From an uncultured Gammaproteobacteria bacterium (GTDB lineage Bacteria > Patescibacteriota > Patescibacteriia > Patescibacteriales > UBA12465), in NCBI GenBank assembly GCA_964470695.1, contig CAYYDR010000001.1, positions 465,997 through 529,996 on the forward strand: a stretch of DNA of 64,000 nucleotides, written 5' to 3'. Shown piece by piece: positions 1 through 64,000 of the stretch. The translations under genes and the position numbers were made by a program. The notes beneath the pieces were generated by a model. That model saw only the letters and a program-made list of their open reading frames with translations, did not search any database and was not told the origin of the DNA. How positions within the stretch are numbered: the stretch's first letter is position 1; the number at the start of each line of letters is the position of its first letter.

Positions 1-734
1 TAATTTTTGTTGTTTCGCAACATAAGCAGGTAATTGAAAGTTTTTTTTCTAGCAATGAAATGTTGGAGGACTATTTTATTAAACTGGGCGCCAAGGAGCA
101 AGTCGCTAATTTAAAAAAAATTGCTAAACTTGCGGAATTTACTTTTGTTTATACCAAAAGTTCTCATGGTAATAGTAGCGCCTTAGGCGCGGTTAGAAAT
201 TTATTGGGAGAGGAGCCTTTTGTTTTAGTTTGGTCAGATGAAGTCATTTTTTCTAAACAAAAGCCGCGTATTAAGCAGTGTCTTGAAGCTTTTGAAAAGT
301 ATAATAAGCCGGTTATCTCAGCTATTAGAATTACTGATCCTAAGAAAAGAGCCAGATATGGCATGGCGGCCTTAAAAGATATAAAAGGGGAATCGGAAAT
401 TAAGGAGATTACTAGTATTGTAGAAAAGCCCGCTCTAGGCACTGAGCCGTCGGAGTATGCGACTCATGGCGCCTATGTTTTAACGCCTGATATCTTTGAG
501 GCCCTAGACAAGCTGCCTAATAATGATGATAAGGATATTGGAATAGTTGATGTTATTAATATTATGAAGGAAAAGACTGGTTTGCTAGCCAAAATAATAC
601 CGGACGGTCATTATCTTGATTGTGGTAATCCTTTAGAGTATTTGTATTCTCAGATAGATTATTATTCAAATTATTCCGAATATTCTGCGGAAGTTATTGG
701 CCATTTAGGAGAAGAGGCCTGTAAGCGATGTTAA
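1..734 (+). CDS. galU: UTP-glucose-1-phosphate uridylyltransferase-like sugar nucleotidyltransferase, 5'-partial (frame open to window edge)
   Basis: Frame of ORF 60..734 has no stop back to nt 3, so the gene starts upstream of the window. GalU-like stretches are present (VIESFF...LEDYF..LGAKE, VLVWSDEVI, IVEKP). Confidence 0.7.
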   Translation, partial: IFVVSQHKQVIESFFSSNEMLEDYFIKLGAKEQVANLKKIAKLAEFTFVYTKSSHGNSSALGAVRNLLGEEPFVLVWSDEVIFSKQKPRIKQCLEAFEKYNKPVISAIRITDPKKRARYGMAALKDIKGESEIKEITSIVEKPALGTEPSEYATHGAYVLTPDIFEALDKLPNNDDKDIGIVDVINIMKEKTGLLAKIIPDGHYLDCGNPLEYLYSQIDYYSNYSEYSAEVIGHLGEEACKRC

Positions 735-783
735 TTAATTTTTAGATGCAATTAAGATAATTTATAAAATTATTAATAAAATT

Positions 784-1158
784 ATGGAAACGAACAAGGG
801 AAAAATATTTTTAAATACCGTTTCTTGGGGTTTTGGGCTTTGGCTTTTTGGTTATATTCTGGGAATATTATTTTTTGCTTTTGTGCCAAAAGAACTCATC
901 GGCTGGTATATTATGCCGATCGCAGTGATTGTAACCCTTTGGGTGCTATTTAAAAAGATTAAGAGAGATTTATTTACTTGTTATATCGGCTTGGGCGTTA
1001 TTTGGACAGTTATGGCCATTGCTTTGGATTATTTTTTCCTAGTTAAGCTATTTAAGGCCGCTGATTATTATAAAATTGATGTTTATATATATTATTTCTT
1101 AACTTTAGTCTTGCCAATTTTAGTCGGAGCGTACAAATTTAATAAACTGAAAAAGTAA
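784..1158 (+). CDS. hypothetical small integral membrane protein (about 4 TM segments)
   Basis: 124-aa ORF with four hydrophobic stretches and an AT-rich SD-less start context like neighbouring genes. Confidence 0.55.
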   Translation: METNKGKIFLNTVSWGFGLWLFGYILGILFFAFVPKELIGWYIMPIAVIVTLWVLFKKIKRDLFTCYIGLGVIWTVMAIALDYFFLVKLFKAADYYKIDVYIYYFLTLVLPILVGAYKFNKLKK

Positions 1159-1198
1159 TTTAATATTTTCAAATTAAAAAATATTAAGATATAAAAAT

Positions 1199-1504
1199 AT
1201 GAAACATTGTGCTACTTGTGGTATGCCGTTAGAGAAAAAAGAGAATTTCGCTTTGGGTGATGAAAATTCCCAATTTTGTGTTTACTGCGTTAATTCGGAC
1301 GGTAGCGTGAAATCTGGTGAAGAAATTTTCAAAGGTGGAGTAGAATTTTTTCTAGGAGCTCTGGGCGGCGAAAGAAGTTTTGCTGAGAAAATTACTAGAA
1401 AAAATATGAACAACCTGCCTTATTGGCAAGAACATGCCTGCGAAGCTCTTAAAGGCGAAATGGCGACTGACGAAGAATTCCGGGCGGCGATGGGTAGATT
1501 GTAG
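1199..1504 (+). CDS. putative zinc-ribbon domain protein
   Basis: N-terminal CxxC...CxxC (CATCGMPL...FCVYCVNSDG), typical of the bacterial putative zinc-ribbon family. Confidence 0.6.
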   Translation: MKHCATCGMPLEKKENFALGDENSQFCVYCVNSDGSVKSGEEIFKGGVEFFLGALGGERSFAEKITRKNMNNLPYWQEHACEALKGEMATDEEFRAAMGRL

Positions 1505-1541
1505 ATATTTAAGTTAGTTTTTATCAGTTTATAATTAAAAT

Positions 1542-2231
1542 ATGGATTTAAATAATAAAGTCGTAGTTATTACTGGTGGCAGCAAAGGTTTTGGAAAGTC
1601 TTTAGCTACTTTTTTAAAAAAAGAAAATTGCCAGGTAATTATCTCTAGTAATAACAGCGAGGAGTTAGAAAAAACCAGACAAGAAATATCTATTGATGCC
1701 TTTTTGGCCGATGTAACGAGACCAGCCGACTTAGTAAATCTCGGCCTATATGTTTTTGATAAATATAAGCGGATTGATATTTGGGTTAATAACGCCGGAA
1801 TACAAATAGCACCTAGTTTAATAGAAGACGTTGATATCAATAAACTAAAACAATTATTTGATATTAATTTTTTTGGTTATTTTTATGGTTGTCAAACCGC
1901 CCTTAAATATATGAAAGCGCAGGGAAGCGGGGTAATAGTAAATATAAACTCAACAGCTGGCCTTGGCGGAAAACCAATGATCAGCGCCTATTCTTCCTCT
2001 AAGTTTGCCATTAAGGGATTAACGGAGTCTATTAGACAAGAAATAACCGGTGATATTAAAATATATGCTGTCTATCCTGGCGGAATGCAGACAGAAATTT
2101 ACCAGGAGAAATATCCGGATGATATTAAAGAATATATGTTGACTGATGATGTTGCTCAAAAGGTTATTAATAATTTGAAATCTGATAGTCCCGACGAGGA
2201 TTTAGTTATTAAAAGACAATCTATTTCTTAG
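1542..2231 (+). CDS. SDR-family short-chain oxidoreductase
   Basis: TGGSKGFG Rossmann motif, NNAG, and YSSSK catalytic Tyr/Lys. Confidence 0.85.
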   Translation: MDLNNKVVVITGGSKGFGKSLATFLKKENCQVIISSNNSEELEKTRQEISIDAFLADVTRPADLVNLGLYVFDKYKRIDIWVNNAGIQIAPSLIEDVDINKLKQLFDINFFGYFYGCQTALKYMKAQGSGVIVNINSTAGLGGKPMISAYSSSKFAIKGLTESIRQEITGDIKIYAVYPGGMQTEIYQEKYPDDIKEYMLTDDVAQKVINNLKSDSPDEDLVIKRQSIS

Positions 2232-2300
2232 CTACTATTAGTTAATAAAAATAAGTATCTTTTTTTGATTATTATTTAAATTCTTCATCAATTAAAATTT

Positions 2301-3200
2301 ATGAAAAAAGGATTATTAATAAGTACCGCTATAATTTTAATTGTTATCGCCTTAGTAGTGGCGTTGGGAATATATAAATTTAATTTTACTAATGATGATA
2401 TTTATATTAAAACGGATGACAAAATAAATTCCTTGGATGCCACTAGTACTGACCAGATTTCAAAGACTGACCAATCCGCGCTGATAAAAATAAATAATTT
2501 TATTTCTGGCCAGATTGTTCAGAGTCCTTTAATGATTGAGGGGGTGGCGCCTGGTTCATGGTTTTTTGAGGCCAGCTTTCCGGTCAAGATTTATAATGAA
2601 AATAGCCAGTTGATTGGAATGGCGATAGCGACGGCTAGCGCCGCAGACGGCAGTTGGATGACTGATAAACTAGTGCCATTTAAAGCGGAATTAAAATTTG
2701 ATTCCGCCACGAGTACTAGTGGTGCTCTAGTTTTAGAGAAAGATAATCCTTCCGGCCTGCCTGAGAACGCCGCTGAATTACGTTTGCCGGTCAGGTTTCT
2801 GCCTACCACTGAGAAAATAAAGATAAAAGTTTTTTTTAGCAATAATAAATTAGATCCAGAGGTCAGCTGCAATAAAGTATTTCCGGTAGAAAGGGAAGTG
2901 ACTGAGACCCCGGCGATTGCTCGAGCAGCTTTGACTGAGCTTTTGTTAGGAGTGACTCCGCTGGAAAGTGAGGCGGGATTTATGACCAGTCTTAATCGTG
3001 GTATTAAGATTCAAAGCTTAACTATAAAAGACGGTGTGGCTAGAGTAGATTTTAATGCCCAATTAGAAGCAGGTTCCGGTGGCTCCTGTCGGGTAGCAGC
3101 GATTACGACTCAGATAAGAGAGACTCTTAAGCAATTTCCGAGCGTTAAAGATGTGATTATTTCTATTGATGGTAATAGTGAGGACATTCTTCAACCTTAA
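2301..3200 (+). CDS. membrane-anchored GerMN-domain protein with N-terminal Ig-like (Gmad2-type) domain
   Basis: N-terminal TM anchor; the C-terminal half resembles GerMN (TPAIARAALTELLLG...GVARVDFN...IDG). Confidence 0.6.
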   Translation: MKKGLLISTAIILIVIALVVALGIYKFNFTNDDIYIKTDDKINSLDATSTDQISKTDQSALIKINNFISGQIVQSPLMIEGVAPGSWFFEASFPVKIYNENSQLIGMAIATASAADGSWMTDKLVPFKAELKFDSATSTSGALVLEKDNPSGLPENAAELRLPVRFLPTTEKIKIKVFFSNNKLDPEVSCNKVFPVEREVTETPAIARAALTELLLGVTPLESEAGFMTSLNRGIKIQSLTIKDGVARVDFNAQLEAGSGGSCRVAAITTQIRETLKQFPSVKDVIISIDGNSEDILQP

Positions 3201-3263
3201 AAATTGAATAGTTTTCTGTCTGATTAAGAATTTCCAGCGACTTATTTAGTTAAAGCTATAAAA

Positions 3264-3296
3264 TAAAAAAAAGACTACGTTAGTAGTCTTTTTTTA
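3264..3296. terminator. bidirectional intrinsic terminator between convergent genes
   Basis: AAGACTAC-GTTA-GTAGTCTT stem-loop flanked by an A-run and a T-run. Confidence 0.7.
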
Positions 3297-3309
3297 TGTT
3301 GCTGAATGA

Positions 3310-3528
3310 TTAATTCTTAGTTGTTAATAAATCATCAACAGTGCGGTCTAGCGCATCGGCGATTCTTTTAACGGTTTCTACTCTCGGATCAAGAGTGGCG
3401 CCTGATTCTATCTTAGTAATTGTGTGCAAAGTTACCCCAGCCAGCTTAGATAGCTTATCTTGGGATAATTCAGCTTTTTGGCGGTATTTCTTGATGTTTT
3501 TAGCAATCGGTATAGTAGTTTTGTTCAT
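3310..3528 (-). CDS. XRE-family helix-turn-helix transcriptional regulator
   Basis: 72 aa; LSQDKLSKLAGVTLHTITKIESG is a canonical Cro/C1 HTH. Confidence 0.85.
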   Translation of the reverse strand: MNKTTIPIAKNIKKYRQKAELSQDKLSKLAGVTLHTITKIESGATLDPRVETVKRIADALDRTVDDLLTTKN

Positions 3529-3531
3529 ACA

Positions 3532-3560
3532 TTGACATTATAGTAAAGTTTTACTATAAT
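3532..3560 (+). promoter_or_regulatory. consensus sigma70-type promoter (TTGACA-17-TATAAT) facing the surface-protein/sortase operon
   Basis: TTGACA at 3532-3537, 17-nt spacer, TATAAT at 3555-3560. Confidence 0.6.
3537..3560. promoter_or_regulatory. perfect 11-2-11 palindrome (candidate XRE operator) carrying back-to-back TATAAT boxes
   Basis: ATTATAGTAAA-GT-TTTACTATAAT. The minus-strand TATAAT (3537-3542) ends 8 nt before the XRE ATG at 3528. Confidence 0.55.
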
Positions 3561-3731
3561 TATTATATAACTAAATATTTACTAATAAATGAAATTTAAC
3601 CTATCGGCCCTTGTTTGATCAAATTTATTAAATAAATTTAGTAAGCTTTATTAACAAATATCATAATTTAAAAAATATAGCAAATAATTAATTAAAGATA
3701 GAAGGAAATTTTATAAACTAAAAGTAATTAT

Positions 3732-5537
3732 ATGAAAAAATTTAATAAAATTTTGACAATTATATTCACCATAGTTTTTATACTGGGATTTAATGAACCG
3801 ATAGCGGTGTTGGCCGCCACGACACCATCCTTGGGGATGGCTAATACCTATAGTGTTCTAGCTGGCACCTATACTAATACGGCCGCCGGAACAACTATCA
3901 CCGGCGATATTGGCTTTACTACCGGGCCAGCCGTTGTTCCGGCCGGAGCGCATCCTAATTATGGAGTCGGAGCGCCTTATGCCACCGCTGGTGTAGACCA
4001 GGATAATGCTTTATCAGCCTTAGCCCTGCAGGCTTGTACTTATAATTTCCCGGCCGGAGCTATTAACCTGTCTACTGATATAACGCATGGCCCAATTGGA
4101 GTTTATGCCCCAGGTGTTTACTGCAGCGTTGGAGCGATGGATATAGGCGGCCCCCTTAATCTTAACGGGAGTGGAACTTATATTTTTAGAACCTTAGGGG
4201 CTCTTACCTCTACCGCGGGAGCAACCATTACTCTAACTGGAGCATCGGCTTGTGATGTATTTTGGACGCCGACTCAGGCTACTACCTTGGCTGCTAATAC
4301 GACCTTTGTCGGAACCGTTATAGACGCCGCTGGTATTACCATCGGAGCTAATACTACTTGGTCGGGAAGAGCCTTGGCTTTTGGTGGGACAGTTACTACT
4401 GATACAAATACTATTGCGGTGCCAACTTGTGTTAACCCGGCTGCTTCATCTTTTTCTCGTACCGGGACTATTAACGTTGTTAAAGTAGTCATTAATGATA
4501 ATGGCGGCACTAAGACGGTGTCTAATTTTCCTTTATTTATTAATGGTTCGCCAGTCATTTCGGGAACCACTAATACTTTTCGGGCCCCTGGTGATGTTTA
4601 TAAAGTTACTGAAACGGCTGATTCTAATTATACCCGGACTTTTTCGGGTGATTGTGATGTTAACGGCGGCGTGAATTTGGTTCCCGGTGATAATAAATTT
4701 TGTATAATTACAAATAATGATATAGGCGTTGCTACTATTGCCTCGCCTGTTCCTCCGCTTATTGATGTCATAAAAGTTCCTGACCCTCTGGCTTTACCTA
4801 ATGGCCCTGGCTCAGTTATGTATACTTATACGCTCCGCAATATCGGAACAGTCCCGGTTACAAACATTACCATGGTTGGCGATACGTGTAGTCCTATCAA
4901 ACTTATTTCGGGCGACACGAATTCGGACGCTAAGTTAGACCTGAATGAAACTTGGGTGCATCGTTGTTCCACAATTCTCTCGGAAACTCATACTAATACC
5001 GTAGTAGCGACCGGCTGGGCTAATGGTTTAAGCGCGACTGATATTGCTAGCGCTAGAGTTGTGGTCGGTTTACCAGTAGTCCCGCCCTTAATTCATGTGA
5101 CAAAAGTTCCTAACCCTTTAACCTTGCGAGCCGGCGGCGGATTAGTCACTTATACTGAAAAAATAACTAATCCTGGAACAGTCGCTCTGAGTAATGTTAG
5201 CCTAGTTGATGATAAGTGCAGTCCCATGAAATATATTTCCGGTGATACTAACGGTAATTTAAAGCTTGAGACTACCGAGACCTGGACCTATACTTGTAGC
5301 CAAAATCTTACCAAGACCACCGCTAATACGGCTATAGCTCGAGGTGAAGCTAATGGTCTAGTAGTAAGAGATTTGGCCATTGCCACCGTCGTGGTCGCCG
5401 CTGTTTCCCCTCAATTGCCTAATACGGGAATTTTTTCCACGGGGGATGAATTTCCTTGGAGTATGGTTATATTGTCTAGTATTCTAATAGTAATTTCGGC
5501 TTCAATTATTTTGACTATGAAGAAACGGGTTCGCTAA
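3732..5537 (+). CDS. LPXTG-anchored surface protein with N-terminal DUF3494 (ice-binding-like) domain and two tandem Ig-like repeats
   Basis: Signal peptide. TYSVLAGTYTNTAAGTTITGDIGFT is typical of DUF3494. C-terminus has LPNTG, a hydrophobic stretch and KKRVR. Confidence 0.75.
   Translation: MKKFNKILTIIFTIVFILGFNEPIAVLAATTPSLGMANTYSVLAGTYTNTAAGTTITGDIGFTTGPAVVPAGAHPNYGVGAPYATAGVDQDNALSALALQACTYNFPAGAINLSTDITHGPIGVYAPGVYCSVGAMDIGGPLNLNGSGTYIFRTLGALTSTAGATITLTGASACDVFWTPTQATTLAANTTFVGTVIDAAGITIGANTTWSGRALAFGGTVTTDTNTIAVPTCVNPAASSFSRTGTINVVKVVINDNGGTKTVSNFPLFINGSPVISGTTNTFRAPGDVYKVTETADSNYTRTFSGDCDVNGGVNLVPGDNKFCIITNNDIGVATIASPVPPLIDVIKVPDPLALPNGPGSVMYTYTLRNIGTVPVTNITMVGDTCSPIKLISGDTNSDAKLDLNETWVHRCSTILSETHTNTVVATGWANGLSATDIASARVVVGLPVVPPLIHVTKVPNPLTLRAGGGLVTYTEKITNPGTVALSNVSLVDDKCSPMKYISGDTNGNLKLETTETWTYTCSQNLTKTTANTAIARGEANGLVVRDLAIATVVVAAVSPQLPNTGIFSTGDEFPWSMVILSSILIVISASIILTMKKRVR
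4749..5403 (+). repeat. two tandem repeats of about 108 codons inside the surface protein gene
   Basis: PPLIDVIKVPDPL...CSPIKLISGDTN... and PPLIHVTKVPNPL...CSPMKYISGDTN... align along their whole length. Confidence 0.7.
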
Positions 5538-5544
5538 CTTATAG

Positions 5545-6141
5545 ATGACTCAATTAAAAAAAATATTATTTGTTATTAGTTTTTCCGGAATAAGTTTTCT
5601 GGCAGTCATTATTTTTTTCTCAAGTTTTAACTGGTTTGCCCTTTGTTCTCAAGCTAAATACGCTTTAGCCGCCGGCAGTCCAGTTAAAACTAAATTAGTA
5701 AAAATTGATCGTCTTCGCATCCCCGCTATTAATATTAATATCCCCCTAGAACAGGTGGGTTTAACGACTCAAGGAGCCGTAGATGTGCCACGTAGTCCTA
5801 TTAGCGCTGCTTGGTTTAATCTTGGACCGCGTCCCGGCGACAACGGCAGTGCTGTGGTTGTCGGGCATTATGGCCGCTGGAAAAATGGTTTGTCAGGGGC
5901 CTTTAATAATCTATCCAAGTTGCGTCAGGGCGATAAAATATATATTGAAAATGCCAAGGGATCAACCACTATTTTTGTGGTTCGCGAGCGTAAATCATAT
6001 GATCCCCAGGCTGATGCCTATGATGTTTTTAATTCCGATGATGATAAACCCCATCTTAATCTCATTACCTGCGAGGGGGCCTGGGACAAAGTTTCTAAAA
6101 GCTATTCTAAGAGATTAGTAATATTTGCTGATAAGCAATAA
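5545..6141 (+). CDS. sortase-family transpeptidase
   Basis: N-terminal TM anchor; HYGRW (catalytic His region); LITCEG (TLxTC Cys motif). Starts 7 nt after its LPNTG substrate gene. Confidence 0.8.
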   Translation: MTQLKKILFVISFSGISFLAVIIFFSSFNWFALCSQAKYALAAGSPVKTKLVKIDRLRIPAININIPLEQVGLTTQGAVDVPRSPISAAWFNLGPRPGDNGSAVVVGHYGRWKNGLSGAFNNLSKLRQGDKIYIENAKGSTTIFVVRERKSYDPQADAYDVFNSDDDKPHLNLITCEGAWDKVSKSYSKRLVIFADKQ

Positions 6142-6167
6142 ATATTATTAAAATTTACTATTTGGAG

Positions 6168-6196
6168 TTGAATTATTTTTAAAGCCATGCTAGAAT
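6168..6196 (+). promoter_or_regulatory. promoter of the trp leader (TTGAAT-17-TAGAAT)
   Basis: TTGAAT at 6168-6173, 17-nt spacer, TAGAAT at 6191-6196. The ATG at 6205 lies 8 nt downstream. Confidence 0.55.
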
Positions 6197-6204
6197 AATT
6201 TTGT

Positions 6205-6267
6205 ATGAATCAAAATAGATTTCAAACAGTCAGTCAGAGCTGGTGGACTACCCTTACTATTGGGTAG
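6205..6267 (+). CDS. trp leader peptide (20 aa, tandem Trp codons)
   Basis: ATG AAT CAA AAT AGA TTT CAA ACA GTC AGT CAG AGC TGG TGG ACT ACC CTT ACT ATT GGG TAG translates to MNQNRFQTVSQSWWTTLTIG. Below the ORF-track size cutoff. Confidence 0.55.
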   Translation: MNQNRFQTVSQSWWTTLTIG

Positions 6268-6295
6268 CTGGTTTTTTGTTTAAAATCAATTTTTT

Positions 6296-6334
6296 AAAAC
6301 TACCCGATAGATTATAAATATCGGGTAGTTTTTT
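6296..6334 (+). terminator. attenuator terminator (segments 3:4) upstream of trpB
   Basis: AAAACTACCCGATA-GATTATAAA-TATCGGGTAGTTTT gives a 14-bp stem ending in T6. Segment 2 (TATTGGGTAG, 6258-6267) can pair with segment 3 instead. Confidence 0.65.
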
Positions 6335-6444
6335 ATTTACTAAATTTATTATTATGCATTATTATTTCTATAACCGATCAACTCAGCCTTGGCGACTCAC
6401 TTAATCGTTGTAGTTTTTTAATTATTTATTTAAATTTAAAATAT

Positions 6445-7644
6445 ATGGAAAATTCCTTAAAGTTATTACCTAATCAAGCTGGTTATTTTGGTGAATATGG
6501 CGGCCAGATAATTCCGCCTGTTTTAAAGCCAATTTTTGACGATATTGCGGCGGCTTATAAAGAAGCTCAGGCTGATCCGAGTTTCAGGGCCGAATATGAA
6601 GGCTTGTTAAAAAATTATGTGGGGCGTCCTTCGCCCTTATATTACGCTCGTAATTTATCGGCTAAATTAGGGGGCGCTAAAATATATCTAAAAAGAGAAG
6701 ACCTTAACCATACGGGCGCTCATAAAATTAATCATACTTTAGGCGAGGCCCTACTAGCTAAAAGAATGGGAAAAACTAAATTACTGGCCGAAACTGGTGC
6801 GGGACAGCATGGCGTAGCCTTGGCCACGGCGGCGGCCCTAGTCGGGCTAGAATGTGAAATTCACATGGGTGAGATTGATATTGCTAAGCAGCACCCTAAC
6901 GTTATCCGTATGCAGCTATTAGGGGCAAAAGTCGTGGCGGTTAAATCGGGCGGCCGCTGTCTAAAGGATGCGGTTGATAGCGCCTTTGAATCATTCGTGA
7001 AAGACCCGGTTAATATTTTTTTCGGCATTGGCTCAGTAGTTGGCCCGCATCCTTTCCCGATGATGGTCAGAGATTTTCAATCCATTGTCGGGCAAGAAGC
7101 GCGCGGCCAAATATTAGAGCAAGAGGGAAGATTGCCTGATTATTTAATAGCTTGTGTTGGTGGTGGCTCTAACGCGATTGGCTTATTTCACGAATTTCTG
7201 GATGATAAATCGGTTAAAATGGTAGGGGTTGAGCCAAGTGGTAAAAGCTTTAAGTCCGGTGAACACGCGGCGACTTTAACGTTAGGAACGCCTGGTAATA
7301 TTCATGGCATGTTTACTTATTTATTGCAGGATGATAAAGGACAGCCCTTGCCAGTCCATTCTATTGCCTCTGGTTTAGATTATCCCGGCGTCGGGCCGGT
7401 CCATTCGGATTTAAAGGATAAGGGAAGGGTGGCTTATGACTCTGTTAATGACGAAGAGGCTTTGCAAGCTTTTCAGACCTTAAGCAAAGTAGAGGGCATA
7501 ATTCCGGCTCTAGAGAGCTCTCATGCCCTGGCTCAGGCGATTAAATTAGCTCCTTCGCTAGGCCAGGATAAAATTATTATTGTTAACCTATCGGGCCGCG
7601 GTGATAAGGACATTGACTATGTAGCCGATAGATTGAAATTGTAA
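6445..7644 (+). CDS. trpB: tryptophan synthase beta chain
   Basis: [22 protein letters not shown] (PLP-Lys motif), GGGSNAIG and SGRGDKD are all present. Confidence 0.95.
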
Positions 7645-7714
7645 ATAAGTATATACTGTCTATATAGTCATTTAACGGCCTTCTGGCCCATGATATTAAG
7701 CTAAAATAAATAGT

Positions 7715-8488
7715 ATGCCCAAGGGAGATTATCAAAAAATTGTTAGTTCTCAAAATGCCCAGATAAAATTATTAGAGAAATTGAATATCAAAAAATATCG
7801 CGAGCAGTTAAAGCAGTTTTTAGTGGAAAATTTAGCGATCATTTTAGATGGTTTAAATGATAACTATGATTTTGAGGCTTTATTTGTGACCGAAGAGTTT
7901 ATGGATAAGCATCCTGAAAAGCTAGCCTATATAGAGAGCAAATCTCAGTGCCAGAACTACTATTTAATAGATAGTAAATTGAATAAGCAATATTCTAGTC
8001 TTGATACTCCCTCGAGCATAACAGCTATTTATAGCCAGCCAGATAAAAAGCTTGATGAGTCATCGGTCGTCTATTTAAATAGCATTAATGACCCGGGAAA
8101 CCTGGGCGCTATTATGCGTAGCGCCCTGGCTTTTGATTTTAGGAATTTAGTCCTTGATGATAATTGCGTGGATATTTATAACCCTAAAGTCATCAGCGCG
8201 GCTAAGGAAGCAATCTTTAAACTTAACATTATTGAAGATAAAACGGGCGCCTGGCTGGCCGATAATAAGTTGCCAGTTTATGTTACTAGCTCTCATCAGG
8301 GGGATGATTTAGCGGTTTTTAAGCCGGCTAAATTATTTTGTTTAGTTTTAGGTAGTGAGAGTCATGGGGTTAGCTCGGAAATAATGAAAATAGCTAAGGC
8401 AAATATAAAAATTAATATTTCCGCCCAGCTTGAATCTTTAAATGTAGCTACGGCCGCGGCCATTTTGTTTTATGAGCTTAGACGTTAG
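7715..8488 (+). CDS. TrmH/SpoU-family RNA 2'-O-methyltransferase
   Basis: DPGNLGAIMRSA, LVLGSESHGVS and LNVATAAAILFYE are SpoU motifs 1-3. Confidence 0.85.
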   Translation: MPKGDYQKIVSSQNAQIKLLEKLNIKKYREQLKQFLVENLAIILDGLNDNYDFEALFVTEEFMDKHPEKLAYIESKSQCQNYYLIDSKLNKQYSSLDTPSSITAIYSQPDKKLDESSVVYLNSINDPGNLGAIMRSALAFDFRNLVLDDNCVDIYNPKVISAAKEAIFKLNIIEDKTGAWLADNKLPVYVTSSHQGDDLAVFKPAKLFCLVLGSESHGVSSEIMKIAKANIKINISAQLESLNVATAAAILFYELRR

Positions 8489-10082
8489 CCGGTTAATCAG
8501 AATTGAGGAGATAACTTTAGGGTTAGATGATAAGGAGGGGGTCTTAAAATCTAAGATTTCTCAGATTTTAAATTTACCGGAGGAGGCGATTATCAGCTAT
8601 GAGGTCGTCAAAAAGAATATTGATTCCCGTCAGAAAAATATCCTTTTTGTTTATTCGGTTGATGTCAAAGTCAGCCAGCTTGAATTAATTAAAAAATGGG
8701 ATGTGCGTCATCGGGTTAGAGTCCATGAGCCTTTTATTTATGAAGAAAAAGTCTTAACTAAAAAAATAAATAAGAGCGTTGTAGTAGTCGGCAGCGGTCC
8801 CTGCGGTTTATTTGCCGCATTATTATTGGCTAAAGCCGGCCTTAAGCCCCTTGTTATAGAAAGAGGTAAAGATATGGATGCTAGAGTAAGGGATGTGGAT
8901 AATTTTTTTCAGGGTGGCGCTTTTAGTCCTCAATCAAATATTCAATTTGGCGAAGGCGGAGCGGGAACATTTTCTGATGGTAAATTATATACGCTTATTA
9001 ATGACCCGCGCTCCAAATATATATTTTCTGAACTAATTAAAGCGGGCGCTCCACTAGAAATAGCTTTTAGCGGTACTCCGCATATCGGTACTGACAAATT
9101 GCGCGGCGTTATTAAAAACATTCGTCAGGAGATTATTAAATTAGGCGGCCAGATAAGGTTTGAAACTTGTTTAACCGATTTAGAGATAAAAAATGGCAAA
9201 TTAGACGCCGTTATTCTAAATAATGAAGAAAAGATAAAAGTTGATGATTTAATTTTAGCTACCGGGCACTCCGCGCGCGATACTTACGAAATGCTTTATA
9301 AAAGGCAGCTAAAAATGTCGGCTAAGGCTTTTTCAATTGGGCTCAGGATTGAACATAAGGCCAGAATGATAAATATCGCCCAGTATAAAGATTCTTATAA
9401 TCACCCTAAATTAGGCGCGGCTAGATATAAATTAGTCCAGCATCTTGATGATAAGCGGCCGGTTTATAGCTTTTGCATGTGTCCGGGTGGTTATGTAATG
9501 GGGGCGGCCTCTGAAGAAGGTGGTGTTGTTACTAACGGTATGAGCGAATATGCTCAAGATGGTGATAATTCCAATAGCGCTTTATTGGTACCAGTTACTC
9601 CGGCTGATTTTGATTCCAATCATCCTTTAGCAGGGATAGAATTTCAGCGCCGTTGGGAGAGAGCTGCTTATTTAGCCGGCGGTAGTAATTATTTTGCCCC
9701 GGCGCAGCTAGTGGGCGACTTTTTGCAGAAACGGGCGTCTAATGAATTAAAAAGTATTATCCCGAGTTATAAGCCGGGGGTTAAAATGACTTCCTTAGAT
9801 ACCTGTTTGCCTAACTATGTCCTTGATAGTTTAAGAGAGGCTATCCTTAAATTAGATAAGAAAATCAAGGGATTTGCTAATCCCGGTGCTGTTTTAACAG
9901 GAGTAGAAACTAGGAGCTCAGCACCGGTCAGAATAGAGCGCAATGAGAAATATGAATCTAATATTTCTGGTATTTATCCGGCCGGAGAAGGGGCGGGACA
10001 TGCCGGAGGAATAGTTTCTTCCGCTATTGATGGATTAGCGGTGGGGGAGCTAATAATTGATAAATATATAAATGAAAATTAA
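8472..10082 (+). CDS. FAD-dependent protein (COG2509-type uncharacterised dehydrogenase)
   Basis: VVVGSGPCGLFAA dinucleotide-binding motif, LATGHSARDT, C-terminal YPAGEGAGHAGGI. Confidence 0.8.
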   Translation: MSLDVSRLIRIEEITLGLDDKEGVLKSKISQILNLPEEAIISYEVVKKNIDSRQKNILFVYSVDVKVSQLELIKKWDVRHRVRVHEPFIYEEKVLTKKINKSVVVVGSGPCGLFAALLLAKAGLKPLVIERGKDMDARVRDVDNFFQGGAFSPQSNIQFGEGGAGTFSDGKLYTLINDPRSKYIFSELIKAGAPLEIAFSGTPHIGTDKLRGVIKNIRQEIIKLGGQIRFETCLTDLEIKNGKLDAVILNNEEKIKVDDLILATGHSARDTYEMLYKRQLKMSAKAFSIGLRIEHKARMINIAQYKDSYNHPKLGAARYKLVQHLDDKRPVYSFCMCPGGYVMGAASEEGGVVTNGMSEYAQDGDNSNSALLVPVTPADFDSNHPLAGIEFQRRWERAAYLAGGSNYFAPAQLVGDFLQKRASNELKSIIPSYKPGVKMTSLDTCLPNYVLDSLREAILKLDKKIKGFANPGAVLTGVETRSSAPVRIERNEKYESNISGIYPAGEGAGHAGGIVSSAIDGLAVGELIIDKYINEN

Positions 10083-10094
10083 TATTATTAAACT

Positions 10095-11015
10095 ATGGAG
10101 GCTCAGACTAACCTGGTTATTTTATTCGGAATTATTATCGTGGGATTTTTAGTAGTAGACCTGGGATATTTAAATAGAAAAAATCATCGCGTTGAATTTA
10201 AATCAGCTCTCTATCAGTCTTTATTTTGGATAGCCATATCTTTGATATTTGGGTTGTTAATTTTTTTATTTTTAGATAAAGAATTGGCCGCCCAGTTTAT
10301 GAGTGCCTATGTTACCGAAAAGATGCTTTCGGTTGATAATCTATTTGTCATAATGTTGATTTTTAGTTTTTTTAAATTGGAAGAGAAATATCATCATAGA
10401 GTTTTGTTCTGGGGCATTATGGGTGCGATAGTTTTCCGGGCGGTGTTTATCGGCGCTGGAGCCTATATTATCCACCAGTTTTATTGGGTTTTGTATATTT
10501 TTGGGGCAGTCTTGCTTTATACTGGCGTTAAATTATTGCGCGATAAGAAAGAAGAGCATGTTGATTTTAATAATAATAAAGTTATTAAACTGGCCCGTAA
10601 GTTTTTGCCATTCACGGCCAATCATCATAATGGAAAATTTTTCATTAGGGAAAAAGGGAAATTTTATTTTACCTCTTTATTTTTAATAATGTTATTGGTA
10701 GAGGCGACCGATATAGTCTTTGCCGTGGACTCTATTCCGGCCGTATTTGCTATTTCGCAAGATTTATTTATTATTTTTACTTCTAATGTTTTTGCCATCA
10801 TGGGGTTGCGCGCTTTATTTTTTCTGATTGAAAGCATTTTGCATCGTTTCCATCATTTGCAGAAAGGCCTAGCTTTTATTCTGCTTTTTATCGGTTTAAA
10901 AATGCTTTCCGGAATATTCGGCTGGCACATATCTTCTTTTGCTTCGTTCGGGATAATTATTTTTGCTCTCGCTTCGTCAATAATTTTGTCAGTTATGTTT
11001 CCTAAAAAAATTTAA
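10095..11015 (+). CDS. TerC-family integral membrane protein
   Basis: Multi-TM; EKMLSVDNLFV and VEATDIVFAVDSIPAVFAI are duplicated TerC signatures. Confidence 0.85.
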   Translation: MEAQTNLVILFGIIIVGFLVVDLGYLNRKNHRVEFKSALYQSLFWIAISLIFGLLIFLFLDKELAAQFMSAYVTEKMLSVDNLFVIMLIFSFFKLEEKYHHRVLFWGIMGAIVFRAVFIGAGAYIIHQFYWVLYIFGAVLLYTGVKLLRDKKEEHVDFNNNKVIKLARKFLPFTANHHNGKFFIREKGKFYFTSLFLIMLLVEATDIVFAVDSIPAVFAISQDLFIIFTSNVFAIMGLRALFFLIESILHRFHHLQKGLAFILLFIGLKMLSGIFGWHISSFASFGIIIFALASSIILSVMFPKKI

Positions 11016-11025
11016 TATTATTAAT

Positions 11026-11475
11026 ATGTTCTACAAAAAAATTTATAATTTTGGCGACAAGTTAGAAGATAAGGTGCGAGTCCGGCTCAGTCATTACCCG
11101 ATTATTTATGCTTTTTTGGGCGGTACTGGCATAATTATTTTTTGGCGAGGCGTCTGGCACACCGTGGATTTCCTCATGGAATTATTATTTGCGGTTGATG
11201 AGAGCGTGTTAAGCACTAGCGCGCCGCAACTGCCCTGGTGGGACGGACCTTTATCAATTTTAGTCGGATCAATACTATTATTAATGACTGGCCTGTTCGT
11301 TACTAGTTTTATCGGCAATGAAATTATTATTTCCGGCTTGAGAAAGGAGAAGAAAATAGTGGAAAAGACTGAGGAAGAAATTCGCGCTGAATTAAAGGAA
11401 AATATGAAAATAAAGAGCGAAACGCATGAGATTGAAGGTCGTTTAAAAAGAATTGAGGATATTTTGAACAAATAA
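11026..11475 (+). CDS. hypothetical 2-TM membrane protein with charged C-terminal helix
   Basis: 149-aa ORF with two hydrophobic segments and a KE-rich tail. The antisense ORFs here are low-complexity mirror frames. Confidence 0.5.
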   Translation: MFYKKIYNFGDKLEDKVRVRLSHYPIIYAFLGGTGIIIFWRGVWHTVDFLMELLFAVDESVLSTSAPQLPWWDGPLSILVGSILLLMTGLFVTSFIGNEIIISGLRKEKKIVEKTEEEIRAELKENMKIKSETHEIEGRLKRIEDILNK

Positions 11476-11521
11476 GAGATTTACTGATTATTTTTCTAAA
11501 ATTTGCTAGAATATAATTATT

Positions 11522-13447
11522 ATGGGCCATAATCTCATATCTAAAAATAAAGTTAGCATCCCTCTTTTAATTGGTGCGCTGGGGGTTGTTTTTGGTGATA
11601 TTGGCACTTCGCCGCTGTATGCTCTGAAAGAAACATTTTTTGGTCTCCATCCCCTAGAGCGCAGCCCGGAAAATGTTTTAGGAGTACTGTCTTTGATCTT
11701 TTGGACTTTGATGATTGTCGTCACCATTAAGTATATATTTCTTATTATGCGGGCGGATAATAATGGCGAAGGGGGAATTTTTGCCTTATTAGCTTTGCTT
11801 AGGCAGAGGAGAGTTAAGCGAATTTTTGGTTTAAGCGTAACGGCAGTAGTTCTGGCGGGAGCGACTTTACTTTATGGTGATGGCATTATAACGCCAGCCA
11901 TCTCTGTTTTATCCGCGGTTGAGGGATTTAAAATATTATCCCCAGGTTTAGCCGCTTATATTGTTCCTTTGACCGTATTAATTCTTATCGGCTTGTTTTA
12001 TATACAGAAAAAGGGAACCGGCAAAGTCGGAAAATTTTTTGGCCCTATCATGATTATTTGGTTTATTACTCTCATTGCTCTAGGCCTGCCTTCTATTGCT
12101 CAATACCCGCAAGTTCTGGCCGCTATTAATCCTTTGGCCGCTTATTATTTTATCAGCTCGCATGCTTGGCTGACATTTTTTGTTTTGAGTTCAGTCGCTT
12201 TGTGTATTACTGGCTGTGAGGCTCTTTACGCGGACATGGGCCACTTTAATCGCCGGGTAATAACCTGGTCTTGGTCCATTTTGGTTTATCCGGCTCTAAT
12301 AATAAATTATTTTGGCCAAGGAGCTCTGCTATTATCCGGACGAGAAATTATTAGCGATAATACTTTTTATGCTTTAGCCCCGCAGTGGGCGTTTTTGCCA
12401 GTAGTTATTTTGGCTACAGCTGCCACCATAATTGCTAGTCAGGCCTTGATCGCTGGAGTTTATTCTTTAACTAGCCAGGCGGTTGCTTTAGGTCTATTTC
12501 CGAAAATAAAGATTATTCATACTAACCCCCATGTGGAGGGCCAAATATATGTGCCATTTATAAATTTTGCCCTGGCCGTATGTTGCATATCTTTAGTGCT
12601 TGTTTTCCGTTCCTCGGGTGGGTTGGCAGCCGCTTATGGCATCGCTGTCACGGGAACTATGATTATAACCACTTTAGTTTTTTATTCTTTAACCCGTTAT
12701 CTCTGGAAATGGCCTCTATGGCTAGTTGTGCCAGTTTTTACCTTTTTATTAATTATAGATATTGCCTTTTTTTCTGGCACCATGTTGAAATTTTGGCAGG
12801 GCGGGTTTATTCCGGTAATTTTTGCTTGGGGGCTATTTATTGTTATGTCTACTTGGGACTGGGGGCGCGGAGTTTCCCGTATTGCCCATTTAGATGTGCC
12901 GGGGCTGTCTGTGGGGGAATTTATTAGAGCCCAAGTAGATTGTCAGAAGAGATTATTAAATCGTTCTGTTGTAGTTATGTCTTCACGGCCTATAGTTAAT
13001 AGGACCGATCGCATTCCCGTGGCCATGAATTCTTTTTTATCTAAGTGGGGCCTTTATATTCCGAAACATGTGATTTTTATGAATGTTGTTTTTCTCAATA
13101 GCCCTAGAGTTGATAAGATTAACCGTTACAGTATTATAAATTTCCAGTCTGATCCGCAGATTGGCAGCATTATTTCCGTACAAGCCTTTTATGGATATAT
13201 GCAGACGCCGGACATTAGGCGAGTTTTGGCCGATCTTAAAGAGCAGCGAAAAATAAAAATACCTAGCGACTCTAGGAAATGGTTGATACTTATTGCCATG
13301 GATCGTTTTATGACTAGGCCGCGTAATTTATTGCGCCGCGCTAGGATTATAATTTTAGATTTTATGTCTCGCTATACCAAGCCGATGACAAGCTATTATG
13401 GTTTAGGAGCAGATGATAAGGTAGATATTGAAATTATCAATATTTAA
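11522..13447 (+). CDS. kup: KUP/HAK/KT potassium uptake transporter
   Basis: GDIGTSPLYALKE, NNGEGGIFAL, and EALYADMGHF. Confidence 0.95.
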   Translation: MGHNLISKNKVSIPLLIGALGVVFGDIGTSPLYALKETFFGLHPLERSPENVLGVLSLIFWTLMIVVTIKYIFLIMRADNNGEGGIFALLALLRQRRVKRIFGLSVTAVVLAGATLLYGDGIITPAISVLSAVEGFKILSPGLAAYIVPLTVLILIGLFYIQKKGTGKVGKFFGPIMIIWFITLIALGLPSIAQYPQVLAAINPLAAYYFISSHAWLTFFVLSSVALCITGCEALYADMGHFNRRVITWSWSILVYPALIINYFGQGALLLSGREIISDNTFYALAPQWAFLPVVILATAATIIASQALIAGVYSLTSQAVALGLFPKIKIIHTNPHVEGQIYVPFINFALAVCCISLVLVFRSSGGLAAAYGIAVTGTMIITTLVFYSLTRYLWKWPLWLVVPVFTFLLIIDIAFFSGTMLKFWQGGFIPVIFAWGLFIVMSTWDWGRGVSRIAHLDVPGLSVGEFIRAQVDCQKRLLNRSVVVMSSRPIVNRTDRIPVAMNSFLSKWGLYIPKHVIFMNVVFLNSPRVDKINRYSIINFQSDPQIGSIISVQAFYGYMQTPDIRRVLADLKEQRKIKIPSDSRKWLILIAMDRFMTRPRNLLRRARIIILDFMSRYTKPMTSYYGLGADDKVDIEIINI

Positions 13448-13448
13448 T

Positions 13449-13477
13449 TTGATATAAAATAGAGAAAACACTATAAT
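13449..13477 (+). promoter_or_regulatory. promoter (TTGATA-17-TATAAT) for the hemerythrin-TspO-Nudix genes
   Basis: TTGATA at 13449-13454, 17-nt spacer, TATAAT at 13472-13477. Confidence 0.5.
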
Positions 13478-13508
13478 TTATTATAGATAATAACTTAATT
13501 TTAAAATT

Positions 13509-13925
13509 ATGTCTTTAATTATTTGGAAAGATGAATTCGCGCTTGGTATAAAGGAGATTGATGATCAGCATCAAAAAATGTTGAGTATCATTAATAAATT
13601 ATATAGTTTATTTGAGAATGAAAAGCATGAAGATCTTTTGGAAATAGATAAAATTATTAAAGAGATGTCTGATTATGCTACTTATCATTTTGAGACTGAG
13701 GAAAAATATTTTGAACTTTTTGGCTATGAAAAGGCTGCTGAGCATATCAAAATTCATAATCAGTATAAGCTTAGAGTTGATGAGTGGCGCCGGCATTATG
13801 ATGCGAGTAAAGACAAAAAAGTATTTTTTGAAATTTCTAACTTTTTACAAGACTGGTGGACTTGGCATATTAATAATACCGATCGTAGCTACGTTCCATT
13901 CTTAAAAGCTAATGGCGTCAAATAA
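13509..13925 (+). CDS. hemerythrin-like metal-binding protein (bacteriohemerythrin)
   Basis: IWKDEFALGIKEIDDQHQKM, plus HFETEE and H..W..HI metal-ligand spacing. Confidence 0.85.
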   Translation: MSLIIWKDEFALGIKEIDDQHQKMLSIINKLYSLFENEKHEDLLEIDKIIKEMSDYATYHFETEEKYFELFGYEKAAEHIKIHNQYKLRVDEWRRHYDASKDKKVFFEISNFLQDWWTWHINNTDRSYVPFLKANGVK

Positions 13926-14328
13926 TATGAATACATACAATTGGTACTCACAATTAGTAAAACCATCTTGGGCGCCGCCATCCTGGCTTTTTGGCCCAGC
14001 CTGGACATTTCTTTATACCTTAATTGCCATTTCTTTTGGAAGGGTTTTCTGGTTGTTTTTTCAAAAGAAGCTCCCATTAATAGTTGTCTTGCCCTTTATT
14101 TTGAATCTTTTTTTCAATTTCATTTTTACTTATTTGCAATTCGGATTAAAAAATAATTTTTTAGCAGCCCTGGATATTATCTTGGTGCTAATCACGATTA
14201 TTTGGATTATGGTTGCTATTTATCCTCATGTCCGTTGGGTCGCTTATATGCAGATTCCTTATTTGCTTTGGGTTTCTTTTGCTACCGTTTTGCAACTAAC
14301 AATTACTTATTTAAATCTAAATAAATAA
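13912..14328 (+). CDS. tspO: TspO/MBR-family tryptophan-rich sensory protein
   Basis: LVKPSWAPPSWLFGPAWTFLY; 5 TM segments; overlaps the hemerythrin gene by 14 nt. Confidence 0.85.
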   Translation: MASNNMNTYNWYSQLVKPSWAPPSWLFGPAWTFLYTLIAISFGRVFWLFFQKKLPLIVVLPFILNLFFNFIFTYLQFGLKNNFLAALDIILVLITIIWIMVAIYPHVRWVAYMQIPYLLWVSFATVLQLTITYLNLNK

Positions 14329-14338
14329 TAATATTATT

Positions 14339-14785
14339 ATGTCTCATCCGGAAAGGTTTAGAGCTTATATAGCGGTTTATCTCGTTTTAATCAAAGACGG
14401 AGAAATTTTATTGCTTAGGCGTTATAATACTGGTTATCAGGACGGCAATTATGGTTTAGTTTCTGGCCATTTGGAAGGAGGGGAAACCGCTAAGCAAGGA
14501 ATTCTTCGGGAAGCAAAAGAAGAGGCCGATATAATTCTTAATCTAGACGAACTTACGGTTGTCCATGTTATGCATCGCTTTGGGCCGGAACGTGAATATT
14601 TTGATATTTATCTTAAGGCGGAAAATTGGCGTGGCGATATTGTTAATATGGAAAAAGACAAATGCGATGAATTAGCTTGGTATAAATTGAATGACCTCCC
14701 AGAAAACATGGTTCCTGAGGTTAGGGCGGCCTTAGCTAGTATTAATAATGGTTTAGCTTATTGTGAATTTGGTTGGAATATTTAA
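14339..14785 (+). CDS. NUDIX hydrolase
   Basis: Nudix box GHLEGGETAKQGILREAKEEADI. Confidence 0.85.
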   Translation: MSHPERFRAYIAVYLVLIKDGEILLLRRYNTGYQDGNYGLVSGHLEGGETAKQGILREAKEEADIILNLDELTVVHVMHRFGPEREYFDIYLKAENWRGDIVNMEKDKCDELAWYKLNDLPENMVPEVRAALASINNGLAYCEFGWNI

Positions 14786-14891
14786 TAATTTGACTTATTT
14801 ATAAATACGTGCTATTTTTAGTTTATTAACTTAAGATTCGAATCTCTGTCATTTAAGTGGCCTTGGGAAAATCGGGTCACTTATTTTTATT

Positions 14892-16283
14892 ATGACAAAC
14901 CAAAAGAAATCTCATTATTCTCCGGACGAGCCTATTTTAGGGGAGGAATTAAAATTTGCTGATTTAGGTATCAGTGACTCAATTTTAGAAGTCCTCAGAA
15001 AACTAAATTTAGCCGTACCAACCCCTATCCAGCGTAAAACCATTCCGGTGGCCATTTTAGGCCAGGATTTGATTGGTGTAGCGCAAACTGGGACTGGAAA
15101 AACCTTTGCCTTCGGAATACCCATGTTGCAGCGCCTAGGGTTAACCAAGGGGCAGGGCTTGGTTATTACACCGACGCGTGAACTAGCGCTTCAAGTTGAA
15201 GAGAGTTTAAAGAAGCTCGGCCATACTCTAGGTCTAAGGACAGCTTTACTTATCGGCGGCGAAGCTTTGGACCGCCAGCTTTTCCAATTACGTAAAAAAC
15301 CTCATATTATTGTGGCTACCCCAGGACGTCTTATTGATCATTTAAAAAGACGAACTTTTAAACTAGACCAGATAAATACTTTAGTGCTTGATGAAGCTGA
15401 TATGATGCTGGACATGGGTTTTGCGCCACAGATTCAGGAAATTTTAAAGCAAGCGCCTAAAGAACGCCAAACCATGTTATTTTCAGCGACTATGCCAGCG
15501 GCGATTGTTAAAATCGCGGCTAATTATATGAAATTACCGGTTAGTATTGAAGTTGCGCCTCCGGGGACGACCGCTTCTCAGGTTGATCAAGAAATATTTA
15601 TTATTAAAGGGGAAGAACGTTTTGATCATTTGGAGAAAACACTTCTTCGTTATAATGGCTCGGTTTTAGTTTTTGTCAGAACTAAACACAGCGTTAAAGC
15701 CTTAACTATAAAATTACAATCGCTTGGCCATAAGGCAGTAGAAATTCATTCTAATTTATCGTTAAGCCGCCGCCGAGCGGCTTTGAATGATTTTAAATCT
15801 AAAAAGGAGCGCATTTTAGTAGCCACTGATGTAGCAGCGCGCGGCTTAGATATTAATGCTATTGAGTTGGTAATTAACTATAATTTACCAGATAACTCTG
15901 AGGATTATGTCCATAGAATCGGCCGCACCGGCCGAGCCGGACAAGTCGGCAAAGCCATTACTTTCGCGACTGCCTATGAGCAAAAAGAGATTCGCGAAAT
16001 TGAAAAATTAATTAATAAAAGCATTAAACGGACGGAGTTTGTGAGGCTTGGTAGTGAACGTCAAACGCCGCCAGTTGCCCCGAGCAAGAAAAAAATGTTT
16101 AAGAGAAAAACCCAGTATGGTTTAAGCCCTAGGGGTAGCAATGCTTTTAATGAACGATCTAGCGGCGGCCGACGCTTCTCATCTCCTCACCCCACTGCTG
16201 GAAGAGCTAAACCTTCCTCTAGACAAGGCCAGCCCTACTCGCAAAGATTTTCTCGGCGCGAACGCCCTTCAACTAATATATAG
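14892..16283 (+). CDS. DEAD-box ATP-dependent RNA helicase with basic C-terminal tail
   Basis: Q motif, AQTGTGKT, PTRELA, DEAD, SAT, HRIGRTGRAG. Confidence 0.95.
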   Translation: MTNQKKSHYSPDEPILGEELKFADLGISDSILEVLRKLNLAVPTPIQRKTIPVAILGQDLIGVAQTGTGKTFAFGIPMLQRLGLTKGQGLVITPTRELALQVEESLKKLGHTLGLRTALLIGGEALDRQLFQLRKKPHIIVATPGRLIDHLKRRTFKLDQINTLVLDEADMMLDMGFAPQIQEILKQAPKERQTMLFSATMPAAIVKIAANYMKLPVSIEVAPPGTTASQVDQEIFIIKGEERFDHLEKTLLRYNGSVLVFVRTKHSVKALTIKLQSLGHKAVEIHSNLSLSRRRAALNDFKSKKERILVATDVAARGLDINAIELVINYNLPDNSEDYVHRIGRTGRAGQVGKAITFATAYEQKEIREIEKLINKSIKRTEFVRLGSERQTPPVAPSKKKMFKRKTQYGLSPRGSNAFNERSSGGRRFSSPHPTAGRAKPSSRQGQPYSQRFSRRERPSTNI

Positions 16284-16292
16284 TTTTTAAAT

Positions 16293-16320
16293 CAGGCCAT
16301 TGGGGCCTGTTTTATTTTTC
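16293..16320 (+). terminator. intrinsic terminator after the helicase gene
   Basis: CAGGCC-ATTGG-GGCCTG followed by TTTTATTTTT. Confidence 0.6.
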
Positions 16321-16399
16321 CAGTTTATCCCTGGCGTTTAATAAAATTTTTAGTTTATGGTAATATATCTATAAGAAAAATAAGTGTTTTAAGCTATAA

Positions 16400-16585
16400 A
16401 TGACTATGTATAAAATTCTGACGAAGGTGAAGAAATTTTTAAAAATTTTAGGGTCAGGTCTAATTACCGGAGCGGCCGATGATGGCCCATCCGGAATCAC
16501 TACCTATACTCAAACTGGGGCCCAGTTCGGCTATAAGCAGCTTTGGACGGCTATAGCCATGTTTTATATTTTAGCGCAAAGATAA
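16400..16585 (+). pseudogene. N-terminal remnant of an NRAMP-family divalent metal transporter
   Basis: The 61 aa end in ITGAADDGPSGITTYTQTGAQFGYKQLW, which is the conserved NRAMP N-terminal motif. The ORF stops after the first TM segment; full-length family members are several-fold longer. Confidence 0.55.
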
Positions 16586-16600
16586 ATAGATAATTAGTCT

Positions 16601-19153
16601 ATGATAAATATTAAAGACTTTGAGGGGCTATCCCAGGCTGAAGTTGATAAGAATTTAGCCGCTGATGGTTTTAATGAACTGCCTTCGCAAAAAAAGCAGG
16701 GTGGCTTCGCTATTTTATTTAAGGTTTTATCAGAGCCAATTCTGATTCTTCTTTTAGTAAGCGGAATGATATATGTCGGCCTAGGAGAAATGTCTGATGC
16801 CTTGATGCTTCTTTTTTGTATATTTGTAGTTATTGCCATAACCTTTTATCAAGAAAGAAAAACTGAAAGGACATTAGAGGCTTTAAGGGATTTATCTAGC
16901 CCCAGGGCCCTGGTTATTAGAGATGGCCAAGAAAAAAGAATTGCCGGGAGGGAAGTGGTTAGGGGCGATATTATTATTATTCGGGAGGGTGATCGTATTC
17001 CGGCTGATGCCGTTATTTTATCTTGTGAAAATTTATCAGTTGATGAATCTCTTTTAACTGGAGAGTCAGTGCCGGTTAGAAAGATAGAATGGGATGGCGT
17101 GATGTCTGATAAGAGACCCGGCGGGGACGGCTTGCCTTTTCTTTATTCCGGTTCCTTAGTGACTGGCGGGAGAGGGACGGCGAGAGTAAGTCGGACTGGC
17201 CTAAATACGGAAATTGGGAAAATTGGTAAAAGTCTGGAAAGTATTAAAGAGGAGGACACTCTTTTAAAAAAGGAAACTGATAAGATAGTCCGTTCCGTAG
17301 CAGCCGTTGTCCTTGTTCTGTGTTTATTAGTAGTGATGTTTTATGCTCTTACTAAGAGTGATATAATTAGCGGCCTTTTGGCCGGCCTTACTTTAGGAAT
17401 GGCAATTTTGCCGGAAGAGTTTCCTCTCGTTTTAATAATATTTATGACGCTAGGCGCTTGGCGTATATCTAAGAAAAAAGTTTTAACCAGGCGTTCGGCG
17501 GCTATAGAAACCTTGGGAGCGGCCACTGTTCTTTGTACAGATAAAACAGGTACCCTGACTCTTAACAAAATGGAGCTTAGTAGTTTGTATTCGGATGGCT
17601 CATTCTATGAAGTTAGTGATTTTGCCTCAACCGAATTGCCAAAAAAGTTTGGGACTCTTTTAGAATTCGGAGTTCTGGCTAGTCAGAAAGATCCTTTTGA
17701 CCCGATTGAAAAGGAATTAAATAAGATGGGGGAATTATATCTTAAAAATACCGAAGTTATTGGGCATGATTTTTCTTTAGTTAAAGAATATCCCCTTTCG
17801 GAAAAACTTTTAGCTCTTTCTCATGTTTGGCACTCGAAGGGCAAAAAGGGAATGGTAGTGGCGGCTAAGGGGGCGCCGGAAGCAATTTTAGAACTATGTC
17901 ACGCCAATCATGAAGCCAAGCAAGCTCTCCTAGAAAGAGTTAAGGAAATGTCAGATAAGGGCCTGCGCGTTTTAGGCGTTGCTAAAGCGGTTTTTGCTCA
18001 TGATAATTTACCTAGCAATCAGCATGATTTTGCTTTTGAACTGATTGGTTTATTAGGTTTTGTTGACCCGATTCGGGCAACTGTTCCTAAGGCAATTCAG
18101 GAGGCTTTTCAGGCCGGGATGAGGGTGATAGTTATTACTGGCGATTATCCGGGAACGGCCCAGTTTATTGCTAATAAAATTGGCCTTAAAAGTCCTACTA
18201 AATATTTGACTGGCGCTGATTTAGAAAAAATGAGCCATTTGGAGCTTAGGGAAAAAATAAAGACCATTAATATTTTTGCCCGCGTGGTTCCTGAGCAGAA
18301 ATTACTTATTGTTAATGCCCTTAAAGCTAATAACGAAATTGTGGCTATGACTGGAGACGGCGTGAATGACGCTCCCGCCTTAAAATCAGCTCATATCGGT
18401 GTCGCCATGGGGGAAAGAGGAACCGATGTCGCTCGCGAGGCCTCGGCTCTTATTCTTCTTAATGATGATTTTTCTTCAATTGTTACAGCGGTCCGTTTAG
18501 GGCGGAGAATATATAATAATCTAAAAAGGGCCATGGGTTATCTTCTGGCGGTTCATGTTCCCATTGCCGGCATGTCAATATTGCCACTCGCTTTTAATTT
18601 GCCGATAGTATTATTTCCCGCTCACGTTGCTTTTATGGAATTAGTCATTGATCCGGCTTGCTCTACTGTTTTTGAATCAGGCAAGGAAGAGCGGGGAATA
18701 ATGAAAAGGCCGCCCCGCAATTTACGCCAGCCAATGTTTAGTTTTCAAACTGTATTAGTCAGCCTAATCCAGGGCTTAACGGCTTTAGTCGCGACTTTTT
18801 TGCTGTTTATTTTTGCGGTTAAGTCGGGTCGCAGTGAATATGAAGCCCGCTCGTTTGCCTTTGTAGCCTTAGTTTTAGGCAATTTAATGCTTATTATAAT
18901 CAATTTATCTTGGAGCCGCAGTATTTATCGGATAATTCTATCGGCTAATAAAATATTTTTTATAATATTTGGCGGGGCAATCACCTGCCTTTTAGCTGTT
19001 GTCTATGTGCCTTTCTTGGCAAAACTTTTTCGTTTGGCCCCGCTTAACTTAAATGATTTTTTACTTATTATCGCCGTAGTTTTTATAAGTTTAGTTTGGT
19101 TTGAAATATTAAAGTTATTAAAAAAGAATAGTATATCAAAGATAATCGGTTAA
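16601..19153 (+). CDS. cation-transporting P-type ATPase (P2, Ca2+-ATPase-like)
   Basis: TGES, CTDKTGTLT, TGDGVNDAPALK, 10-TM layout. Confidence 0.95.
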   Translation: MINIKDFEGLSQAEVDKNLAADGFNELPSQKKQGGFAILFKVLSEPILILLLVSGMIYVGLGEMSDALMLLFCIFVVIAITFYQERKTERTLEALRDLSSPRALVIRDGQEKRIAGREVVRGDIIIIREGDRIPADAVILSCENLSVDESLLTGESVPVRKIEWDGVMSDKRPGGDGLPFLYSGSLVTGGRGTARVSRTGLNTEIGKIGKSLESIKEEDTLLKKETDKIVRSVAAVVLVLCLLVVMFYALTKSDIISGLLAGLTLGMAILPEEFPLVLIIFMTLGAWRISKKKVLTRRSAAIETLGAATVLCTDKTGTLTLNKMELSSLYSDGSFYEVSDFASTELPKKFGTLLEFGVLASQKDPFDPIEKELNKMGELYLKNTEVIGHDFSLVKEYPLSEKLLALSHVWHSKGKKGMVVAAKGAPEAILELCHANHEAKQALLERVKEMSDKGLRVLGVAKAVFAHDNLPSNQHDFAFELIGLLGFVDPIRATVPKAIQEAFQAGMRVIVITGDYPGTAQFIANKIGLKSPTKYLTGADLEKMSHLELREKIKTINIFARVVPEQKLLIVNALKANNEIVAMTGDGVNDAPALKSAHIGVAMGERGTDVAREASALILLNDDFSSIVTAVRLGRRIYNNLKRAMGYLLAVHVPIAGMSILPLAFNLPIVLFPAHVAFMELVIDPACSTVFESGKEERGIMKRPPRNLRQPMFSFQTVLVSLIQGLTALVATFLLFIFAVKSGRSEYEARSFAFVALVLGNLMLIIINLSWSRSIYRIILSANKIFFIIFGGAITCLLAVVYVPFLAKLFRLAPLNLNDFLLIIAVVFISLVWFEILKLLKKNSISKIIG

Positions 19154-19185
19154 AAGGCTGTTTAAAATTAGTTTAAGGTTAATTT

Positions 19186-19214
19186 AAAAAGGCTGTTGTT
19201 TAGACAGCCTTTTC
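19186..19214. terminator. bidirectional terminator between the ATPase gene and convergent gene 19216..19563
   Basis: AAAAAGGCTGT-loop-ACAGCCTTTT. Confidence 0.65.
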
Positions 19215-19215
19215 T

Positions 19216-19563
19216 TTATTTTGCTAATAGCTCTTCAGGAATAGAGGGATCAAGGGTGATTTCGTTAATGATGGTTTTAATTTTTTCAAAATTACCATCA
19301 TATCTTTTAACTTGGTTCATTAAGTCCAGGGCAATTGGCTTTTGCTTTTCCATTCCTTCCCAGTTTTCTTCTAGGCTATATGGGCCAAAAAGAAAGGAAA
19401 TGGCATCGGCCAGGCTGAATCCAGACCAGACAATGAAGAAGCTCCTCTTTCGGAAGCTAAAATAGTCTTCATTTTCGGCTTGTTTCAATCCATAGACTGT
19501 TTTTAATTTTTCCCTGATATGATATTCGTCAGAGAAAAACTCCCCTCTTTTTAAAATGAACAT
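19216..19563 (-). CDS. hypothetical protein (no recognisable domain), SD-bearing
   Basis: 115-aa ORF preceded by GAGGAGGAAAA-ATG. The overlapping + ORF 19196..19465 starts inside the terminator and has no start signals. Confidence 0.55.
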   Translation of the reverse strand: MFILKRGEFFSDEYHIREKLKTVYGLKQAENEDYFSFRKRSFFIVWSGFSLADAISFLFGPYSLEENWEGMEKQKPIALDLMNQVKRYDGNFEKIKTIINEITLDPSIPEELLAK

Positions 19564-19783
19564 TTTTCCTCCTCGCTAGGCTGGCCCAGCTGAAAGTTGT
19601 TGTTTAAATTATTTATCTTATTTATAACATTATTCCTCAATATTTGTCAAATAGAGAGGGAGATTTATCATGAATTTTAAGGGAAAACAATTAATTTTTT
19701 ATTTTATCTTTTTTTATGCTATAATTAATTTATTAGGCGTTCATTCGCTTAATAAATTTTGCAATTAAAATAAATATAAAATT

Positions 19784-21949
19784 ATGAAAAACAAGCTCAT
19801 CTTGATGGCAATTATATTAGTTGCCTCTGGCACCTTGTTATTATCGCGAGGAGTCCAAGCTGCAACGCCAGTTTTGTCCTTATCAACCACTAATGACGGC
19901 GATTATGTTAAATTGGATGTAGCTAACGGAGATGCTGACTCCAGTATTTTGCTATATTATCATAAGAGTAGCGGCGGCTTGCAAGTTAGATATTTAGGGA
20001 AGACCAATGCTAGCGGCAATTACTCAACTAATATAAGTACTTCCGATTATGATGTTATTACTAATGATTCTGTTTATGTGGCCGTTAATAACAAGCAATC
20101 TTCTTTAGTTAGTTGGCCCCTAGTTGCTTCTAGCGGTGGAGCCTTGACCCTTAATAAGACTGGTTTAGTTTTTTCGGTCGGCCAATCCGAAACGCTGACA
20201 GTTGGAAATGTCGGGACTAATATTTTGTACTTACTAAATAATTCTAACCCACAGATTGCTAATGTTAATATCTCTGGCAGCCAGGTAACTGTAAAAGCTA
20301 ATACTTATGGGCAAACAGTAGTAACGGTGTGTGCACTAGGAACGACTTCAAATTGCGCTAGCACCTATGTGACAGTCCAGAATTCGGGCGCTAAAACGCT
20401 TACTTTCAGCCAGAGCAACTTAACCATCGCCGCTGGACAAAGTTCCCAGATCACTATTTTAAATAGTAGTGGAAGCTATACTATTTTAAATAATTCCAAT
20501 CCTAGTATTATTCAGGCCAGTATAAAAGATGCGGTTATAACTTTAACTGCTAGTAATAACAGTGGTACCGCCGCTTTAACCGTCTGTCAGTCTGATATGA
20601 GTGGTTGCGGCATTATTAATGCTAGTTCTGGTAGCGTGAGCTCGTCTACTTTAGTTTTTAACCAAACCGCCCCCTTACTTACGACCGGCCAGACTTTAAA
20701 CGTCGCTATTTCAGGTGGCGGTAGCAACTATAATATCTCATCAAATTCTAATTCCAACGTCCTATCAGCTAGTATTAATGGCACTAATTTGGTTTTAATA
20801 GGGAACAGCGCTGGGTCTTCTACGGTCACTGTTTGTTCCTCAAGCGGTAATTGCAATTCTTTAAGCGCTACGGTTAGTTACGCGACCAGCGGCCCCATTA
20901 CTTTAAGCCAGACTAGCTTATGGCTGCAGGTTGGACAAGCGGTGAGCGTTACTATTTCTGGCGGCACTATGCCTTATAGTATTTTACCTGATACAAATTC
21001 TAATAGTATTTTTTCTAGTAATTTAAATAATAATATTTTGACTCTAACTGGTTTAGCGGCGGGGTCATCTTCGCTTAGCGTCTGCTCGGCCGCCGGTGCC
21101 TGCACTAATTTATCAGTTTTAGTTAATGGCGTTAGCTCTAGTAGTCAATTAACTTTTAGTAATAATAATCTATCTTTGAATGTTGGCGCTGATGCTAATA
21201 TTTCTTTGTTTGGTAATGGTGGATACTATGTTTCTACTAGTAATAACCTTAATGTTGCTTCTATAACCGTCACTGGTTCCCAGGCCAAGGTCTCTGCTTT
21301 AAGCCCTGGCAGCGCTAATGCTACCATTTGCCAGACCGGCGGTCAGTGCAGCGTTTTATATGTAGTAGTGGCTTCCAATGCTTCCACGGTTTCTACCCCG
21401 ACTTTTAGCCAGGTTAATCCGACAATTTCTGTCGGCCAGAGTTCAACTATAACTATTACGGGAGGAACTGGTACTAGTTATAGCCTTTCGTCAAATTCTA
21501 ATCCAACCATAGTCCAAGCTAATGTTAATGGCAGCAGCTTAGTATTACTAGGAAAGAGCCAAGGGAGCGCAGTTTTATCAGTTTGCGCCGCTTCTAATAG
21601 CTGTAATTCTTTAGCGGTTACTGTTAACGCGGTTAGCGCTTCAACTGGTGGCTCATCGGTAACCGGTAATACCGGAAATAGTAATGCTGGCAACTCCGCA
21701 AATACGGGCGCTACTAATAAACCGGTTAAACCAAAATATAAGTTTACACGTTATTTGACAGTAGGCTCTAAGGGGGCGGATGTTACCGCCCTGCAGACTC
21801 GCTTGAAGTATGAAGGAGTCTATTCCGGCCCAATAACCGGTACTTTTGGAGCTCAGACTTATGAGGCGGTTAAAGCTTATCAGAAAAAGAATAAATTGCA
21901 GACTCTGGGCGTAGTCGGGCCAGGAACCAGAGCTTTGCTTAATAAGTAA
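19784..21949 (+). CDS. secreted protein with six Big_2-like Ig repeats and a C-terminal peptidoglycan-binding domain
   Basis: Signal peptide; six units of about 80 aa, each ending in a Cys-x5-6-Cys pair. The C-terminus (GADVTALQTRLKYEGVYSGPITGTFGAQTYEAVKAYQ) is PG_binding_1-like. Confidence 0.75.
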   Translation: MKNKLILMAIILVASGTLLLSRGVQAATPVLSLSTTNDGDYVKLDVANGDADSSILLYYHKSSGGLQVRYLGKTNASGNYSTNISTSDYDVITNDSVYVAVNNKQSSLVSWPLVASSGGALTLNKTGLVFSVGQSETLTVGNVGTNILYLLNNSNPQIANVNISGSQVTVKANTYGQTVVTVCALGTTSNCASTYVTVQNSGAKTLTFSQSNLTIAAGQSSQITILNSSGSYTILNNSNPSIIQASIKDAVITLTASNNSGTAALTVCQSDMSGCGIINASSGSVSSSTLVFNQTAPLLTTGQTLNVAISGGGSNYNISSNSNSNVLSASINGTNLVLIGNSAGSSTVTVCSSSGNCNSLSATVSYATSGPITLSQTSLWLQVGQAVSVTISGGTMPYSILPDTNSNSIFSSNLNNNILTLTGLAAGSSSLSVCSAAGACTNLSVLVNGVSSSSQLTFSNNNLSLNVGADANISLFGNGGYYVSTSNNLNVASITVTGSQAKVSALSPGSANATICQTGGQCSVLYVVVASNASTVSTPTFSQVNPTISVGQSSTITITGGTGTSYSLSSNSNPTIVQANVNGSSLVLLGKSQGSAVLSVCAASNSCNSLAVTVNAVSASTGGSSVTGNTGNSNAGNSANTGATNKPVKPKYKFTRYLTVGSKGADVTALQTRLKYEGVYSGPITGTFGAQTYEAVKAYQKKNKLQTLGVVGPGTRALLNK
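20140..21650 (+). repeat. six divergent tandem coding repeats of about 240 nt (Big_2-like units)
   Basis: Recurrent pattern L(T/V)FSQ..L.(I/L)..GQS..(I/V)T(I/V)...SNSNP.I.(Q/S)A...G..(L/V)......G.(A/S).(L/V)(T/S)VC....C in the translation. Confidence 0.6.
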
Positions 21950-21969
21950 ATAAAGTAATTGATAAAAAT

Positions 21970-22686
21970 ATGGAAAACAATAATAAGTCTATTGCTTATG
22001 GCGTAATCCTCGGCTTGAGTTTGATTATTGCCTCAGCGATAGTAGCTCGGACTTTTCTAGATGTTAAAAAATTAGATAATGTGTTGACCGTGTCCGGTTC
22101 AGCCAAGCAAAAAGTAACGGCTGATTCGGCTCGCTGGACTGCTAATTTTTCTCGTTCTGTTTTTAAGGATCAGCTTAAAGATGGTTATGCTAGCATGAAG
22201 AACGATGAAAAAGTAGTTAATGCTTTTTTTGTGGAAAAGGGTTTTAAGGATATTGAAATCTCACCGGTTTTCATGAATGAAATTTGGAAGAATGACCAGA
22301 ATGCGCCTAAGGAATATAATTTAGTCCAGAATGTTCAGATAAAATCTGATGATGTTTTAAAGATGAAGGAAATAGCTAAGAGCAGCGACCAGTTAGCAGC
22401 GAAGGGAATAATATTCTCCGCTAATCCGGTTGAATATTATTACTCTAAATTACCTGAGTTAAGAGTTTCCTTATTACCAGAGGCAATTAAAGATGCTAAA
22501 AATAGAGCTCAAGCCATTGCCGAAAGTAGTGATCGGGGCGTGGACGCGATTAAATCTGTCTCTATGGGCGTGGTACAAGTAATGCCAGTCGGTTCAATTG
22601 ATGTTTCTGATTATGGCTCTTATGATACCTCTAGTATTGATAAGGAAGTTATGATTACCGTTAAGACTGTTTTCGGCTTGAAGTAA
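21970..22686 (+). CDS. SIMPL-domain (DUF541) protein, membrane-anchored
   Basis: N-terminal TM anchor; overall pattern similar to 32167..32904, with AIKDAKNRAQAIAESS as the SIMPL helix. Confidence 0.75.
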   Translation: MENNNKSIAYGVILGLSLIIASAIVARTFLDVKKLDNVLTVSGSAKQKVTADSARWTANFSRSVFKDQLKDGYASMKNDEKVVNAFFVEKGFKDIEISPVFMNEIWKNDQNAPKEYNLVQNVQIKSDDVLKMKEIAKSSDQLAAKGIIFSANPVEYYYSKLPELRVSLLPEAIKDAKNRAQAIAESSDRGVDAIKSVSMGVVQVMPVGSIDVSDYGSYDTSSIDKEVMITVKTVFGLK

Positions 22687-22711
22687 ATCATTGGTTTATA
22701 ATTTTTTAGAC

Positions 22712-22741
22712 AAATCAGCCGGCTTTTGTCCGGCTGATTTA
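22712..22741 (+). terminator. stem-loop terminator after the SIMPL gene
   Basis: AAATCAGCCGG-CTTTTGT-CCGGCTGATTT. Confidence 0.6.
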
Positions 22742-22767
22742 AAATAGAATTTGGTTAATCATAATAG

Positions 22768-22796
22768 TTGAATTTCCTCAATAATCCCGCTATAAT
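22768..22796 (+). promoter_or_regulatory. promoter of the uvr cluster (TTGAAT-17-TATAAT), near-leaderless
   Basis: TTGAAT at 22768-22773, TATAAT at 22791-22796, and the uvrB ATG at 22805, only 8 nt after the -10. Confidence 0.6.
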
Positions 22797-22804
22797 ATCT
22801 GGCT

Positions 22805-24640
22805 ATGGCTAAATTGTTTAAATTACATTCAGAATTTAAACCCGCTGGCGATCAACCAGCCGCAATTAAGAAGCTGCAAGCGGGATTAGACAAGGGTCTG
22901 CGTTATCAGACTCTTTTAGGCGTAACGGGCAGCGGTAAGACTTTTACGGCCGCTAATTTGATTACCGCTGGGGATAGGCCAGTCTTGGTTATGGCGCCTA
23001 ATAAAGCTTTAGCCGCTCAGCTTTACCGAGAATATAAGAACTTTTTCCCGGAGAATGCCGTTCATTATTTTGTCTCCTATTACGACTATTATCAGCCGGA
23101 GGCCTATTTGCCTATTACCGACACTTATATTGATAAAGAGGCCATGATTAACCAGGAAATAGACCGTTTGCGGCATGGCGCAACCTCGGCCCTTGTTTCT
23201 CGCCGAGACGTTATTATTGTCGCTTCGGTTTCTTGTATTTATAATCTCGGCGTCCCCTCTACTTATTTAGAAGCAAAATTGGTTTTGGAAAAAGGTAAAC
23301 CCATGGTGCGAACTGATTTAATTAAACAATTAATTAAGATTCAGTTTACCAGGACGAGCGGAGAAATAAGCCGAGGTGAGTTTAGAGTACGCGGTGATGT
23401 TTTTGAAATACGGTCAATGTCTGAAAATATTATTTATCGCTTAGAATTAAACGGCCAGAGCATTAGCGATTTATCAATAATTGATAATACGACTAAAAAT
23501 ATCATGGGCAATTTGGAAGAAATAGTTATTTTTCCGCCTAAACATTTCGTATCCACTAAACCGCAGATAGAAGCCGCTATTAAAAATATCCAGGAAGAAT
23601 TAAAAGACCGTTTAGCTTATTTTAAAAAAGAAGGATTACTGCTAGAAGCGGAAAGACTAGAAAGACGAACTCGCTATGATATGGAAATGCTCCGTAGCCT
23701 TGGTTATTGCCATGGCATTGAGAATTACTCGCGCCATTTAACTGGCAAATTAGCGGGCGAGGCGCCTGATTCTCTATTAGCTTATTTTCCCTGGAAAGAC
23801 GGTAGGCCGGATTTTTTAACGATCATTGATGAGTCGCATATTGCCGTGCCGCAGGTTAGGGGTATGTATAATGGCGATCAGGCGCGTAAGAAAATTTTGG
23901 CGCAGTATGGCTGGCGTTTGCCGTCCGCGCTTGATAATCGCCCTTTAAAATTTAATGAATTTGAAGAAAGGATAGGGCAGGTAATATTTACGACGGCTAC
24001 TCCTGGAGATTTTGAATTGAAATATTCTAAAAATATTGCCGAACAGGTCATACGTCCGACCGGTCTAGTTGATCCGGAAGTGGAAGTTAGGCCGGTATTT
24101 AATAAGAAAGAAAATTATAGCCAGATTAATGATGTCATGAAAGAAATTAGCAAGATTGCCTCCCTAGGCGAGCGGGCGATTATTAATACTTTAACTAAGA
24201 AGCAAGCTGAAGATTTAAATACTTATTTGAATGGCCAAGGCTTTAAGTCTAACTATCTTCACTCCGATATTAAGACTTTTGAACGGACCGATATTTTAAG
24301 GCATTTCCGAGAGGGGAAGTTTGATGTTCTTATCGGCGTTAATCTTTTGCGGGAGGGCTTGGATTTGCCTGAGGTTACTTTAGTCGCGATTTTAGATGCT
24401 GATAGAGAGGGATTCTTGCGTAGTGAGACATCTTTGATGCAAACCATGGGTCGTGCTGCCCGTAACGTCAAGGGAAAAATTATCTTGTATGCTGATAAGA
24501 TTACCGGTTCAATGCGTCGGGCCATGAAAGAAGCGGATAGGAGACGTAAAAAACAGTTAGAGTATAATAAGAAGTATAATATAACGCCGCAAAATATTAC
24601 TAAAAAGATAGAAGAATTCTTGGACGCGGCGGAAAAATAA
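22805..24640 (+). CDS. uvrB: excinuclease ABC subunit B, lacking the C-terminal UVR domain
   Basis: GVTGSGKT, YYDYYQPEAY, DESH, and helicase motifs through GRAARN. The protein ends at ...KKIEEFLDAAEK with no ..FE.AA..RD.. hairpin. Confidence 0.95.
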   Translation: MAKLFKLHSEFKPAGDQPAAIKKLQAGLDKGLRYQTLLGVTGSGKTFTAANLITAGDRPVLVMAPNKALAAQLYREYKNFFPENAVHYFVSYYDYYQPEAYLPITDTYIDKEAMINQEIDRLRHGATSALVSRRDVIIVASVSCIYNLGVPSTYLEAKLVLEKGKPMVRTDLIKQLIKIQFTRTSGEISRGEFRVRGDVFEIRSMSENIIYRLELNGQSISDLSIIDNTTKNIMGNLEEIVIFPPKHFVSTKPQIEAAIKNIQEELKDRLAYFKKEGLLLEAERLERRTRYDMEMLRSLGYCHGIENYSRHLTGKLAGEAPDSLLAYFPWKDGRPDFLTIIDESHIAVPQVRGMYNGDQARKKILAQYGWRLPSALDNRPLKFNEFEERIGQVIFTTATPGDFELKYSKNIAEQVIRPTGLVDPEVEVRPVFNKKENYSQINDVMKEISKIASLGERAIINTLTKKQAEDLNTYLNGQGFKSNYLHSDIKTFERTDILRHFREGKFDVLIGVNLLREGLDLPEVTLVAILDADREGFLRSETSLMQTMGRAARNVKGKIILYADKITGSMRRAMKEADRRRKKQLEYNKKYNITPQNITKKIEEFLDAAEK

Positions 24641-24643
24641 TTT

Positions 24644-25228
24644 TTGTTTAATTATATGATTGAGTACGAAGCTACTTTTACGAATATTGATAAAGATGAA
24701 ATAAGGGGTCGGCTTAAACAAGCTGGCGCGGTTTTAATAAAACCAGAATTTTTGCAGAAGCGTTTAAATTTTACTCTGCCGTCTGGTCATGAAATTAAGG
24801 GCGGCTGGCTCAGAGTTAGGGATGAGGGTGATAAGGTGAGCTTAAGTTTAAAAATAATTGATGGCGATAAAATAGATGATCAAAAAGAAACTTGTTTATA
24901 TATTGATAGTTTTTCCGAGGGCATCGCTTTATTAAAATCCTTGGGCTGCCAGGAAAAAGCCTATCAGGAAAGCCGTCGAGAAATTTGGGATCTTGATGGA
25001 GTTGAAGTAGTTATTGATGAATGGCCATATTTAGAGCCTTATGTAGAAATAGAAGGAAATTCTGAGGAGGAGGTAAAAAAAGTTAGTGCTAAATTAAGCT
25101 TTGATTATAGTAGGGCGGTATTTGGTTCAGTGGATATTCAATATAATAAAAAATATGGTTTAGATCGTGATAATATTAATACTATTGGTAAAGTGACTTT
25201 TGATGGTCCTAACCCTTTTATTAAATAG
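24644..25228 (+). CDS. CYTH-domain protein (CyaB/thiamine-triphosphatase-like tunnel fold)
   Basis: IEYEATF occupies the ExExK position; also WLRVRDEGDKVSLSLK and VVIDEWPYLEPYVEIE. The track start is TTG at 24644; the first ATG is at 24656. Confidence 0.65.
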   Translation: MFNYMIEYEATFTNIDKDEIRGRLKQAGAVLIKPEFLQKRLNFTLPSGHEIKGGWLRVRDEGDKVSLSLKIIDGDKIDDQKETCLYIDSFSEGIALLKSLGCQEKAYQESRREIWDLDGVEVVIDEWPYLEPYVEIEGNSEEEVKKVSAKLSFDYSRAVFGSVDIQYNKKYGLDRDNINTIGKVTFDGPNPFIK

Positions 25229-25248
25229 ACTAGTCTTGAAATAAAATC

Positions 25249-27756
25249 ATGTCAGAAAAAATGATAATCCGCGGCGCGCGGATGCACAATTTAAAAAATA
25301 TAAACTTAGAAATACCGCATAATAAACTGACAGTTATTACTGGCGTTTCGGGAAGCGGCAAATCGTCGTTGGCTTTTGATACGATTTTTGCGGAAGGACA
25401 GAGGCAGTACGTTGAATCCCTGTCGCCCTATATGCGTCAATTCTTGGGCCAGAAAAAGCCGGCTGATGTTGATGAAATAATTGGTTTAGCCCCTTCTATT
25501 TCTATTGATCAAAAAGCCTTATCGCACAATCCTCGCTCCACCGTCGGAACTCTAACCGATATTTATGATTATCTGCGCGTTCTCTATGCTCGGGTAGGAG
25601 AAGTATATTGTCCGGTTTGCGGAACTAAAATTGAAAAGTTAACCGTTGAGGAAATGGTTGATATTATTATTAATCGCGGCCAGGAGCAGAAACAGGAATA
25701 TGTGGAAATATTATCGCCGGTTATCCGCGACCGCAAAGGGGAATATTATCAGCTTTTATATAATTATCTCGGTTTGGGCTATAGCGAGGCCAGGGTAGAC
25801 GGACAGCTTCATTCTTTGCGTGATCAAATAAAATTATCACCAAAACAAAAGCATGATATTGATATTGTGATTGATAAGATAATGTTAAGCGATCAGACCC
25901 GCTTATTTGAGGCCGTGGAAAACTCTTTAGAGTATAGTAAAGGGTTAGTAATTGCTAAATATAAAAATCAGGAGTTTTTATTATCGTCTAACTGGACCTG
26001 TCCTAATGACAATTTTTCTTTTCCTGAAGTTGAGCCGCGCCTTTTTTCTTTTAATTCTCCCCATGGCGCTTGTCCGGAATGCACTGGTCTGGGACGAGTA
26101 GATTTTTTTAAGGATGAAAAATGTCCTAAATGTTCAGGGGAAAGACTGAGGCCAGAAGCTTTATCGGTCCGAGTTAATAATAAGAATATTGCCGAAGTGG
26201 CTAAATTGCCGATTAACAAGACTTTAGATTTTTTCAATAAGTATTATGAAAAAATGACTAAACGTCAGCTGGCTATCGCGGAAAATGTCGTCGTTCAGAT
26301 TATTAGTCGTTTAGAGTTTTTATTAAAAGTGGGTTTACATTATATTTCTTTAGAAAGGGAGGCCCATACTTTATCAGGCGGCGAAGCGCAGCGTATCCGC
26401 CTATCATCGCAAATCGGTTCCCATTTATCAAGAACTTTATATGTTTTAGACGAACCGACTATCGGGCTGCACGAACGCGATACTGAGCGTTTGATTGATA
26501 CTCTAAAAAAGTTACGTGATAAGGGAAATACCGTTATCATTGTTGAGCATGATGAGCGGACAATATTAGAATCAGATTATTTAGTTGATTTAGGGCCATT
26601 AGCCGGCGTACACGGCGGTGAGATTGTGGCGATTGGCGAAACTAAGAATTTACTGAATGATAAAAAAAATAAAACGGCTTTTAAAGAGTCTTTAACTCTC
26701 CAATATCTGAATGGCGAGCGATCTATTGATTTGCCAGAGAAGAGACGAGAACAAAACCATGGTAGTCTAAAAATCAGAGGTGCTTACGCTAACAATTTAA
26801 AGAATGTAAATTTAGATATTCCTTTAGGTCGTTTGGTCGGAATTAGTGGTGTATCTGGTAGTGGCAAGTCATCGCTTTTATATGATGTCATATATAAAAA
26901 TATCACCCATATTAAGAATAGGCCGGGTAAGGCTAAGTTAGAAGAAGTTAAGGAAATAAAGGGAGCCGAATATATTAATAAGGTCATTGTTATTGACCAG
27001 TCACCCATCGGGCGAACGCCGCGGTCTAATCCGGCTACTTATACCGGCATATTTACTCCAATCCGTGATTTTTTTGCCTCTCTGCCTGAAGCCAGGGAAA
27101 GAGGCTATTCTATCTCTAGATTCTCGTTTAATCGCCCAGGTGGGCGCTGTGAGGCCTGTGAAGGGGCCGGGGCTAACCTAATAGAGATGCACTTCCTACC
27201 CCCGGTTTTGGTAGAATGCGAAGTCTGTCGTGGCAAGCGTTTTAATCGGGAAACCCTACAAGTAAAATATAAGGGAAAGAATATTGCCGAGGTGCTAGAC
27301 ATGACAATTGATGAGGCCATTACTTATTTTGATGGCAATTATTTAATTACTGATAAGCTCAAAGTGTTAGCTTCAGTGGGGTTAGGTTATATTAAAATTG
27401 GTCAGAGCGCCACGACTTTATCGGGCGGCGAAGCCCAGCGCGTTAAAATCGCTAAGGAACTGACTCATACGCTAGGCAAAAGAACCCTATATCTTTTAGA
27501 TGAACCGACTACAGGCCTGCATTATCATGATATTGATATGCTACTAGGAGTTTTAAATAAGCTAGTGGAAAAAGGGAATTCAGTTTTAGTAATTGAGCAT
27601 AACATGCACATGCTTAAGGCCATGGATTATATTATTGATTTGGGCCCGGATGGCGGTGAGGACGGCGGCCGGCTAGTTGCTAGCGGCCAGCCGGAAGACA
27701 TCGCCCGCGAACCAAAGAGTGTGACGGGGAAATATCTTAAAGAATATTTAAAATAA
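25249..27756 (+). CDS. uvrA: excinuclease ABC subunit A, short form lacking the insertion domain
   Basis: Two ABC modules (GVSGSGKSS twice, LSGGEAQR twice). A UvrB-binding-domain-like region is present. CPECTGLG is followed after 13 aa by CPKCSGERL. Confidence 0.95.
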
Positions 27757-27759
27757 TTT

Positions 27760-28623
27760 ATGAGTTTATCAATTATCCTAGCCTTTGGGGCGATGTTTGG
27801 TTGGGGAATAGCGGATTTTTTAATTCAGAAAACAGTCAAGAAAATTGGCAGTCTAGAAACCTTAGCCTGGATTACTGTCCTGGGCGCTATTATTTTAATT
27901 CCGCTGATTTTATATGAAGGATTAAATTTAACTAGAACTAATGTAATCTTTTTGATTTTTCTAGGGGCTGTAACATTTACAGCCGGGCTACTGGATTTCA
28001 AGGCTTTGGCGATTGGTAAGCTAGCGGTTATGGAGACGATTATGGCTATTGAATTGCCGCTTACTATTTTATTAGGTGTTTTAGCTTTCCAGGAAAGACT
28101 AAATTTTTTGCAAGTAGCTTTAGTTACTTCAGTGTTTGTCGGAATAGTTTTGGCTTCAGTAAATTTTAAGAATATCCATCATCGGGATTTTTTAGAAAAA
28201 GGATCATTATTAGCGATTGCTTCCGGGTTGCTCATTGCCTTTGTTAACTTTTTTTCCGCTGATCAAGCTAAGTCTTTGAGTCCGTTAATGGCCATTTGGT
28301 TCCCCTGGTTATCTTGCGGGATGATTTGTCTGATTTATATTAGCCGTTTTAAGAAAAATCATTTTAAGAATTTTGTAAAACAAAGTTTTGGGCATTGGCG
28401 GTTAATACTAATAGTCGCAGTGATAGATTTAGGCGCTTGGTTATTTTATGCTTTTGCCGTGGCTAAAGAAGAATTATCAATTACCATCGCCATTACTGAA
28501 AGCTATATCGTCGTGGCTATAATCCTGGGCGTTCTTATTAATAAAGAGAAAATAAGGCCAGCCCAATACTTAGGATCGGCTCTGGCTATAATTAGCAGCT
28601 TATTAATTGGTTTTATCAGTTAA
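27760..28623 (+). CDS. EamA/DMT-superfamily transporter
   Basis: 10 TM segments as a duplicated 5-TM EamA architecture. Confidence 0.8.
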   Translation: MSLSIILAFGAMFGWGIADFLIQKTVKKIGSLETLAWITVLGAIILIPLILYEGLNLTRTNVIFLIFLGAVTFTAGLLDFKALAIGKLAVMETIMAIELPLTILLGVLAFQERLNFLQVALVTSVFVGIVLASVNFKNIHHRDFLEKGSLLAIASGLLIAFVNFFSADQAKSLSPLMAIWFPWLSCGMICLIYISRFKKNHFKNFVKQSFGHWRLILIVAVIDLGAWLFYAFAVAKEELSITIAITESYIVVAIILGVLINKEKIRPAQYLGSALAIISSLLIGFIS

Positions 28624-28637
28624 TTAGGGTTTAACAT

Positions 28638-28952
28638 ATGAAGTTGAAATTTGCGGATCGGGTTTACAAATTAACCGCCCAGATTCCTAAAGGAAAAGTG
28701 GCTACTTATCAGAGCATTGCTATTGCTATGGGGCAAGCTAAGGCTAGTCGCGCTGTCGGTAATGCCTTAAATAAAAATCCTTATGCTCCGCAAGTTCCTT
28801 GCCATCGCGTCGTTCGGTCTAATGGTGAGATCGGCGGATTTGCTTCGGGGTCTAATAAAAAAATAAAAATGCTTAAGAGCGAAGGAGTAATTATTATAAA
28901 TAATAAAGTAGATTTGTCCCAGCATGGTTACCAATTCAAAGCTAAAAGATAA
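28638..28952 (+). CDS. MGMT-family methylated-DNA-protein-cysteine methyltransferase domain protein
   Basis: Active-site PCHRVV; NPYAPQVPCHRVVRSNGEIGGF. Confidence 0.85.
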   Translation: MKLKFADRVYKLTAQIPKGKVATYQSIAIAMGQAKASRAVGNALNKNPYAPQVPCHRVVRSNGEIGGFASGSNKKIKMLKSEGVIIINNKVDLSQHGYQFKAKR

Positions 28953-30111
28953 ACTTAAATCCATCCCTAAAAAACCAGGGGTTTATTTTTGGTTAGACAA
29001 AAATAAGAAAGTTTTGTATGTTGGACGAGCGACTAGCCTTCGTAATCGTCTTAGCCAGTATTTCCAGAAGAATATCAGTCCCCGTATTGCGGAAATGGTG
29101 GCAGCCGCCAGTGATATCAGATATGAAGTTACCGAAACTATCCTAGAGGCGATTATTTTAGAGGCTAAAAACATTAAAAAGTATTGGTCCAAGTATAATA
29201 TAGTTGATCGCGATGATAGATCTTTTATTTATGTGGTTATACCTAAAACTGATTTTGCTAAACCGCTAATTGTCCGTGGCACTGATTTAAAAAAGTTTTC
29301 TGGCTCCAGGGTGGCCAAGATTTTTGGTCCTTATCAATCTTTTTATCTTCTGCAAAATGCCTTACGCTTAATTCGCCGGGTTTTTCCTTATGGCAATTGC
29401 CAGCCTAGTAGCGGTCGAGCTTGTTTTGATTATCAAATTGGTCTTTGTCCAGGCGCTTGCGTTGGAGCTATTAACGCCAAGGAGTATCGCCAGAACATCA
29501 ATAATATCATTTTGCTTTTATCGGGAGAAAAGAAGCGTTTAATTAAAAAATTAATGAAAGAAAATCCTGATAAGATAAAGGCCTTAAAACATCTTCAGGA
29601 CGTTTCTTTATTAACTAAAGAAGAAAATCTGGGCGAAGAAAGAGTCAGCCGTTTAGAGGGCTATGATATTTCTCACTTACAGGGCAAGGAAACCTATGGC
29701 TCAATGGTGGTATTTGAAAATAATGAGCCGATTAAGCAAGAGTATCGCTTATTTAAAATAAAAGAAGCTCCGGCGGGTGATGATGAAAGAGCCTTGGCCG
29801 AAGTCTTATTGCGTCGTTTTAAGCATCTAGAGTGGCCTAGACCGGATTTAGTTATGATAGATGGCGGTACGCCGCAAATAAGCTTTTTATCACGAGTTCT
29901 CTCAGCCAATAATATTAGTGTCCCCTTGGTCGGAATTTCTAAGTTTGGTAGCGATAAATTAGTTTTTGCGGCTGGCAGTAATAAATCCCTGCGTGATTTA
30001 GCGGAAAATATTAAACCAATTTTGCTTAAAGCTAGGGAAGAGGCACATCGTTTTGCTAATCGGGGACGTAAAAAAAGTTTGAAATATCCCAAGAAAATTG
30101 CTAAAATTTAA
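28924..30111 (+). CDS. uvrC: excinuclease ABC subunit C, minimal form (GIY-YIG plus RNase H-like nuclease; no UVR, no HhH2)
   Basis: GVYFW...LYVGRATSLRNRLSQY (GIY-YIG), Cys cluster CQPSSGRACFDYQIGLCPGAC, then GYDISH, GDDERA, DLVMIDGG, EEAHRFA. 395 aa, shorter than the 610-aa E. coli UvrC used for comparison. Confidence 0.85.
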   Translation: MVTNSKLKDKLKSIPKKPGVYFWLDKNKKVLYVGRATSLRNRLSQYFQKNISPRIAEMVAAASDIRYEVTETILEAIILEAKNIKKYWSKYNIVDRDDRSFIYVVIPKTDFAKPLIVRGTDLKKFSGSRVAKIFGPYQSFYLLQNALRLIRRVFPYGNCQPSSGRACFDYQIGLCPGACVGAINAKEYRQNINNIILLLSGEKKRLIKKLMKENPDKIKALKHLQDVSLLTKEENLGEERVSRLEGYDISHLQGKETYGSMVVFENNEPIKQEYRLFKIKEAPAGDDERALAEVLLRRFKHLEWPRPDLVMIDGGTPQISFLSRVLSANNISVPLVGISKFGSDKLVFAAGSNKSLRDLAENIKPILLKAREEAHRFANRGRKKSLKYPKKIAKI

Positions 30112-30138
30112 TTAGTTTAATAATCTAATTTTAATTCT

Positions 30139-31083
30139 ATGAATCCTCTAGAGAAAATTTTTGCTGGCCATGGGAAAGAACAGCAGGAAACAGCAAGTCC
30201 CGCCAGTATTCGTTTAGAGTTTTTTCGCCATAGTAAACAGGGGCCGCAGACAGCTGGCATGCAGGAGTATAATCGTCGTTTGACTGAGGGGCCGGATGGT
30301 GGTCGCGTAATGGCTACAGAAGCCGGCAAAGACCGTAATCCTGACCCAGAAGTCGGCTTGGCTTACGGTTCACCGCGCGATCGCGCCCAGGAAACCGCTT
30401 ATCGCCAGCTTTTAACTAATCAAGAGGAAATTACAGCTAGTAGCACACTAGAAGATATTGAGGCATTAATTAAAGAGAAGTTACCGGTCGGATCAAAAAA
30501 GATTGTTGATGAACGTCTAAACTTTAATTGGGAAGGGAGCCAGAAATTTAATGAAGTGGGCATGGATCATTTTCTTAAAGTTAAAGATACTTTGAGATTT
30601 TTGGTAGAAGAGAGTGATGATTTAGCAGTTGAAGCTAAGGATAAAGAATCTACCGCTTATTCACGAGCAGCCGCCAATACCGCTGAGATAGTTAAAAAAT
30701 ATTTGCAAATATTACCTAATTGGGAAAAGGTGGTCGCAACTGATAAGGAGCGCGGCGAAGACGAGAAAAAAGATTATGCTAAACATGGCAACGAAATGCA
30801 ACGTTTTCTTGGTTCGCATGGCGCGACCGTGGAAAATTTTTTGTTAAAGCTTATTGATAAGCTAGAAGGTCGTGCGGCCGTTTTAGAATTTATTAAAAAT
30901 TTGCCCGATCAGAATAATTTTCAGTTTAATGATGGTTATTCAATTAAATTATCATCTCAAAATGGTCAGCCAGAAATATTGGTTACCTATCATGATAAAT
31001 CTTGGTCAGTTAAGCCCGAATTATTAGATGAAATAATTGCTGATCGCACTATTTTAGATCAGAAGATTAAAGAGGCTATTTAA
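30139..31083 (+). CDS. histidine-phosphatase-superfamily-like protein (divergent)
   Basis: FFRHSKQG (RHG-like), GSPRDRAQETA (SP..RA.QTA) and LGSHGATVENFL (second catalytic His region). Confidence 0.5.
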   Translation: MNPLEKIFAGHGKEQQETASPASIRLEFFRHSKQGPQTAGMQEYNRRLTEGPDGGRVMATEAGKDRNPDPEVGLAYGSPRDRAQETAYRQLLTNQEEITASSTLEDIEALIKEKLPVGSKKIVDERLNFNWEGSQKFNEVGMDHFLKVKDTLRFLVEESDDLAVEAKDKESTAYSRAAANTAEIVKKYLQILPNWEKVVATDKERGEDEKKDYAKHGNEMQRFLGSHGATVENFLLKLIDKLEGRAAVLEFIKNLPDQNNFQFNDGYSIKLSSQNGQPEILVTYHDKSWSVKPELLDEIIADRTILDQKIKEAI

Positions 31084-31087
31084 GTTT

Positions 31088-32149
31088 ATGAAAATTGATA
31101 ACTTTAGGAAACGCTCTGATTGGCTGCAAGTTTGGTCGGGGAAATGGAGCCTCCACTCCGATATTAATTTTGGACATCAGTGGACCACGACTATTCGGGT
31201 GGCCGACCGGCCAGTCTATCCGCGGGTTATATATGTTCATCGCCGGGGAATTACTGATTGTTGGGTTAGCAATATTGATAAGGATAATCTGGGCGGACGT
31301 TTAGTGGCTGAGGTTAAACGGAATAAAAAATATATTAATAATTTAGCTGTTATTTTAAAGCTTAAGACTAAGCAGGTTCTTGATTTTGTTGCTGTTCATA
31401 AACCACAAGATATAGATCAAAAATCCTATAAGGAATTTTGGAACTTAATTGGTGGTTATTATTTGCCGCATTTGTGCGTTAAATACATGGTTGATTATCT
31501 TTCGCCAAAACAGCTCAAAAATTTTTTGCCGGTCTTAGAGGAGGCCAGGCTTTTCGCAGAGCCAGTATTTAGAGATACGGAAAATTTTATGGAAGCAGTA
31601 GCTAAAGTCATTGCCCGCCGTTCCGGATACGAAGTCAGTCAAGTTTTATCAGCCGATATTAAAGAGTTAACTAGATATTTTTCTAAAGGAGTTTTACCTG
31701 ATAAAAAAATATTATCAGCCAGATATAATTTATCGGCTGTTTTATTTGAGCGCGGCGAATATAAATTATTATCTGGTAGCTCAGCCGCTAAAATAGAAAA
31801 TTTTTTGATACCGCAAAAATTAGGAAAGATAATTAAGGGGAGCTCAGCTTACGGCGGGAAAGTTCAGGGAATAGTCCATATTATTACTAAGCCTAAGCAA
31901 GAAAGTGCTAGTTTTAAAAAGGGTGAGATATTAGTAACTGGAATGACTCGCCCAGAATTTTTACCGGTCATGAAAAAAGCCGCCGCCTTTATAACTGATT
32001 CAGGTGGAATTTTATCTCATGCCGCCATTATGGCTCGTGAGTTAAGAAAGCCTTGTGTAATCGGAACTAAACATGCCACTAAGACTTTAAAGAATGGCCA
32101 ATTAGTTGAAATAGACGCCGATCAGGGAATTATTAAAATAATTAATTAA
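31088..32149 (+). CDS. PEP-utilising-enzyme mobile (phosphohistidine swivel) domain protein without ATP-grasp
   Basis: C-terminus GEILVTGMTRPEFLPVMKKAAAFITDSGGILSHAAIMARELRKPCVIG is the swivel-domain signature. Confidence 0.75.
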   Translation: MKIDNFRKRSDWLQVWSGKWSLHSDINFGHQWTTTIRVADRPVYPRVIYVHRRGITDCWVSNIDKDNLGGRLVAEVKRNKKYINNLAVILKLKTKQVLDFVAVHKPQDIDQKSYKEFWNLIGGYYLPHLCVKYMVDYLSPKQLKNFLPVLEEARLFAEPVFRDTENFMEAVAKVIARRSGYEVSQVLSADIKELTRYFSKGVLPDKKILSARYNLSAVLFERGEYKLLSGSSAAKIENFLIPQKLGKIIKGSSAYGGKVQGIVHIITKPKQESASFKKGEILVTGMTRPEFLPVMKKAAAFITDSGGILSHAAIMARELRKPCVIGTKHATKTLKNGQLVEIDADQGIIKIIN

Positions 32150-32166
32150 TAAATAAATATAAACGT

Positions 32167-32904
32167 ATGAAAAAAAGTTATGTCTGGCTAGCTACTCTAG
32201 GAATATTAGCGGTAGCGGCTGTAGTCATCGTGGCTTTAGTGATGGCTAATAAAACCAAAAATGAAGATAGGTTTTCGGTTACCGGCTCCGGCACTGTCTA
32301 TGCCAAGGCCGATATCGCTAATTTAGAAGTGGGTTTAAAGACTGGCGCTAAGAAAACCGCCGCTGAAGCGACTAAAGAAAGCACGGCCAAAATGGATGAA
32401 ATTATCCAAGAAATAAAGAAACTAAATATTGATGAAAAGGATATTAAAACCTCCGGCTATAATTTAACCCCAGTTTATAATTGGACCGATAAAACCGGCC
32501 AGCAATTAATCGGTTATGAAGTCTCACAGAATTTAACTCTAAAAATTAGAGACTTAAATAAGATTGGCGATGTTATTGCTAAAACCACCGAAAAGGGCGC
32601 TAACCAAATTGGCAATATCAGTTTTACTATTGATGATGAATATGCTTTGAAGAATCAGGCTAGGGAATTAGCTATTCAAAAGGCTAAAGAGAAGGCGGCC
32701 CTGATTGCTGAGCAGTCTGGCATGAAATTAGGCGAAGTTAAGAGCGTTTATGAAAGTTCTGAGCCATTTGTAAGCCCTATGGCCTATTCTAACGCCAAAT
32801 TAGATATGGGGACTGGACGCATGGAAGTTTTGACTAGCCCTAATATACAGACCGGGCAGAACGAAATTAAAGTTGAAGTAACTTTGATGTACGAGGTAAA
32901 ATAG
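32167..32904 (+). CDS. SIMPL-domain (DUF541) protein, membrane-anchored
   Basis: GYEVSQNLTLKIRDLNKIGDVI and ARELAIQKAKEKAALIAEQSG are typical SIMPL segments. Confidence 0.85.
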   Translation: MKKSYVWLATLGILAVAAVVIVALVMANKTKNEDRFSVTGSGTVYAKADIANLEVGLKTGAKKTAAEATKESTAKMDEIIQEIKKLNIDEKDIKTSGYNLTPVYNWTDKTGQQLIGYEVSQNLTLKIRDLNKIGDVIAKTTEKGANQIGNISFTIDDEYALKNQARELAIQKAKEKAALIAEQSGMKLGEVKSVYESSEPFVSPMAYSNAKLDMGTGRMEVLTSPNIQTGQNEIKVEVTLMYEVK

Positions 32905-32930
32905 CCCAGAACTTCTCAATTGAGAAAATA

Positions 32931-32964
32931 AAAAAGGCCGTTGTTTTAAAACAGCGGCTTTTTT
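32931..32964. terminator. terminator between convergent genes
   Basis: GCCGTTG-TTTTAAAA-CAGCGGC (one G.U pair) flanked by A5 and T6. Confidence 0.6.
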
Positions 32965-32984
32965 GCAACCTTTAAACTATCCGT

Positions 32985-33470
32985 TCAAGCTATCTTTTGC
33001 AAGAGATAGCTCGGTAAATGGGCGAACCCGTTAATGAGCTCCCTGACCCCCTCCTTTGAGAAGTCAGAATAACCAGCATCCTGGCTAGTAATTCCGACTA
33101 CTCTGCTGAGTCTAGAGACTCTTCCCAGAAATTCCGGTTCGTCGCTAATAAAGACGGTATTATTTTCTTTGAAATTATCTACTTTGAAGGTTATCTTATC
33201 AAAATCTTTTCCGCCGACTAGGGTCTGGTCAAAGTTCAAGGAAATAAAAGCTATTTCCTTGTTTGAAAATTCGCTAAATGGCTTTTTGCTTATCAGGACG
33301 ATCTTATGCCCCTCTTTCCTGAGCTTGTGAAGCACTTCTCCTAATATTGGAGACACATTTTTTTCCGATACATGCTCGGTATTATATGAGAACCCCGGTT
33401 CGCTCGTCAGAGCCTTTTCTACATCGGCAGATATCTGTTCGACATAGAATACGAACAATGTTTTTTCCAT
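32985..33470 (-). CDS. hypothetical protein (possibly HAD-like fold lacking the nucleophile motif)
   Basis: 161-aa ORF with a weak SD (AAGGAAAT). KIVLISKKP and VFISDEP resemble HAD motifs II and IV, but no DxD motif is present. Confidence 0.45.
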   Translation of the reverse strand: MEKTLFVFYVEQISADVEKALTSEPGFSYNTEHVSEKNVSPILGEVLHKLRKEGHKIVLISKKPFSEFSNKEIAFISLNFDQTLVGGKDFDKITFKVDNFKENNTVFISDEPEFLGRVSRLSRVVGITSQDAGYSDFSKEGVRELINGFAHLPSYLLQKIA

Positions 33471-33583
33471 TGGTCTATTTCCTTTTTGTTTTGAAATAAC
33501 TATTATTTTTCCTTATATTTAAACATATTTATATAATAATGTCAAATATCAAATATACCCTAGAAATAGGCCTTTAGGGGGTC

Positions 33584-33611
33584 TTGACAAAATATCTTAA
33601 TTTGCTATTAT
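33584..33611 (+). promoter_or_regulatory. rplJ-rplL promoter (TTGACA, TATTAT)
   Basis: TTGACA at 33584-33589 and TATTAT at 33606-33611 (16-nt spacer). Confidence 0.55.
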
Positions 33612-33617
33612 ACTAGC

Positions 33618-33774
33618 ATAATCAAATACTACCACAGACAGCCAGCTGGGCCCTAAAAAGCCTGTAAGACTTGCCGAGGTAATAATACTATAATTTAGTA
33701 TTTTTATGAATCTGTGGTTTGTCACGGATTTTTTATTAATTACTGCTTAAGCCCTTTGGGCCATAAAAAACAAT
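33618..33774 (+). promoter_or_regulatory. structured 5' leader of rplJ (candidate L10 autoregulatory leader)
   Basis: Leader of about 155 nt. ACCACAGA (33631-33638) pairs with TCTGTGGT (33711-33718) and encloses an AATACTA/TAGTATT hairpin and a GC-rich segment. Confidence 0.4.
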
Positions 33775-34308
33775 ATGCCTAAGAATAAGATCCAAAAAGG
33801 AGAAATCTTTCGCGATTTAAACGAAAAGATTAAAAAATCTAAATCAGTAGTTTTTGCTGGTTTTAACGCTTTTGGTGTTAAAGATAATGAAACTTTGCGC
33901 GCCAAATTAAGAAATGAAAACAGCGAGTACTATGTTGCTAAGAAAACTTTGATGAACTTGGCTTTAAAAGAAAATAAATTAGACATTAATGTCCGCGATT
34001 TTGACGGGAAGGTAGCGGCCATATTTTCTTATGAGGATGAGGTAGCGCCAGCTAAAGTCCTAGGCACTTTCCGTAAAGACAAAGAAAAAGAGGGTAAAAT
34101 TTTTTTCCTGGGAGGTATTTTAGGCGGAAAATTGCTTTCTAAAAAAGAGGTGGAAGCCTTATCTGAATTACCAAGCAAGACTGAGTTATATGCCAGATTG
34201 GTCGGAACTTTGAATGCGCCTATTTCCGGCTTTGTTAATGTGATGGCTGGAAATATTAAAAATTTACTTAATGTTTTAAAGGCGATTGAAGAAAAAAATA
34301 ATAATTAA
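33775..34308 (+). CDS. rplJ: 50S ribosomal protein L10
   Basis: The ORF sits immediately upstream of rplL, and its sequence is L10-like throughout. Confidence 0.95.
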   Translation: MPKNKIQKGEIFRDLNEKIKKSKSVVFAGFNAFGVKDNETLRAKLRNENSEYYVAKKTLMNLALKENKLDINVRDFDGKVAAIFSYEDEVAPAKVLGTFRKDKEKEGKIFFLGGILGGKLLSKKEVEALSELPSKTELYARLVGTLNAPISGFVNVMAGNIKNLLNVLKAIEEKNNN

Positions 34309-34332
34309 TTAATATATAATAATTATAAATTT

Positions 34333-34731
34333 ATGTCAGAAGAAAAAAACGTAGAAGTGCCGGCTAAATTTGAAAAATTAGTTGGCGAGATTGAAAAAAT
34401 GAGCGTCCTTGATTTAGCGGAGCTTGTTAAGATCTTAGAAGATAAATTTGGCGTAAGCGCTTCTGCTCCAGCCATGATGATGGCTCCAGCCGCTGGTGCC
34501 GCCGCTGCGGTTGAGGAAAAGGATAGCTTTGATGTGGAAATCACTGAAGGTGGTGCCAACAAAATCAACGTCATTAAAGCAGTTCGCGAATTGACTGAGA
34601 TGGGATTGAAAGAAGCTAAAGACTTAGTTGATGCCGCTCCGAAAGTTTTAAAGGAAGGCGTTAAGAAGGAAGAGGCGGAAAAAATGAAGAAGAAATTAGA
34701 AGAAGCCGGTGCTAAGGTAACTTTGAAATAA
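34333..34731 (+). CDS. rplL: 50S ribosomal protein L7/L12
   Basis: Ala-rich hinge, then [20 protein letters not shown]...[11 protein letters not shown]. Confidence 0.97.
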
Positions 34732-34746
34732 TTTCTAGTAAACTTA

Positions 34747-34777
34747 TAAAAACGCCCGTTTATACGGGCGTTTTTTG
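34747..34777. terminator. strong intrinsic terminator after rplL
   Basis: AAAAACGCCCG-TTTATA-CGGGCGTTTTTT. Confidence 0.8.
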
Positions 34778-34804
34778 TATCTTATTTTATTATATCGGAG
34801 TTAT

Positions 34805-37063
34805 TTATTGATTTAAGTTAATTTTATAGATTGCTTCGCCGTCCAAGAAGTAGGCTGTTTTGCCTGGTTCATCAATAGCTAGATCTTTAGGTTGGGCTAA
34901 GGAATCTACTTGGTACTGATTTATAAGTTTGCCATCTTTTTTAGCTAGGACTATCAGGCGCTTAGAGTTAGCTTCAAATATATATATGTAGTTAGAGCCA
35001 ACAATTAGCTTACTGGCGTTAGTGACGGCTGGCGAGATAAGGGCGGATTGGTAATCGGCTTTTTTACTCATGAATAATTTTATTACTTCGCCATTATTTT
35101 TTAAGACATAGATATCGCCATCAATTATATATAAATCAACGGCCTGGCTCAGATCAATAACTTCTTTCAGCCAATCACTTTTTGAGCCATAGACGCTAGC
35201 CGTTTTGGCATATTTATAAATCTGATTATTATTTTTAGCGATAATATAAAGGAATTTATCCTGGTATATCTTAAAGCTAGTTAGTCCGGCCGCGGGGTCT
35301 AAATTTGGCACAGTCGTGCGAGTGCTAGCTTTAGTTTTAATATTGAATTGGACAACCGCATCATTATCCCAATAGTATAGACGATCTTTGGAATTAGAAA
35401 GAGGATTCATGAGATTATTCGCGCCTTTAATATCTAGTTTAGTTGATGAAGCGGAATTAGCCGTTAATTCATAGATGACCGGTCCGCTGGCGCCGTATAG
35501 TTTGCCACCGGAAAAGATCAGATTATTTATACCCATCCCGGCTAAGTCATTAGTTTTAGCAGCTTGGCTAATACGGATAATTTTTTGTAGCCTCTCTTGA
35601 TTGACCCGGAGTTTTTCCGCTAATTCGTCATAAACTTTTTGCTGGTCGGTTTTTTCTTTAGGCAGGGAGGCTAGCAGTGATTGAGCCTCGGTCAATATTT
35701 TAGCAGCCCCGGCCTCGTCATTATAGAGGAGGTGCGAGTCTATTTCATTGCCTTTATCTTGTATAGATGTTACTAAATTATTAAAATTAGTTTGGGCAAT
35801 TTTTCTATCTTGGCGCCAGTTAGTAATGAAGATGCTGCCCACAAAAATAATTATTACTAAGCTAAGTGAAACAAACAATAATCTATTTTTACTGTTAAGG
35901 CTTTTGAACCAGTTGAGCAGATTGGAAATGAACCCTGACCAAAGCTGGGCATTGAATAACCCCTTTAGCCCAGCAGTAAATTGGCTAAAAGAAGCTTTTA
36001 AGCGTCCAGTTTTTTTCTTGAAGAATATTTTTTCTTTAATTAAAAAGGAATCCGACCGGGCCATATTAAGGCTCTTTACAGTCCCTAGGTCTAGCGGCGG
36101 CTGATTTTCGTCATTTGATGGTTTATGATATTTCTTAAGAGCCGGCACTAAGTTGGGCCTCAAGCCTTTTAATATCCGTCCAATATTTTTAGCTATTTTG
36201 GAAAAATTAATTAGGCCGGCGGGAGCCAACATTTGTTCAGTTTTTTGCTCCGTATAATTTAGGGACGAAATAGAACTATGAGCAGAGGAGTTATCTTCAA
36301 TTTCTTCTCTAGTTTCTTGGCCGGATAAGCCAGTAGTATTCTTAATAATTATTCCTAAGAAGGGAACATAGGTGTTTATTTTAGAGAGGACATTCTTGAT
36401 TTGCTCCGCGGCGGTAATAGGAGGGAGTTTAGTAATAATATTAATCATTTCTTTGCCGGAGAGATATTCTGGCAATGATTCACTAGCAAAAACGAAGTAT
36501 GAACCAACTGGCACCTCGCCGCTTATTACCGAAGAGAAAAGTTTAGGTATTTTTAATTGAGTCGCGTCCGTATCTAGGCCGGCCGTTTCGTTAGCCTCGG
36601 AAGCGCTCGCCTCAACATTTATTAACTCGTAATCGCTGCCATGGCGGTAAATTAATAGGGCGCGGTTGCGTCCGAAGTTAGCAAAATGTATTTTATTTTC
36701 ATAAACAACGCCGATGGTAATATTGGTAGCGGCCGGATTAAGCTTTATTTTTTCGTCTGTCAAAAAATCAGTGAGATTCTTATTGCTTTTGGTAATGGCG
36801 GCTTCAAAAATATTCTCTATTTTTAAGCCTTCTATTTTATCGCGAAATAATATTTTTTCGTCATTATAGTAGTTATTTTCTAGGGAGCTTATCAGAAAAT
36901 CAAAAATTTTACGGCCATCGGTTTTCTTGCCGCCTATTTCAGCGAGGATGAATATTTTTCCCGCTAAATTTTCTTTAAGCGAATCTGGCTGAGCGACATA
37001 AACATCACTTAACCCCGTCGTTTTAGCAGAGTTGAGGATGATTGAAGCGGTCTTGTTATACAT
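34805..37063 (-). CDS. single-pass membrane protein: cytoplasmic degenerate PP2C/SpoIIE-like domain plus extracytoplasmic beta-propeller-like domain
   Basis: FANFGRNRALLIY sits where PP2C has GDSR, and FASESLPEYL where it has SDG. One TM segment (LLFVSLSLVIIIFVGSIFITNW); repetitive beta-rich C-terminal half. Confidence 0.55.
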   Translation of the reverse strand: MYNKTASIILNSAKTTGLSDVYVAQPDSLKENLAGKIFILAEIGGKKTDGRKIFDFLISSLENNYYNDEKILFRDKIEGLKIENIFEAAITKSNKNLTDFLTDEKIKLNPAATNITIGVVYENKIHFANFGRNRALLIYRHGSDYELINVEASASEANETAGLDTDATQLKIPKLFSSVISGEVPVGSYFVFASESLPEYLSGKEMINIITKLPPITAAEQIKNVLSKINTYVPFLGIIIKNTTGLSGQETREEIEDNSSAHSSISSLNYTEQKTEQMLAPAGLINFSKIAKNIGRILKGLRPNLVPALKKYHKPSNDENQPPLDLGTVKSLNMARSDSFLIKEKIFFKKKTGRLKASFSQFTAGLKGLFNAQLWSGFISNLLNWFKSLNSKNRLLFVSLSLVIIIFVGSIFITNWRQDRKIAQTNFNNLVTSIQDKGNEIDSHLLYNDEAGAAKILTEAQSLLASLPKEKTDQQKVYDELAEKLRVNQERLQKIIRISQAAKTNDLAGMGINNLIFSGGKLYGASGPVIYELTANSASSTKLDIKGANNLMNPLSNSKDRLYYWDNDAVVQFNIKTKASTRTTVPNLDPAAGLTSFKIYQDKFLYIIAKNNNQIYKYAKTASVYGSKSDWLKEVIDLSQAVDLYIIDGDIYVLKNNGEVIKLFMSKKADYQSALISPAVTNASKLIVGSNYIYIFEANSKRLIVLAKKDGKLINQYQVDSLAQPKDLAIDEPGKTAYFLDGEAIYKINLNQ

Positions 37064-37095
37064 AGGAAATAAGGGTTGGAGACTTATTTTTTAGT

Positions 37096-37124
37096 TTGAC
37101 TGTTTCTCACGAATATTATACTAT
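37096..37124 (+). promoter_or_regulatory. promoter (TTGACT-17-TACTAT) for 37145..39645
   Basis: TTGACT at 37096-37101 and TACTAT at 37119-37124. Confidence 0.45.
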
Positions 37125-37144
37125 AAATTCATAAATAAAGAAAT

Positions 37145-37750
37145 ATGCTTGACGCTATTTTCGGCTCAGTGCTGAGGGTAAAAATTCTTAATCTTTTTCT
37201 GCTTTATCCGGAAAAAAAATATCAACCTCAGGCTATTGCCCGTGATTTTTCTTTACCGCTGGTATCTTTGCGCCATGAATTAGAAAATTTGCTTAAATTC
37301 GGGCTGATTATTGAAGAAGTGGCGGCTAGCAAAGAAGAAAATAAGAAGAAAGAATTGGTGAATAAATTTTATAGCGCTAATACTAAATTCTTGCTTTACC
37401 CGGAAATAAAAGCTTTGTTTGTAAAGGCACAGATTATGTTCAGTCAAAAATTTTTGATTGGACTGGAAAAAATTTGTGAGCCTAAATTTTTAGCTTTGAC
37501 CGGCCTATTTACTAATTATCCAGAAGCTCAAACCGACCTTTTAATAGTTGGCGCTATCCGTCGGCCAGCTTTTTTGAAATTAATTAAGGAACTGGAAAAT
37601 GACTTGGGCCGAGAGATAAATTATACCATTATGGATGAAAAAGAGTTCCGTTATAGGCGTGAAATAATGGACATTTTTTTATATAATATATTGGAAGGGA
37701 AAACCCTAGTTTTGCTTGATAATTTGGAAAAAAATAAATCTAGCCTATGA
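37145..37750 (+). CDS. putative winged-helix DNA-binding protein
   Basis: RVKILNLFLLYPEKKYQPQAIARDFSLPLVSLRHELENLLKFGLI is ArsR/MarR-like. Its stop overlaps the next start (ATGA). Confidence 0.45.
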   Translation: MLDAIFGSVLRVKILNLFLLYPEKKYQPQAIARDFSLPLVSLRHELENLLKFGLIIEEVAASKEENKKKELVNKFYSANTKFLLYPEIKALFVKAQIMFSQKFLIGLEKICEPKFLALTGLFTNYPEAQTDLLIVGAIRRPAFLKLIKELENDLGREINYTIMDEKEFRYRREIMDIFLYNILEGKTLVLLDNLEKNKSSL

Positions 37751-39645
37751 TAAAGAAAAAAATATTATCGGTTTGGCTCAAGATTTGGTTTGCCCTAAAA
37801 TACATCATTTTAGCTGCGCTGGCCGCCCTGGTACTAATGCTTATACTTTTAGGCAGCGCTTATTCTAATTTAAGAGAGGCTGCTACTCAGGGGTTAAAAG
37901 GTAAAGAGGTTTTAAGCGCCGCTGTTTCGGCTAGTCAAAATCAGGCCTGGGACGAGGCCCAAGTTAAGGCTAATGAGGCTCATAATAATTTTTCTGACGC
38001 CTTAGCCGCCTTAGATGCTAGTCGTTCCAACTCTATTATAAAAAATATCGGCCTAGTCAGAACTCAGATAAATGATTTAGAGTATTTACTTAAAACCGCT
38101 GATATTTTAACCCGCTCTTTACAAAGAATAATTCCTATCGCTAAGGATTTGAGTAGTATTAGTTCCGGCGCGGGACGTTCTAATTTTAAGGATTTACCCC
38201 AAGAAGATAAGGCTAGATTTTTACAATTGATTTATCAGTCGGAGCCCGAGCTTAATGGCCTAAGGGCTAATATTGATATTGCCTTGCTTAACTTAGATAA
38301 AATTCATAAAATAGGCGTATTATGGCCTGTTTATAGGCAGATTAGCAACATTAAAGAAGAATTAAGGGGCGTTTCTTCTATTATGAAGACAGCTTCGCCT
38401 TTAATTAAATTACTGCCCGCCTTATCCGGTTACCCAACTACCAGCCGCTTTCTTCTTATTATGCAAAATAGTGACGAATTGCGTCCTTCCGGCGGGTTTA
38501 TTGGTGTTTATGGTATTCTAGAAATAAAAAATGGCGAAATATTATCATTGGCCACCGACGATAGCTATCATCTTGATATGCCAGCGGCGCAAAGTGATAA
38601 ATGGCGGCTAGAGCCGCCAGAGGAACTTAAAAAATACTTAAAGGTTGAGAAGTGGTATTTACGTGACGCCAACTGGTTTGCTGATTGGCCGCAGTCAGCT
38701 GAAAAAATTCAAGAAATATATATGGGTGAGAAGGCCGCTACTAGCCAGCCCGCAGATCCCTTTACCGGAGTAATAGCCATTACGCCCGATTTAGTGGCTG
38801 ATTTAATTGATTTAGTAGGACCTATTACCGTTAGAGGAGTAACTTATAAATCAGATAATTTTCAGCCCCTACTGCAATATAATGTGGAAATTGCTTATAA
38901 GGACCAAAATATTTCTCAATGGGATCGTAAAGATATAGTGAATGAACTCATGGACCAATTAAAGGATAGATTATTTAATCTATCAGCCGGCAGCTGGAAG
39001 AGACTTTTTTCTATTATTCAAGAGAAGGTCGCCTCTAAAAGTCTGCAGCTATATTTTACTAACGCCGCCTGGGAAAATTTAGCCGGAGTTTTAGGGGCTG
39101 ATGGCCGAATCGCTAAAACTACCGGGGATTATTTAATGGTCGTTGACGCTAATTTAGGAGCCTTTAAGAGTGATGCGGTCGTTAGAAAAGATATAACTTA
39201 TAGCTTATTAGAAGATGGCTCTGGTTTACAGGCTATCCTGAAGCTTAATTATGACCATGAAGGAGTCTTTGACTGGCGGACCACTAGATATCGCAGTTAT
39301 ACGAGGGTCTATGTTCCCAGGGGCAGTAAGCTTATTTCTTTGCAGGGGGTAGACGAAGCTACTCGTGATTTATCTGTTAGTGATGATCTTATTCTAGACA
39401 AGACTAGTTTTAATTTTTTCTTTACGGTTGAGCCAGGTTCTGATAAGGAAATCATTTTAACTTATCGTCTGCCAGAATTTATTAGACGCCAAGCCAGCGC
39501 TAGCGAGTATCAGATATTAATTCAAAAGCAGTCCGGTCAGAGGAATATTGACTTAGTAGTAGATGTTAAGCCGCGTAAAGGCAATAAGTTAAAGTGGCAG
39601 GGCAAACTTGATGCTGATAAGATTTTTTCCACAGCCTCTAATTAA
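37747..39645 (+). CDS. DUF4012-domain membrane-anchored protein
   Basis: N-terminal TM anchor; MQNSDELRPSGGFIGVYG is the hallmark DUF4012 motif. Confidence 0.75.
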   Translation: MIKKKILSVWLKIWFALKYIILAALAALVLMLILLGSAYSNLREAATQGLKGKEVLSAAVSASQNQAWDEAQVKANEAHNNFSDALAALDASRSNSIIKNIGLVRTQINDLEYLLKTADILTRSLQRIIPIAKDLSSISSGAGRSNFKDLPQEDKARFLQLIYQSEPELNGLRANIDIALLNLDKIHKIGVLWPVYRQISNIKEELRGVSSIMKTASPLIKLLPALSGYPTTSRFLLIMQNSDELRPSGGFIGVYGILEIKNGEILSLATDDSYHLDMPAAQSDKWRLEPPEELKKYLKVEKWYLRDANWFADWPQSAEKIQEIYMGEKAATSQPADPFTGVIAITPDLVADLIDLVGPITVRGVTYKSDNFQPLLQYNVEIAYKDQNISQWDRKDIVNELMDQLKDRLFNLSAGSWKRLFSIIQEKVASKSLQLYFTNAAWENLAGVLGADGRIAKTTGDYLMVVDANLGAFKSDAVVRKDITYSLLEDGSGLQAILKLNYDHEGVFDWRTTRYRSYTRVYVPRGSKLISLQGVDEATRDLSVSDDLILDKTSFNFFFTVEPGSDKEIILTYRLPEFIRRQASASEYQILIQKQSGQRNIDLVVDVKPRKGNKLKWQGKLDADKIFSTASN

Positions 39646-39681
39646 TTTTTATTTAATATAAGTATAAATATTTAAATAACA

Positions 39682-39710
39682 TTGACTAAAATTGAAAAAT
39701 ATTATATATT
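39682..39710 (+). promoter_or_regulatory. promoter (TTGACT-17-TATATT) of the GHL15-like cassette
   Basis: TTGACT at 39682-39687 and TATATT at 39705-39710. Confidence 0.45.
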
Positions 39711-39738
39711 AAACAATCAGTATTTACTGATTGTTTTT
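39711..39738 (+). terminator. stem-loop (terminator of the DUF4012 gene or 5' hairpin of the cassette transcript)
   Basis: AAACAATCAG-TATTTA-CTGATTGTTTTT. Confidence 0.5.
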
Positions 39739-39804
39739 AAATAAATATAGTTTTTCTTTAACAAGTAAATAAAATATAAATATAAATGAGAAAGGAAGGG
39801 AACA

Positions 39805-40836
39805 ATGAAAAGGTTGAATTTAGTTATTTTGTTTTTTATTTTTTGTGCGGCCATTCCTAATGATAATGAGCCGAAAAAAATAAAATCAGCGGCATATTGG
39901 ACAAGTCCAATAATGTCAGTAGAACAGGCTATTGCTCTATCGGTTAATAAATATGATTTTGTAATCGCTGATTACGAAAACATGTTTAATAACCACGGTG
40001 CACTAGACACTTTAAAAAAACTTAGCCCAAATACCAAGATTTTGGCTTATGTTAATCCAACAGAAATCTTTGCCAAGCAGTTGCCTAACAGGCCGCTACA
40101 AAATTCTCTTATTGAGAGAATAAACCAGAGATACCCCGCTTGGCTATTAAGGGATAAGTCAGGACAGAGTATCGTTTTTTATGAGGGAATGAAGATGATG
40201 AATATATCATCTGTTTGCCCCAAAATAAACAAGCGTAATTACAGCGAATGGCTATCGGATACCCTTATTCATAAAGTCTATTCCGACCCTATTTGGGATG
40301 GCACATTTTTGGATAATAACGGCAAGACCGTTTCCTGGGTAAATTCGAGCATTGACGCCAACAGTGATTGGCTGCCCGATTCTATGGCCGCTCTTGATGG
40401 ATGGTGGGAAGAAGGCTTGCGTAGTTTTCTTAAGAAAATTCGTTCCGTCAAAGGAAAAGGTTTTGTTATCATAGGCAACAAAGGCTCGGTTGATTTTACC
40501 GATTTAGTTGACGGGAGGATGTTTGAGTTTTTCCCCAATGACTATTTAGGCGGTAAAAAAGATGGCGGCTGGTGGCAATCAATGTCTAATGCTAGCCAGA
40601 CCGGGCCCTTCACCATTTTCATGGTTAAAGAAAAGGACTTAAATTTTGCCTTAGCCAGCGCCTTATTGCTAAACAATGTCTATATTGCGGTTGGGCAGAA
40701 TAATTCCCGGTTTTATCCTCAGCTACAGGAAAAAGTTGCCAAAGGCGGCGATATAAAACTGCAACGTCAACTTGGCGATGGCAAGACCATAGAAGTTGTA
40801 CCATCACAAAAATCCGGGGTTTTAATCAATAAATAA
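39805..40836 (+). CDS. secreted GHL15-like putative glycoside hydrolase (TIM-barrel type)
   Basis: Signal peptide. Collinear similarity to the N-terminal half of 60958..62976 (..DFVIADYEN../..DLLILDMET.., KILAYVNPTEI/IILAYITSQEI, WDGTFLDNNG/WDGVFYDNTW). SD AAGGAAGGG. Confidence 0.55.
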   Translation: MKRLNLVILFFIFCAAIPNDNEPKKIKSAAYWTSPIMSVEQAIALSVNKYDFVIADYENMFNNHGALDTLKKLSPNTKILAYVNPTEIFAKQLPNRPLQNSLIERINQRYPAWLLRDKSGQSIVFYEGMKMMNISSVCPKINKRNYSEWLSDTLIHKVYSDPIWDGTFLDNNGKTVSWVNSSIDANSDWLPDSMAALDGWWEEGLRSFLKKIRSVKGKGFVIIGNKGSVDFTDLVDGRMFEFFPNDYLGGKKDGGWWQSMSNASQTGPFTIFMVKEKDLNFALASALLLNNVYIAVGQNNSRFYPQLQEKVAKGGDIKLQRQLGDGKTIEVVPSQKSGVLINK

Positions 40837-40853
40837 AGATTTATTACCTCGGT

Positions 40854-40881
40854 AAGGCTGATCCTTAATCAGCCTTTTTTT
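40854..40881 (+). terminator. intrinsic terminator after the GHL15-like cassette
   Basis: AAGGCTGAT-CCTTA-ATCAGCCTTTTTTT. Confidence 0.75.
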
Positions 40882-40911
40882 ATAAGTAATTTTAGTGTAT
40901 TATATTAATAT

Positions 40912-42195
40912 ATGTTAGAAATTTTATTAGTTTTGGCCGCCCTGTCTCTTTTTTTAATATTTGCAATTAAACCAGAGCTTGGTCTTTATGTTCTGGCTTT
41001 TTTACTTCCTTTTATTGGATGGTCTTTTAATATTGGCCCCCTTAATATCCCCTTGGTTGATATAATAGGCCTTTTAGCCCTAGTCGCTTTTGGGGCGAGA
41101 ATATTGTTTGGTTGGTTTTTTGAGCCAAATAAAAAAAGGAAAGTCAGTTGGCCGCTGTTTATTCCTTTTTTTATCTTTTTTTCCATTAGTCTTATATCAT
41201 CAGCCGCCTCTAGCCATCCCTATCAATCATTATGGTATTTCTTTCGTTGGCCCGCTTTCCTTTATTTAGCTTATGTATTTCTGCCATATAATTTAGTGAC
41301 TAGCGGCAAGATATTAAAAAGAGCGGTTATTGCCGTGGCTCTTTCCTCAATATTAGTTCTAATTAGTGGATATTTATCTCTTTATGGCCAGGATTGGCAT
41401 GATAGTTTTTTTAGAATAAGATCTCTAGGTTTTTTTGGTATTTTTCCCTTTGGCGAAAATCATAATCTAGTCGCGGAATTTTTAAATGTTGGAATATTCA
41501 TAATATTAATGATGCGGTTTTTGATTAAAGAGCAAAGAGGAAAAAGATGGTTGGATATATTTTTTATTTTGATGGCGCTGGGGATAATTTTAACTTTTTC
41601 TCGGGCCGGCTGGATTACGCTGTTATTACAATCACTAGTCTATGGTTGGTATTATTTTCGATCTAAAAATTATCAGCCGGCTAGCTTAGTTATATCAGCG
41701 CTAGGAATATTAATTATGTTGTCTCCGCTAGTATGGAAAATGGGGCAGTTACAACAAGATAACGCCAGTTCCACTGAAAACCGCTGGTTATTAACAGAAA
41801 TTTCTGTACAGGCTTTTAACAATAAACCTTATCTCGGTTATGGTAGCGGCCAGTATATTAATTTAGTTGATAGTAATATTCGTTTTAAAGCTAAATATGG
41901 GGAAGCAATAGATTCTCATGGCGTTTTGCAGAAAGTTTTAGCGGAAAATGGTGTTTTTGGTTTAGCTGCTTGGCTATTTATAATGGCTGAATTATCAAAG
42001 ACGTCTTTTGTGTCTTTGAAAAAATATTATCACAAACAGCCTTGGCTGCTACCCTTAATTTTAGCTGGAGCGGGTGGTTTATTTTTTCAATTTTTTAATA
42101 CCTCGTATTATAAAGGTAAAGTATGGCTGCCAATTGCTCTCGCTTTGGCCGCTATTAATATTTTAGATAAGAAATATGGCAGAAAGAACGGGTAA
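40912..42195 (+). CDS. O-antigen ligase/polymerase-like (Wzy_C) membrane protein
   Basis: About 11 TM segments; FSRAGWITLLLQ loop motif. Confidence 0.8.
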   Translation: MLEILLVLAALSLFLIFAIKPELGLYVLAFLLPFIGWSFNIGPLNIPLVDIIGLLALVAFGARILFGWFFEPNKKRKVSWPLFIPFFIFFSISLISSAASSHPYQSLWYFFRWPAFLYLAYVFLPYNLVTSGKILKRAVIAVALSSILVLISGYLSLYGQDWHDSFFRIRSLGFFGIFPFGENHNLVAEFLNVGIFIILMMRFLIKEQRGKRWLDIFFILMALGIILTFSRAGWITLLLQSLVYGWYYFRSKNYQPASLVISALGILIMLSPLVWKMGQLQQDNASSTENRWLLTEISVQAFNNKPYLGYGSGQYINLVDSNIRFKAKYGEAIDSHGVLQKVLAENGVFGLAAWLFIMAELSKTSFVSLKKYYHKQPWLLPLILAGAGGLFFQFFNTSYYKGKVWLPIALALAAINILDKKYGRKNG

Positions 42196-43288
42196 TAAAA
42201 TTAAGATAGCTTATATTTTACCGACTTTAGATAAAGGCGGGGCGGAAAGATTTTTGTGCGATTTAATCCTTAATCTTAATCGTGAGCACTTTGATCCCTT
42301 GCTGATATTATTCAAGCGGGGCGGGGAGTGGCTGGAAGAATTAAAAACAGCTGGCGTCCCTTTTGTCCTGCTTGAAAAAAAACATAAATTTGATTTGGGG
42401 AACTTTTTTAAAATTTTTTCGGCTATTAGAGAGTTTAAGCCAGATATAGTCCACACTCAGCTAGGCGGCGACATTTATGGCCGTTTAGCCGCTAAAATAT
42501 TAAATATTTCAGTTATTATTTCCACGGAGCAGAATGTTAATCCTGATGAAAACTTTTTTTTCAGCCTTTTAAAAAGACTAGGTAATAGTTGGTCTAATAA
42601 AATTATAGCGATATCACAGTCAGTTAAAGACGACATTATTAACCGCTATAAAACTCCCGCGACTAAAATTACCATTATTAATAATGGCGTAGCCTTAGAT
42701 AAATTTATTAGAGGTGAATCGGATATTACTAGAAATGAGGCCATGAAGAGAGGCTATCTAGTCTTCGGAACTATTGGGCGTTTAAGTGAACAAAAAGGCC
42801 ACTCAATCTTAATAGAGGCCTGGTCAAAATTAAAAAATCAGAATTGCCGGTGTTTTATAGTCGGAGCCGGCCATTTAAAAGCTGAATTAGACGGACAAAT
42901 AAAAAACTTAGGCTTGAGTGACCACGTTAAATTAATTGGCTTAACTTCTGACGTTCCATCTTTCTTAAAATCTCTTGACGCCTTTGTTCTTCCTTCGCTT
43001 TGGGAAGGGCAGGGCTTAGTCCTCGCTGAAGCCGCTTTGGCTCGCCTGCCAATAATCGCTTCAGCCGTTGATGGTATAAAAGAAACGTTTGATGAAAGTA
43101 ACGCCTGGTTAGTTCCGCCTAGCGAACCGCAATTATTAGCTGATAAGATAGATAATTTAATTGATAATATAAACTCACCGCGTACCATGGAAAAAATTAA
43201 TTTGGCCCAAAAAATAGCGTTAACCAAGTTTGATATAAAAGATGTTGCAGATCGCTATGAGTCCTTATATAATAGCTTGTTAGAATAA
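42176..43288 (+). CDS. GT4-family glycosyltransferase
   Basis: LDKGGAER N-terminal motif and C-terminal SLWEGQGLVLAEAA (EX7E). Confidence 0.9.
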   Translation: MAERTGNKIKIAYILPTLDKGGAERFLCDLILNLNREHFDPLLILFKRGGEWLEELKTAGVPFVLLEKKHKFDLGNFFKIFSAIREFKPDIVHTQLGGDIYGRLAAKILNISVIISTEQNVNPDENFFFSLLKRLGNSWSNKIIAISQSVKDDIINRYKTPATKITIINNGVALDKFIRGESDITRNEAMKRGYLVFGTIGRLSEQKGHSILIEAWSKLKNQNCRCFIVGAGHLKAELDGQIKNLGLSDHVKLIGLTSDVPSFLKSLDAFVLPSLWEGQGLVLAEAALARLPIIASAVDGIKETFDESNAWLVPPSEPQLLADKIDNLIDNINSPRTMEKINLAQKIALTKFDIKDVADRYESLYNSLLE

Positions 43289-43290
43289 AA

Positions 43291-44514
43291 TTGATTATGA
43301 AAATATTACAAGTTAACCAATTCTATTATCCGCGGGGCGGGGCTGACGCCTATTTTTTAAATTTAACTAAAGATCTAGAGAAAACCGGCCATCAGGTAGC
43401 AGTTTTTTCCATGCATCACCCCCAAAATTTAAATAGCCCTTGGAGTAAATATTTTGTCTCCCGAGTCAGTTTTAATGAAGCGACTCTTCGTGATAAATTA
43501 AAAACACCGGGCCGAGTTTTGTATAGCCTAGAAGCTAAAAAGAATTTTTCGCGTTTACTTGATGATTTCCAGCCAGAGATAATTCATATTCATAATATTT
43601 ATCATCATCTTTCCCCCTCAATTCTTGATGCCGCTAAAAAAAGGCGGATACCGGTAGTTATGCATCTTCATGACTATAAATTAATTTGTGCTAATCACAC
43701 CCTTTTTACTAAAGGCGCCTTATGTGAACGCTGTTGTCCTAATAAATACTATAATTGTCTTTTAAATCGTTGTGTTAAGAATTCCTGGTCGGGTAGCGCT
43801 TTGGCCATGCTAGAAATGTATTTGCATCATTCCTGGTTAAAAATTTATGAGAATAGCGTTGATATATTTATAGCCCCTAGTAAGTTTATGAGAGATACCG
43901 TAGTTCGCTTTGGTCAGGAGGCTAAAAAGATAAAAGTAATCTATAATCCATATAATAAAGAAATGGCAGGGGAATTATCAGAAGAAGTAAAAGGGTCTGG
44001 GGCCTATCTGCTTTATTTCGGGCGTTTAAGCGAGGAGAAGGGTCTGGAAACATTAATAAGAGCCTCAGCTCTGACTGGCAAAATGGTTAAAATGGCTGGT
44101 GTTGGTCCAGAATTAAACAAATTAAAGTTATTAGCCACTAATTTAAAGTCTCCGGTTGAATTTTTGGGATCAAAAAATGCCCAGGAATTGACCACGTTAA
44201 TTAGGGGGGCTGAGGCAGTGGTAATTCCGTCTATTTGGGGAGAAAACATGCCCTTAAGCCTTTTAGAGGCCTTGAGCTTAGGACAAATAGTCATTGCTTC
44301 TAATATTGGCGGTTTACCGGAAATAATAAAGCATGGGCAGAATGGCTTATTGTTTAAACCCGGAGACTATCAAGATTTAGCCGGCAAAATAGGAGAATTA
44401 GCCAGTCTTGATCGGACGGCTATTTCCGCTTCCGCCCGCCAGAGTATTGAGTCTTTGTCCCCCAATAATAATTTACACGAAGTTTTAAATATTTACCAAA
44501 AGTTACTAAAATAG
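43291..44514 (+). CDS. GT4-family glycosyltransferase
   Basis: FYYPRGGAD and SIWGENMPLSLLEALSLG (EX7E). The first ATG is at 43297. Confidence 0.9.
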   Translation: MIMKILQVNQFYYPRGGADAYFLNLTKDLEKTGHQVAVFSMHHPQNLNSPWSKYFVSRVSFNEATLRDKLKTPGRVLYSLEAKKNFSRLLDDFQPEIIHIHNIYHHLSPSILDAAKKRRIPVVMHLHDYKLICANHTLFTKGALCERCCPNKYYNCLLNRCVKNSWSGSALAMLEMYLHHSWLKIYENSVDIFIAPSKFMRDTVVRFGQEAKKIKVIYNPYNKEMAGELSEEVKGSGAYLLYFGRLSEEKGLETLIRASALTGKMVKMAGVGPELNKLKLLATNLKSPVEFLGSKNAQELTTLIRGAEAVVIPSIWGENMPLSLLEALSLGQIVIASNIGGLPEIIKHGQNGLLFKPGDYQDLAGKIGELASLDRTAISASARQSIESLSPNNNLHEVLNIYQKLLK

Positions 44515-44527
44515 ATTTTACGGTAAC

Positions 44528-44558
44528 AAAAAACACCGGTCTAAAGCCGGTGTTTTTA
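44528..44558. terminator. bidirectional terminator between convergent genes
   Basis: AAAAAACACCGG-TCTAAAG-CCGGTGTTTTT. Confidence 0.75.
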
Positions 44559-44572
44559 TAGATGAGATTTAT

Positions 44573-45844
44573 TTATTGAATCTTGAAAGAAATACTGTAA
44601 GTTAGTTTTGAGCTTTCACCGTCTACCTTAATATCAACAGCTTTAGCTGCCTTTTCAGGCACTACTAAGCTTTGATTAAAGCGGCCGCGAGAATCAGTTT
44701 TAGTCTTGGTTTTAGTGCCGGTGAAATCAATCGTCAAGTCTTCGTTAGGGAAGTAGCCGCCGCCATTTAAAATTATGGTGGCATTAGGCGCTCCAGTAGT
44801 GTGGTCTAATCTTAAGAAAAGATTTTCAGTACTAGTTTCTTCCGCCTCTTCAGTCGCTTCAAAAGAAGCTACTTTATTTAAAGTATCATTTAATACTAAA
44901 ATATTGGAATTATTAAAGATAACCACCTTATCACCATTATTAGACACGACTTTTAAGCCCATCGCCCAGCCACGCGCGCCGCCCAGGCTAGTAGACCAAC
45001 GATAATCAGTATCGCGCATGGTTTGTTTGTCTAATTTAACAACGCCAGCGCCGTTAGAAAAATAGATATAATTATTATCTCCAGAAGCGGCCATATCATA
45101 GCCGTCATAGTCAAGGTGCTTAAAGCTGCCTAACAGTCTTCCGTCTAAACTAAACTTCTTGGCATAATAGTCATCAATAACAAAGAGGTCGCCATTTTCA
45201 TCTTGATAAGCCTGACGATTGCCAACTTTATTTTTATAATTAAGCGCGATGTTAGCTACTTTGGTATTAGTGTTTCTATCAAAAACATTTAAATAGCCGT
45301 CTTGGACATTTAAAATATACTGATCGTTATAAGCACGAATATTATAAGGAGTATCGTAGTTAGCGATGTCATAAGAAACAATTACCTGTAAATCAGCGTT
45401 CCAGACTTTAACGCTCTTTTGGCTGATAGTAACAATGTTATCGCCGAATTTATCTACTCGGTTATACCATTCCCAATAAGTATTTTTATTGCTTGATATT
45501 AGAGACAACTGATTGTCGCCAGTTAACTCATACTTATATAAAGTATAGTCGCCAATCGCGTAAATAATTAGGCGTCCGTTTTCTACCGATAATTTTGAAT
45601 CATAAAAATTACCGTTTTTATTAAAACGAGCGTCAAAGGGGCGGACCTTTACCAGCCTCTTTAATTCAGTTCCTTCTAACTTAAATACCTCTAAACTATC
45701 AGAGTTGGTAGAGCTGATATATAAGTTATTATTAAAACTAACGGCATCGCCTGAATAGTAAGATTTTAACTTACTTTGGCCGTTATTTGTAACAAATAAA
45801 ACAGCGATTAGGCAGATGGCAAATAATAAAGCAAACCTTTTCAT
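44573..45844 (-). CDS. secreted beta-propeller-like protein with C-terminal Ig-like domain
   Basis: Signal peptide; repeated beta-strand-rich segments of about 45 aa; no catalytic motif recognised. Confidence 0.55.
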   Translation of the reverse strand: MKRFALLFAICLIAVLFVTNNGQSKLKSYYSGDAVSFNNNLYISSTNSDSLEVFKLEGTELKRLVKVRPFDARFNKNGNFYDSKLSVENGRLIIYAIGDYTLYKYELTGDNQLSLISSNKNTYWEWYNRVDKFGDNIVTISQKSVKVWNADLQVIVSYDIANYDTPYNIRAYNDQYILNVQDGYLNVFDRNTNTKVANIALNYKNKVGNRQAYQDENGDLFVIDDYYAKKFSLDGRLLGSFKHLDYDGYDMAASGDNNYIYFSNGAGVVKLDKQTMRDTDYRWSTSLGGARGWAMGLKVVSNNGDKVVIFNNSNILVLNDTLNKVASFEATEEAEETSTENLFLRLDHTTGAPNATIILNGGGYFPNEDLTIDFTGTKTKTKTDSRGRFNQSLVVPEKAAKAVDIKVDGESSKLTYSISFKIQ

Positions 45845-45977
45845 ATAAATTTAACTAATATTAGATAAATTATTTTAAAATTAATTGTGTTCCATAAATC
45901 TTAACTGATTTAATTAAAATTGTCAAGAGTAAATAGCCTTAAAAAATAAGGCCCTATTTATATATTAGCTTTATCTA

Positions 45978-46006
45978 TTGACAAATAAAATTATTTGTAG
46001 TACAAT
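45978..46006 (+). promoter_or_regulatory. promoter (TTGACA-17-TACAAT) of the Wzz-like gene
   Basis: TTGACA at 45978-45983 and TACAAT at 46001-46006. Confidence 0.55.
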
Positions 46007-46041
46007 ATAATATTAATTAAATTATTAAAAATGACCAAAAT

Positions 46042-46815
46042 ATGGAGTTTAAGGAATTCATCCAAGTATTAAAAAGAAAGAAGGCGACTGTATTTACTAT
46101 AATCTTAATTTTGATTATATTAGTCGGGGGAATATCATTAATTAGTCCTCTTAAATATGGAGCAAAGTCGCGTCTTTTAGTTATCCAAAATACTACCGGC
46201 AATGATCCATATACTATTTCTAAATCTAACGAATATCTAGGAAATCTTTTTGCCCAGGTGGCTTATTCTGGTTCTTTTTATAATTTAGTTTTAGATTCTA
46301 AATATGATATAGATAAGAATTATTTTTCTGGTAGCTATAATGAGCAGATTAAATCTTGGGGACAGACTATCCAGACTAAGACTTTAAGCGATACCGGCAT
46401 TATTGAAATTAATGTTTACCACCCTAATCCTTATCAGGCCCAGCAGATTGCTTTAGCCGTTAACGATGTTTTAATTAGTAAGAATTCTAATTATCAAGGT
46501 AATGGCGAGGGAATAAAAGTTAATATTATTGATCAGCCCCTAGTCTCAACTTATCCGGTTAAACCTAACTTACTGCAGAATGGAATTTTAGCCCTAGTGT
46601 TTGGCATTATGTTTTCTCTATTTTATATCTACCTTTTTCCAGAGGAATCATATGATTTGAAGTTATGGCCGTCTAGAAAATCTAAACAAGTTAGAAATAT
46701 TGGGCACGCTGTTAAATTAGATTATTATCCGGTAGATAACCAGCCCATAGACGTTCCAATTAGTGAACAGGAAGAATTCAGACCACAGGGGAATATTCAG
46801 AATATCCTTAAATAA
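46042..46815 (+). CDS. Wzz/chain-length-determinant-like protein
   Basis: N-terminal FKEFIQVLKRKK plus TM segment, a second TM near residue 190, and a periplasmic-type middle domain. Confidence 0.6.
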   Translation: MEFKEFIQVLKRKKATVFTIILILIILVGGISLISPLKYGAKSRLLVIQNTTGNDPYTISKSNEYLGNLFAQVAYSGSFYNLVLDSKYDIDKNYFSGSYNEQIKSWGQTIQTKTLSDTGIIEINVYHPNPYQAQQIALAVNDVLISKNSNYQGNGEGIKVNIIDQPLVSTYPVKPNLLQNGILALVFGIMFSLFYIYLFPEESYDLKLWPSRKSKQVRNIGHAVKLDYYPVDNQPIDVPISEQEEFRPQGNIQNILK

Positions 46816-46880
46816 GTAATTAGTTTAATTAAAATAAATTAAAGTAACTTAACAAACAGCCCCCAAGGAGGTGGCTCATA

Positions 46881-47747
46881 ATGAGAAAGATAACAACCAT
46901 GATGATGTTGCTGCTGTTTTTGGCAGTCATCCCTCTCCTGGGGCAGGGCGAAGGTCGCGCTTTTCAGGAGAAGATAAATCTCTCCATTTTTGGCGGTATT
47001 TGGTCTAAACAGACCAATACCAATAATAATGGGTGGAATATCGGCGCGTACGCAGATTATTTACCTTATAAATCTAGCAATGGTCGCTGGACAGGTGGAA
47101 TTTATTCTGTCTATAACCATTCAAATTTTAAGGACAATCTATCCAAATATGATGCCAAAATTGAAGAATATGGTTTAGGATTAACCGGGGGTTATTACTA
47201 TGAAGGATTTTCCACCCGGAAATTCTTATTCCTAGGTTTCAGTCTCGGCTGGAAGCACGCCCAAGATAAGGGCTCTAGCCAGAACAGATGGGGTAAGTAT
47301 GAAGCCACTGATGAGGTGGAATTGATAACAAGTAATATCAACTTCAATCTTATTAGTAGGTTTGATGTTTTGCTCCCTAGGACTCAAATCCTAATTTCTC
47401 TGCAGGCCCCGTTGTCTTCTAATAAGAAGGCCTATTGGGAGGGCAAAGAAATAACCAGCGAAAGTTGGGATAGGACGTATGGGGAAGTTTTGCTTAAGCA
47501 AAGCATAATTAATTTAGGACTTAATACTAATTTATATCTTAGTCCAAAGTTAATTGCTGCCTTTGCATACAGTAAGGGCGACAATAGTCGTTCTTATAGT
47601 ATCGGCGTTGACCTTTCATTGCACAAGCAGTATAAGGATGACTTTTTGTCCGTATATTGTTTGTATAAGATAGGAAAAGATGTTGATGCCAACAGTATTT
47701 TCTTTGGGCTGAATTTTAGCCCGATGTCGTTGATTTTCGGTAATTAA
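46881..47747 (+). CDS. secreted protein with outer-membrane-beta-barrel-like sequence pattern
   Basis: Strong SD (AAGGAGGTG) and signal peptide. There are 10 or more amphipathic alternating strands (YGLGLTGGYYYEGF, FLFLGFSLGWKH, SYSIGVDLSLHK, SIFFGLNFSP). Confidence 0.5.
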   Translation: MRKITTMMMLLLFLAVIPLLGQGEGRAFQEKINLSIFGGIWSKQTNTNNNGWNIGAYADYLPYKSSNGRWTGGIYSVYNHSNFKDNLSKYDAKIEEYGLGLTGGYYYEGFSTRKFLFLGFSLGWKHAQDKGSSQNRWGKYEATDEVELITSNINFNLISRFDVLLPRTQILISLQAPLSSNKKAYWEGKEITSESWDRTYGEVLLKQSIINLGLNTNLYLSPKLIAAFAYSKGDNSRSYSIGVDLSLHKQYKDDFLSVYCLYKIGKDVDANSIFFGLNFSPMSLIFGN

Positions 47748-47802
47748 ACAAATAATAGTAGTATAAAACAAACCAAAAACTAATCGTAGGGAGTAACAAA
47801 TC

Positions 47803-48585
47803 ATGGAAAAGAACCAAAACGATCTGGAAAACCAGGAAATTTTAGACAAAAAGACACCAGTTCAGGAGTCCGAAAACAAGTCAAAAGCCTGGATGTACAT
47901 TCTGGGCGCGATTGCATTAATCCTTCTGTTTATTTTTATCTTCAAGCCTTTCGCAGGTAACAAAACAACAGAAGAAAATACAGCGGCTGAAGCTACTCAA
48001 ACATCTACTCAACAAGAAGTGGGTGAATTGAAAGACAAGCTCGCTCAGCTAGAAACACAGCTTAACAATGCGAATGACAAAGATGCAATCATCGCCAGCA
48101 AGGATGAAACCATAAAAGCTCTCGCTAAACGTTGTGTAACCGTTACAGTAAAAACACAGGAGCCGGTTAAGCCAAAAGAAAACACGGAAGTTAATGTTAG
48201 AAGTGTTATGCCAGTTAACCAGGTTGACTTATCAGCTTCGGTATCAAGAGTTATTAATAATACTGCAGTGGTTGATAAGAAAGAAGAATACAAAAAATTC
48301 TGCGTTAGAGTCGGCGGCGAATTTTGGCCACATTTAGCGATAAATGACGGCGAAACATTTACAGACGCAGTGGACAATGGTCTTGGAGGATTTGATATAA
48401 TCCTTAAAGATAGATGTCAGTCTATATCCGGTGACTATGGCTTAACATATGATAATGTTTTATTTGTCAAAGCCTCTAAGTTGAAAAAGTTCGGGGATAG
48501 TCCTGACGCAATAGGTCCAATCACATTTGGATCATTCAAAAGAATGACTTTACAAGGAGACTACTACATCTACAAACAAAAGTAG
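47803..48585 (+). CDS. hypothetical membrane-anchored protein with coiled-coil segment
   Basis: SD GGGAG; one TM segment (WMYILGAIALILLFIFIF); ELKDKLAQLETQLNNAN coiled coil. Confidence 0.5.
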   Translation: MEKNQNDLENQEILDKKTPVQESENKSKAWMYILGAIALILLFIFIFKPFAGNKTTEENTAAEATQTSTQQEVGELKDKLAQLETQLNNANDKDAIIASKDETIKALAKRCVTVTVKTQEPVKPKENTEVNVRSVMPVNQVDLSASVSRVINNTAVVDKKEEYKKFCVRVGGEFWPHLAINDGETFTDAVDNGLGGFDIILKDRCQSISGDYGLTYDNVLFVKASKLKKFGDSPDAIGPITFGSFKRMTLQGDYYIYKQK

Positions 48586-48628
48586 AGTTCTCCAATAGAT
48601 TCATAAAGCTTTCTAAATTTTGGAAGCG

Positions 48629-48664
48629 AAACCCTCAAATGCATTTGCAAATGAGGGTTTTTTA
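48629..48664 (+). terminator. intrinsic terminator after 47803..48585
   Basis: AAACCCTCA-loop-TGAGGGTTTTTTAT. Confidence 0.75.
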
Positions 48665-48732
48665 TTTGTCTTATTCAAGCGCAAAACCCCACTTAAATTA
48701 CTTATAGATAATAAAAAGATGTTGATAAAATG

Positions 48733-48766
48733 AAAAAGCCGCGAACTTAAAGTTGCGGCCTTTTTT
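48733..48766. terminator. terminator serving minus-strand gene 48792..49958
   Basis: AAAAAGCCGC(G)AACT-TAA-AGTTGCGGCCTTTTTT, with one bulge. Confidence 0.6.
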
Positions 48767-48791
48767 GTTATCAAATATATTTCTAATCTTC

Positions 48792-49958
48792 TTAATTTGT
48801 TTTTTTCCCCAAAACAGGGACTACTTTAACTTTGAGATATTGGAACGCGTTATCCCAGTAACTGCTTGCTGACATATTAGGGGAATAGGTGGTGGGGCTA
48901 GAGATATTGGGTCCAAATTGAAATACTAATAGATCGGAAATTGGGAATTGGGTAAAATTTATTTTTATTTTTCCCCAATTTGGAAAACCATTAACTGCGG
49001 TTTCTGCCAGTGGTTCCCGCCAAGTGCCGTTAGCATTTTGTAATCTTACAAATCCGCTAGTGAAAGCACTAGCGTGTCTAGTGTAAACTGTTACGCTAGA
49101 GCTATCTACGTCTATTCTTACAACCGCGTTTACTCCTTCATCACCCATACTTCCTGGCGCATTTGCCGTAGTAATACCAGTGACATTGCCAGAGGAGGTA
49201 AGAGTGAATTTATTATCTTTGTAATTTCCCCAAAAGGAACCCCAAATTAAATTCCCATTAGAGGAGGCTATCTTTCCGACTGGTAATTGATAATCACCAG
49301 GCGATAGAGTTACTCTTATAACTACAAATTTGCCAATATCCCCGGCATTGGCTGGCACAACCGCACCATTAACATAATTACTGTTTGTATCTGCTGGGGC
49401 AATTGTTTTAACTGTCCAAGTTGGGCTAGTTACACTGCCGGAATATCCATAGGCACTGCCGTTAATTCCCAGTAAACCCTTTTTATGAGCAATAAATACT
49501 AGATTATAGAGATTACTAGCGCCGGTTGACGTGCAAGAAGCAAGAGCAAAGCCAGGTAGACCATCAAGGGAATTTACTATTTTTACAAATACGGACGTAG
49601 AGTGAGATTGGCCTTTATCGTCAATTCCCACTAGAGTTACTAGGGTTATTGCGCCGGGATCTAGGCTGTGCCAAAATTCTACTGAGGCATTGGATGATTT
49701 GAAGTTATTTTCTTGAAATGTCCATTGCCAGGTTACGATATTTATCCCATTTTTGGCAATAGCGTTGTAGTTAGTCCTCAAATACTTTTCCGTTTGAACA
49801 GTATCTGAACCACTACTTGTTTTATACAGGGTGCTAACCTGTATCTGAATTTTTCCGTCAGTGACAGGGGTGTCATCCGGTTCTACCAAGATTTTTTCTT
49901 GGCAACCGAAGAATATTATTACAGAAAATAGGATGAAAAACATTTTTAATGTTTTCAT
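48792..49958 (-). CDS. lipoprotein with PKD-like domain
   Basis: SD AAGGAG; lipobox IIFFGC; WQWTF...GAITLVTLVGIDDKGQSHSTSVFVKIV resembles a PKD domain. Confidence 0.55.
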   Translation of the reverse strand: MKTLKMFFILFSVIIFFGCQEKILVEPDDTPVTDGKIQIQVSTLYKTSSGSDTVQTEKYLRTNYNAIAKNGINIVTWQWTFQENNFKSSNASVEFWHSLDPGAITLVTLVGIDDKGQSHSTSVFVKIVNSLDGLPGFALASCTSTGASNLYNLVFIAHKKGLLGINGSAYGYSGSVTSPTWTVKTIAPADTNSNYVNGAVVPANAGDIGKFVVIRVTLSPGDYQLPVGKIASSNGNLIWGSFWGNYKDNKFTLTSSGNVTGITTANAPGSMGDEGVNAVVRIDVDSSSVTVYTRHASAFTSGFVRLQNANGTWREPLAETAVNGFPNWGKIKINFTQFPISDLLVFQFGPNISSPTTYSPNMSASSYWDNAFQYLKVKVVPVLGKKTN

Positions 49959-50047
49959 GATTTTTTTACTCCTTGGTTTGGTTTATATGAAATATATTGA
50001 CTATATTTGTTTTAAAAAGGACTCTAAAAACTAGCGTTGGTACGCTT

Positions 50048-51151
50048 TTATTTCAATTTTAACAATTGATTTTGGTATACTTCTAAAACTTTCTTGGCAA
50101 CAATGGGCCAGGTAAATTCTTGAGCCACTCTTTCATAGGCTAGCTCAGCCTTGCTAGCGACTAAGCTGTCATTAGTTAGAAGTTCCTCTAACTTTACTTT
50201 TAGATCGGATATGTCTTGGCTTTTAAAAGAAAAGCCGGTATTTCTAATAGCCTCTAAATTGGCGCAGATGTCACTAACTAAGCAAGCTTTTTTATGAGCC
50301 ATTGCCTCAAGCAGGGAAATTGACAAGCCTTCCATTTCTGATGGTTGAACAAACAGGTAAGTATTAGCATATAACTGATCTAAAACTTGGCCACTTTGGT
50401 TGCCAGTAAATATAATTCTATCGTCGCCAGCCGCTAGCTTTTCTAGTTCAGCTAAATATTCACCAGAACCAGTTACAACTAATTTCTTGTCAGTTTTTAA
50501 TTGTTTGAAGGCGGGAATTAGGTATTGTAACCCCTTAAGTTTAATAATTCTAGAAACACTTAAAATATAATTATTAGGGCTTAAACCCCAGGCTCTTATC
50601 TTGTCATCGCCCTCTTTATTGTATAGATTTGCCCCATTAGGGATTAAAATTGGTCGTCTTTGATATTTATTTTGTATATAATCTTGCATGGCTCCAGTCA
50701 GAACTATAACTTCGTCAGCATAGCGGCACATTAGCCTTTCTCCTAACTGCAGCATCAATTTTGCAAAACCACTCCATTTTTGGTTATAGTAATCAAAGCT
50801 ATGCAGGGTGGCAACTATTTTTAAATTAGGGTTAAGCAACTTTGGTAACCAGCAGAGCAGGGACGGACCTATGCCCTGGAAATGGACTATGTCTACTTTT
50901 CTATTGGTAACATCAAGGCTTGATAATAGTGTATGAGTTATGTTGGCTAAGTTTTTATTATTAATAAAAGGTTTATTAATAATTTTAATATTTTTGAATT
51001 CTTCTAGTTTTTCTGGCAAGTAATTATTACGGTTATATACTAAAACTTCCTGGCCAGAAGAGACCAGGTTTATTGCTAAACTTTCCACATATCTTTCTAC
51101 GCCGCCGTTCTGGGCGGGTATTCCTTTTTGTCCAATAAAGGCAATTTTCAT
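50048..51151 (-). CDS. GT4-family glycosyltransferase
   Basis: KGIPAQNGGVERYVE and PSEMEGLSISLLEAMAH (EX7E). Confidence 0.9.
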   Translation of the reverse strand: MKIAFIGQKGIPAQNGGVERYVESLAINLVSSGQEVLVYNRNNYLPEKLEEFKNIKIINKPFINNKNLANITHTLLSSLDVTNRKVDIVHFQGIGPSLLCWLPKLLNPNLKIVATLHSFDYYNQKWSGFAKLMLQLGERLMCRYADEVIVLTGAMQDYIQNKYQRRPILIPNGANLYNKEGDDKIRAWGLSPNNYILSVSRIIKLKGLQYLIPAFKQLKTDKKLVVTGSGEYLAELEKLAAGDDRIIFTGNQSGQVLDQLYANTYLFVQPSEMEGLSISLLEAMAHKKACLVSDICANLEAIRNTGFSFKSQDISDLKVKLEELLTNDSLVASKAELAYERVAQEFTWPIVAKKVLEVYQNQLLKLK

Positions 51152-51170
51152 AGCATTATTATAACCCTAA

Positions 51171-51199
51171 ATTATAGTATATTATATATATTTTGTCAA
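51171..51199 (-). promoter_or_regulatory. consensus promoter (TTGACA-17-TATAAT on minus strand) for GT4 gene 50048..51151
   Basis: The reverse complement reads TTGACA-AAATATATATAATATAC-TATAAT. Confidence 0.6.
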
Positions 51200-51256
51200 G
51201 GGGTTATTGATAATAACTATTTATCAAAAATTTAGTTTAATATTAGTAAAAAAATA

Positions 51257-51285
51257 TAAAAAATAGACCCATTGTTAGGGGTCTA
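51257..51285 (-). terminator. intrinsic terminator after corA
   Basis: TAGACCC-ATTGTTAG-GGGTCTA, with a T-run on the minus strand. Confidence 0.65.
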
Positions 51286-51316
51286 CTATTTAGGCTAGAT
51301 TTATAATTGATTAAAC

Positions 51317-52291
51317 TTATAACCACTTCTTTTTATTAAATAGGAGTAACATAGCCAGAGAACAGGATATCATTATTAGAATGATTACCCAAAAACCGTA
51401 AAATTCTTCTACAAAGGGCATAAATTTAGCATTCATACCGAAGATCCCGGCCACCAGATTCAAGGGTAGAACCAGGACGGAAAATATAGTTAACGTCTTC
51501 ATGATGTCCGTCATGTGGTTATTAAGCATTGATTCATTGGTGTTATTTAAGACCTCAATCATCTCTTTTTGGTTATCTAGAGTTTCCCAAATGCGCTTAG
51601 AGTCTTCAACTAGATCATGATAGTATTTTTTGATAGCCAGCTTTTCTACTAGGCTGCTTTCCATCTCCATTAATTTCTGCAAGGTATTTTTATGATTTTG
51701 CATTATTTTTCTGATGTTGACTATGTTACGCCTTAGTTCCAAGACGCTCTTTACTGCCTCTTTCTGTTGACCAGCAAAAATCAAATCCTCAATGTCATTT
51801 ATTTTTAGGCTATTTTCATCCAATAAATGATAGCAGTCGTCAATTAAATGACTTAAAATTTCGTAAAGAAGGACGGCTGAGGACTCAATAGAATAGGAGA
51901 GTAGGGAGTCTGGGCTTTTCTTGCCTAAATTAAAAAAGCTGGGCAGAGCTTTTAGATTATTATTATGAACGGTTACTAAAAATCCATGTCCTATAAAAAA
52001 GTCTATTTCGCCGGCTATTATTTTTTCATCTTTGAAGACGGGAAAATGCAGAATTAAGCAAAGATAATTACTACCCTTTAGAACCATTGGTCTCTGAAAA
52101 GAAACCGCGGCCGAAGCGGCTCTAAGATGGTCTAGACTAAAATTATAATTTTTTCTTAAAAAATTTATCTCATTTTTACCGGCGTTAATAATATTAACCC
52201 ATTTGAGGGCGGGGGTAGTCTTAGGATTATCAATATTCAGCTCTTCAATGCGGTCGGTAATTTTTTTATAATTAGCCATAGATAAACACAT
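51317..52291 (-). CDS. corA: CorA-family magnesium/cobalt transporter
   Basis: GIFGMNAKFMP (GMN motif) and two C-terminal TM segments. An alternative start, MANYKK, is at 52279. Confidence 0.9.
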   Translation of the reverse strand: MCLSMANYKKITDRIEELNIDNPKTTPALKWVNIINAGKNEINFLRKNYNFSLDHLRAASAAVSFQRPMVLKGSNYLCLILHFPVFKDEKIIAGEIDFFIGHGFLVTVHNNNLKALPSFFNLGKKSPDSLLSYSIESSAVLLYEILSHLIDDCYHLLDENSLKINDIEDLIFAGQQKEAVKSVLELRRNIVNIRKIMQNHKNTLQKLMEMESSLVEKLAIKKYYHDLVEDSKRIWETLDNQKEMIEVLNNTNESMLNNHMTDIMKTLTIFSVLVLPLNLVAGIFGMNAKFMPFVEEFYGFWVIILIMISCSLAMLLLFNKKKWL

Positions 52292-52298
52292 CTTAATT

Positions 52299-52327
52299 TT
52301 GACGAAAGCCTAATTTTATAATAGAAT
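52299..52327 (+). promoter_or_regulatory. promoter (TTGACG-17-TAGAAT) for the GT26-Nudix/gltX genes
   Basis: TTGACG at 52299-52304 and TAGAAT at 52322-52327. Confidence 0.5.
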
Positions 52328-52349
52328 TAAGTTATTGATATTATAACAT

Positions 52350-53546
52350 ATGGCTAATGTTTTGGGAATAAATTTAAATGATTTACCAGCCGCCTCGGCC
52401 AAGAAAAAGGCGGCGGAATTTTTAAATAGCACCACTCAACATTATATAGTAACTCCTAATCCGGAAATTATTTTAAATTCTCATAAAGATGAGGAGTTAT
52501 TCTATATTCTCAATAAAGCTGATTTATCTATTGCTGATGGTTTTGGCTTAAAGTTAGCTGGCTGGCTGGCTGGGATTAATATTCCTAGGCTGGCGGGGGC
52601 TGATTTAACCCTACATCTTCTATCTTTAGCTCAAATAGAGCATAAACGAGTAGTAATTCTTAATTGGCGCGGCGGATTATCAAACAAAGTAGACATCCGT
52701 AGAGCCTTGAAGGAAAAATATCCAAGCCTGGATTGTTTGGTAATTGATTCTAGCCGCTCGCAACCCTTAAGTTCAAAAATTATTGATCAGATAAATAATT
52801 TTAAGCCCTTAATTTTATTTAATACCTTTGGCTCACCCTATCAGGAGAAAATTATTTATCACAATTTACGGAAAATGCCATCAGTGAGAGTAGCGCTCGG
52901 CGTTGGCGGGGCCTTTGATTTTATTACTAAAAAAGCTAAACGGGCCCCCTTGATTTTTAGGCAAGTTGGCTTAGAATGGCTTTGGCGCTTAATAAAACAG
53001 CCTAAGCGCTGGAAAAGGATTTACAATGCCACTTGGGTTTTCACCGGGAAATTATTACGTAATAGATGGAATCATTTTTTTTACCGGCCTTGCGTAGCTT
53101 GTTTTTTGTATAAAATTGAACAAGGCCAAAAAAAAATTTTAATAGTAGAGAGAGATGACGAGGCCGGACATTGGCAAATACCACAAGGAGGCACGGATGG
53201 AGAAAACCTGGAAACAGCTGGTGCCAGAGAGCTAAGGGGAGAGTTAAATACCAATAAGTTTACCACTAAGGCTACTTTTAAAAATACTTACAGCTATCTT
53301 TTCCCGCCGGTTAGTGATCAACGTTATTTAAGCCTCTCCCGCCGCTTTAGGTATGATTATAAGGGGCAGAGACAGGGTTTATACATTGCAGAGTTTATTG
53401 GTGAGAATAATGATATTAAAGTTAACTTCTGGGATCACCGGGCCTGGCGCTGGGTTGATGATAATAATTTCGTGGCCAGCGTTCATCCTGTCCGCCAAGA
53501 TAGTGCCAGAATATTTTTAGAAAAATTTCGGTCGCTTAAATTATAA
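52350..53546 (+). CDS. fusion protein: WecG/TagA/CpsF (GT26) glycosyltransferase plus C-terminal Nudix domain
   Basis: N-terminal 240 aa: TPNPEI, ADG, GVGGAFDF, EWLWRL. C-terminal region: PQGGTDGENLETAGARELRGELN, a Nudix box with RELRGE in place of REUxEE. Confidence 0.8.
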   Translation: MANVLGINLNDLPAASAKKKAAEFLNSTTQHYIVTPNPEIILNSHKDEELFYILNKADLSIADGFGLKLAGWLAGINIPRLAGADLTLHLLSLAQIEHKRVVILNWRGGLSNKVDIRRALKEKYPSLDCLVIDSSRSQPLSSKIIDQINNFKPLILFNTFGSPYQEKIIYHNLRKMPSVRVALGVGGAFDFITKKAKRAPLIFRQVGLEWLWRLIKQPKRWKRIYNATWVFTGKLLRNRWNHFFYRPCVACFLYKIEQGQKKILIVERDDEAGHWQIPQGGTDGENLETAGARELRGELNTNKFTTKATFKNTYSYLFPPVSDQRYLSLSRRFRYDYKGQRQGLYIAEFIGENNDIKVNFWDHRAWRWVDDNNFVASVHPVRQDSARIFLEKFRSLKL

Positions 53547-53554
53547 AATAAAAT

Positions 53555-55006
53555 ATGTCATTATTTAAAAACAATATTCGTTTACGTTTCGCTCCATCGC
53601 CAACCGGTTTTCTTCATATTGGTAATCTACGCTCCGCCTTATTCGGTTATTTGCTAGCCAAGAAATGGAACGGTAAATTTTTACTACGAGTAGAAGATAC
53701 TGATCAAAAAAGAGAAGTAGACGGGGCAGTAGAAAGTCTGATTAATATTTTAAAATGGATTGGGGTTGAATTTGATGAAGGGCCGGGAATTGGCGGTAAA
53801 TATGGACCATATATTCAAACCGAGCGTTTAGAGACTTATAATAAATATAGTGCACAACTACTGGCGGATGATAAGGCCTATCGTTGTTTCTGTACCGAGG
53901 ATAGACTGGCTAAGATGCGCCAGGATCAGGAAGCTAATAAGCAGGCGCCGCGTTATGATAGGGTTTGCCGTAATCTAAGTCATGAGGAATCGGAGGCGCG
54001 CGTTAAAGCGGGAGAAAAATTTGTTATTAGACAAAAGATGCCGCTAGAAGGAGAAATTATGGTTAAAGATGAATTGCGCGGTGAAATAAAATTTAAAGCA
54101 TCTGATCTTGATGATCATGTTTTAATTAAATCAGACGGCATCCCAACTTATCAGTTTGCTAATATTGTAGATGACCATTTAATGGAAATTTCTCATGTTA
54201 CTCGCGGCGATGAGTGGCTGCCCTCATTTCCTAAAAACATTCTTCTTTACCAAGCCTTTGGTTGGACTCCCCCTAAATTTATTCATTTACCCCTCATTTT
54301 AAATAAAACCGGTGGGAAATTAAGCAAAAGACAGGGTGATGTATTCGTGGAACAATATCGCGATAAAGGATACTTGCCAGAAGCAATTGTTAATTTTTGC
54401 GTTCTCTTGGGCTGGCACCCTAAAAATGATAAAGAAATCTGGAACCTATCAGAATTAAAAAAAGAGTTTGATTTAGACGGAATGGGTGTTAGTCCGGCTA
54501 TTTTTGATACTGATAAATTAGACTACTTCAGCGCTTATTATTTACGCCAAAAATCAATTTCCGAATTAGCTAAACTCTGCTTGCCTTATTTAGAGGCAGC
54601 TGGCCTGTCTATAAAATCAGAAAAATTATCTAAGATAGTTGCTCTCGCGCAAGATCGTTTGAAAAAAATTAGCGATATCGTTGAACTGACTAATTTTATA
54701 TTTTTATTGCCCCAATACGAAAAAAATTTGTTAGCCTGGAAGTCGGTTCCCTTAGAAGAGTCTAAAAATAAATTAGCCGAGATAAAAACTGAGTTAGAAA
54801 AAATTAGTGAAGGGAATTGGACTAAAGAGTATTTAGAGACTCATCTCTTGGTTTGGATTAAGAATAATAATGGTAAAAACGGCGATTATCTTTGGCCATT
54901 ACGTGTTGCTCTAACTGGTTTAAAGAATAGCCCGGGGCCATTTGAAGTGGCTGGGGCACTGGGTCGGGAAGAAAGTCTACTCAGAATAAAGATTGCCTTA
55001 GAATAA
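53555..55006 (+). CDS. gltX: glutamate-tRNA ligase
   Basis: RFAPSPTGFLHIGNLRSAL (HIGH) and KLSKR (KMSKS). Confidence 0.95.
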   Translation: MSLFKNNIRLRFAPSPTGFLHIGNLRSALFGYLLAKKWNGKFLLRVEDTDQKREVDGAVESLINILKWIGVEFDEGPGIGGKYGPYIQTERLETYNKYSAQLLADDKAYRCFCTEDRLAKMRQDQEANKQAPRYDRVCRNLSHEESEARVKAGEKFVIRQKMPLEGEIMVKDELRGEIKFKASDLDDHVLIKSDGIPTYQFANIVDDHLMEISHVTRGDEWLPSFPKNILLYQAFGWTPPKFIHLPLILNKTGGKLSKRQGDVFVEQYRDKGYLPEAIVNFCVLLGWHPKNDKEIWNLSELKKEFDLDGMGVSPAIFDTDKLDYFSAYYLRQKSISELAKLCLPYLEAAGLSIKSEKLSKIVALAQDRLKKISDIVELTNFIFLLPQYEKNLLAWKSVPLEESKNKLAEIKTELEKISEGNWTKEYLETHLLVWIKNNNGKNGDYLWPLRVALTGLKNSPGPFEVAGALGREESLLRIKIALE

Positions 55007-55032
55007 GGCTAATATTATTAATAAAAATAGTA

Positions 55033-55061
55033 TTTACAGAAATTCTGAAATATGTTATAAT
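55033..55061 (+). promoter_or_regulatory. promoter (TTTACA-17-TATAAT) giving a leaderless M23 peptidase mRNA
   Basis: TATAAT at 55056-55061 and the ATG at 55068, 6 nt later. Confidence 0.55.
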
Positions 55062-55067
55062 GTCATT

Positions 55068-56306
55068 ATGAATAAAAAATACTCACATTTCTGGAAATTT
55101 AATATCCTTATTATCATTTTAGTAGGTTTGGTTTTTCTATCTCCAGCTGTTTTTAGCCAATATTCCAGTCTGGATGATGAAATAAATACCCTCAATCTTA
55201 AAATCCAGAATCAAAAGAAACAGCTGGAGGCCCTGCGATCTCGCCAACAAGAGTATCAATCGCAAATTGCTCTTAAACAGAAAGACAGAATTAATCTTAG
55301 CAATCAGCTGGCTATTCTTGATAACCGTTTAGCTAAAGCCGCTCTTGATATTGAAAGCGTTAATCTGGAAATAGACAAAACTAATCTAGAAATTAAAAAG
55401 ATAGAAATTGATAGTAAAAATTTAAATCAAAAAATTGAAGAGCAAAAACAGCACATTGCTAATCTCCTGCGATCTATGTATAAGCAGGACCAGATTTCTA
55501 CTTTAGAAATACTCCTTTTAAATAATTCTTTAACAGAATTTTTAAATCAGGCCCAATATTTAGTTGACGCCAACGAAGAGATAAGCGGCAGCGTAGAAGA
55601 CTTAAAATATGATAAAGATAGGTTAGAGCAGAATAAACTCAGCTTTGATCAAAAAAATATTGATTTGCTTTCTCTTAAAGATAAGCTGCAAGAAAAAAAA
55701 GAAGGGCTAGTTTTTGAACAAGAAAATAAAAATTATTTACTAGAGGAGACAAGATCTTCGGAACAGCAGTACCAAGCTTTATTACAGCAAGCCAGAAGGG
55801 AACAGCAGCAAGCTGAAGCTGATATTGCTAGCGCCGAGCAATTAATTAGGCAGAAAATGTCTCAAAAAGACAAAAATCGCCTGAATAATGGTAACAATAC
55901 TATCGCCTGGCCAGTACCTAAGAATGTTATTGTAACTAGTTTCCGCGACGCCGACTATCCTTATCGCAATATAATCGGTGAACACTCGGCGGTTGATATT
56001 AGAGCCAGACAGGGAACTAATTTGACTGCCGCGGCTGATGGCTATGTCGCTAAAGTTAAGTTTGATGGTTCAACCAAATATTCTTATATAATGATTATCC
56101 ATGGTAATGGCCTGGCGACTGTCTACGGCCATATTTCAGCGGCCTATGTCATGGCTGATCAATATGTCACTCAAGGGCAGTCAATTGGCCGAACGGGTGG
56201 CACGCCAGGAGGCGTTGGAACAGGCCCATTTTCTACTGGCCCTCATTTACACTTTGAAGTCCGTCTAAACGGTTTACCGGTTAACCCGGAGAACTATTTA
56301 CCATAG
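55068..56306 (+). CDS. M23-family metallopeptidase with N-terminal coiled coil (EnvC-like)
   Basis: TM/signal segment, long Q/E/K/L coiled coil, HSAVDI...HGNGL...GPHLHFEV. Confidence 0.9.
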   Translation: MNKKYSHFWKFNILIIILVGLVFLSPAVFSQYSSLDDEINTLNLKIQNQKKQLEALRSRQQEYQSQIALKQKDRINLSNQLAILDNRLAKAALDIESVNLEIDKTNLEIKKIEIDSKNLNQKIEEQKQHIANLLRSMYKQDQISTLEILLLNNSLTEFLNQAQYLVDANEEISGSVEDLKYDKDRLEQNKLSFDQKNIDLLSLKDKLQEKKEGLVFEQENKNYLLEETRSSEQQYQALLQQARREQQQAEADIASAEQLIRQKMSQKDKNRLNNGNNTIAWPVPKNVIVTSFRDADYPYRNIIGEHSAVDIRARQGTNLTAAADGYVAKVKFDGSTKYSYIMIIHGNGLATVYGHISAAYVMADQYVTQGQSIGRTGGTPGGVGTGPFSTGPHLHFEVRLNGLPVNPENYLP

Positions 56307-56326
56307 AATAAATCAATTTTTATAAA

Positions 56327-56358
56327 TAAAAAAGGGCTTTTAAAATAGCCCTTTTTTT
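56327..56358. terminator. bidirectional terminator at the point where gene orientation converges
   Basis: AAAAAAGGGCT-TTTAAAAT-AGCCCTTTTTTT. Confidence 0.8.
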
Positions 56359-56379
56359 GTTTTGGCTTTAAAAAGATCT

Positions 56380-56562
56380 TTACGTTCTTTTTTTGCCATG
56401 CCGTGTTTTCTTATCGGAAGCCTTTTTTGCCTCTGATTCAGCACTTGAGCCGCGGTGCGAGTTTTCTACTTCTCCTGCGTGTCCACAGCAGGGGCGACCA
56501 AACCCGCATGGTTGTCCGGTAAGATGGCAATGGCAAGAACAACTGTTGCTTGCTATAGACAT
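56380..56562 (-). CDS. small Cys/His-rich protein with basic tail (metal-binding suspected)
   Basis: MSIASNSCSCHCHLTGQPCGFGRPCCGH... has 6 Cys in its N-terminal half (positions 8-26). SD GAGGT lies 4 nt from the ATG. It has its own TTGACA-17-TAATCT promoter and a terminator downstream. Confidence 0.6.
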   Translation of the reverse strand: MSIASNSCSCHCHLTGQPCGFGRPCCGHAGEVENSHRGSSAESEAKKASDKKTRHGKKRT

Positions 56563-56587
56563 GCCAACCTCGTTAATTGTTAATTTT

Positions 56588-56616
56588 AGATTACATTAAA
56601 AAACGTTATTTGTCAA
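56588..56616 (-). promoter_or_regulatory. promoter (TTGACA-17-TAATCT, minus strand) of the Cys-rich gene
   Basis: The reverse complement of 56611-56616 is TTGACA and of 56588-56593 is TAATCT. The element abuts the xer stop codon. Confidence 0.55.
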
Positions 56617-57573
56617 CTAAAGTTTTCTTCCATCATGAACCTTGCGATGGATATCTCTTAGTTGTTTATTAGTGACATGGGTATATATTTGGGTAGTGGC
56701 AATATTGCTATGGCCTAAAAATTCTTGAACAGTTCTCAAATCAACGCCTTGATTTAACAAATCAGTAGCAAAGGAATGGCGCAGGGTATGGGGAGTAGCC
56801 ATGACAGGCAAGCCAGCTATTTTAACATATTTTTTAACAATATCTTCTATACTTTTAACAGTTAAACGGCGGCTAGCCTGGCCTTTTTGAGCGCCACGCT
56901 TATAATTGACGAATAAAGCCTCATCCATGTCCTTACGCTCGTTTAAATAGCTTCTGAGGGCCTTAACTGCTCGGATAGAGAAGTAAACAGCCCTAATTTT
57001 ACTGCCTTTGCCAATTACAGCCGTTTCTATATCAATAGTATTATCCTTAATTCTTAATTGATCCCGGTTTAGGGCTGTTAGCTCAGCAACGCGCAGGCCG
57101 GTGGAAAAAAGAGTCTCTAAAATAGCCTGGTCGCGGAGACCAATCAGGGTACTAAGATTCGGAGAACTCAGTAGCCGCACTAATTGGTCTAATTTAAGAA
57201 ATTTTATTTCCTTGTCACCTTTATCCTTAGCTAGTTTAACTTTTGACGGCGGCAAAGATGAAATATCTTTTTCTACAAAAAATTCTAATAAAGAACGCAG
57301 GGCGATTAAATAATAATTTTGAGTGGTTTTTTTTAAAGTTTTTTTAGTTCTAGGGTCAACATGGCGAGATAGATATACTTTATAACTCCAAATCTCCTCC
57401 GGAGACAGGGAAGCGGGTTTTAAGCTCTCCCGGCCCGTATCTTTAAGCCAAGTAAAAAACTTATGCAAGAAGCGCGTATAATTTTCCTGGGTCTTGGAAG
57501 ATAGACCTTTTTCAATTTCGCAATAATCCAGGAAGTCTACTAAATATTTTATTATCGGTTTATTTTTATCCAT
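56617..57573 (-). CDS. XerC/XerD-family tyrosine recombinase
   Basis: N-terminal SAM-like core-binding domain; catalytic residues present (R in GLRVAEL, HTLRHSFAT, GHSNIATTQIYTHV). Confidence 0.9.
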   Translation of the reverse strand: MDKNKPIIKYLVDFLDYCEIEKGLSSKTQENYTRFLHKFFTWLKDTGRESLKPASLSPEEIWSYKVYLSRHVDPRTKKTLKKTTQNYYLIALRSLLEFFVEKDISSLPPSKVKLAKDKGDKEIKFLKLDQLVRLLSSPNLSTLIGLRDQAILETLFSTGLRVAELTALNRDQLRIKDNTIDIETAVIGKGSKIRAVYFSIRAVKALRSYLNERKDMDEALFVNYKRGAQKGQASRRLTVKSIEDIVKKYVKIAGLPVMATPHTLRHSFATDLLNQGVDLRTVQEFLGHSNIATTQIYTHVTNKQLRDIHRKVHDGRKL

Positions 57574-57655
57574 ATTGAATTTCCTATTTACATTATAACA
57601 TAAGCAGGGGATGAAGGAATAAAGGCTTTATTTCTTAGTCTTTTTGCTTAACCAT

Positions 57656-57683
57656 ACTTCGCATAATGTATATTAATAAACGT
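57656..57683. other. candidate dif-like Xer recombination site
   Basis: ACTTCGCATAA-TGTATA-TTAATAAACGT. The 16-nt core CGCATAATGTATATTA is identical to the same positions of E. coli dif (recalled from memory). It lies 83-110 nt upstream of the xer start. Confidence 0.45.
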
Positions 57684-57692
57684 ATAGCTAGG

Positions 57693-57717
57693 CAAAATAG
57701 AAGGGGCCTTGGGCCCC
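57693..57717 (-). terminator. terminator of the serS-to-ftsQ minus-strand operon
   Basis: GGGGCC-TTG-GGCCCC, followed on the minus strand by TTCTATTTTG. Confidence 0.55.
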
Positions 57718-57739
57718 AGCTATATTAAGGGTTGTTTAA

Positions 57740-57880
57740 TTAACTAATAATGAGCCCCATTAAGCGTACATCAGGCTGAAACATTAAAATAATTTTAATG
57801 ATTAATAGAAATATGCCGATAACAACTAGACAGAAAATAACCACAGCTAAAGCAAATAATAATTTAAAAGCGCCTTCCAT
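57740..57880 (-). CDS. unannotated 46-aa single-TM small protein downstream of ftsQ
   Basis: MEGAFKLLFALAVVIFCLVVIGIFLLIIKIILMFQPDVRLMGLIIS. The ATG is 14 nt after the ftsQ stop and the ORF lies upstream of the operon terminator. Below the ORF-track cutoff. Confidence 0.4.
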   Translation of the reverse strand: MEGAFKLLFALAVVIFCLVVIGIFLLIIKIILMFQPDVRLMGLIIS

Positions 57881-57894
57881 ATATTTATGCTTAA

Positions 57895-58749
57895 TTATTT
57901 AAAATCTGGGTAAATTATGACCTGGTTGCTATAGCGCAGGTCCATATAGTTAGTCTTACTAAAATTATCCTTTATTTTTTGATTTTTGACAAGAAGAAGC
58001 CTCTCAATCTGGTCGTCAGCTGATTCCTTCGTGTTAAAGTAGATTAAAGGGCCATTAGCCACCTTAACTTTAATAGTGTTAAATTCTTGATCAATTATGA
58101 ATCTTTCCACCGGTAAATCGCTATGTTTTATTAGTCGTTCACTAAGTCCGAAAATAAAAATCAAATAATCATTTTTAATACTAAGCTTATTATTTTCGCC
58201 GACCATGCTTGACGATGACTTATTTTCAAGAATAAAATATCTTTTTTTGTCTTCTTCTTTAACGGCCGTCTCTTTAATAAGGTAGGCATCGGCTGAAGAA
58301 TATGATAAATCGCCTCCCTCTTGGAAAATAAAAGCATAGGGCCGCTCACTAACCTTTAAGATAAGCGTGTTGGGTAGCTTTTTACTAATTGTTAAGCCGG
58401 CAAAATTGTAAGCCGAAATAATCTGTTCACTAGCAATAGTTTTATCAAATAAAAAAATATTATTTTCTCTGAAAAATACCCAGTGCTTACCGCTCGCCTG
58501 ATCCCAAATTATTTTTTCTAATTCAGCGCTATTTATTCTCGTTAATCCTTCAATTTTTATATTTTTTATTTGCCACCAAGGAGCAAAAAAGACTAGCCAA
58601 ATCATGGCTAAGAAGCCAATAACCGCTAACAATATTATCCAAATAACTGAGCGCGGTTTTTTGTCTGGTTGACGACGGCGAAAAAACGGATTTTGCAGGT
58701 TCTTGCGCTGATAATCTTTTTTTATTTTTTTATAAGGTCGGCCAAGCAT
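57895..58749 (-). CDS. ftsQ: FtsQ/DivIB-like cell division protein
   Basis: Basic N-terminus, one TM segment, then a POTRA-like IKNIKIEGLTRINSAELEKII. Confidence 0.7.
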   Translation of the reverse strand: MLGRPYKKIKKDYQRKNLQNPFFRRRQPDKKPRSVIWIILLAVIGFLAMIWLVFFAPWWQIKNIKIEGLTRINSAELEKIIWDQASGKHWVFFRENNIFLFDKTIASEQIISAYNFAGLTISKKLPNTLILKVSERPYAFIFQEGGDLSYSSADAYLIKETAVKEEDKKRYFILENKSSSSMVGENNKLSIKNDYLIFIFGLSERLIKHSDLPVERFIIDQEFNTIKVKVANGPLIYFNTKESADDQIERLLLVKNQKIKDNFSKTNYMDLRYSNQVIIYPDFK

Positions 58750-58753
58750 TGTT

Positions 58754-59893
58754 TTACCATTTTATTTCTTTTCTAATTGATGATTGTAGCTCTACTAGTA
58801 GCTCATATGGCAATATATCAGCTAGTCGGCTTAAATTAGCTAATGAATTAGGGGCTTTTTTGTCATTTGATATTATTAAAACATTATCACCAATTTTTGC
58901 TTTATATTCGCCAATTTCTAAACAAGATAAATTCATACAGACTTTACCGGCTAATTGAGCTAAAAATCCGCCTTGTCCGTTTATAACTAGTAGTTTAGCC
59001 TGATTTGATAGACGGCGGTTTAGGCCTTCAAAATAACCGAAGGGGATAATTCCTATTCTAGTATCCTTATCAGCCCGAAAGCTTTCATTATAAGAAACAC
59101 TTTCGCCTTTTTTTATATTTTGCATTGATATCAGACGGGAAAAAACTTGTAGGGCTGGCTGAAGATTTTTGGTGTCTTCCCTGTCTTCAAAAAAAGGACT
59201 ATAGCCATAAAATGATAAACCGGGTCGATAAGCCGTAAGCATTCTATTTCTTAAAGTAAAAATGCCGGCGGAATTGCCCAAGTGTATCCAGCGCGGAGAA
59301 AACCCTAGGGCTTGTAAATTTTTCAAGGCTTCTAAAAAATTATCTTCTTGGATTTTATTTAAAGCAGAATCCGTTTCAGCGGAAGCTAAGTGGGAACAAA
59401 AACCGCTTATCTCTACTTGATCTAAATACTTTTTTTCCTCGGTCAAAAAATCAGAAAAATTCTTAATCCCTTCCCTATTCATGCCAGAGTTAAAAAAGAG
59501 ATGTATTTTTACTTTTTTGCCGAATTTAGCTAGATAATGAAGTGTTTCTTTATTATAAACGACAAATTCTGTTCTGTTAAAATCACAATAATTATAAGCG
59601 CGATGCGGCATTTCCCCTAATATGAGCACGCGGCCGTGAAAATACTGATAAACTACTTGAGCCTCGGGATAAGAGTCAACTGCGACCATTAGGGCAGCTG
59701 ATGAATTTAAAATCTGGCAGACCTCCTTTAAACCGTGGCCGTAAGCGTTGGATTTTAGGACTGGGAATATTTCCGCTTCAGGATGAATATTCTTTAAGAG
59801 AGAAAAGTTAGCTAATAATTTAGGAGCATCAATCTCCATTAAATTTAGAGTGTCGTATTTAGGTTTAATTAGGCGGCGCAAAAAATCCATCAT
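58754..59893 (-). CDS. alr: alanine racemase
   Basis: VLKSNAYGHG (PLP-Lys), plus R..G...YG and SMD-type motifs along the length. Confidence 0.93.
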   Translation of the reverse strand: MMDFLRRLIKPKYDTLNLMEIDAPKLLANFSLLKNIHPEAEIFPVLKSNAYGHGLKEVCQILNSSAALMVAVDSYPEAQVVYQYFHGRVLILGEMPHRAYNYCDFNRTEFVVYNKETLHYLAKFGKKVKIHLFFNSGMNREGIKNFSDFLTEEKKYLDQVEISGFCSHLASAETDSALNKIQEDNFLEALKNLQALGFSPRWIHLGNSAGIFTLRNRMLTAYRPGLSFYGYSPFFEDREDTKNLQPALQVFSRLISMQNIKKGESVSYNESFRADKDTRIGIIPFGYFEGLNRRLSNQAKLLVINGQGGFLAQLAGKVCMNLSCLEIGEYKAKIGDNVLIISNDKKAPNSLANLSRLADILPYELLVELQSSIRKEIKW

Positions 59894-59900
59894 AAGCTAA

Positions 59901-60950
59901 TTATGGCTTAACAACCTGGCCGTCCCCAGCGTTAAAGCGATCTTTATCTAATTCGGTCGTTAAACGGCTAAAACTATTTTTTATTTCTTCTCCGGTCAGC
60001 ACATCATACCCGTAGTATAAACCACTAATCGTTAGCGGCAATACTTGGCCAGCCTGGGACTCTTCTGGGGTTAAACGGACTTCAAAACTCAAGCGATAAC
60101 TATCGCTACCAGCGGCTAATTTAGGCAGCTTCCAAATAATCTGGCGGGTTGAGCTGCTGTAGTTAAAGTCGCCTGCTAATAAGGAGCGATTGCCAGTTAA
60201 TTCTACGCCCTTAGGAAGACGCGCGCTAAAAACTAGATTTTTAAAATCACCATCACTGCTAGCTTCCCAAAAAATCCAATAAGTAGTTGGTATGCCTACT
60301 ATTGGCGGCAAAGGACCAATACCCAATTGATCGCCTTGGGGGCTAGTATAATAAGCGGCATCTTTAACTAGCAATTCAGCTGCTAGGCGTAAAGGAGGCA
60401 GATTAAAACTTTCTTTTAGCAGCTGACCGTTAAGGATATATTGGCTTTGCGCTTGCCAGTTAATAGTTCTCTCTTTGCCTTTGTTTACAAAATAAACTCG
60501 TAAAGATATTTCCCCTTCTGTTCCCGCCTCAATCCTGGATAATGTTATGTTCCGCCCATTAATTTTAAGGAGACTACTGGTTGAAGCAGCCTCTAGACGG
60601 CTTAGGCTAAAATTTTTATCCAGAGAACTAAAACCAATATTTATATCTTGAAAAGGGACGGCTGAACTATTTTTAAAATTTATTTTTAAAATGGAGCCAT
60701 CTTTAAGATTGGTGGTTGAAGTAGCGACTGCGAAATTAAATTCTAAAGGAGGATTATTAAAATCAACCGCTACGCGCCCGGGGGCGTTAACGCCTGATAG
60801 CTGGGGATGGTAAAAATATAGAGCCATAGTCCCAACCGCCAGCATAATAATTATGGTCAGGAGGGAAAAATCTAAAATAAAATGCCAATAATTCTTTAAA
60901 TAATATCTTTCCCAGCGGCCACGGATGTAGCGATGAATGATTCTTATCAT
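59901..60950 (-). CDS. hypothetical membrane-anchored extracytoplasmic protein
   Basis: The likely start is MIRIIHRY at 60950, 7 nt after the upstream stop; the track start at 61010 would overlap that gene. One TM segment and a beta-rich ectodomain. Confidence 0.55.
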   Translation of the reverse strand: MIRIIHRYIRGRWERYYLKNYWHFILDFSLLTIIIMLAVGTMALYFYHPQLSGVNAPGRVAVDFNNPPLEFNFAVATSTTNLKDGSILKINFKNSSAVPFQDINIGFSSLDKNFSLSRLEAASTSSLLKINGRNITLSRIEAGTEGEISLRVYFVNKGKERTINWQAQSQYILNGQLLKESFNLPPLRLAAELLVKDAAYYTSPQGDQLGIGPLPPIVGIPTTYWIFWEASSDGDFKNLVFSARLPKGVELTGNRSLLAGDFNYSSSTRQIIWKLPKLAAGSDSYRLSFEVRLTPEESQAGQVLPLTISGLYYGYDVLTGEEIKNSFSRLTTELDKDRFNAGDGQVVKP

Positions 60951-60957
60951 ATAATTA

Positions 60958-62976
60958 TTAATAAAAATTTTTAAGACCAGCGAGGATGTCCAATTCACCA
61001 TTTTCATCAATATCCCCGACTGTTACCTTGATGCCGCCACGGAAATTTTTATCATAGGCAAACCAGCTTTTTAAGGCTCTCCCTGATGAGTTAAATATTC
61101 TAATTTGCGGTCCGCCGCCTGACGCCGGAGCGGTTATTATTTCAATTTCTCCATCGCCGTTAACATCGCCAGCGGCAACGTTAACGCCGCCTTGAAATTT
61201 CTTATCATAAGCCAAAAAACTATTTTTCAAAATTCCTTTTAAAGAAAAAATTTTAATAAGCGGCTCCTCGCCCCGCCCTGGCCCGGTAATAATTTCTTCT
61301 TCGGCATCATTATTTATATCAGCTATCGCCACATTAACTCCTCCTCTTAATTTTTTATCATAAGCAAACCAGCTCCCTAATAGCTTGCCATTCGTGTTAA
61401 ATATCAGAACCTGGGGACCGCCGCCAGGACCAGCGCCTACAACAATTTTTTTAATATCACCATTATCTAATTCAGCTGCTAAGCTAACAGTGGCCTTAAA
61501 AGATTTAGAAAAGGGGTAAAAAGAAGATGTTATTTTGGCATTTTTAAATAAATTTACCTGTCCGCCTGAAGCGCTTAAATTTACTAGCGGCTGAGAATCT
61601 TCTGAGCTAGAAACAGAAATTATTTCCGCTTCGCCGGGCGAAGACTTCAAATAGGAGAAGAATCCGTTGCGATTTTGTCTTCCCTGCCAGTCAAAAACTC
61701 TAAAAAAATAGCCGTTAGTAAAGGGGTAATTTTTAATTAGAGTGCTTCTCTTTAACAAAAGTATGCCGTCATCAGAATCTAGCTGGATATAATTTATTCT
61801 CTGGCCATTATTAAACAAAGGACTTTGCTCACCTTTTATTTTCTCAAATTCCTCCAAATTAAAGACATAGGTTTGCTTTTTACCGCTAGAATTTACAATA
61901 GCTGACCCATTTTTAAAATCTCGCCGCCAGAGCCCTGGTTTTATTTCGGAATTATTATTAAGCAGGAGGTTATAAGGTCTGGATAGAGCCGGCCCTAAAT
62001 CAACATTATATTCATCATACCACCAAGTCTGCCCGTGGCTTGTTACATCATAGTCATAGCTATAGAAACCGTCGCCTAGCAAAGTACTAGCTAGTCCATA
62101 TCGGAAATGACGATAGTTAGCCTGATTTTTATCATATATATTAATAACTGGTAATTGCGGCGCAACATTTACTGTCGGCAGTTTTAAATAAGTTTTCATT
62201 GAGCCTGACCAGGTACCGCCATTTTCCCAAAAAGATGGAAAACTTTCTAACATCATGCCGTTTAATAGCGATTGATACCCGTCATAAACGCGGCCATTAC
62301 CAATAATAATAAAATCTGGACCAGCTAAGTTTCTAGTTTTAGCCAACATTTTTTTAAAACCATCGGCCCAAAGGCGATTGGATTCTGAGGAATCATCCGC
62401 TACTAAGTTATTATCCAAATCTAAGCTTTTATTATTAACCCAAGTAACGTCGCCCCAAGTATTATCATAGAAAACTCCGTCCCATAAGCCGCTAGCTTTA
62501 AGTCTAGTAACTACAAATTCTGGCAGATAATCATTAAAACGAAGGCCTCTCGGATCGGCTTTAGCGCCGTCGGAAAGATTCAGCATGTTAGTATAAGGCC
62601 AATTAGAGACTTTATTTCCTTGGGAATCTTTTAACCACCAGCCATCGTGAATATTCTCTCTTAACTCCTGCCTAAGGTAAGCGTTATTATAATGCCTGAT
62701 ATCATCTATTATTTCCTGGGAAGTTATATAAGCTAAAATGATAATTTTCGGGTTAAGCTCTCGTATCTTTATAATCTGATCGCGACTATTTTCTTGAGTT
62801 TCCATGTCAAGAATTAAAAGATCCCATTTAGCTAATTCCTGGGCCTCAGTATCCGATATTTCCCACTTCAAAAAATAATTGGCTAAACGCGGATAAGATG
62901 CTTTTAAAGTAGCCGCTTGAACAATGAGCGGCAAAGTAAGGCTGGAAATAATTATTGATAAAATAATTTTTTTCAT
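60958..62976 (-). CDS. secreted GHL15-like putative glycoside hydrolase fused to four FG-GAP/VCBS-like repeats
   Basis: Signal peptide; N-terminal half is paralogous to 39805..40836. The C-terminus has 4 copies of F.YDK.(F/L).GG(V/I).V..GD(I/V)(N/D)..G..(E/D)I(I/L). Confidence 0.65.
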   Translation of the reverse strand: MKKIILSIIISSLTLPLIVQAATLKASYPRLANYFLKWEISDTEAQELAKWDLLILDMETQENSRDQIIKIRELNPKIIILAYITSQEIIDDIRHYNNAYLRQELRENIHDGWWLKDSQGNKVSNWPYTNMLNLSDGAKADPRGLRFNDYLPEFVVTRLKASGLWDGVFYDNTWGDVTWVNNKSLDLDNNLVADDSSESNRLWADGFKKMLAKTRNLAGPDFIIIGNGRVYDGYQSLLNGMMLESFPSFWENGGTWSGSMKTYLKLPTVNVAPQLPVINIYDKNQANYRHFRYGLASTLLGDGFYSYDYDVTSHGQTWWYDEYNVDLGPALSRPYNLLLNNNSEIKPGLWRRDFKNGSAIVNSSGKKQTYVFNLEEFEKIKGEQSPLFNNGQRINYIQLDSDDGILLLKRSTLIKNYPFTNGYFFRVFDWQGRQNRNGFFSYLKSSPGEAEIISVSSSEDSQPLVNLSASGGQVNLFKNAKITSSFYPFSKSFKATVSLAAELDNGDIKKIVVGAGPGGGPQVLIFNTNGKLLGSWFAYDKKLRGGVNVAIADINNDAEEEIITGPGRGEEPLIKIFSLKGILKNSFLAYDKKFQGGVNVAAGDVNGDGEIEIITAPASGGGPQIRIFNSSGRALKSWFAYDKNFRGGIKVTVGDIDENGELDILAGLKNFY

Positions 62977-62985
62977 TGTCTAATG

Positions 62986-64000
62986 CTATTTCTTGGGTGC
63001 CGGGATGCAGTCTAGGCCGTTAGGCATATATTTACGTAAAACTTCGGGTATTATTACTGAGCCGTCAGCCTGTTGATTTTGCTCTAAAATAGCCGGCAGT
63101 AGTCGGCTAGTAGCCAAGCCAGAGGCATTTAGAGTATGAACAAATTCATTCTTGCCGCCGGTTTTTTTATAACGAGTCTGCCCGCGCCTAGCTTGGTATT
63201 CTAAAGCATTAGAAATACTGCTAACTTCCTTATATATTTCCATGCTGGGGATATAAACCTCTAAATCATAGGTTTTAGCCATAGCCGCACTGCAATCGCC
63301 AGCTGCTAGCTTAGAGACCTGGAAATGCAATCCTAAACCCTGAACTAATGATTTAGCATTTTCTACAAATTCATCAAAAATCTGCCAAGATTCTTCGGGA
63401 TGACAAAATGAAAACATTTCAATCTTATTAAATTGATGTCCCCTAATCATTCCTCTTTCTTCTTGCCGATAACTTCCCGCTTCCCGACGGAAGCAAGGAG
63501 AGTAGGCAAAATATTTTAGAGGCAAGGAGCTATCGTCTAATATTTCTTCACGATGATAATTGCCTAACATCATTTCACTAGTAGCATTTAAGCAAAGAGC
63601 ATCCTGGGTCCAAAAAAGATCATCTCTAAATTTAGGAAGATGGCCAGAGGTATAAGCTGATTTTTCCGTTAAAAGAAAGGGTGGAATTAAGAATTGATAG
63701 CCGTTTTTGGTATGGTATTCAATAAAATAAGACAAGAGCGCCCATTCTAGTAAAGCGCCTAAGCCTTTATAGCACCAAAAACCAGACCCAGACATTTTAA
63801 CGGCTCGTTCATAGTCAATCAACCCCAGGCTAGTTGCTAATTCAACATGGTCGCGAGGCGTAAATTTAAATTCTGGTTTTTTGCCAAAAGTGAAAATAAC
63901 CTCATTATTTTCCTTTCCCCCGGCTACAACATCGGCGGCTGGTAAATTTGGCAACTCCGCCAATTTCTCATTCAAATTAACTTCCACTGAGGCGAGTTCT
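62986..64000 (-). CDS. serS: serine-tRNA ligase, 5'-partial (continues beyond window end)
   Basis: Class II aaRS motifs (GSGFWCYKG, FRREAGS, TLNASGLATSR). The frame is open to nt 64000. Confidence 0.95.
   Translation of the reverse strand, partial: ELASVEVNLNEKLAELPNLPAADVVAGGKENNEVIFTFGKKPEFKFTPRDHVELATSLGLIDYERAVKMSGSGFWCYKGLGALLEWALLSYFIEYHTKNGYQFLIPPFLLTEKSAYTSGHLPKFRDDLFWTQDALCLNATSEMMLGNYHREEILDDSSLPLKYFAYSPCFRREAGSYRQEERGMIRGHQFNKIEMFSFCHPEESWQIFDEFVENAKSLVQGLGLHFQVSKLAAGDCSAAMAKTYDLEVYIPSMEIYKEVSSISNALEYQARRGQTRYKKTGGKNEFVHTLNASGLATSRLLPAILEQNQQADGSVIIPEVLRKYMPNGLDCIPAPKK

Follow-up and report, generated by a model that had tools for sequence, protein, structure and literature searches.

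A lone trpB gene and its leader

The 64,000-nt stretch of DNA analyzed here (the window) contains a gene for the beta chain of tryptophan synthase, trpB (573.8 bits against TIGR00263, cutoff 392), preceded by a compact leader region with a promoter, a short ORF with tandem Trp codons (ORF1), four RNA segments with alternative pairing partners, an intrinsic terminator and a second small ORF (ORF2) (Table 1). Pfam scans covered 50 of the 56 ORFs in the window that are 120 amino acids or longer (the other six are three short antisense ORFs within larger ORFs and, at 59901-63987, the final three) and revealed no other trp gene, which bears out the original prediction that trpB stands alone in the window. 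Presumably, the lone TrpB makes Trp from scavenged indole and serine, as suggested by the established chemistry of this enzyme. The names attached to the TrpB relatives (Candidatus Falkowbacteria, Patescibacteria group and Parcubacteria) place the source organism among the Patescibacteria, near Candidatus Falkowbacteria, so that its description as a reduced CPR-type bacterium was correct. Trp accounts for 1.24% in the window genes, and no further short ORF with two consecutive Trp codons and a leaderless promoter is present in the intergenic DNA of the window.

Table 1. Features of the trpB leader region and the gene that it precedes (window coordinates)
Feature	Coordinates	Strand	Remarks
Sigma-70-type promoter	6168-6196	+	-35 TTGAAT 6168-6173; 17-nt spacer; TG 6188-6189; -10 TAGAAT 6191-6196
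ORF1, predicted leaderless leader peptide MNQNRFQTVSQSWWTTLTIG, then stop	6205-6267	+	TGG TGG 6241-6246; stop TAG 6265-6267 inside segment 2
Segment 1, CTACCC	6248-6253	+	pairs with segment 2; under the ribosome stalled at the Trp codons (footprint model)
Segment 2, CTATTGGGTAG = (C)TATTGGGTAG	6257-6267	+	alternative partners segment 1 and segment 3; overlaps ORF1 stop
Candidate pause site for RNA polymerase (alternatively, a weak first terminator), U6 + G	6272-6278	+	ends 10-11 nt past the 1:2 hairpin; terminator-like in scan
Intrinsic terminator	6296-6334	+	AAAACTACCCGATA 6296-6309; 9-nt loop; TATCGGGTAGTTTT 6319-6332; T6 6329-6334
Segment 3, CTACCCGATA(G)	6300-6310	+	partner of segment 2 or segment 4
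Segment 4, TATCGGGTAG	6319-6328	+	followed by T6 6329-6334
ORF2, second conserved small ORF	6354-6404	+	between terminator and trpB; TGG 6390-6392; rare Arg codon CGA 6393-6395
trpB (tryptophan synthase beta chain), presumed regulated gene	6445-7644	+	SD-less AU-rich start

The promoter scored 9 of 12 in a promoter scan, with an extended -10, and the relatives carry, at the equivalent position, a -35 of the form TTGAAT, TTGATT or TTGCAT together with a TG-extended -10. In 11 of 16 loci, exactly 6 nt separate the -10 from the ATG of ORF1, and in the others the distance is 7-9 nt (8 nt in the window); -10-like hexamers (at least five of six matches to TATAAT) peak 6 nt 5' of start codons in this genome. 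An SD sequence is present at only 8 of 53 genes, that is, the genome is mostly SD-less, and the promoter geometry predicts that ORF1 is leaderless.

Folding of positions 6203-6340 yields the 1:2 hairpin together with the 3:4 terminator (-40.6 kcal/mol, z = -4.9), a structure that none of 200 shuffles matched in stability. The energies of the individual helices are -9.9 kcal/mol for 1:2, -17.3 for 2:3 (-12.7 for the stem alone) and -18.6 for 3:4. The two 14-nt arms of the terminator are 100% complementary, and the 11-nt 2:3 helix is 91% complementary, or fully paired when one G.U pair is counted. The best duplex of the leader with the 5' arm of the terminator (-17.5 kcal/mol) falls on the stop codon of ORF1 and was not reached in any of 500 dinucleotide shuffles (mean -8.2, sd 2.0). 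The promoter and the ATG that follows it, the leader ORF with its tandem Trp codons, segments 1 through 4 and the terminator, a 14-bp stem with T6, all lie where the original prediction had placed them; segment 2, which it described as a near-copy of segment 4, was recovered as a repeat family in the window; and the energies uphold both the sequestration of segment 2 by segment 1 and the mutually exclusive 11-bp 2:3 antiterminator, which was equaled in none of 500 shuffles. The U-run with the following G is found 9-10 nt past the hairpin in 10 of 12 close loci, and at 6 nt in L173 and L174 (L numbers denote trpB loci); we infer that it is a pause site.

The interpretation that we favor, with a probability of roughly 0.85, is that this leader acts as a leader-peptide (ribosome-mediated) transcription attenuator, through which the transcription of trpB is coupled to the supply of charged tRNA-Trp. 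Judging by the promoter geometry, transcription would start at A6205 or within 2 nt of it, so that a ribosome could load directly on the 5' AUG of ORF1, with RNA polymerase probably pausing for the ribosome at the U-run (6272-6277) past the 1:2 hairpin. When Trp-tRNA is plentiful, the ribosome would reach the UAG codon and mask segment 2, the 3:4 terminator would form, and transcription would end within 6329-6334, giving an RNA of about 125-130 nt. When Trp-tRNA is scarce, stalling on UGG UGG would mask segment 1 and leave segment 2 free to pair with segment 3 ahead of the synthesis of segment 4, such that the polymerase would read through. On the strength of the sequence, we infer that read-through into trpB depends on Trp.

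This scheme was evaluated with a footprint model in which the ribosome covers the RNA from -15 to +12 of the A-site codon. With the footprint on the Trp codons, the 2:3 helix is the minimum-energy fold of the nascent RNA ending before segment 4 in all 15 loci; with the footprint on the stop codon, 2:3 is impossible by construction because the mask covers segment 2. Masking segment 1 in the full-length leader does not displace the terminator, which is still the fold of lowest energy in the window and in 10 further loci, and thermodynamic switching of the full-length leader occurs in L165, L174, L081 and L082 only. An equilibrium switch is therefore rejected for the window and these 10 loci, and the model needs co-transcriptional kinetics. 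In E. coli trpL, the terminator is likewise more stable than the antiterminator, and the choice between the two is kinetic.

Conservation of the module in related genomes

The module, defined as the extended -10 promoter, the ATG, a 15-20-codon ORF with one or more Trp codons, segments 1-4 and the U-run, precedes trpB both in the window and in each of the 11 relatives in which TrpB is at least 78% identical; the TrpB search itself lists more than 100 CPR clusters with identities of 76-91%. Three loci with 71% identical TrpB (L001, L081 and L082) keep the layout but have different helix sequences, and the module is absent from L175 (76% identical). A terminator is present in 15 of 15 loci, the one in L081 having been missed by the script and read by eye. 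The flanking genes and their orientation differ in each genome but the module is always located directly 5' of trpB, on the same strand. Because it accompanies trpB whatever the neighbors, the module is not a terminator of the upstream gene; such a role for the sortase gene of the window was rejected given that the upstream gene differs in the relatives and is often on the opposite strand.

This constant position also bears on the possibility that the promoter, the ORF1 region and the terminator comprise an independent sRNA gene or a dual-function RNA similar to rnTrpL that acts mainly in trans, with the control of trpB being secondary or absent. Termination would yield a separate RNA of about 125-130 nt that has a promoter to itself and ends in a strong terminator, the attenuator-derived rnTrpL of Sinorhizobium meliloti does act in trans (PMC6614838), and trpB, which starts 110 nt downstream, might possess a weak promoter of its own (TTTACT-18-TATTAT, 6336-6365). 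However, the attachment of the element to trpB amid otherwise differing surroundings is not what an independent gene would suggest, a plain sRNA has no need for in-frame Trp codons, a stop codon in or near segment 2 and an exclusive 2:3 helix, and the TATTAT hexamer (6360-6365) consists of the Tyr-Tyr codons of ORF2, all of which makes this explanation highly improbable.

The attenuator interpretation makes demands on ORF1 that can be compared with its evolution. An in-frame ORF of 15-20 codons (20 in the window, TGG TGG included) is present in 15 loci, with the Trp codon or codons at a fixed distance from segment 1; in three relatives, ORF1 contains a single Trp codon (W-R in L161, W-Q in L173 and L176). 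The N-terminal part of ORF1 is not conserved as a peptide (synonymous to nonsynonymous changes 82:468), as expected of a codon-sensing leader, whereas the frame and the positions of the Trp codon and of the stop codon are retained. The best complement of the terminator 5' arm shares nucleotides with the ORF1 stop codon in 11 of 15 loci; it starts 1-3 nt from the stop in L171, L174 and L082, with L001 as the exception. At most 4 of 500 shuffles gave as good a complement in 11 of the 15 loci, and the observed mean for cognate compared with non-cognate partners was reached in 2 of 5000 permutations; in L171, L173, L001 and L081, the 2:3 pairing is no better than in shuffles (36-96 of 500).

The helices themselves show compensatory changes. 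For 1:2 and 3:4 jointly, 92.7% of the alignment cells are paired and eight pairs have changed on both sides, with neither value reached in any of 500 shuffles and only 37-52% paired in slid controls; taken separately, 1:2 is 91.5% paired with two pairs changed on both sides, and 3:4 is 93.2% paired with six. The 2:3 helix is 91.1% paired (29-50% in slid controls), with three pairs changed on both sides, a number reached in 23 of 500 shuffles. In L172, CCC/GGG is replaced by CTC/GAG concertedly in all four segments. The GGGTAG core is nearly identical in most close relatives, so that few independent evolutionary events underlie this covariation. The alignment of trpB upstream regions, which had been proposed as a check on the four-segment Trp attenuator, lends support to this reading, with the qualification that the switch would have to be kinetic.

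An alternative sensor was also considered, namely, that the choice between 2:3 and 3:4 is made by a TRAP-like or other RNA-binding protein, or by uncharged tRNA, with ORF1 remaining untranslated. There are precedents outside this group: a lone trpB is preceded by a T-box in L054 and by a TrpR/YerC-like gene in L002, L011, L042 and L087, all from other lineages. Yet, among the 20 loci scanned with Rfam, no family reached the gathering score either in the window or in any of the 13 related CPR-type trpB loci (12 with the module and L175), where only sub-threshold chance matches to sRNAs were seen at E up to 10. In particular, a T-box (RF00230), which the original prediction had singled out for exclusion, gives no match at E up to 10 in the window, whereas the same search detects the L054 T-box with 127 bits. 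A TRAP-type array (9-11 (G/U)AG triplets, spaced by 2-3 nt and overlapping the antiterminator) is absent as well, with not even three triplets in register within 6142-6444. The conservation of the ORF, its frame and the positions of its Trp and stop codons despite the drift of the peptide N-terminus, along with an ATG that in 16 loci is located where transcription is predicted to start, is also difficult to reconcile with an untranslated ORF1, and a non-ribosomal sensor appears very unlikely.

ORF2, a further conserved small ORF preceding trpB

The 110 nt that separate the terminator from trpB encompass ORF2, which was not part of the original prediction. It is present in 15 of 16 loci, L089 having ORF1 and the terminator without ORF2. 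Its codon-position entropy is 0.53/0.45/1.0, and the ratio of synonymous to nonsynonymous changes is 203:247 compared with 66:401 and 86:380 in the shifted frames; the core motif YYFxN(R/K)(S/A/C)T(E/Q)xWR was not detected elsewhere in six-frame translations of all the loci. Judged by these three signals, ORF2 is a coding sequence, and the peptide-level constraint on it is stronger than that on ORF1. The Trp codon is invariant (W13 or W14, and W18 in L173) and, in the window, is followed by CGA, the rarest Arg codon of the genome (6.9% of Arg codons). Beyond the Trp, ORF2 ends within 1-14 codons or runs on, and the length of the tail after W-R ranges from 0 to over 12 residues. Neither ORF1 nor ORF2 peptides have a Pfam or NCBIfam match at E up to 10.

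The read-through RNA would carry ORF2, which is conserved up to Trp-Arg (UGG CGA) as a peptide rather than as RNA. When single sequences of the ORF2-trpB region were folded, their stability did not exceed that of shuffles (z from -0.1 to +1.8), and RNAalifold gives zero consensus pairs for this region. A second attenuator or terminator around ORF2 was rejected because the hairpin with U6 at 6368-6419 in the window is not conserved in the relatives, as was a duplex between ORF2 codons 4-7 and the start region of trpB (UUUCUAUA with UAUGGAAA), which is no better than in shuffles in nearly all loci. A dedicated promoter for ORF2 or trpB was discarded, too, there being no consistent -35/-10 across the loci. 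In L171 and L001, ORF2 is fused in frame to trpB; two such cases, against a rough chance estimate of about 0.8 in 15 loci, are uninformative with regard to a protein partnership. The N-terminally longer TrpB entries (P0003, P0061 and others) reflect start choices of gene callers and lack the ORF2 motif.

As a best guess, ORF2 is a second checkpoint, translational and dependent on the nascent peptide, on the SD-less trpB message. Given this second ORF, the attenuator might account for only part of the control of trpB, or not for the principal part. More specifically, and speculatively, ORF2 could represent a new class of sensory nascent peptides for which UGG-CGA is the stalling site and free tryptophan, indole or tRNA charging the second signal; combined with the attenuator at ORF1, such a peptide would place a stand-alone, indole-salvaging TrpB under a gate with two inputs. 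We regard this as doubtful but worth stating. Two short ORFs in one leader RNA that serve as separate ribosome-read inputs are known from Salmonella mgtCBR (PMC3641672); each of those ORFs governs its own stem-loops, in contrast to ORF2, which is without structure and conserved as a peptide. Similarly to TnaC and other sensory arrest peptides (PMC8429421, PMC11890864), ORF2 is a short upstream ORF with a conserved core and an invariant Trp at a Trp-related locus. However, TnaC has an Asp at W+4 and a terminal Pro at W+12, neither of which is conserved in ORF2 with its variable tail, and regulates a catabolic gene, whereas ORF2, a candidate arrest peptide, precedes the biosynthetic trpB.

It might even be proposed that ORF2 is the decisive Trp sensor, with peptide-dependent arrest acting on the translation of trpB or on mRNA stability, and that the ORF1 attenuator sets only a basal level. 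The stronger peptide constraint and the invariant Trp codon followed by the rarest Arg codon, with the sequence after W-R being variable or absent as is typical of arrest peptides, are compatible with such a role. Nevertheless, no mechanism connects stalling at 6390-6395 with a trpB start that lies 50-55 nt further on, given that the region has no structure to be opened, that pairing with the trpB start is absent and that the footprints do not overlap; the hallmarks of TnaC are missing; L089 retains ORF1 and the terminator without ORF2; and the features of a working attenuator are all found on ORF1. Accordingly, ORF2 as the decisive sensor is unlikely.

Relation to known systems and implications for the CPR

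Four sequence and geometry criteria would assign the ORF1 element to the leader-peptide attenuators of the trpL type. It shares with E. coli trpL a short ORF with tandem Trp codons, the 1:2, 2:3 and 3:4 pairings with a terminal U-run, a leader stop codon in or adjoining segment 2, and a U-rich stretch past 1:2 where the pause would sit. There is, however, no sequence or covariance-model similarity between the two (Rfam, Pfam, NCBIfam), and E. coli trpL is SD-driven and controls trpEDCBA, whereas the leader in the window is predicted to be leaderless and precedes a single salvage-type gene, with ORF2 in addition.

A leaderless Trp leader is not unprecedented, considering that trpL of S. meliloti is a Trp leader-peptide attenuator on a leaderless transcript (PMC6614838). 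That element differs from the one described here in that it regulates trpE(G), gives rise to an RNA and a peptide that function in trans and has no second upstream ORF; it is alphaproteobacterial and unrelated in sequence. In mycobacteria, leaderless polycysteine short ORFs function as sensors through consecutive codons for the amino acid of the respective pathway, with the downstream RNA remodeled by the stalled ribosome (Canestrari et al., 10.1101/834739); the window element is distinguished by an intrinsic terminator and the 2:3 antiterminator, that is, by transcriptional control.

In all probability, the window contains a switch of an established type that is new to this lineage and has ORF2 as a novel additional feature. 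Our literature searches found no trpB leaders or attenuators in CPR/Patescibacteria, and the ORF2 mini-gene has not been described before. The CPR bacteria are mostly uncultured and have reduced ribosomes, and, to our knowledge, their gene regulation is almost wholly uncharacterized. A conserved leader-peptide attenuator would imply that, in the CPR, transcription and translation are coupled tightly enough to permit kinetic RNA switching, and that initiation at a 5' AUG is efficient enough to act as a sensor. The lone trpB is apparently under tight Trp-dependent control, which fits the salvage of indole from the environment or the host, a concrete dependency of the episymbiotic lifestyle. The 14-residue sequence of ORF2 is a clean candidate for a regulatory nascent peptide; if it is indeed a sensory arrest peptide, it would be the first one demonstrated in the CPR radiation, along with the first coupled transcription-translation control. 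Being missing from Rfam, Pfam and NCBIfam, the element is invisible to annotation pipelines.

Short W-rich ORFs with a terminator upstream of trpB are not limited to the close relatives of the window: they occur also in other phyla, in L012, L089, L143 and two Bacteroidota loci, L017 and L033. These five leaders are unrelated in sequence to that in the window, and none contains the ORF2 motif. In L012, which comes from an Actinobacteria-labeled MAG, the ORF looks leaderless and encodes MHIVTQWWIA, followed by a stop codon and a terminator.

Leader anatomy and predicted switching

The sequence observations behind the original prediction of a ribosome-mediated Trp attenuator, with a leaderless leader ORF in front of a lone trpB, are confirmed (see the table; leader segments 1 to 4 form the 1:2 hairpin, the 2:3 antiterminator and the 3:4 terminator). 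The promoter hexamers are 17 nt apart, a TG precedes the -10, and a consensus scan classes the promoter as extended -10, matching at 9/12 positions. The leader ORF (ORF1), starting 8 nt past the -10, encodes MNQNRFQTVSQSWWTTLTIG; a repeat finder recovered the terminator as a perfect 14-nt inverted repeat followed by T6, and the antiterminator as 11-nt arms that pair fully if a single G.U is counted. Folding of 6203-6340 yields 1:2 plus 3:4 (-40.6 kcal/mol, z = -4.9), with energies of -9.9, -17.3 and -18.6 kcal/mol for 1:2, 2:3 and 3:4, respectively, taken singly. The strongest duplex of the leader with the terminator 5' arm (-17.5 kcal/mol) falls precisely on the stop codon of the leader; none of 500 dinucleotide shuffles equals it.

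Coordinates of the features in the window and in compared trpB loci (L numbers)
Feature	Locus	Coordinates	Remark
-35	window	6168-6173	TTGAAT
-10	window	6191-6196	TAGAAT
ORF1	window	6205-6267	ATG at 6205
Tandem Trp codons	window	6241-6246	TGG TGG
Segment 1	window	6248-6253	
2:3 arms	window	6257-6267, 6300-6310	first arm, segment 2
U-run plus G	window	6272-6278	
Terminator arms	window	6296-6309, 6319-6332	
ORF2	window	6354-6404	second small ORF
Rejected second terminator	window	6368-6377, 6405-6413	U6 at 6414-6419
CGA codons of ORF2	window	6375-6377, 6393-6395	both Arg positions
trpB	window	6445-7644 (+)	
Surface-protein candidate and sortase genes	window	3732-6141	candidate, 601 aa
Hemerythrin-domain and TspO/MBR genes	window	13509-14328	
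Single-Trp ORF1	L161	2265-2327	W-R (CGG)
Single-Trp ORF1	L173	2252-2308	W-Q
Single-Trp ORF1	L176	2250-2312	W-Q
Region without module	L175	2242-2500	
ORF2 open into trpB	L171	2411-2500	
ORF2 open into trpB	L001	1914-2012	
T-box	L054	2683-2911	127 bits

When the full-length leader is folded at equilibrium with segment 1 under the ribosome footprint, the terminator persists in the window as well as in 10 further loci, and only L165, L174, L081 and L082 flip. This is not fatal to the model because in E. coli trpL, too, the terminator is the more stable helix and the choice is kinetic; therefore, the nascent RNA was folded instead, up to the base preceding segment 4, with a footprint from -15 to +12 of the A-site codon. 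When this footprint sits on the Trp codons, all 15 loci have 2:3 as their minimum-energy structure, and in the window, the modelled ribosome reaches ~6253-6256, covering the whole of segment 1 but leaving segment 2 free. A footprint moved to the stop codon does not allow 2:3 to form, but this is so by construction, the mask itself covering segment 2. The U-run plus G, 9-11 nt past the 1:2 hairpin, also scored as terminator-like in a scan and recurs at the same place in L161, L163, L165, L167, L169-L172 and L176; its geometry is that of a hairpin-dependent RNA polymerase pause, and such a pause would give the ribosome time to load.

The claim that the leader ORF is leaderless fits the promoter geometry of 16 loci, where the -10 ends exactly 6 nt (11 loci) or 7-9 nt (the rest, window included) before the ATG, a spacing that would put the first base of the start codon at the usual transcription start position. 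A Shine-Dalgarno (SD)-like motif precedes only 8 of the 53 genes compared in the window, and TATAAT-like hexamers peak exactly 6 nt ahead of start codons (7/52 genes; the start regions of all ORFs were covered, examples being 1542, 16601, 22805, 50048-51151 on the minus strand and 55068). These features suggest that many mRNAs of this organism are leaderless and that initiation is commonly independent of an SD, so that the leader would follow the organism's habit rather than being a peculiarity. As precedents, S. meliloti has a leaderless RNA for its trpL attenuator (PMC6614838), and in mycobacteria, leaderless poly-Cys short ORFs serve as Cys sensors (10.1101/834739).

Conservation and covariation of the module

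DNA was fetched around 12 TrpB relatives (76-89% identity), and two public collections were scanned as well. The window and 11 of the 12 relatives have one upstream module in common: a -35 resembling TTGAAT, a -10 that is TG-extended in most cases, an ATG 6-9 nt beyond it, an ORF1 of 15-20 codons with the Trp codon(s) at a fixed spacing from segment 1, a stop codon within segment 2 or just before it, the U-run plus G a short distance past the 1:2 hairpin and, at the 3' end, the terminator. The genes flanking the module differ in each genome and the upstream neighbour is often on the opposite strand, which means that the module belongs to trpB and not to a neighbour. In three loci with TrpB only 71% identical (L001, L081 and L082), the layout is kept with different sequences (in L082, helices ACUGUCC/GGGCAGU/ACUGCCCGA/CGGGCA), and L089 (68%) combines a W-R-W-W leader with a terminator immediately before trpB. 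Of the 12 relatives, the module is absent from L175 alone (TrpB 76%), a CPR-like trpB locus with neither small ORF, only a small hairpin and U-run (AGTTGC AGTA GCAACT TTTT) ~70 nt before the trpB start, and an upstream 46-codon ORF with no Trp codon. Three relatives with all helices kept have a single Trp codon in place of WW, and either one is enough or the response is weaker.

In the 12-sequence alignment A1, where independent events are few because most close relatives have the GGGTAG core, 1:2 plus 3:4 are 92.7% paired with 8 pairs altered on both sides (neither value matched in 500 shuffles; 37-52% paired with partners shifted by 1-3 columns), and 2:3 is 91.1% paired with 3 such pairs (23/500 shuffles; slid controls, 29-50%). 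In L172, CCC/GGG is changed to CUC/GAG simultaneously in all four segments, and L165 and L174 have CUGCCC/GGGCAG for CUACCC/GGGUAG. In 11 of 15 loci, the best complement of the terminator 5' arm overlaps the stop codon of the leader; in three others it starts 1-3 nt away, and L001 is the exception. Permuted partners equal the cognate ones in only 2 of 5000 permutations. The 2:3 duplex is no better than shuffles in L171, L173, L001 and L081. Conserved and co-varying in relatives, the module supports the attenuator interpretation, and the window leader is very probably (about 85%) a ribosome-mediated Trp attenuator.

A second small ORF between terminator and trpB

The 110 nt between the terminator and trpB contain ORF2, overlooked in the original prediction. 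It is found in 15 of 16 loci, with the core x-Y-Y-F-x-N-(R/K)-(S/A/C)-T-(E/Q/Y)-x-W-R, and is recognisable in the loci with 71% TrpB identity (for example, MDKFIFKQHCTESWRN followed by a stop). Its codon-position entropies are 0.53, 0.45 and 1.0 bits; across loci, Ser is encoded by TCA, TCC, TCG and AGC, and Thr by all four ACN codons. Synonymous and nonsynonymous changes number 203:247, versus 66:401 and 86:380 with the frame shifted, and 82:468 in the N-terminus of ORF1. Judging from these patterns, ORF2, unlike ORF1, is conserved as a peptide. The motif occurs nowhere else in a six-frame translation of all 176 loci, and the peptide matches no Pfam or NCBIfam family.

Of 12 close loci, 10 have CGA as the Arg codon that follows the ORF2 Trp, while neighbouring third positions vary freely; CGA is the rarest Arg codon of the window (53/771, 6.9%). 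The tail beyond W-R ranges from 0 (L170) to >12 residues. In two loci, ORF2 runs without a stop in frame into trpB, and read-through would give TrpB an N-terminal extension of ~30 residues; by a rough estimate, this is about the chance expectation for an AT-rich spacer. A conserved N-terminal core that leads to an invariant Trp and a slow codon and is followed by an unconstrained tail looks like a nascent-peptide arrest element. The hallmarks of TnaC are absent. ORF2 is a probable, if putative, second checkpoint that would depend on the peptide. Alternatively, a ribosome stalled there might protect the mRNA, or ORF2 might encode a micropeptide partner of the stand-alone TrpB.

RNA folds of the ORF2 region are no more stable than shuffles, RNAalifold gives no consensus pairs, and a suspected pairing with the trpB start failed to exceed shuffles in almost every locus. 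A window-specific hairpin (CUAUAACCGA with UCGUUGUAG, then U6) enclosing the ORF2 Trp codon resembles a second terminator but is not kept in relatives. A route from an ORF2 stall to the trpB start, 50-55 nt away, was looked for and none was found; ORF2 might instead be a ribosome relay serving the SD-less trpB. Salmonella mgtCBR also has tandem short ORFs in one leader, but there each ORF controls its own stem-loops (PMC3641672), whereas ORF2 is without RNA structure.

Known systems and genomic setting

The window leader has the same functional design as E. coli trpL. Rfam, Pfam and NCBIfam gave no match for the leader or its peptides, T-boxes included, and homology places it in no curated family; literature searches for Patescibacteria turned up no work on attenuators or on leaders of trpB. 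W-rich short ORFs and strong terminators lie 100-300 nt upstream of trpB in L012, L017, L033, L089 and L143, of which L012 is Actinobacteria-labelled (MHIVTQWWIA, then a stop, with the -10 six nt before the ATG) and the others are Bacteroidota and unclassified contigs. Their occurrence in several lineages implies that leader-peptide control of trpB is probably widespread, with unrelated sequences. Other regulators are used in further loci where no trp genes precede trpB: a T-box in L054 (an Izemoplasmatales MAG), and a TrpR/YerC-like gene immediately upstream in L002, L011, L042 and L087 (Gracilibacteria, Gastranaerophilales and others). The leader is a switch of a familiar type, now in a new lineage, and is predicted to be leaderless, as much of the genome appears to be; the new feature, and the source of most remaining interest, is the peptide-conserved ORF2.

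The gene downstream is trpB, as predicted (TIGR00263, 574 bits). It lies between genes for a class F sortase and a SpoU-type methyltransferase, with no further trp genes among the 50 window ORFs scanned. An identical TrpB is encoded on a 677,688-bp NCBI contig, and the nearest relatives with a name, at 78-89% identity, carry the labels Candidatus Falkowbacteria, Patescibacteria group and Parcubacteria, so the guess that the organism belongs to the CPR was right. Elsewhere in the window, a gene with a hemerythrin domain overlaps the 5' end of a TspO/MBR (‘tryptophan-rich sensory protein') gene, an unusual cargo in a reduced genome with no apparent relation to the attenuator. The protein encoded immediately upstream of the sortase gene, with an ice-binding-like domain and DUF7507, is probably a surface-protein substrate of this sortase.

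Follow-up and report, generated by a model that had tools for sequence, protein, structure and literature searches.

Paired absence of the UVR hairpins from UvrB and UvrC in a predicted minimised UvrABC excision repair system of Falkowbacteria-type Patescibacteria

Introduction

The pairing of the UVR hairpins of UvrB and UvrC is the only mapped contact between the two proteins and represents the textbook docking step. The hairpin-bearing domain 4 of UvrB is also described as autoinhibitory and dimerising. Moolenaar et al. (2002) reportedly found that Cho binds a domain of UvrB other than the one bound by UvrC.

The accessory domains of the UvrABC proteins have been probed by truncation. In E. 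coli and D. radiodurans, 3' incision needs the UvrB-UvrC interaction (PMC10085695), so that loss of the tether would be costly unless it is replaced. When (HhH)2 is removed from D. radiodurans UvrC, the protein still incises on both sides and binds DNA with an affinity near that of the wild type, and UvrC-N by itself makes both cuts (PMC10085695). E. coli UvrA delta290-400 works and discriminates damage less well; transcription-coupled repair is less impaired (PMC3025350). The UvrA-like protein Ecm16 no longer binds DNA once its insertion domain has been deleted by engineering. Structure searches found no solved structure of UvrB-UvrC or of UvrC on the UvrB-DNA preincision complex.

Results

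A conserved uvrB-uvrA-uvrC cluster

The stretch of DNA analysed here (the window) is 64 kb long and carries all uvr genes on the + strand, in the order uvrB, CYTH gene, uvrA, EamA gene, alkyltransferase gene, uvrC:

22805..24640, + strand: uvrB, 611 aa, with full helicase core, beta-hairpin and UvrA-interaction domain, without linker and UVR (domain 4) (Pfam, NCBIfam, PDB alignment)
24644..25228, + strand: CYTH-domain gene between uvrB and uvrA, accessory, in 19 of 64 related operons
25249..27756, + strand: uvrA, 835 aa, with both ABC modules and the UvrB-binding domain, insertion (DNA-binding) domain absent (Pfam, NCBIfam, PDB alignment)
27760..28623, + strand: gene for an EamA-family membrane protein between uvrA and uvrC, in 11 of 64 related operons
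28638..28952, + strand: one-domain O6-alkylguanine-DNA alkyltransferase, 104 aa, with PCHRV site and a 29-nt overlap with the beginning of uvrC; found in 18 of the 64 related operons
28924..30111, + strand: uvrC, 395 aa, with GIY-YIG, beta/Cys4 region (UvrC_M), shortened helical hairpin and active RNase H domain (Pfam, NCBIfam, alignment, AF2 model)

The source clade is Falkowbacteria-type Patescibacteria, a large group of tiny uncultured bacteria; the original prediction had guessed at a CPR organism, and rightly so. Relatives are encoded in 170 GTDB species genomes. The uvrB-uvrA-uvrC order and the protein lengths are kept in the 80 relative loci retrieved, and identical architecture together with this order recurs in more than 60 species-level genomes.

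UvrB ends directly after its core

UvrB is about 60 residues shorter than canonical UvrB and terminates 4 residues past the core:

24602..24640, + strand: UvrB C-terminal end, KKIEEFLDAAEK and stop, directly after the last domain 3 helix; in canonical UvrB, some 25-40 aa of linker and then the UVR hairpin follow

The core matches PF17757, PF00271, PF12344 and PF04851 in a Pfam scan, and the whole protein scores above the equivalog cut-offs of TIGR00631 (892.5 vs 750.1 bits) and NF003673 (912 vs 743 bits), the NCBIfam models being reached only to position 597 of 653-658 (597 of 658 for TIGR00631). Alignment with 9gy7_E (661-aa chain) ran end to end up to residue 597 and included the YYDYYQPEAY beta-hairpin. 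UVR (PF02151) was not found in UvrB by the Pfam scan, which places it at 634-667 in E. coli UvrB. A custom UVR HMM was built from 125 hairpins; it had no match in UvrB and scores 6e-12 with E. coli UvrB and 1.6e-15 with E. coli UvrC. The 120 closest homologues of UvrB all measure 610-618 aa, and PF02151 is missing from every one of them; identity is 82-94% among 119 distinct 90%-identity clusters. The UvrBs of sister lineages run on past this end point with ...MKEAAKNLEFELAAILRDEI.... In some sub-lineages, UvrB has a tail rich in K and R.

UvrC retains both nucleases and a hairpin vestige

The following elements were recognized in UvrC:

28924..29223, + strand: GIY-YIG 3'-incision nuclease domain, aa 1-100, with Y21, Y32, R42, E80 and N92 conserved (PF01541 4e-10; fold match 1yd6)
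29398..29460, + strand: four-cysteine cluster C159, C167, C175, C179 (alignment)
29530..29607, + strand: UVR hairpin vestige, aa 203-228, KKRLIKKLMKENP followed by DKIKALKHLQDVS, the 15-residue tip with the FE.AA..R motif deleted (alignment, custom UVR HMM)
29608..29649, + strand: short linker, aa 229-242, in place of a roughly 135-aa inactive RNase H1 domain, PF22920 (251-368 in E. coli)
29650..30084, + strand: active RNase H-like 5'-incision domain, aa 243-387, with D248, D286/D287, D313 and H375 conserved, including the DDH triad D248, D313, H375 (PF08459 2e-35; fold matches)
30073..30111, + strand: UvrC C-terminal end, KSLKYPKKIAKI and stop; canonical UvrC goes on with about 60 aa of (HhH)2

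UvrC passes the cut-off of TIGR00194 (305.9 vs 285.45 bits, in two pieces) and stays below those of the other UvrC equivalog models. Neither UVR (PF02151) nor any HhH family was found by the Pfam scan, with E. coli UvrC as a positive control (UVR 205-237; HHH/HHH_5 557-608; PF22920 251-368). The custom UVR HMM matched the flanks alone (HMM positions 1-11 and 29-40), which indicates a deletion of the hairpin tip of 15-17 residues. The inactive RNase H1 "platform" domain was absent by Pfam, alignment and an RNase H1 HMM. The active RNase H domain aligned to 23-159 of 2nrt (220-aa chain); since the alignment stops at residue 159, the (HhH)2 part has no counterpart in UvrC, which terminates 11 residues past the RNase H domain. 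An AF2 model is compact and of high confidence (mean pLDDT 92.4), with helices at 203-213 and 216-223 forming the vestigial hairpin; it matches 1yd6 over the GIY-YIG domain (target-normalised TM-score 0.9) and 2nrt, 8b0q and 3c65 over the RNase H fold. The catalytic residues are invariant or nearly so in 141 diverse sequences. None of the 120 closest homologues (384-425 aa) contains UVR or HhH. The original prediction had UvrB stopping after the helicase core without UVR, and UvrC keeping GIY-YIG, Cys cluster and RNase H-like nuclease but only a vestige of UVR and ending before (HhH)2; domain scans, HMMs, alignments and fold matches bear out each of these points.

At NCBI, the UvrCs of this clade are labelled only 'GIY-YIG nuclease family protein', so that the repair capacity of Patescibacteria may be under-called.

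UvrA lacks the insertion domain

UvrA scores above the class I cut-off (NF001503, 1208 vs 1147 bits), with PF17760 at residues 132-238 and PF00005 in four matched stretches. The Pfam scan found no PF17755-type region in UvrA. Residue 285 aligns to both 306 and 421 of 9gxk_A, a gap of 115 residues between the CxxC pairs of zinc module 2:

26071..26145, + strand: UvrA zinc module 2, with a 9-residue spacer at the insertion-domain site (107-134 aa in other UvrAs) (alignment)

Loss of this domain (about 115 aa), like that of the inactive RNase H1 domain of UvrC, had been missed by the original prediction, whose 'minimised NER machine' was right and understated. Altogether, five accessory modules are absent: the UvrA insertion domain, the UvrB linker with UVR, and the UVR tip, inactive RNase H1 and (HhH)2 of UvrC. 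What remains intact are Cys4 and both nuclease active sites in UvrC, the beta-hairpin and ATPase motifs in UvrB, and the domain by which UvrA binds UvrB.

The truncations are genuine and under selection

The search for the missing domains covered the window and about 20 kb from each related genome. The custom UVR HMM had no match in the six frames of the window (best E = 0.085), the HhH2 and RNase H1 HMMs found nothing anywhere in the window, and at the 80 clade loci none of the three domains was present in ORFs of 50 aa or longer lying up to about 10 kb away. The next ORFs begin 3 nt downstream of uvrB and 27 nt downstream of uvrC, in line with the predicted 3-30 nt. The original prediction had allowed for an assembly or frameshift artefact, with the missing domains encoded just downstream. 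The probability of such an error, or of a gene-calling one, in this single contig is negligible: no frame downstream codes for the missing domains, and the same ends are found in independent assemblies (NCBI, JGI, ENA, Logan), which refutes it. The truncations had been taken as genuine, and they are conserved in the more than 60 species-level genomes.

The reduced genomes of Patescibacteria and the successive loss of several domains would also fit a decaying system, in which the truncated genes are relics of a pathway lost in genome reduction. The selection data contradict this. The uvr genes of the clade are under strong purifying selection: dN is 0.02-0.36 with dS saturated, and omega is 0.017-0.081 where computable (about 0.02-0.08). 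In addition, more than 60 species have unbroken reading frames of identical length, catalytic residues are invariant, and UvrB is highly conserved across the 119 clusters. We regard decay as very improbable.

UVR was lost from both partners, separately from the other domains

UVR is absent from both UvrB and UvrC at 65 loci, present in both at 21 loci of sister lineages and mixed at 0, a table that does not represent 86 independent observations because the 65 UVR-less loci form one clade and the co-loss is therefore probably a single evolutionary event. The boundary of the UVR deletion (15 aa) is common to all clade members. Locus L164 is a further case without UVR in both partners. The joint absence of UVR claimed originally is thus upheld and the correlation is clean across loci, but it seems to reflect one event in one clade.

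The claim that UVR and (HhH)2 were lost in a correlated manner holds for the UVR co-loss and fails for (HhH)2. Short UvrCs without (HhH)2 and RNase H1 keep a full UVR hairpin in 104 of the 140 nearest 50%-identity clusters, and at the 21 loci with a short, UVR-bearing UvrC, UvrB keeps UVR as well. The losses are nested, the short UvrC (no RNase H1, no HhH2) being the most widespread, the insertion-less UvrA narrower and the loss of UVR confined to the clade of the window. Judged from these sequences, loss of (HhH)2 and RNase H1 and loss of UVR are separate events.

Discussion

In our view the window probably encodes a functional, stepwise-minimised UvrABC excision repair system, fixed in the Falkowbacteria-type clade, with UVR-independent recruitment of UvrC. 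ATP-dependent dual incision at the lesion by UvrA, UvrB and UvrC of the clade is predicted, with indirect support from purifying selection and intact active sites. The textbook UVR-UVR docking step, and with it the standard recruitment model, cannot apply where the matching hairpins of both proteins are deleted. The 'different recruitment mode' proposed originally is a reasonable inference from the sequences. By analogy with E. coli Cho, UvrC is probably recruited by UVR-independent contacts.

UvrA2 would still deliver UvrB to lesions, although it may discriminate damage less well, a cost that a 0.7-1 Mb genome could perhaps bear. UvrB would act without its autoinhibitory and dimerising domain 4, and UvrC, no longer tethered by a UVR-UVR pair, would reach the UvrB-DNA preincision complex through contacts of its N-terminal half or RNase H domain with the UvrB core, plus the distorted DNA, as might be the case for Cho. 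Such a secondary interface probably existed already in UVR-containing ancestors, which could then do without the tether; after one hairpin had gone, its partner would have become functionless and been lost too. Only 6 substitutions in UvrB and 4 in UvrC are fixed in the clade relative to the UVR-containing sisters, which argues against a compensating patch and fits a pre-existing interface.

The scarcity of clade-specific substitutions as candidates for a new interface would also suit a short UvrC that is not recruited by protein contacts, but reads only the DNA structure that UvrB leaves behind (bubble or kink), or acts once UvrB has departed, functionally uncoupled from it. The isolated C-terminal half of D. 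radiodurans UvrC does cut 3'-nicked DNA without binding UvrB, but isolated GIY-YIG or C-terminal fragments without the UvrB-binding region do not incise intact lesions (PMC10085695). Tight conservation of the three-gene cluster also argues for one machine, and we consider uncoupled action unlikely.

Alternatively, the missing functions could be supplied in trans by an adaptor or DNA-binding protein that bridges UvrB and UvrC or replaces (HhH)2, encoded elsewhere in the genome or within the operon, such as the CYTH protein, the mini-alkyltransferase or an uncharacterised 314-aa protein. The extra operon genes at 3-29 nt spacing or overlapping, the K/R-rich UvrB tail of some sub-lineages and the restriction of the inspection to about 20 kb per related genome leave room for such a factor. 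Against it, the passenger genes are not universal (at most 19 of 64 operons), the 314-aa protein has a homologue in none of the related loci, and a UVR or HhH2 signal was found neither in any frame of the 64-kb window nor in the ORFs of the 80 loci. Supply in trans is accordingly a rather improbable explanation.

A clade without both hairpins and with three genes under strong purifying selection constitutes a natural experiment that suggests a second, sufficient UvrB-UvrC interface. It is possible, and proposed here tentatively, that a natural UvrABC works with neither the UVR-UVR coiled-coil nor (HhH)2, and with the RNase H1 platform and the insertion domain of UvrA gone as well. In that case UvrB and UvrC would make their essential contact through other surfaces, namely the core of UvrB and either the N-terminal half or the RNase H domain of UvrC. 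A 395-aa UvrC with a tail-less UvrB would then be the smallest dual-incision complex in nature and well suited for obtaining the still-missing structure of an incision complex; the compact proteins may suit cryo-EM better. The paired loss lends evolutionary support to the notion that the two UVR hairpins mainly serve each other, and the autoinhibitory and dimerising roles of UvrB domain 4 would be gone from the clade as well. The nested deletions offer a natural variant series (UvrC without RNase H1 and (HhH)2; UvrA without insertion domain; UvrB and UvrC without UVR), useful for dissecting the contribution of each accessory domain.

Comparison with known systems

With canonical UvrABC of E. 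coli, Bacillus, Thermotoga and Deinococcus, the system shares orthologous UvrA, UvrB and UvrC that pass NCBIfam equivalog cut-offs, as well as ABC ATPase modules, UvrB-binding domain, helicase core, beta-hairpin, GIY-YIG, Cys4 and active RNase H. It differs in lacking the UvrA insertion domain, UvrB domain 4 and the UVR tip, PF22920 and (HhH)2 of UvrC.

Cho (E. coli YdjQ), which cuts 3' of lesions in UvrB-DNA, resembles the window UvrC in having GIY-YIG and Cys4 without a UvrB-binding UVR hairpin, and presumably acts on UvrB-DNA via another surface. However, Cho has a specific C-terminal domain, lacks an RNase H nuclease, and occurs alongside full UvrC and a UvrB that bears UVR, whereas the window UvrC retains its RNase H domain for 5' incision and is the sole UvrC seen in the locus. 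Identity of the two was rejected, as NF007833 gave 55.4 bits against a cut-off of 367 and the RNase H nuclease is present.

The short Patescibacterial UvrCs with UVR (GIY-YIG, UvrC_M, UVR and RNase H; about 400-460 aa) have likewise lost RNase H1 and (HhH)2, and are often encoded in a uvrB-uvrA-uvrC cluster and often beside an insertion-less UvrA. In contrast to the window system, they keep a 41-aa UVR hairpin (..FEKAA..R..I.AL), and UvrB has linker and UVR in 21 of 21 loci.

Finally, engineered UvrB* or UvrB delta-domain 4, DrUvrC-delta(HhH)2 and UvrA delta290-400 each mimic one feature of the window system and have partial activity. These are laboratory constructs tested singly, in which 3' incision fails when UvrB and UvrC can no longer interact, whereas the window system combines all of the deletions under purifying selection.

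Organization of the uvr gene cluster

Six closely spaced or overlapping genes are located on the plus strand of the window between positions 22805 and 30111. UvrB, UvrA and UvrC all exceeded the NCBIfam orthologue cut-offs (892 vs 750, 1208 vs 1147 and 306 vs 285 bits, respectively), and the other three genes were assigned by Pfam.

Features of the uvr cluster in the window
22805-24640, + strand, uvrB, 611 aa
24644-25228, + strand, gene for a CYTH-domain protein (triphosphate tunnel metalloenzyme), 194 aa, Pfam
25249-27756, + strand, uvrA, 835 aa
27760-28623, + strand, gene for an EamA-type membrane protein, 287 aa, Pfam
28638-28952, + strand, gene for a one-domain alkyltransferase, 104 aa, Pfam
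28924-30111, + strand, uvrC, 395 aa
29608-29649, within uvrC (aa 229-242), linker standing at the position of the RNase H1 domain (PF22920, ~135 aa)

Three genes of the cluster are passengers: CYTH, EamA and alkyltransferase genes occur in 19, 11 and 18 of 64 related operons, respectively. In the window, the CYTH gene is placed 3 nt 3' of uvrB and 20 nt 5' of uvrA, and the 19 operons have it between the same two genes. The 104-aa O6-alkylguanine-DNA alkyltransferase consists of the DNA_binding_1 domain alone and retains the PCHRV active site. Its gene runs 29 nt into the start of uvrC and holds this position in all 18 operons that carry it, an arrangement that may reflect a functional link of alkyl-lesion handling with nucleotide excision repair (NER).

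Directly 3' of uvrC, a 314-aa protein (30139-31083) had no significant Pfam family and no homologue in any of 80 related loci. Pfam likewise assigned no significant family to a minus-strand protein of 752 aa (34805-37063). Two SIMPL/DUF541 paralogues lie on either side of the uvr cluster (21970-22686 and 32167-32904). A secreted-looking 721-aa protein (19784-21949) is built of Ser/Thr/Asn-rich repeats; it matches the pilus-N family weakly and carries a peptidoglycan-binding domain at the C terminus.

UvrB and UvrC of the window are truncated

The window UvrB could be aligned one to one with solved UvrBs as far as position 597 of 661, and its end lies four residues further on. Pfam detected no UVR domain (PF02151, the helical hairpin for UvrB-UvrC docking) in it, and the same scan was positive in E. 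coli UvrB (634-667). Thus, UvrB indeed ends after its core, as the original prediction had stated. In the window UvrC only GIY-YIG and PF08459 (active RNase H domain) were matched, and E. coli UvrC additionally gave UVR (205-237), PF22920 (251-368) and HhH families (557-608). Pairwise alignment of the two UvrCs revealed three gaps in the window protein. The first removes 15 residues from the tip of the UVR hairpin (junction KKLMKENP^DKIKALKHLQ), the second removes ~135 residues corresponding to the inactive RNase H1 domain, and the third results from a stop 11 residues past the RNase H domain, at the place expected for (HhH)2. The UVR vestige and the missing (HhH)2 had been recognized by the first reading of the sequence, which missed the RNase H1 gap. 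This inactive domain forms the central platform of UvrC (Seck et al., PMC10085695).

The AF2 model of the window UvrC was compact and confident (pLDDT 92.4, pTM 0.72). The shortened hairpin consists of two helices (203-213 and 216-223), directly followed by the RNase H fold. Foldseek recognized both nuclease domains in this model and found no full-length UvrC or Cho in the PDB. The GIY-YIG residues Y21, Y32, R42, E80 and N92, the four cysteines, and the RNase H residues D248, D286/D287, D313 and H375 are invariant or nearly so. When uvrA, uvrB and uvrC were compared with related genomes, dS was saturated and dN small, with omega between 0.017 and 0.081 where computable.

The missing domains are not encoded nearby

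Custom HMMs for UVR, (HhH)2 and RNase H1 were validated on E. coli and used to classify UvrC architectures. The UVR HMM, built from 125 hairpins, recovered the E. coli proteins at 1.6e-15 and 6e-12. In six frames of the 64-kb window, both flanks of the vestige in UvrC were its only matches, and the (HhH)2 and RNase H1 HMMs were negative in the window. Neither UVR nor HhH was found among the 120 closest UvrC clusters (384-425 aa) and the 120 closest UvrB clusters (610-618 aa), which stem from independent assemblies (NCBI, JGI, ENA and Logan) of Patescibacteria and Falkowbacteria. An assembly or frameshift artefact with the domains encoded nearby is ruled out, because no frame of the window codes for them and the protein lengths recur independently; the absence of the domains just downstream had been correctly noted.

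Distribution in the clade of the window

A scan with one genome per GTDB species identified a relative in 170 species, of which the best 80 loci (57-85% identity) were fetched. All are MAGs of Falkowbacteria, Patescibacteria or Parcubacteria. Among these best 80 of 170 relatives, every locus holding the genes keeps the order uvrB-uvrA-uvrC. Clade UvrC ORFs span 385-445 aa, counted from the earliest possible start codon, and nearly all complete UvrA ORFs have ~830-863 aa. In NCBI records the UvrCs are listed as 'GIY-YIG nuclease family protein'. The end of UvrB resembles that in the window, and some sub-lineages add a K/R/E-rich tail of 15-36 aa. This low-complexity tail has no UVR motif, occupies the site of the former linker and UVR, and could bind DNA or a partner.

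Clade loci with a K/R/E-rich UvrB tail
L041, L042, L049-L053, L060, L062, L063, L067, L070, L072, L075, L080, L081

Many of the loci (L010, L012, L015, L020, L024 and others) come from GTDB species genomes (binchicken MAGs) titled 'uncultured Gammaproteobacteria bacterium'. Their uvr genes are ~70-88% identical to Falkowbacteria genes, and judged by these sequences the record titles are evidently wrong.

UVR is lost from both partners together

When metagenomes were scanned with short UvrCs that contain UVR, 80 further loci were obtained, many with the same gene order; these served as outgroup. All RNase H1 HMM matches and the significant (HhH)2 matches were in UvrCs of these outgroup loci, and none occurred in the 80 related genome loci. 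Where both genes were complete, UVR was absent from UvrB and UvrC in 65 loci, present in both in 21 and mixed in none, after two false negatives of the UVR HMM had been set right by eye (UvrB of L108, UvrC of L135). The predicted joint loss is thereby borne out, within one clade. One additional case is locus L164 (UvrC cluster P0248, 47% identity), whose UvrB and UvrC both lack UVR. For the deep clade members P0242, P0243, P0244, P0246 and P0247, and for P0250 as the nearest outgroup, the contigs found were short or non-syntenic. The co-loss in the 65 loci was probably a single event, since these form one clade with an identical deletion boundary. Outside this clade, six UVR-less UvrC clusters have UVR-containing nearest neighbours and no uvrB on their contigs; they may represent independent losses.

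Clusters P0304 and P0387 (L163, 1106-2272; L167, 5202-6446; L168, 5192-6436) form a group of short UvrCs with a degenerate or absent UVR hairpin. Their nearest relatives keep the hairpin, their contigs are without uvrB, and the neighbourhood differs (uvrC, holin_4_2, secG, SBP_bac_5, RNase J). An independent UVR loss is possible in this group.

Uncoupling of the (HhH)2 and RNase H1 losses from UVR loss

A HMMER search with the window UvrC against 1.8 billion representative proteins gave 17,828 matches. The best 140 clusters at 50% identity (at least 370 aa) were scored with the three HMMs.

UvrC architectures among the 140 clusters
Short, full 41-aa UVR hairpin, without RNase H1 and (HhH)2: 104
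Canonical: 15
(HhH)2 present, RNase H1 absent: 5
RNase H1 present, (HhH)2 absent: 3
UVR, RNase H1 and (HhH)2 all absent: 13

RNase H1 is absent in 122 of these clusters, a loss common to most UvrCs of Patescibacteria. Seven of the 13 clusters lacking all three domains are the nearest relatives of the window protein and mutual best matches. According to precomputed Pfam annotation, UvrC cluster P0250 carries PF02151, and the clade members do not. The original prediction had tied the loss of (HhH)2 to that of UVR. This does not hold, as the 104 clusters are short yet bear the full hairpin; the absence of (HhH)2 and of RNase H1 is therefore a separate, old and widespread trait, uncoupled from UVR loss.

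UvrA lacks the insertion domain

Residue 285 of the window UvrA aligned to both 306 and 421 of chain 9gxk_A. Therefore, the entire insertion domain (~115 aa) is replaced by a 9-residue spacer, which sits between both CxxC pairs in zinc module 2 (26071-26145). Of 69 clade loci, 68 have a UvrA without the insertion domain; in the outgroup loci the domain is absent in 17 and present in 16 (17/33 without). From the architecture counts and the distribution of the insertion domain and UVR it follows that UvrC was shortened first, UvrA then lost its insertion domain, and the UVR pair was lost last. A natural UvrA without this domain was not found described in the literature. E. coli UvrA Δ290-400 is active with poor damage discrimination, and transcription-coupled repair is less impaired (PMC3025350).

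Recruitment of UvrC and comparison with known systems

Because the hairpins are absent, and given the precedents of Cho, (HhH)2 and the UvrA deletion, we infer that UvrC of the clade would dock on UvrB-DNA via a UVR-independent surface and the distorted DNA. Cho, which has no hairpin, reportedly binds a different part of UvrB, a result ascribed to Moolenaar et al. in 2002. Relative to UVR-containing sisters, six UvrB and four UvrC substitutions are fixed in the clade. These are scattered along the proteins and gave no lead to a compensating interface; their small number suggests that the docking surface predates the loss of the tether. Speculatively, damage discrimination and the tether may both be needed less where genomes are small and cells very small.

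In characterized systems, UvrB and UvrC contact one another through their UVR hairpins, and 3' incision depends on this contact (PMC10085695). UvrB domain 4, the UVR domain, is also autoinhibitory. In D. radiodurans UvrC, (HhH)2 assists 5' incision and is dispensable, and its N-terminal half can suffice for both incisions (PMC10085695). No earlier description of the present UvrB/UvrC architecture in CPR or Patescibacteria was found in the literature. A census of GIY-YIG architectures from 2006 contains C4-UvrBb-EndoV-HhH (UvrC), C4-ChoCTD (Cho) and C4-UvrBb variants, and has no entry for a C4-EndoV form without UvrBb and HhH (PMC1564403). The minimised UvrABC, of interest for NER specialists and of use in structural work, does not amount to a machine of a new kind.

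Follow-up and report, generated by a model that had tools for sequence, protein, structure and literature searches.

In Myxococcus xanthus, the composite OPX/beta-barrel translocons EpsY/EpsX and WzaX/WzpX include a barrel gene that lies in a Wzx/Wzy-type locus (Schwabe 2022, PMC9601211; Saidi 2022, PMC9603273). Translocons of this composite kind have been described for Gram-negatives only (PMC9601211, PMC9603273), and how polysaccharides exit from walled cells that have no outer membrane is still unknown (PMC9603273). Patescibacteria (CPR) are regarded in the literature as monoderm: in current accounts of envelope evolution the outer membrane has disappeared from them together with every one of its markers, OmpM, SLH and CsaB are reported lost in the Chloroflexi/CPR clade, and the phylum is widely inferred to consist of epibionts.

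Here we describe three adjoining genes, A, B and C, in a member of this phylum, Candidatus Falkowbacteria, within a 64-kb stretch of a contig of about 678 kb that was analysed as a whole (the window; the analysis covered these 64 kb). As in the M. xanthus loci, a barrel gene stands among polysaccharide genes: a Wzy_C gene and GT4 genes sit in the same locus as gene A, whose product is a predicted outer-membrane-type beta-barrel. Such a barrel is unexpected in a phylum regarded as lacking an outer membrane. We propose that A-B-C, which belongs to a Wzy/Wzz-type surface-polysaccharide locus in Falkowbacteria, is probably an envelope module that is ancestral, vertically kept and quick to evolve, and not foreign.

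Gene order and expression signals of the module

To place the module in its lineage, we compared 46 species-level Falkowbacteria/Patescibacteria loci anchored on the Wzz-like gene, the conserved partner of A-B-C, whose product is 57-74% identical among Falkowbacteria loci (Table 1). Gene A lies immediately 3' of the Wzz-like gene in 43 of the 46 loci, the complete chromosome CP066698.1 among them, and gene B directly behind A in about 40 (jackhmmer), with full synteny in relatives whose A proteins share 29-43% identity. An independent Logan assembly gave the same junctions at 100% identity. At one edge of the module the GT4 gene is syntenic across all related loci; at the other, the secreted 423-aa protein has no significant Pfam match, a beta-propeller model scoring far below threshold (16.9 bits against a cut-off of 140). 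Gene C was detected in about 24 of the 46 loci, in some of them beyond the GT4 gene, and, being absent or undetected in roughly half, may not belong to the core of the module. The link to the Wzz-like gene extends to A-family members near the detection limit (L058, L055, L056), which still lie beside it in homologous loci, and every family member whose context was examined sits in a Patescibacteria-type polysaccharide locus.

Table 1. Features of the A-B-C module and its surroundings (positions in the window)
Feature	Position	Strand	Description
Sortase	5545-6141		Adjoins LPNTG-ending surface protein
Secreted 423-aa protein	44573..45844	-	Flanking, divergent from Wzz-like gene; 58-61% identity in related loci
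Sigma-70-like promoter	45978..46006	+	5' of Wzz-like gene; TTGACA-17-TACAAT, 11/12 matches, consensus scan
Wzz-like polysaccharide co-polymerase	46042..46815	+	257 aa, two TM segments; sub-threshold Pfam Wzz and GNVR
Shine-Dalgarno of A	46865..46873	+	AAGGAGGTG, 7 nt 5' of start codon
Gene A	46881..47747	+	288 aa; Sec signal peptide ~residues 1-22, predicted 12-stranded OMP-like beta-barrel ~30-280
Shine-Dalgarno of B	47789..47793	+	GGGAG, 9 nt 5' of start codon
Gene B	47803..48585	+	260 aa; short cytoplasmic tail, one TM helix ~29-50, coiled coil, low-complexity spacer, C-terminal domain
Intrinsic terminator of Wzz-A-B transcript	48628..48661	+	10-bp G+C-containing stem, T-run; dG -17.2 kcal/mol, z -4.4
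Bidirectional intrinsic terminator	48738..48759	both	GCCGCG...GCGGC between A-run and T-run; dG -15.8 (+), -15.7 (-); z -4.1, -5.5
Gene C	48792..49958	-	388 aa; signal peptide and FFGC lipobox, Cys19, three beta-sandwich domains
Shine-Dalgarno of C	49969..49974	-	AAGGAG, 10 nt 5' of ATG
GT4 glycosyltransferase	50048..51151	-	DUF1972-type N-terminus, other module edge; Pfam Glycos_transf_1 / Glyco_transf_4

The three reading frames listed in a preliminary description of this DNA proved real, each with a Shine-Dalgarno site that can be read directly from the sequence, and the two strong terminators placed there in the convergent gap were both recovered, the first also as an inverted repeat (I12). 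The second would end C on the minus strand and back up the plus-strand unit. The promoter upstream of the Wzz-like gene is the likely start of a Wzz-A-B transcript, and a scan from 46271 to 48628 found no terminator; from the promoter to 48628 the sole terminator-like site is a weak one inside the Wzz reading frame. A and B are thus apparently co-transcribed with the Wzz-like gene as a single unit, and therefore do not "interrupt" the locus, as had been stated.

Predicted architecture of the three proteins

Gene A had been described as a secreted protein made of amphipathic strands, which its signal peptide and the AlphaFold2 and Foldseek results bear out. The mature protein has about 265 residues, and the barrel begins some 8 residues past the signal peptide (translation and AlphaFold2). 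The model consists of 12 long antiparallel strands (pLDDT 80.4, pTM 0.77); the underlying alignment contained 4 sequences, and AlphaFold2 reached only pLDDT 43 for one of its five models. A Foldseek search of the PDB gave 209 matches at E<=1e-3, and those listed are membrane barrels throughout: the top 15 are autotransporter barrel domains (best E = 5e-10, TM ~0.55), followed by FadL, OpcA, CymA and OmpG.

At the sequence level, gene A founds an undescribed family, and Pfam has no model for the barrel. A profile search collected 82 cluster representatives at E<=1e-3, mostly 270-300 aa long, and a signal-peptide-like N-terminus is present in 50 of the 61 members analysed. Compared with the OMP families of diderms, the family showed no significant match in sequence. 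The autotransporter model PF03797 scores 15.2 bits on A against a gathering cut-off of 26 and matches just 6 of the 61 members (best E = 4.7e-4), while sub-threshold matches to Pfam Autotransporter, OMP_b-brl or PagL occur in 8. Across the 61 members the strands show dyad hydrophobicity, one face being 0.8-1.0 hydrophobic over 4-6 alternate positions and the other 0-0.3. The hydrophobic face is variable (L/I/F/V/Y/A/W, 27% L, entropy 2.52), whereas the interleaved polar face is G/S/N-rich and less variable (entropy 2.10); of the 38 most conserved positions, 25 lie on it, a conservation pattern suggesting that the hydrophobic face points outward. An aromatic residue lies within the last six positions in 44 of 61 members and is itself the terminal residue (F, Y or W) in 24; A of the window ends in ...SLIFGN.

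The shallow alignment and the one poor model, the moderate Foldseek TM scores (0.5-0.58), the OMP-family sequence matches that all stay below threshold and a phylum with no known outer membrane or BAM would also fit a barrel that never enters a membrane, that is, a secreted barrel that binds glycans or lipids at the wall, or an open sheet that AlphaFold has closed, with an OMP likeness that is topological only. We regard this as unlikely: conservation is reversed relative to a soluble barrel (the hydrophobic face variable, the G/S/N/charged face conserved), the hydrophobic face has a lipid-facing composition, the structural matches listed are membrane barrels without exception, and many members carry the C-terminal aromatics.

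Some distant homologues of A (P0090, P0091, P0094/P0100, P0097, P0098) combine an N-terminal LysM domain, a linker and a barrel, and the A profile recognises the C-terminal parts at E ~1e-24; in two of the three near-limit loci LysM is fused ahead of the barrel. The window's A itself has no peptidoglycan-binding domain.

Gene B had been called a TM-anchored coiled-coil protein, and its single TM segment, coiled coil and C-terminal domain agree with this. The C-terminal domain comprises about 110 aa, is conserved and beta-rich, and carries the motifs FCVR..WPH..N..GYNW..GDYG.T.DG.FFV..W..G.YY in the alignment of homologues. Profile searches of B against Pfam and the PDB gave weak, non-significant matches only, all to the TM/coiled-coil N-terminal half, and the C-terminal domain appears to be novel, with no known relative. 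In some homologues an N-terminal lipobox takes the place of the TM helix, and a sublineage has a short paralogue made of TM segment and C-terminal domain (jackhmmer).

For C, the earlier assignment as a convergent lipoprotein with an FFGC lipobox and a PKD-like domain also stands. C is predicted to be a lipoprotein from a signal peptide that ends in a lipobox with Cys19; this lipid-attachment residue is kept in at least 90% of 14 homologues, 4 of which have PKD_4/PKD matches. AlphaFold2 yields an all-beta, multidomain model (pLDDT 79.3), Foldseek returns tandem Ig/FN3-like arrays, and the N-terminal domain is PKD/Ig-like. No enzymatic Pfam domain was found in A, B or C or in their 61, 29 and 14 homologues, in line with the first reading.

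Composition, descent and divergence

The preliminary description regarded the three genes as a foreign, horizontally acquired island, partly on account of their codon usage. Synonymous codon usage of the module is indeed deviant (pooled Karlin B 0.318, z ~3, ranking 2 of 45, where all gene triplets give 0.176 +/- 0.048), and of the codons named, ACA (34% versus 9%), CCA (45% versus 22%), AAC (29% versus 20%) and CTG (14% versus 9%) are enriched, but CAG is not (44% versus 53%). The tetranucleotide distance of the module deviates as well (z = +2.8), whereas the GC content of the three genes does not (z < 0.5). Together with a barrel fold typical of diderms, the codon and tetranucleotide values could point to an island that came recently from a diderm and entered between the Wzz-like gene and the GT4 gene. 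This reading fails because the genes keep their place throughout the lineage, the observation that had been named beforehand as refuting it, and we consider it extremely improbable: presence is not patchy, as the positions of A and B in the 46 loci show, no diderm OMP family gives a significant sequence match, and the A-family contexts examined are all Patescibacteria-type polysaccharide loci. Hallmarks of insertion are absent too, with no tRNA within the window, no integrase, transposase or other mobility gene at the module, and no flanking repeats, the repeats present being AT-rich and at chance level; the XerC-like recombinase gene close by has a syntenic position in every relative.

The same codon deviation was found in the orthologous modules of all 28 relatives tested, which marks it as a feature of the module itself and not a donor signature. 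Atypical codon usage in a surface-glycan locus is here not evidence of recent transfer, a lesson of method.

The module, probably ancestral, has evolved fast. A, B and C diverge much faster than the neighbouring genes, with a mean pairwise identity of 28% for A versus 51% for Wzz, and in some loci A is only 11-17% identical where Wzz is 62-69% identical, a pattern like cassette replacement. Divergence of A and Wzz is weakly correlated (Spearman 0.44), compared with 0.67 for Wzz and the 423-aa neighbour. The weak correlation of A with Wzz and outlier loci with very different A alleles, along with the variable position and presence of C, would fit a variable surface-antigen cassette, exchanged frequently among Falkowbacteria through recombination in the conserved flanks, as in O-antigen and capsule loci; such exchange would also account for atypical codon usage everywhere, as seen in the 28 loci. 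We give this possibility appreciable but minority weight, since no donor pool of matching codon usage was identified and rapid divergence could by itself give rise to such identities. The possibility bears on how the module evolves and not on what it does, and it agrees with a vertically kept polysaccharide module.

Proposed role and comparison with known systems

The envelope context in the window includes a sortase beside an LPNTG-ending protein and a PG_binding_1 protein, as had been reported, and the monoderm-type cell deduced from them agrees with the accepted view of the phylum. The sole POTRA match in the window is FtsQ-type, no protein from 30139 to 56306 has an OPX (Poly_export, PF02563) Pfam match, and no flippase was seen in the locus. 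Within this setting, A-B-C most likely serves a glycan pathway of Wzy/Wzz type as its outer-envelope end. As judged from gene order and predicted fold, A would be exported by Sec and fold into an outer-membrane-type barrel of about 12 strands, whose hydrophobic belt would have a depth of about 5 alternating residues, and would sit outside the peptidoglycan in a hydrophobic layer or assembly. B, anchored in or lipidated at the cytoplasmic membrane, would hold its C-terminal domain outward on the coiled coil and an S/T/P/K-rich stalk and thereby keep A in place, as the fused LysM would do in sister lineages. The polymer that the Wzz-like co-polymerase handles could then pass through A, or attach to it, at the distal end, with C, the PKD/Ig-like lipoprotein, as a variable accessory binder. 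Against a conduit, the lumen of a 12-stranded barrel is narrow for a polysaccharide chain; against the proposal as a whole, no outer membrane is known for Patescibacteria and the locus shows neither OPX nor flippase.

The epibiotic life inferred for the phylum, the speed at which A, B and C outpace their neighbours and the cassette-like replacement, a pattern expected at a host interface, are also what one would see if the module, ancestral as it is, released A into the membrane of a host bacterium as a pore or adhesin, with B and C as attachment factors and an incidental link to polysaccharide; the producer would then need no outer membrane of its own. We hold this to be quite unlikely, because the Wzz-A-B order persists over large distances with probable co-transcription, LysM in distant homologues would bind the barrel to peptidoglycan, in the simplest case that of the producing cell, and B is predicted to be anchored in the producer's membrane.

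A further, fairly unlikely reading is that Falkowbacteria and their relatives are not simple monoderms but have kept or re-invented a lipid-containing outer layer, in which a LysM- or B-tethered OMP-like barrel is coupled to a Wzz-type machine. If true, the module would be a relic of the ancestral Terrabacteria diderm envelope or would imply a BAM-independent route of beta-barrel insertion, and it would provide the first candidate, beyond the classical Gram-negatives, for a conduit that carries polysaccharide across the wall. The barrel family is lineage-wide, under selection, tightly tied to a Wzz-like gene and in some members joined to LysM, and may be read in three ways: an unrecognised outer hydrophobic layer, OMP-like barrels that work without one, or barrels directed at the membranes of hosts. 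[quoted passage not shown]

Among known systems, the best structural matches to A are the beta-domains of type Va autotransporters (Hbp 3AEH, AIDA-I 4MEE, EspP 2QOM, BrkA 3QQ2, NalP 1UYN; PF03797), with E values of 5e-10 to 1e-6 and TM scores of 0.46-0.58 against the model. They and the predicted A share a 12-strand meander of about 250-280 residues. Unlike them, A lacks both a passenger domain and a pore-filling linker helix, being signal peptide and barrel alone; its context is polysaccharide biosynthesis rather than virulence-factor secretion, and its phylum has no known outer membrane. The 12-14-stranded sugar channels KdgM/NanC, CymA and OmpG are monomeric, similar to A in size and pass oligosaccharides (CymA ranks 21 and OmpG 39 in Foldseek; KdgM/NanC are not among the matches listed), but they are uptake porins in a true outer membrane and show no sequence relationship to A.

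With the M. xanthus translocons, the Falkowbacteria locus shares a barrel gene that adjoins a PCP (Wzz/Wzc-like) gene and the idea of a barrel as distal export element working with envelope-spanning partners. Their PgaA/AlgE-like barrels are built of 16-18 strands, against about 12 predicted for A (PgaA 4Y25 ranks 24 in Foldseek, TM 0.32); the translocons include an OPX protein, for which the A-B-C locus gave no Pfam match, and have no counterpart of B or C. The tethers OmpA and OmpM/SlpA of diderm Terrabacteria join a barrel to a wall-binding domain, as do the A homologues built of LysM, linker and barrel. The wall-binding domain of the A family is LysM instead of SLH or OmpA_C, and the window's A has no such domain. 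The SLH-coiled coil-barrel layout of OmpM follows the same logic as the LysM-barrel fusions, while Falkowbacteria encode a separate coiled-coil stalk, B, beside the barrel.

Conservation and gene organization of the Wzz-linked locus

By anchoring the locus comparison on the Wzz-like polysaccharide co-polymerase gene and scanning species-representative genomes, we obtained 46 loci with titles naming Candidatus Falkowbacteria or Patescibacteria. In HMM searches of the ORFs at these loci, 43 of the 46 had an A-family gene, encoding the predicted beta-barrel, right after the Wzz-like gene; the coiled-coil stalk gene B came directly after A in about 40, and the lipoprotein gene C was detected in about 24. 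The whole neighbourhood is syntenic in relatives, in the order DUF4012, GHL15, Wzy_C, two GT4 glycosyltransferases, a 423-aa secreted protein, Wzz-like, A, B, C, GT4, CorA, WecG-NUDIX, GltX, M23 and XerC. The preliminary description had suggested that the three genes might be a horizontally acquired, foreign-looking island, a view refuted by their conservation at the same position across the lineage. A chimeric assembly is excluded as well, since the Wzz-A-B-C junctions are identical in an independent Logan assembly and the module is also found in the complete chromosome CP066698.1. A search for flanking repeats at the module gave nothing beyond chance. The best-supported reading is that the module is an ancestral outer-envelope part of a Wzy/Wzz-type glycan pathway.

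The gene-level features first described were confirmed: the three ORFs are present, each has a Shine-Dalgarno site 7-10 nt ahead of its start, both strong terminators lie in the 206-nt gap between the convergent genes B and C, and no enzymatic domain is detectable in the three proteins or their homologues. A strong promoter-like site precedes the Wzz-like gene and no terminator separates this gene, A and B, so that A and B look like distal genes of a single Wzz-A-B transcript rather than an insertion. The monoderm-style context of the window is likewise real, comprising a sortase, a PG_binding_1 protein and a surface protein whose C-terminus runs from LPNTG through a hydrophobic stretch to KKRVR. 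Elsewhere in the window, the WecG/TagA-NUDIX fusion is kept in every related locus examined, and two SIMPL/DUF541 paralogues lie less than 10 kb apart. Scans of the 64 kb turned up neither tRNA genes nor any Rfam family at the gathering threshold, although the window holds rplJ-rplL, a place where one could expect an L10 leader.

Coordinates of features in the window and in related loci (L-numbers)
Feature	Location	Position	Strand	Details
601-aa surface protein with its own sortase	window	3732-6141		ice-binding-like domain, DUF7507, LPNTG sorting signal
Sortase	window	5545-6141		directly after the 601-aa surface protein
721-aa protein	window	19784-21949		T2SS-T3SS_pil_N-like repeats, C-terminal PG_binding_1
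SIMPL/DUF541 paralogue	window	21970-22686		
SIMPL/DUF541 paralogue	window	32167-32904		
161-aa ORF	window	32985-33470	-	between SIMPL/DUF541 gene and rplJ; no Pfam match
Promoter-like site	window	45978-46006		ahead of Wzz-like gene
Gene A	window	46881-47747	+	288 aa
Gene B	window	47803-48585	+	260 aa
Hairpin terminator 1	window	48628-48661		dG -17.2 kcal/mol, z -4.4
Hairpin terminator 2	window	48738-48759		bidirectional; dG -15.8/-15.7, z -4.1/-5.5
Gene C	window	48792-49958	-	388 aa
WecG/TagA-family glycosyltransferase	window	52350-53546		NUDIX fused at C-terminus
Short B paralogue	L002	10880-11299		after A
Second A-family barrel gene	L048	3568-4419		E = 1e-23; ~6 kb upstream of Wzz-like gene
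LysM-barrel fusion	L055	10001-11584		
LysM-barrel fusion	L056	10001-11254		
LysM protein	L056	9357-9983		208 aa; adjoins the fusion

Homologues of C carry the name 'Patescibacteria group bacterium'. A fully syntenic Falkowbacteria-type locus also occurs in many TPA metagenome-assembled genomes whose title reads 'uncultured Gammaproteobacteria bacterium' (L013, L016, L019, L022, L026, L029, L032, L033, L035-L037, L039, L041-L043 and L047); these labels look like placeholders or misassignments.

Codon usage and divergence of the module

The GC content of the module (0.39-0.40) is the same as the window average (z < 0.5), and its tetranucleotide distance ranks among the highest 1.3% of windows (z +2.8). 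Synonymous codon usage of A, B and C is deviant, with a pooled Karlin B of 0.318, rank 2 of 45, where sets of three consecutive genes average 0.176 +/- 0.048. The codon preferences originally proposed were essentially right: ACA (34% versus 9% of Thr codons) and CCA (45% versus 22% of Pro codons) are raised and AAC and CTG slightly so, whereas CAG is not commoner; TTA is reduced (26% versus 44% of Leu codons), and GCA makes up 23-32% of Ala codons in the three genes as against 8% in housekeeping genes. Because relatives' orthologous modules show the same deviation, with Karlin B above the control mean in 28 of 28 loci and above the mean plus 2 sd in 23, more ACA in 26 and less TTA in 25, the bias belongs to the module itself across the lineage. 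High expression was rejected as its source, rplJ having no ACA/GCA preference, as was general secreted-protein composition, the window's other secreted proteins lacking the bias.

Gene by gene, ACA accounts for 23-63% of Thr codons across 46881-49958 and for 8% in this genome's housekeeping genes, a near-avoidance, and the ACA/GCA contrast between module and housekeeping genes recurs in most relatives (L002-L052); the tRNA set, motif avoidance and cassette exchange are candidate causes. Tetranucleotide deviation within the window peaks in a 3.2-kb stretch starting at 20001 that holds the 721-aa protein gene, which despite this peak is the most typical gene of all in codon usage (B = 0.164). 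Codon usage deviates most in the 161-aa ORF (B = 0.574, GC3 0.47).

The module evolves fast: A averages 28% pairwise identity, compared with 51% in Wzz and 50% in the neighbouring 423-aa protein. Cassette-like replacement is seen in some loci, where A falls to only 11-17% identity and Wzz retains 62-69%. An antigen cassette exchanged within the lineage is a tentative possibility; such exchange is compatible with an ancestral role in the glycan pathway and may explain the codon signal. In L048, the second A-family gene accompanies a copy of A at the usual position.

Predicted architecture of the three proteins

An exhaustive profile search recovered only 82 cluster representatives of the A family at E<=1e-3, mostly 270-300 aa long; no Pfam family scored above threshold among the members, and the family profile had 0 matches against PDB sequences. 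The AlphaFold2 model of A, built from a 4-sequence alignment, shows 12 long strands in a meander (pLDDT 80.4, pTM 0.77). Its best 15 PDB matches in Foldseek are all autotransporter barrel domains (E 5e-10 to 1e-6, TM 0.46-0.58), among them Hbp, AIDA-I, EspP, BrkA, NalP, AaaA and EstA, followed by FadL, OpcA, CymA and OmpG. Across 61 members, nearly every strand has one face that is 80-100% hydrophobic over 4-6 alternate positions, lipid-like in composition and variable, while the other (0-30% hydrophobic) is G/S/N-rich, more conserved and holds 25 of the 38 most conserved positions; we infer the orientation of these two faces. This pattern is a membrane-barrel signature, the opposite of that in a soluble barrel, where the hydrophobic core is the conserved part, and a non-membrane beta protein seems unlikely. 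An aromatic residue lies within the last six positions in 44 of the 61 C-termini, and F, Y or W is final in 24. The claim of an unexpected diderm-style barrel stands and is strengthened, A representing an undescribed, lineage-wide family; the puzzle is where such a barrel, with its hydrophobic belt, would sit in the Patescibacteria, a phylum described as monoderm.

A 29-sequence alignment of B begins with a TM helix or lipobox, continues with a coiled coil and an S/T/P/K-rich spacer of variable length, and ends in a conserved domain roughly 110 aa long, an architecture that fits a stalk presenting a domain some way out from the cytoplasmic membrane. Pfam was silent above threshold on all B members, the C-terminal domain had no sequence relatives in Pfam or by profile against PDB, and the PDB matches of the B profile were weak, non-significant and confined to the TM/coiled-coil N-terminal half. 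One sublineage (L022-L025, L028, L031, L033, L040, L042, L049 and L051) carries between Wzz and A a short B paralogue of 139-196 aa, consisting of the anchor and C-terminal domain without the coiled coil; in L002 it lies after A instead. In C, the lipobox Cys is conserved and the model (pLDDT 79) has three beta-sandwich domains matching only generic tandem Ig/FN3 arrays in Foldseek; PKD profiles, the only Pfam matches above threshold, hit 4 of 14 homologues.

LysM-barrel fusions and comparison with known systems

The tail of the A profile search contained proteins of 417-584 aa with an N-terminal LysM, a linker and a C-terminal barrel matching the A-family profile at E about 1e-24, so in some lineages the barrel is physically coupled to a peptidoglycan-binding domain. 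Two such fusions, in L055 and L056, are close neighbours of a Wzz-like homologue (one or two genes away), and both loci hold Wzy_C, GT4 and DUF1972-GT4 genes, with DUF4012 also in L056. L055 keeps the window's order rplJ-rplL-...-Wzz-...-GT4, with L10 65% identical to that of the window, Wzz 44% and a further five genes 33-46%; the fusions are putatively assigned to Patescibacteria, by locus homology only. Given the pairing of barrel and Wzz in these distant loci, the association is older than Falkowbacteria. A host-directed pore is quite improbable. As an outer-envelope part of the glycan pathway, the A barrel would form a distal conduit or anchor, held in place by B or, in other lineages, by the fused LysM, and C would be a variable accessory.

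Among known systems, an autotransporter was rejected for A, which has no passenger domain and a Pfam score below threshold. The PCP-linked beta-barrel translocons of diderms, such as EpsY/EpsX and WzaX/WzpX of Myxococcus xanthus (PMC9601211, PMC9603273), have an OPX protein and a 16-18-stranded barrel, whereas the locus has no OPX protein and A has about 12 strands; it thus falls outside that class, although these translocons are the systems closest to it in working.
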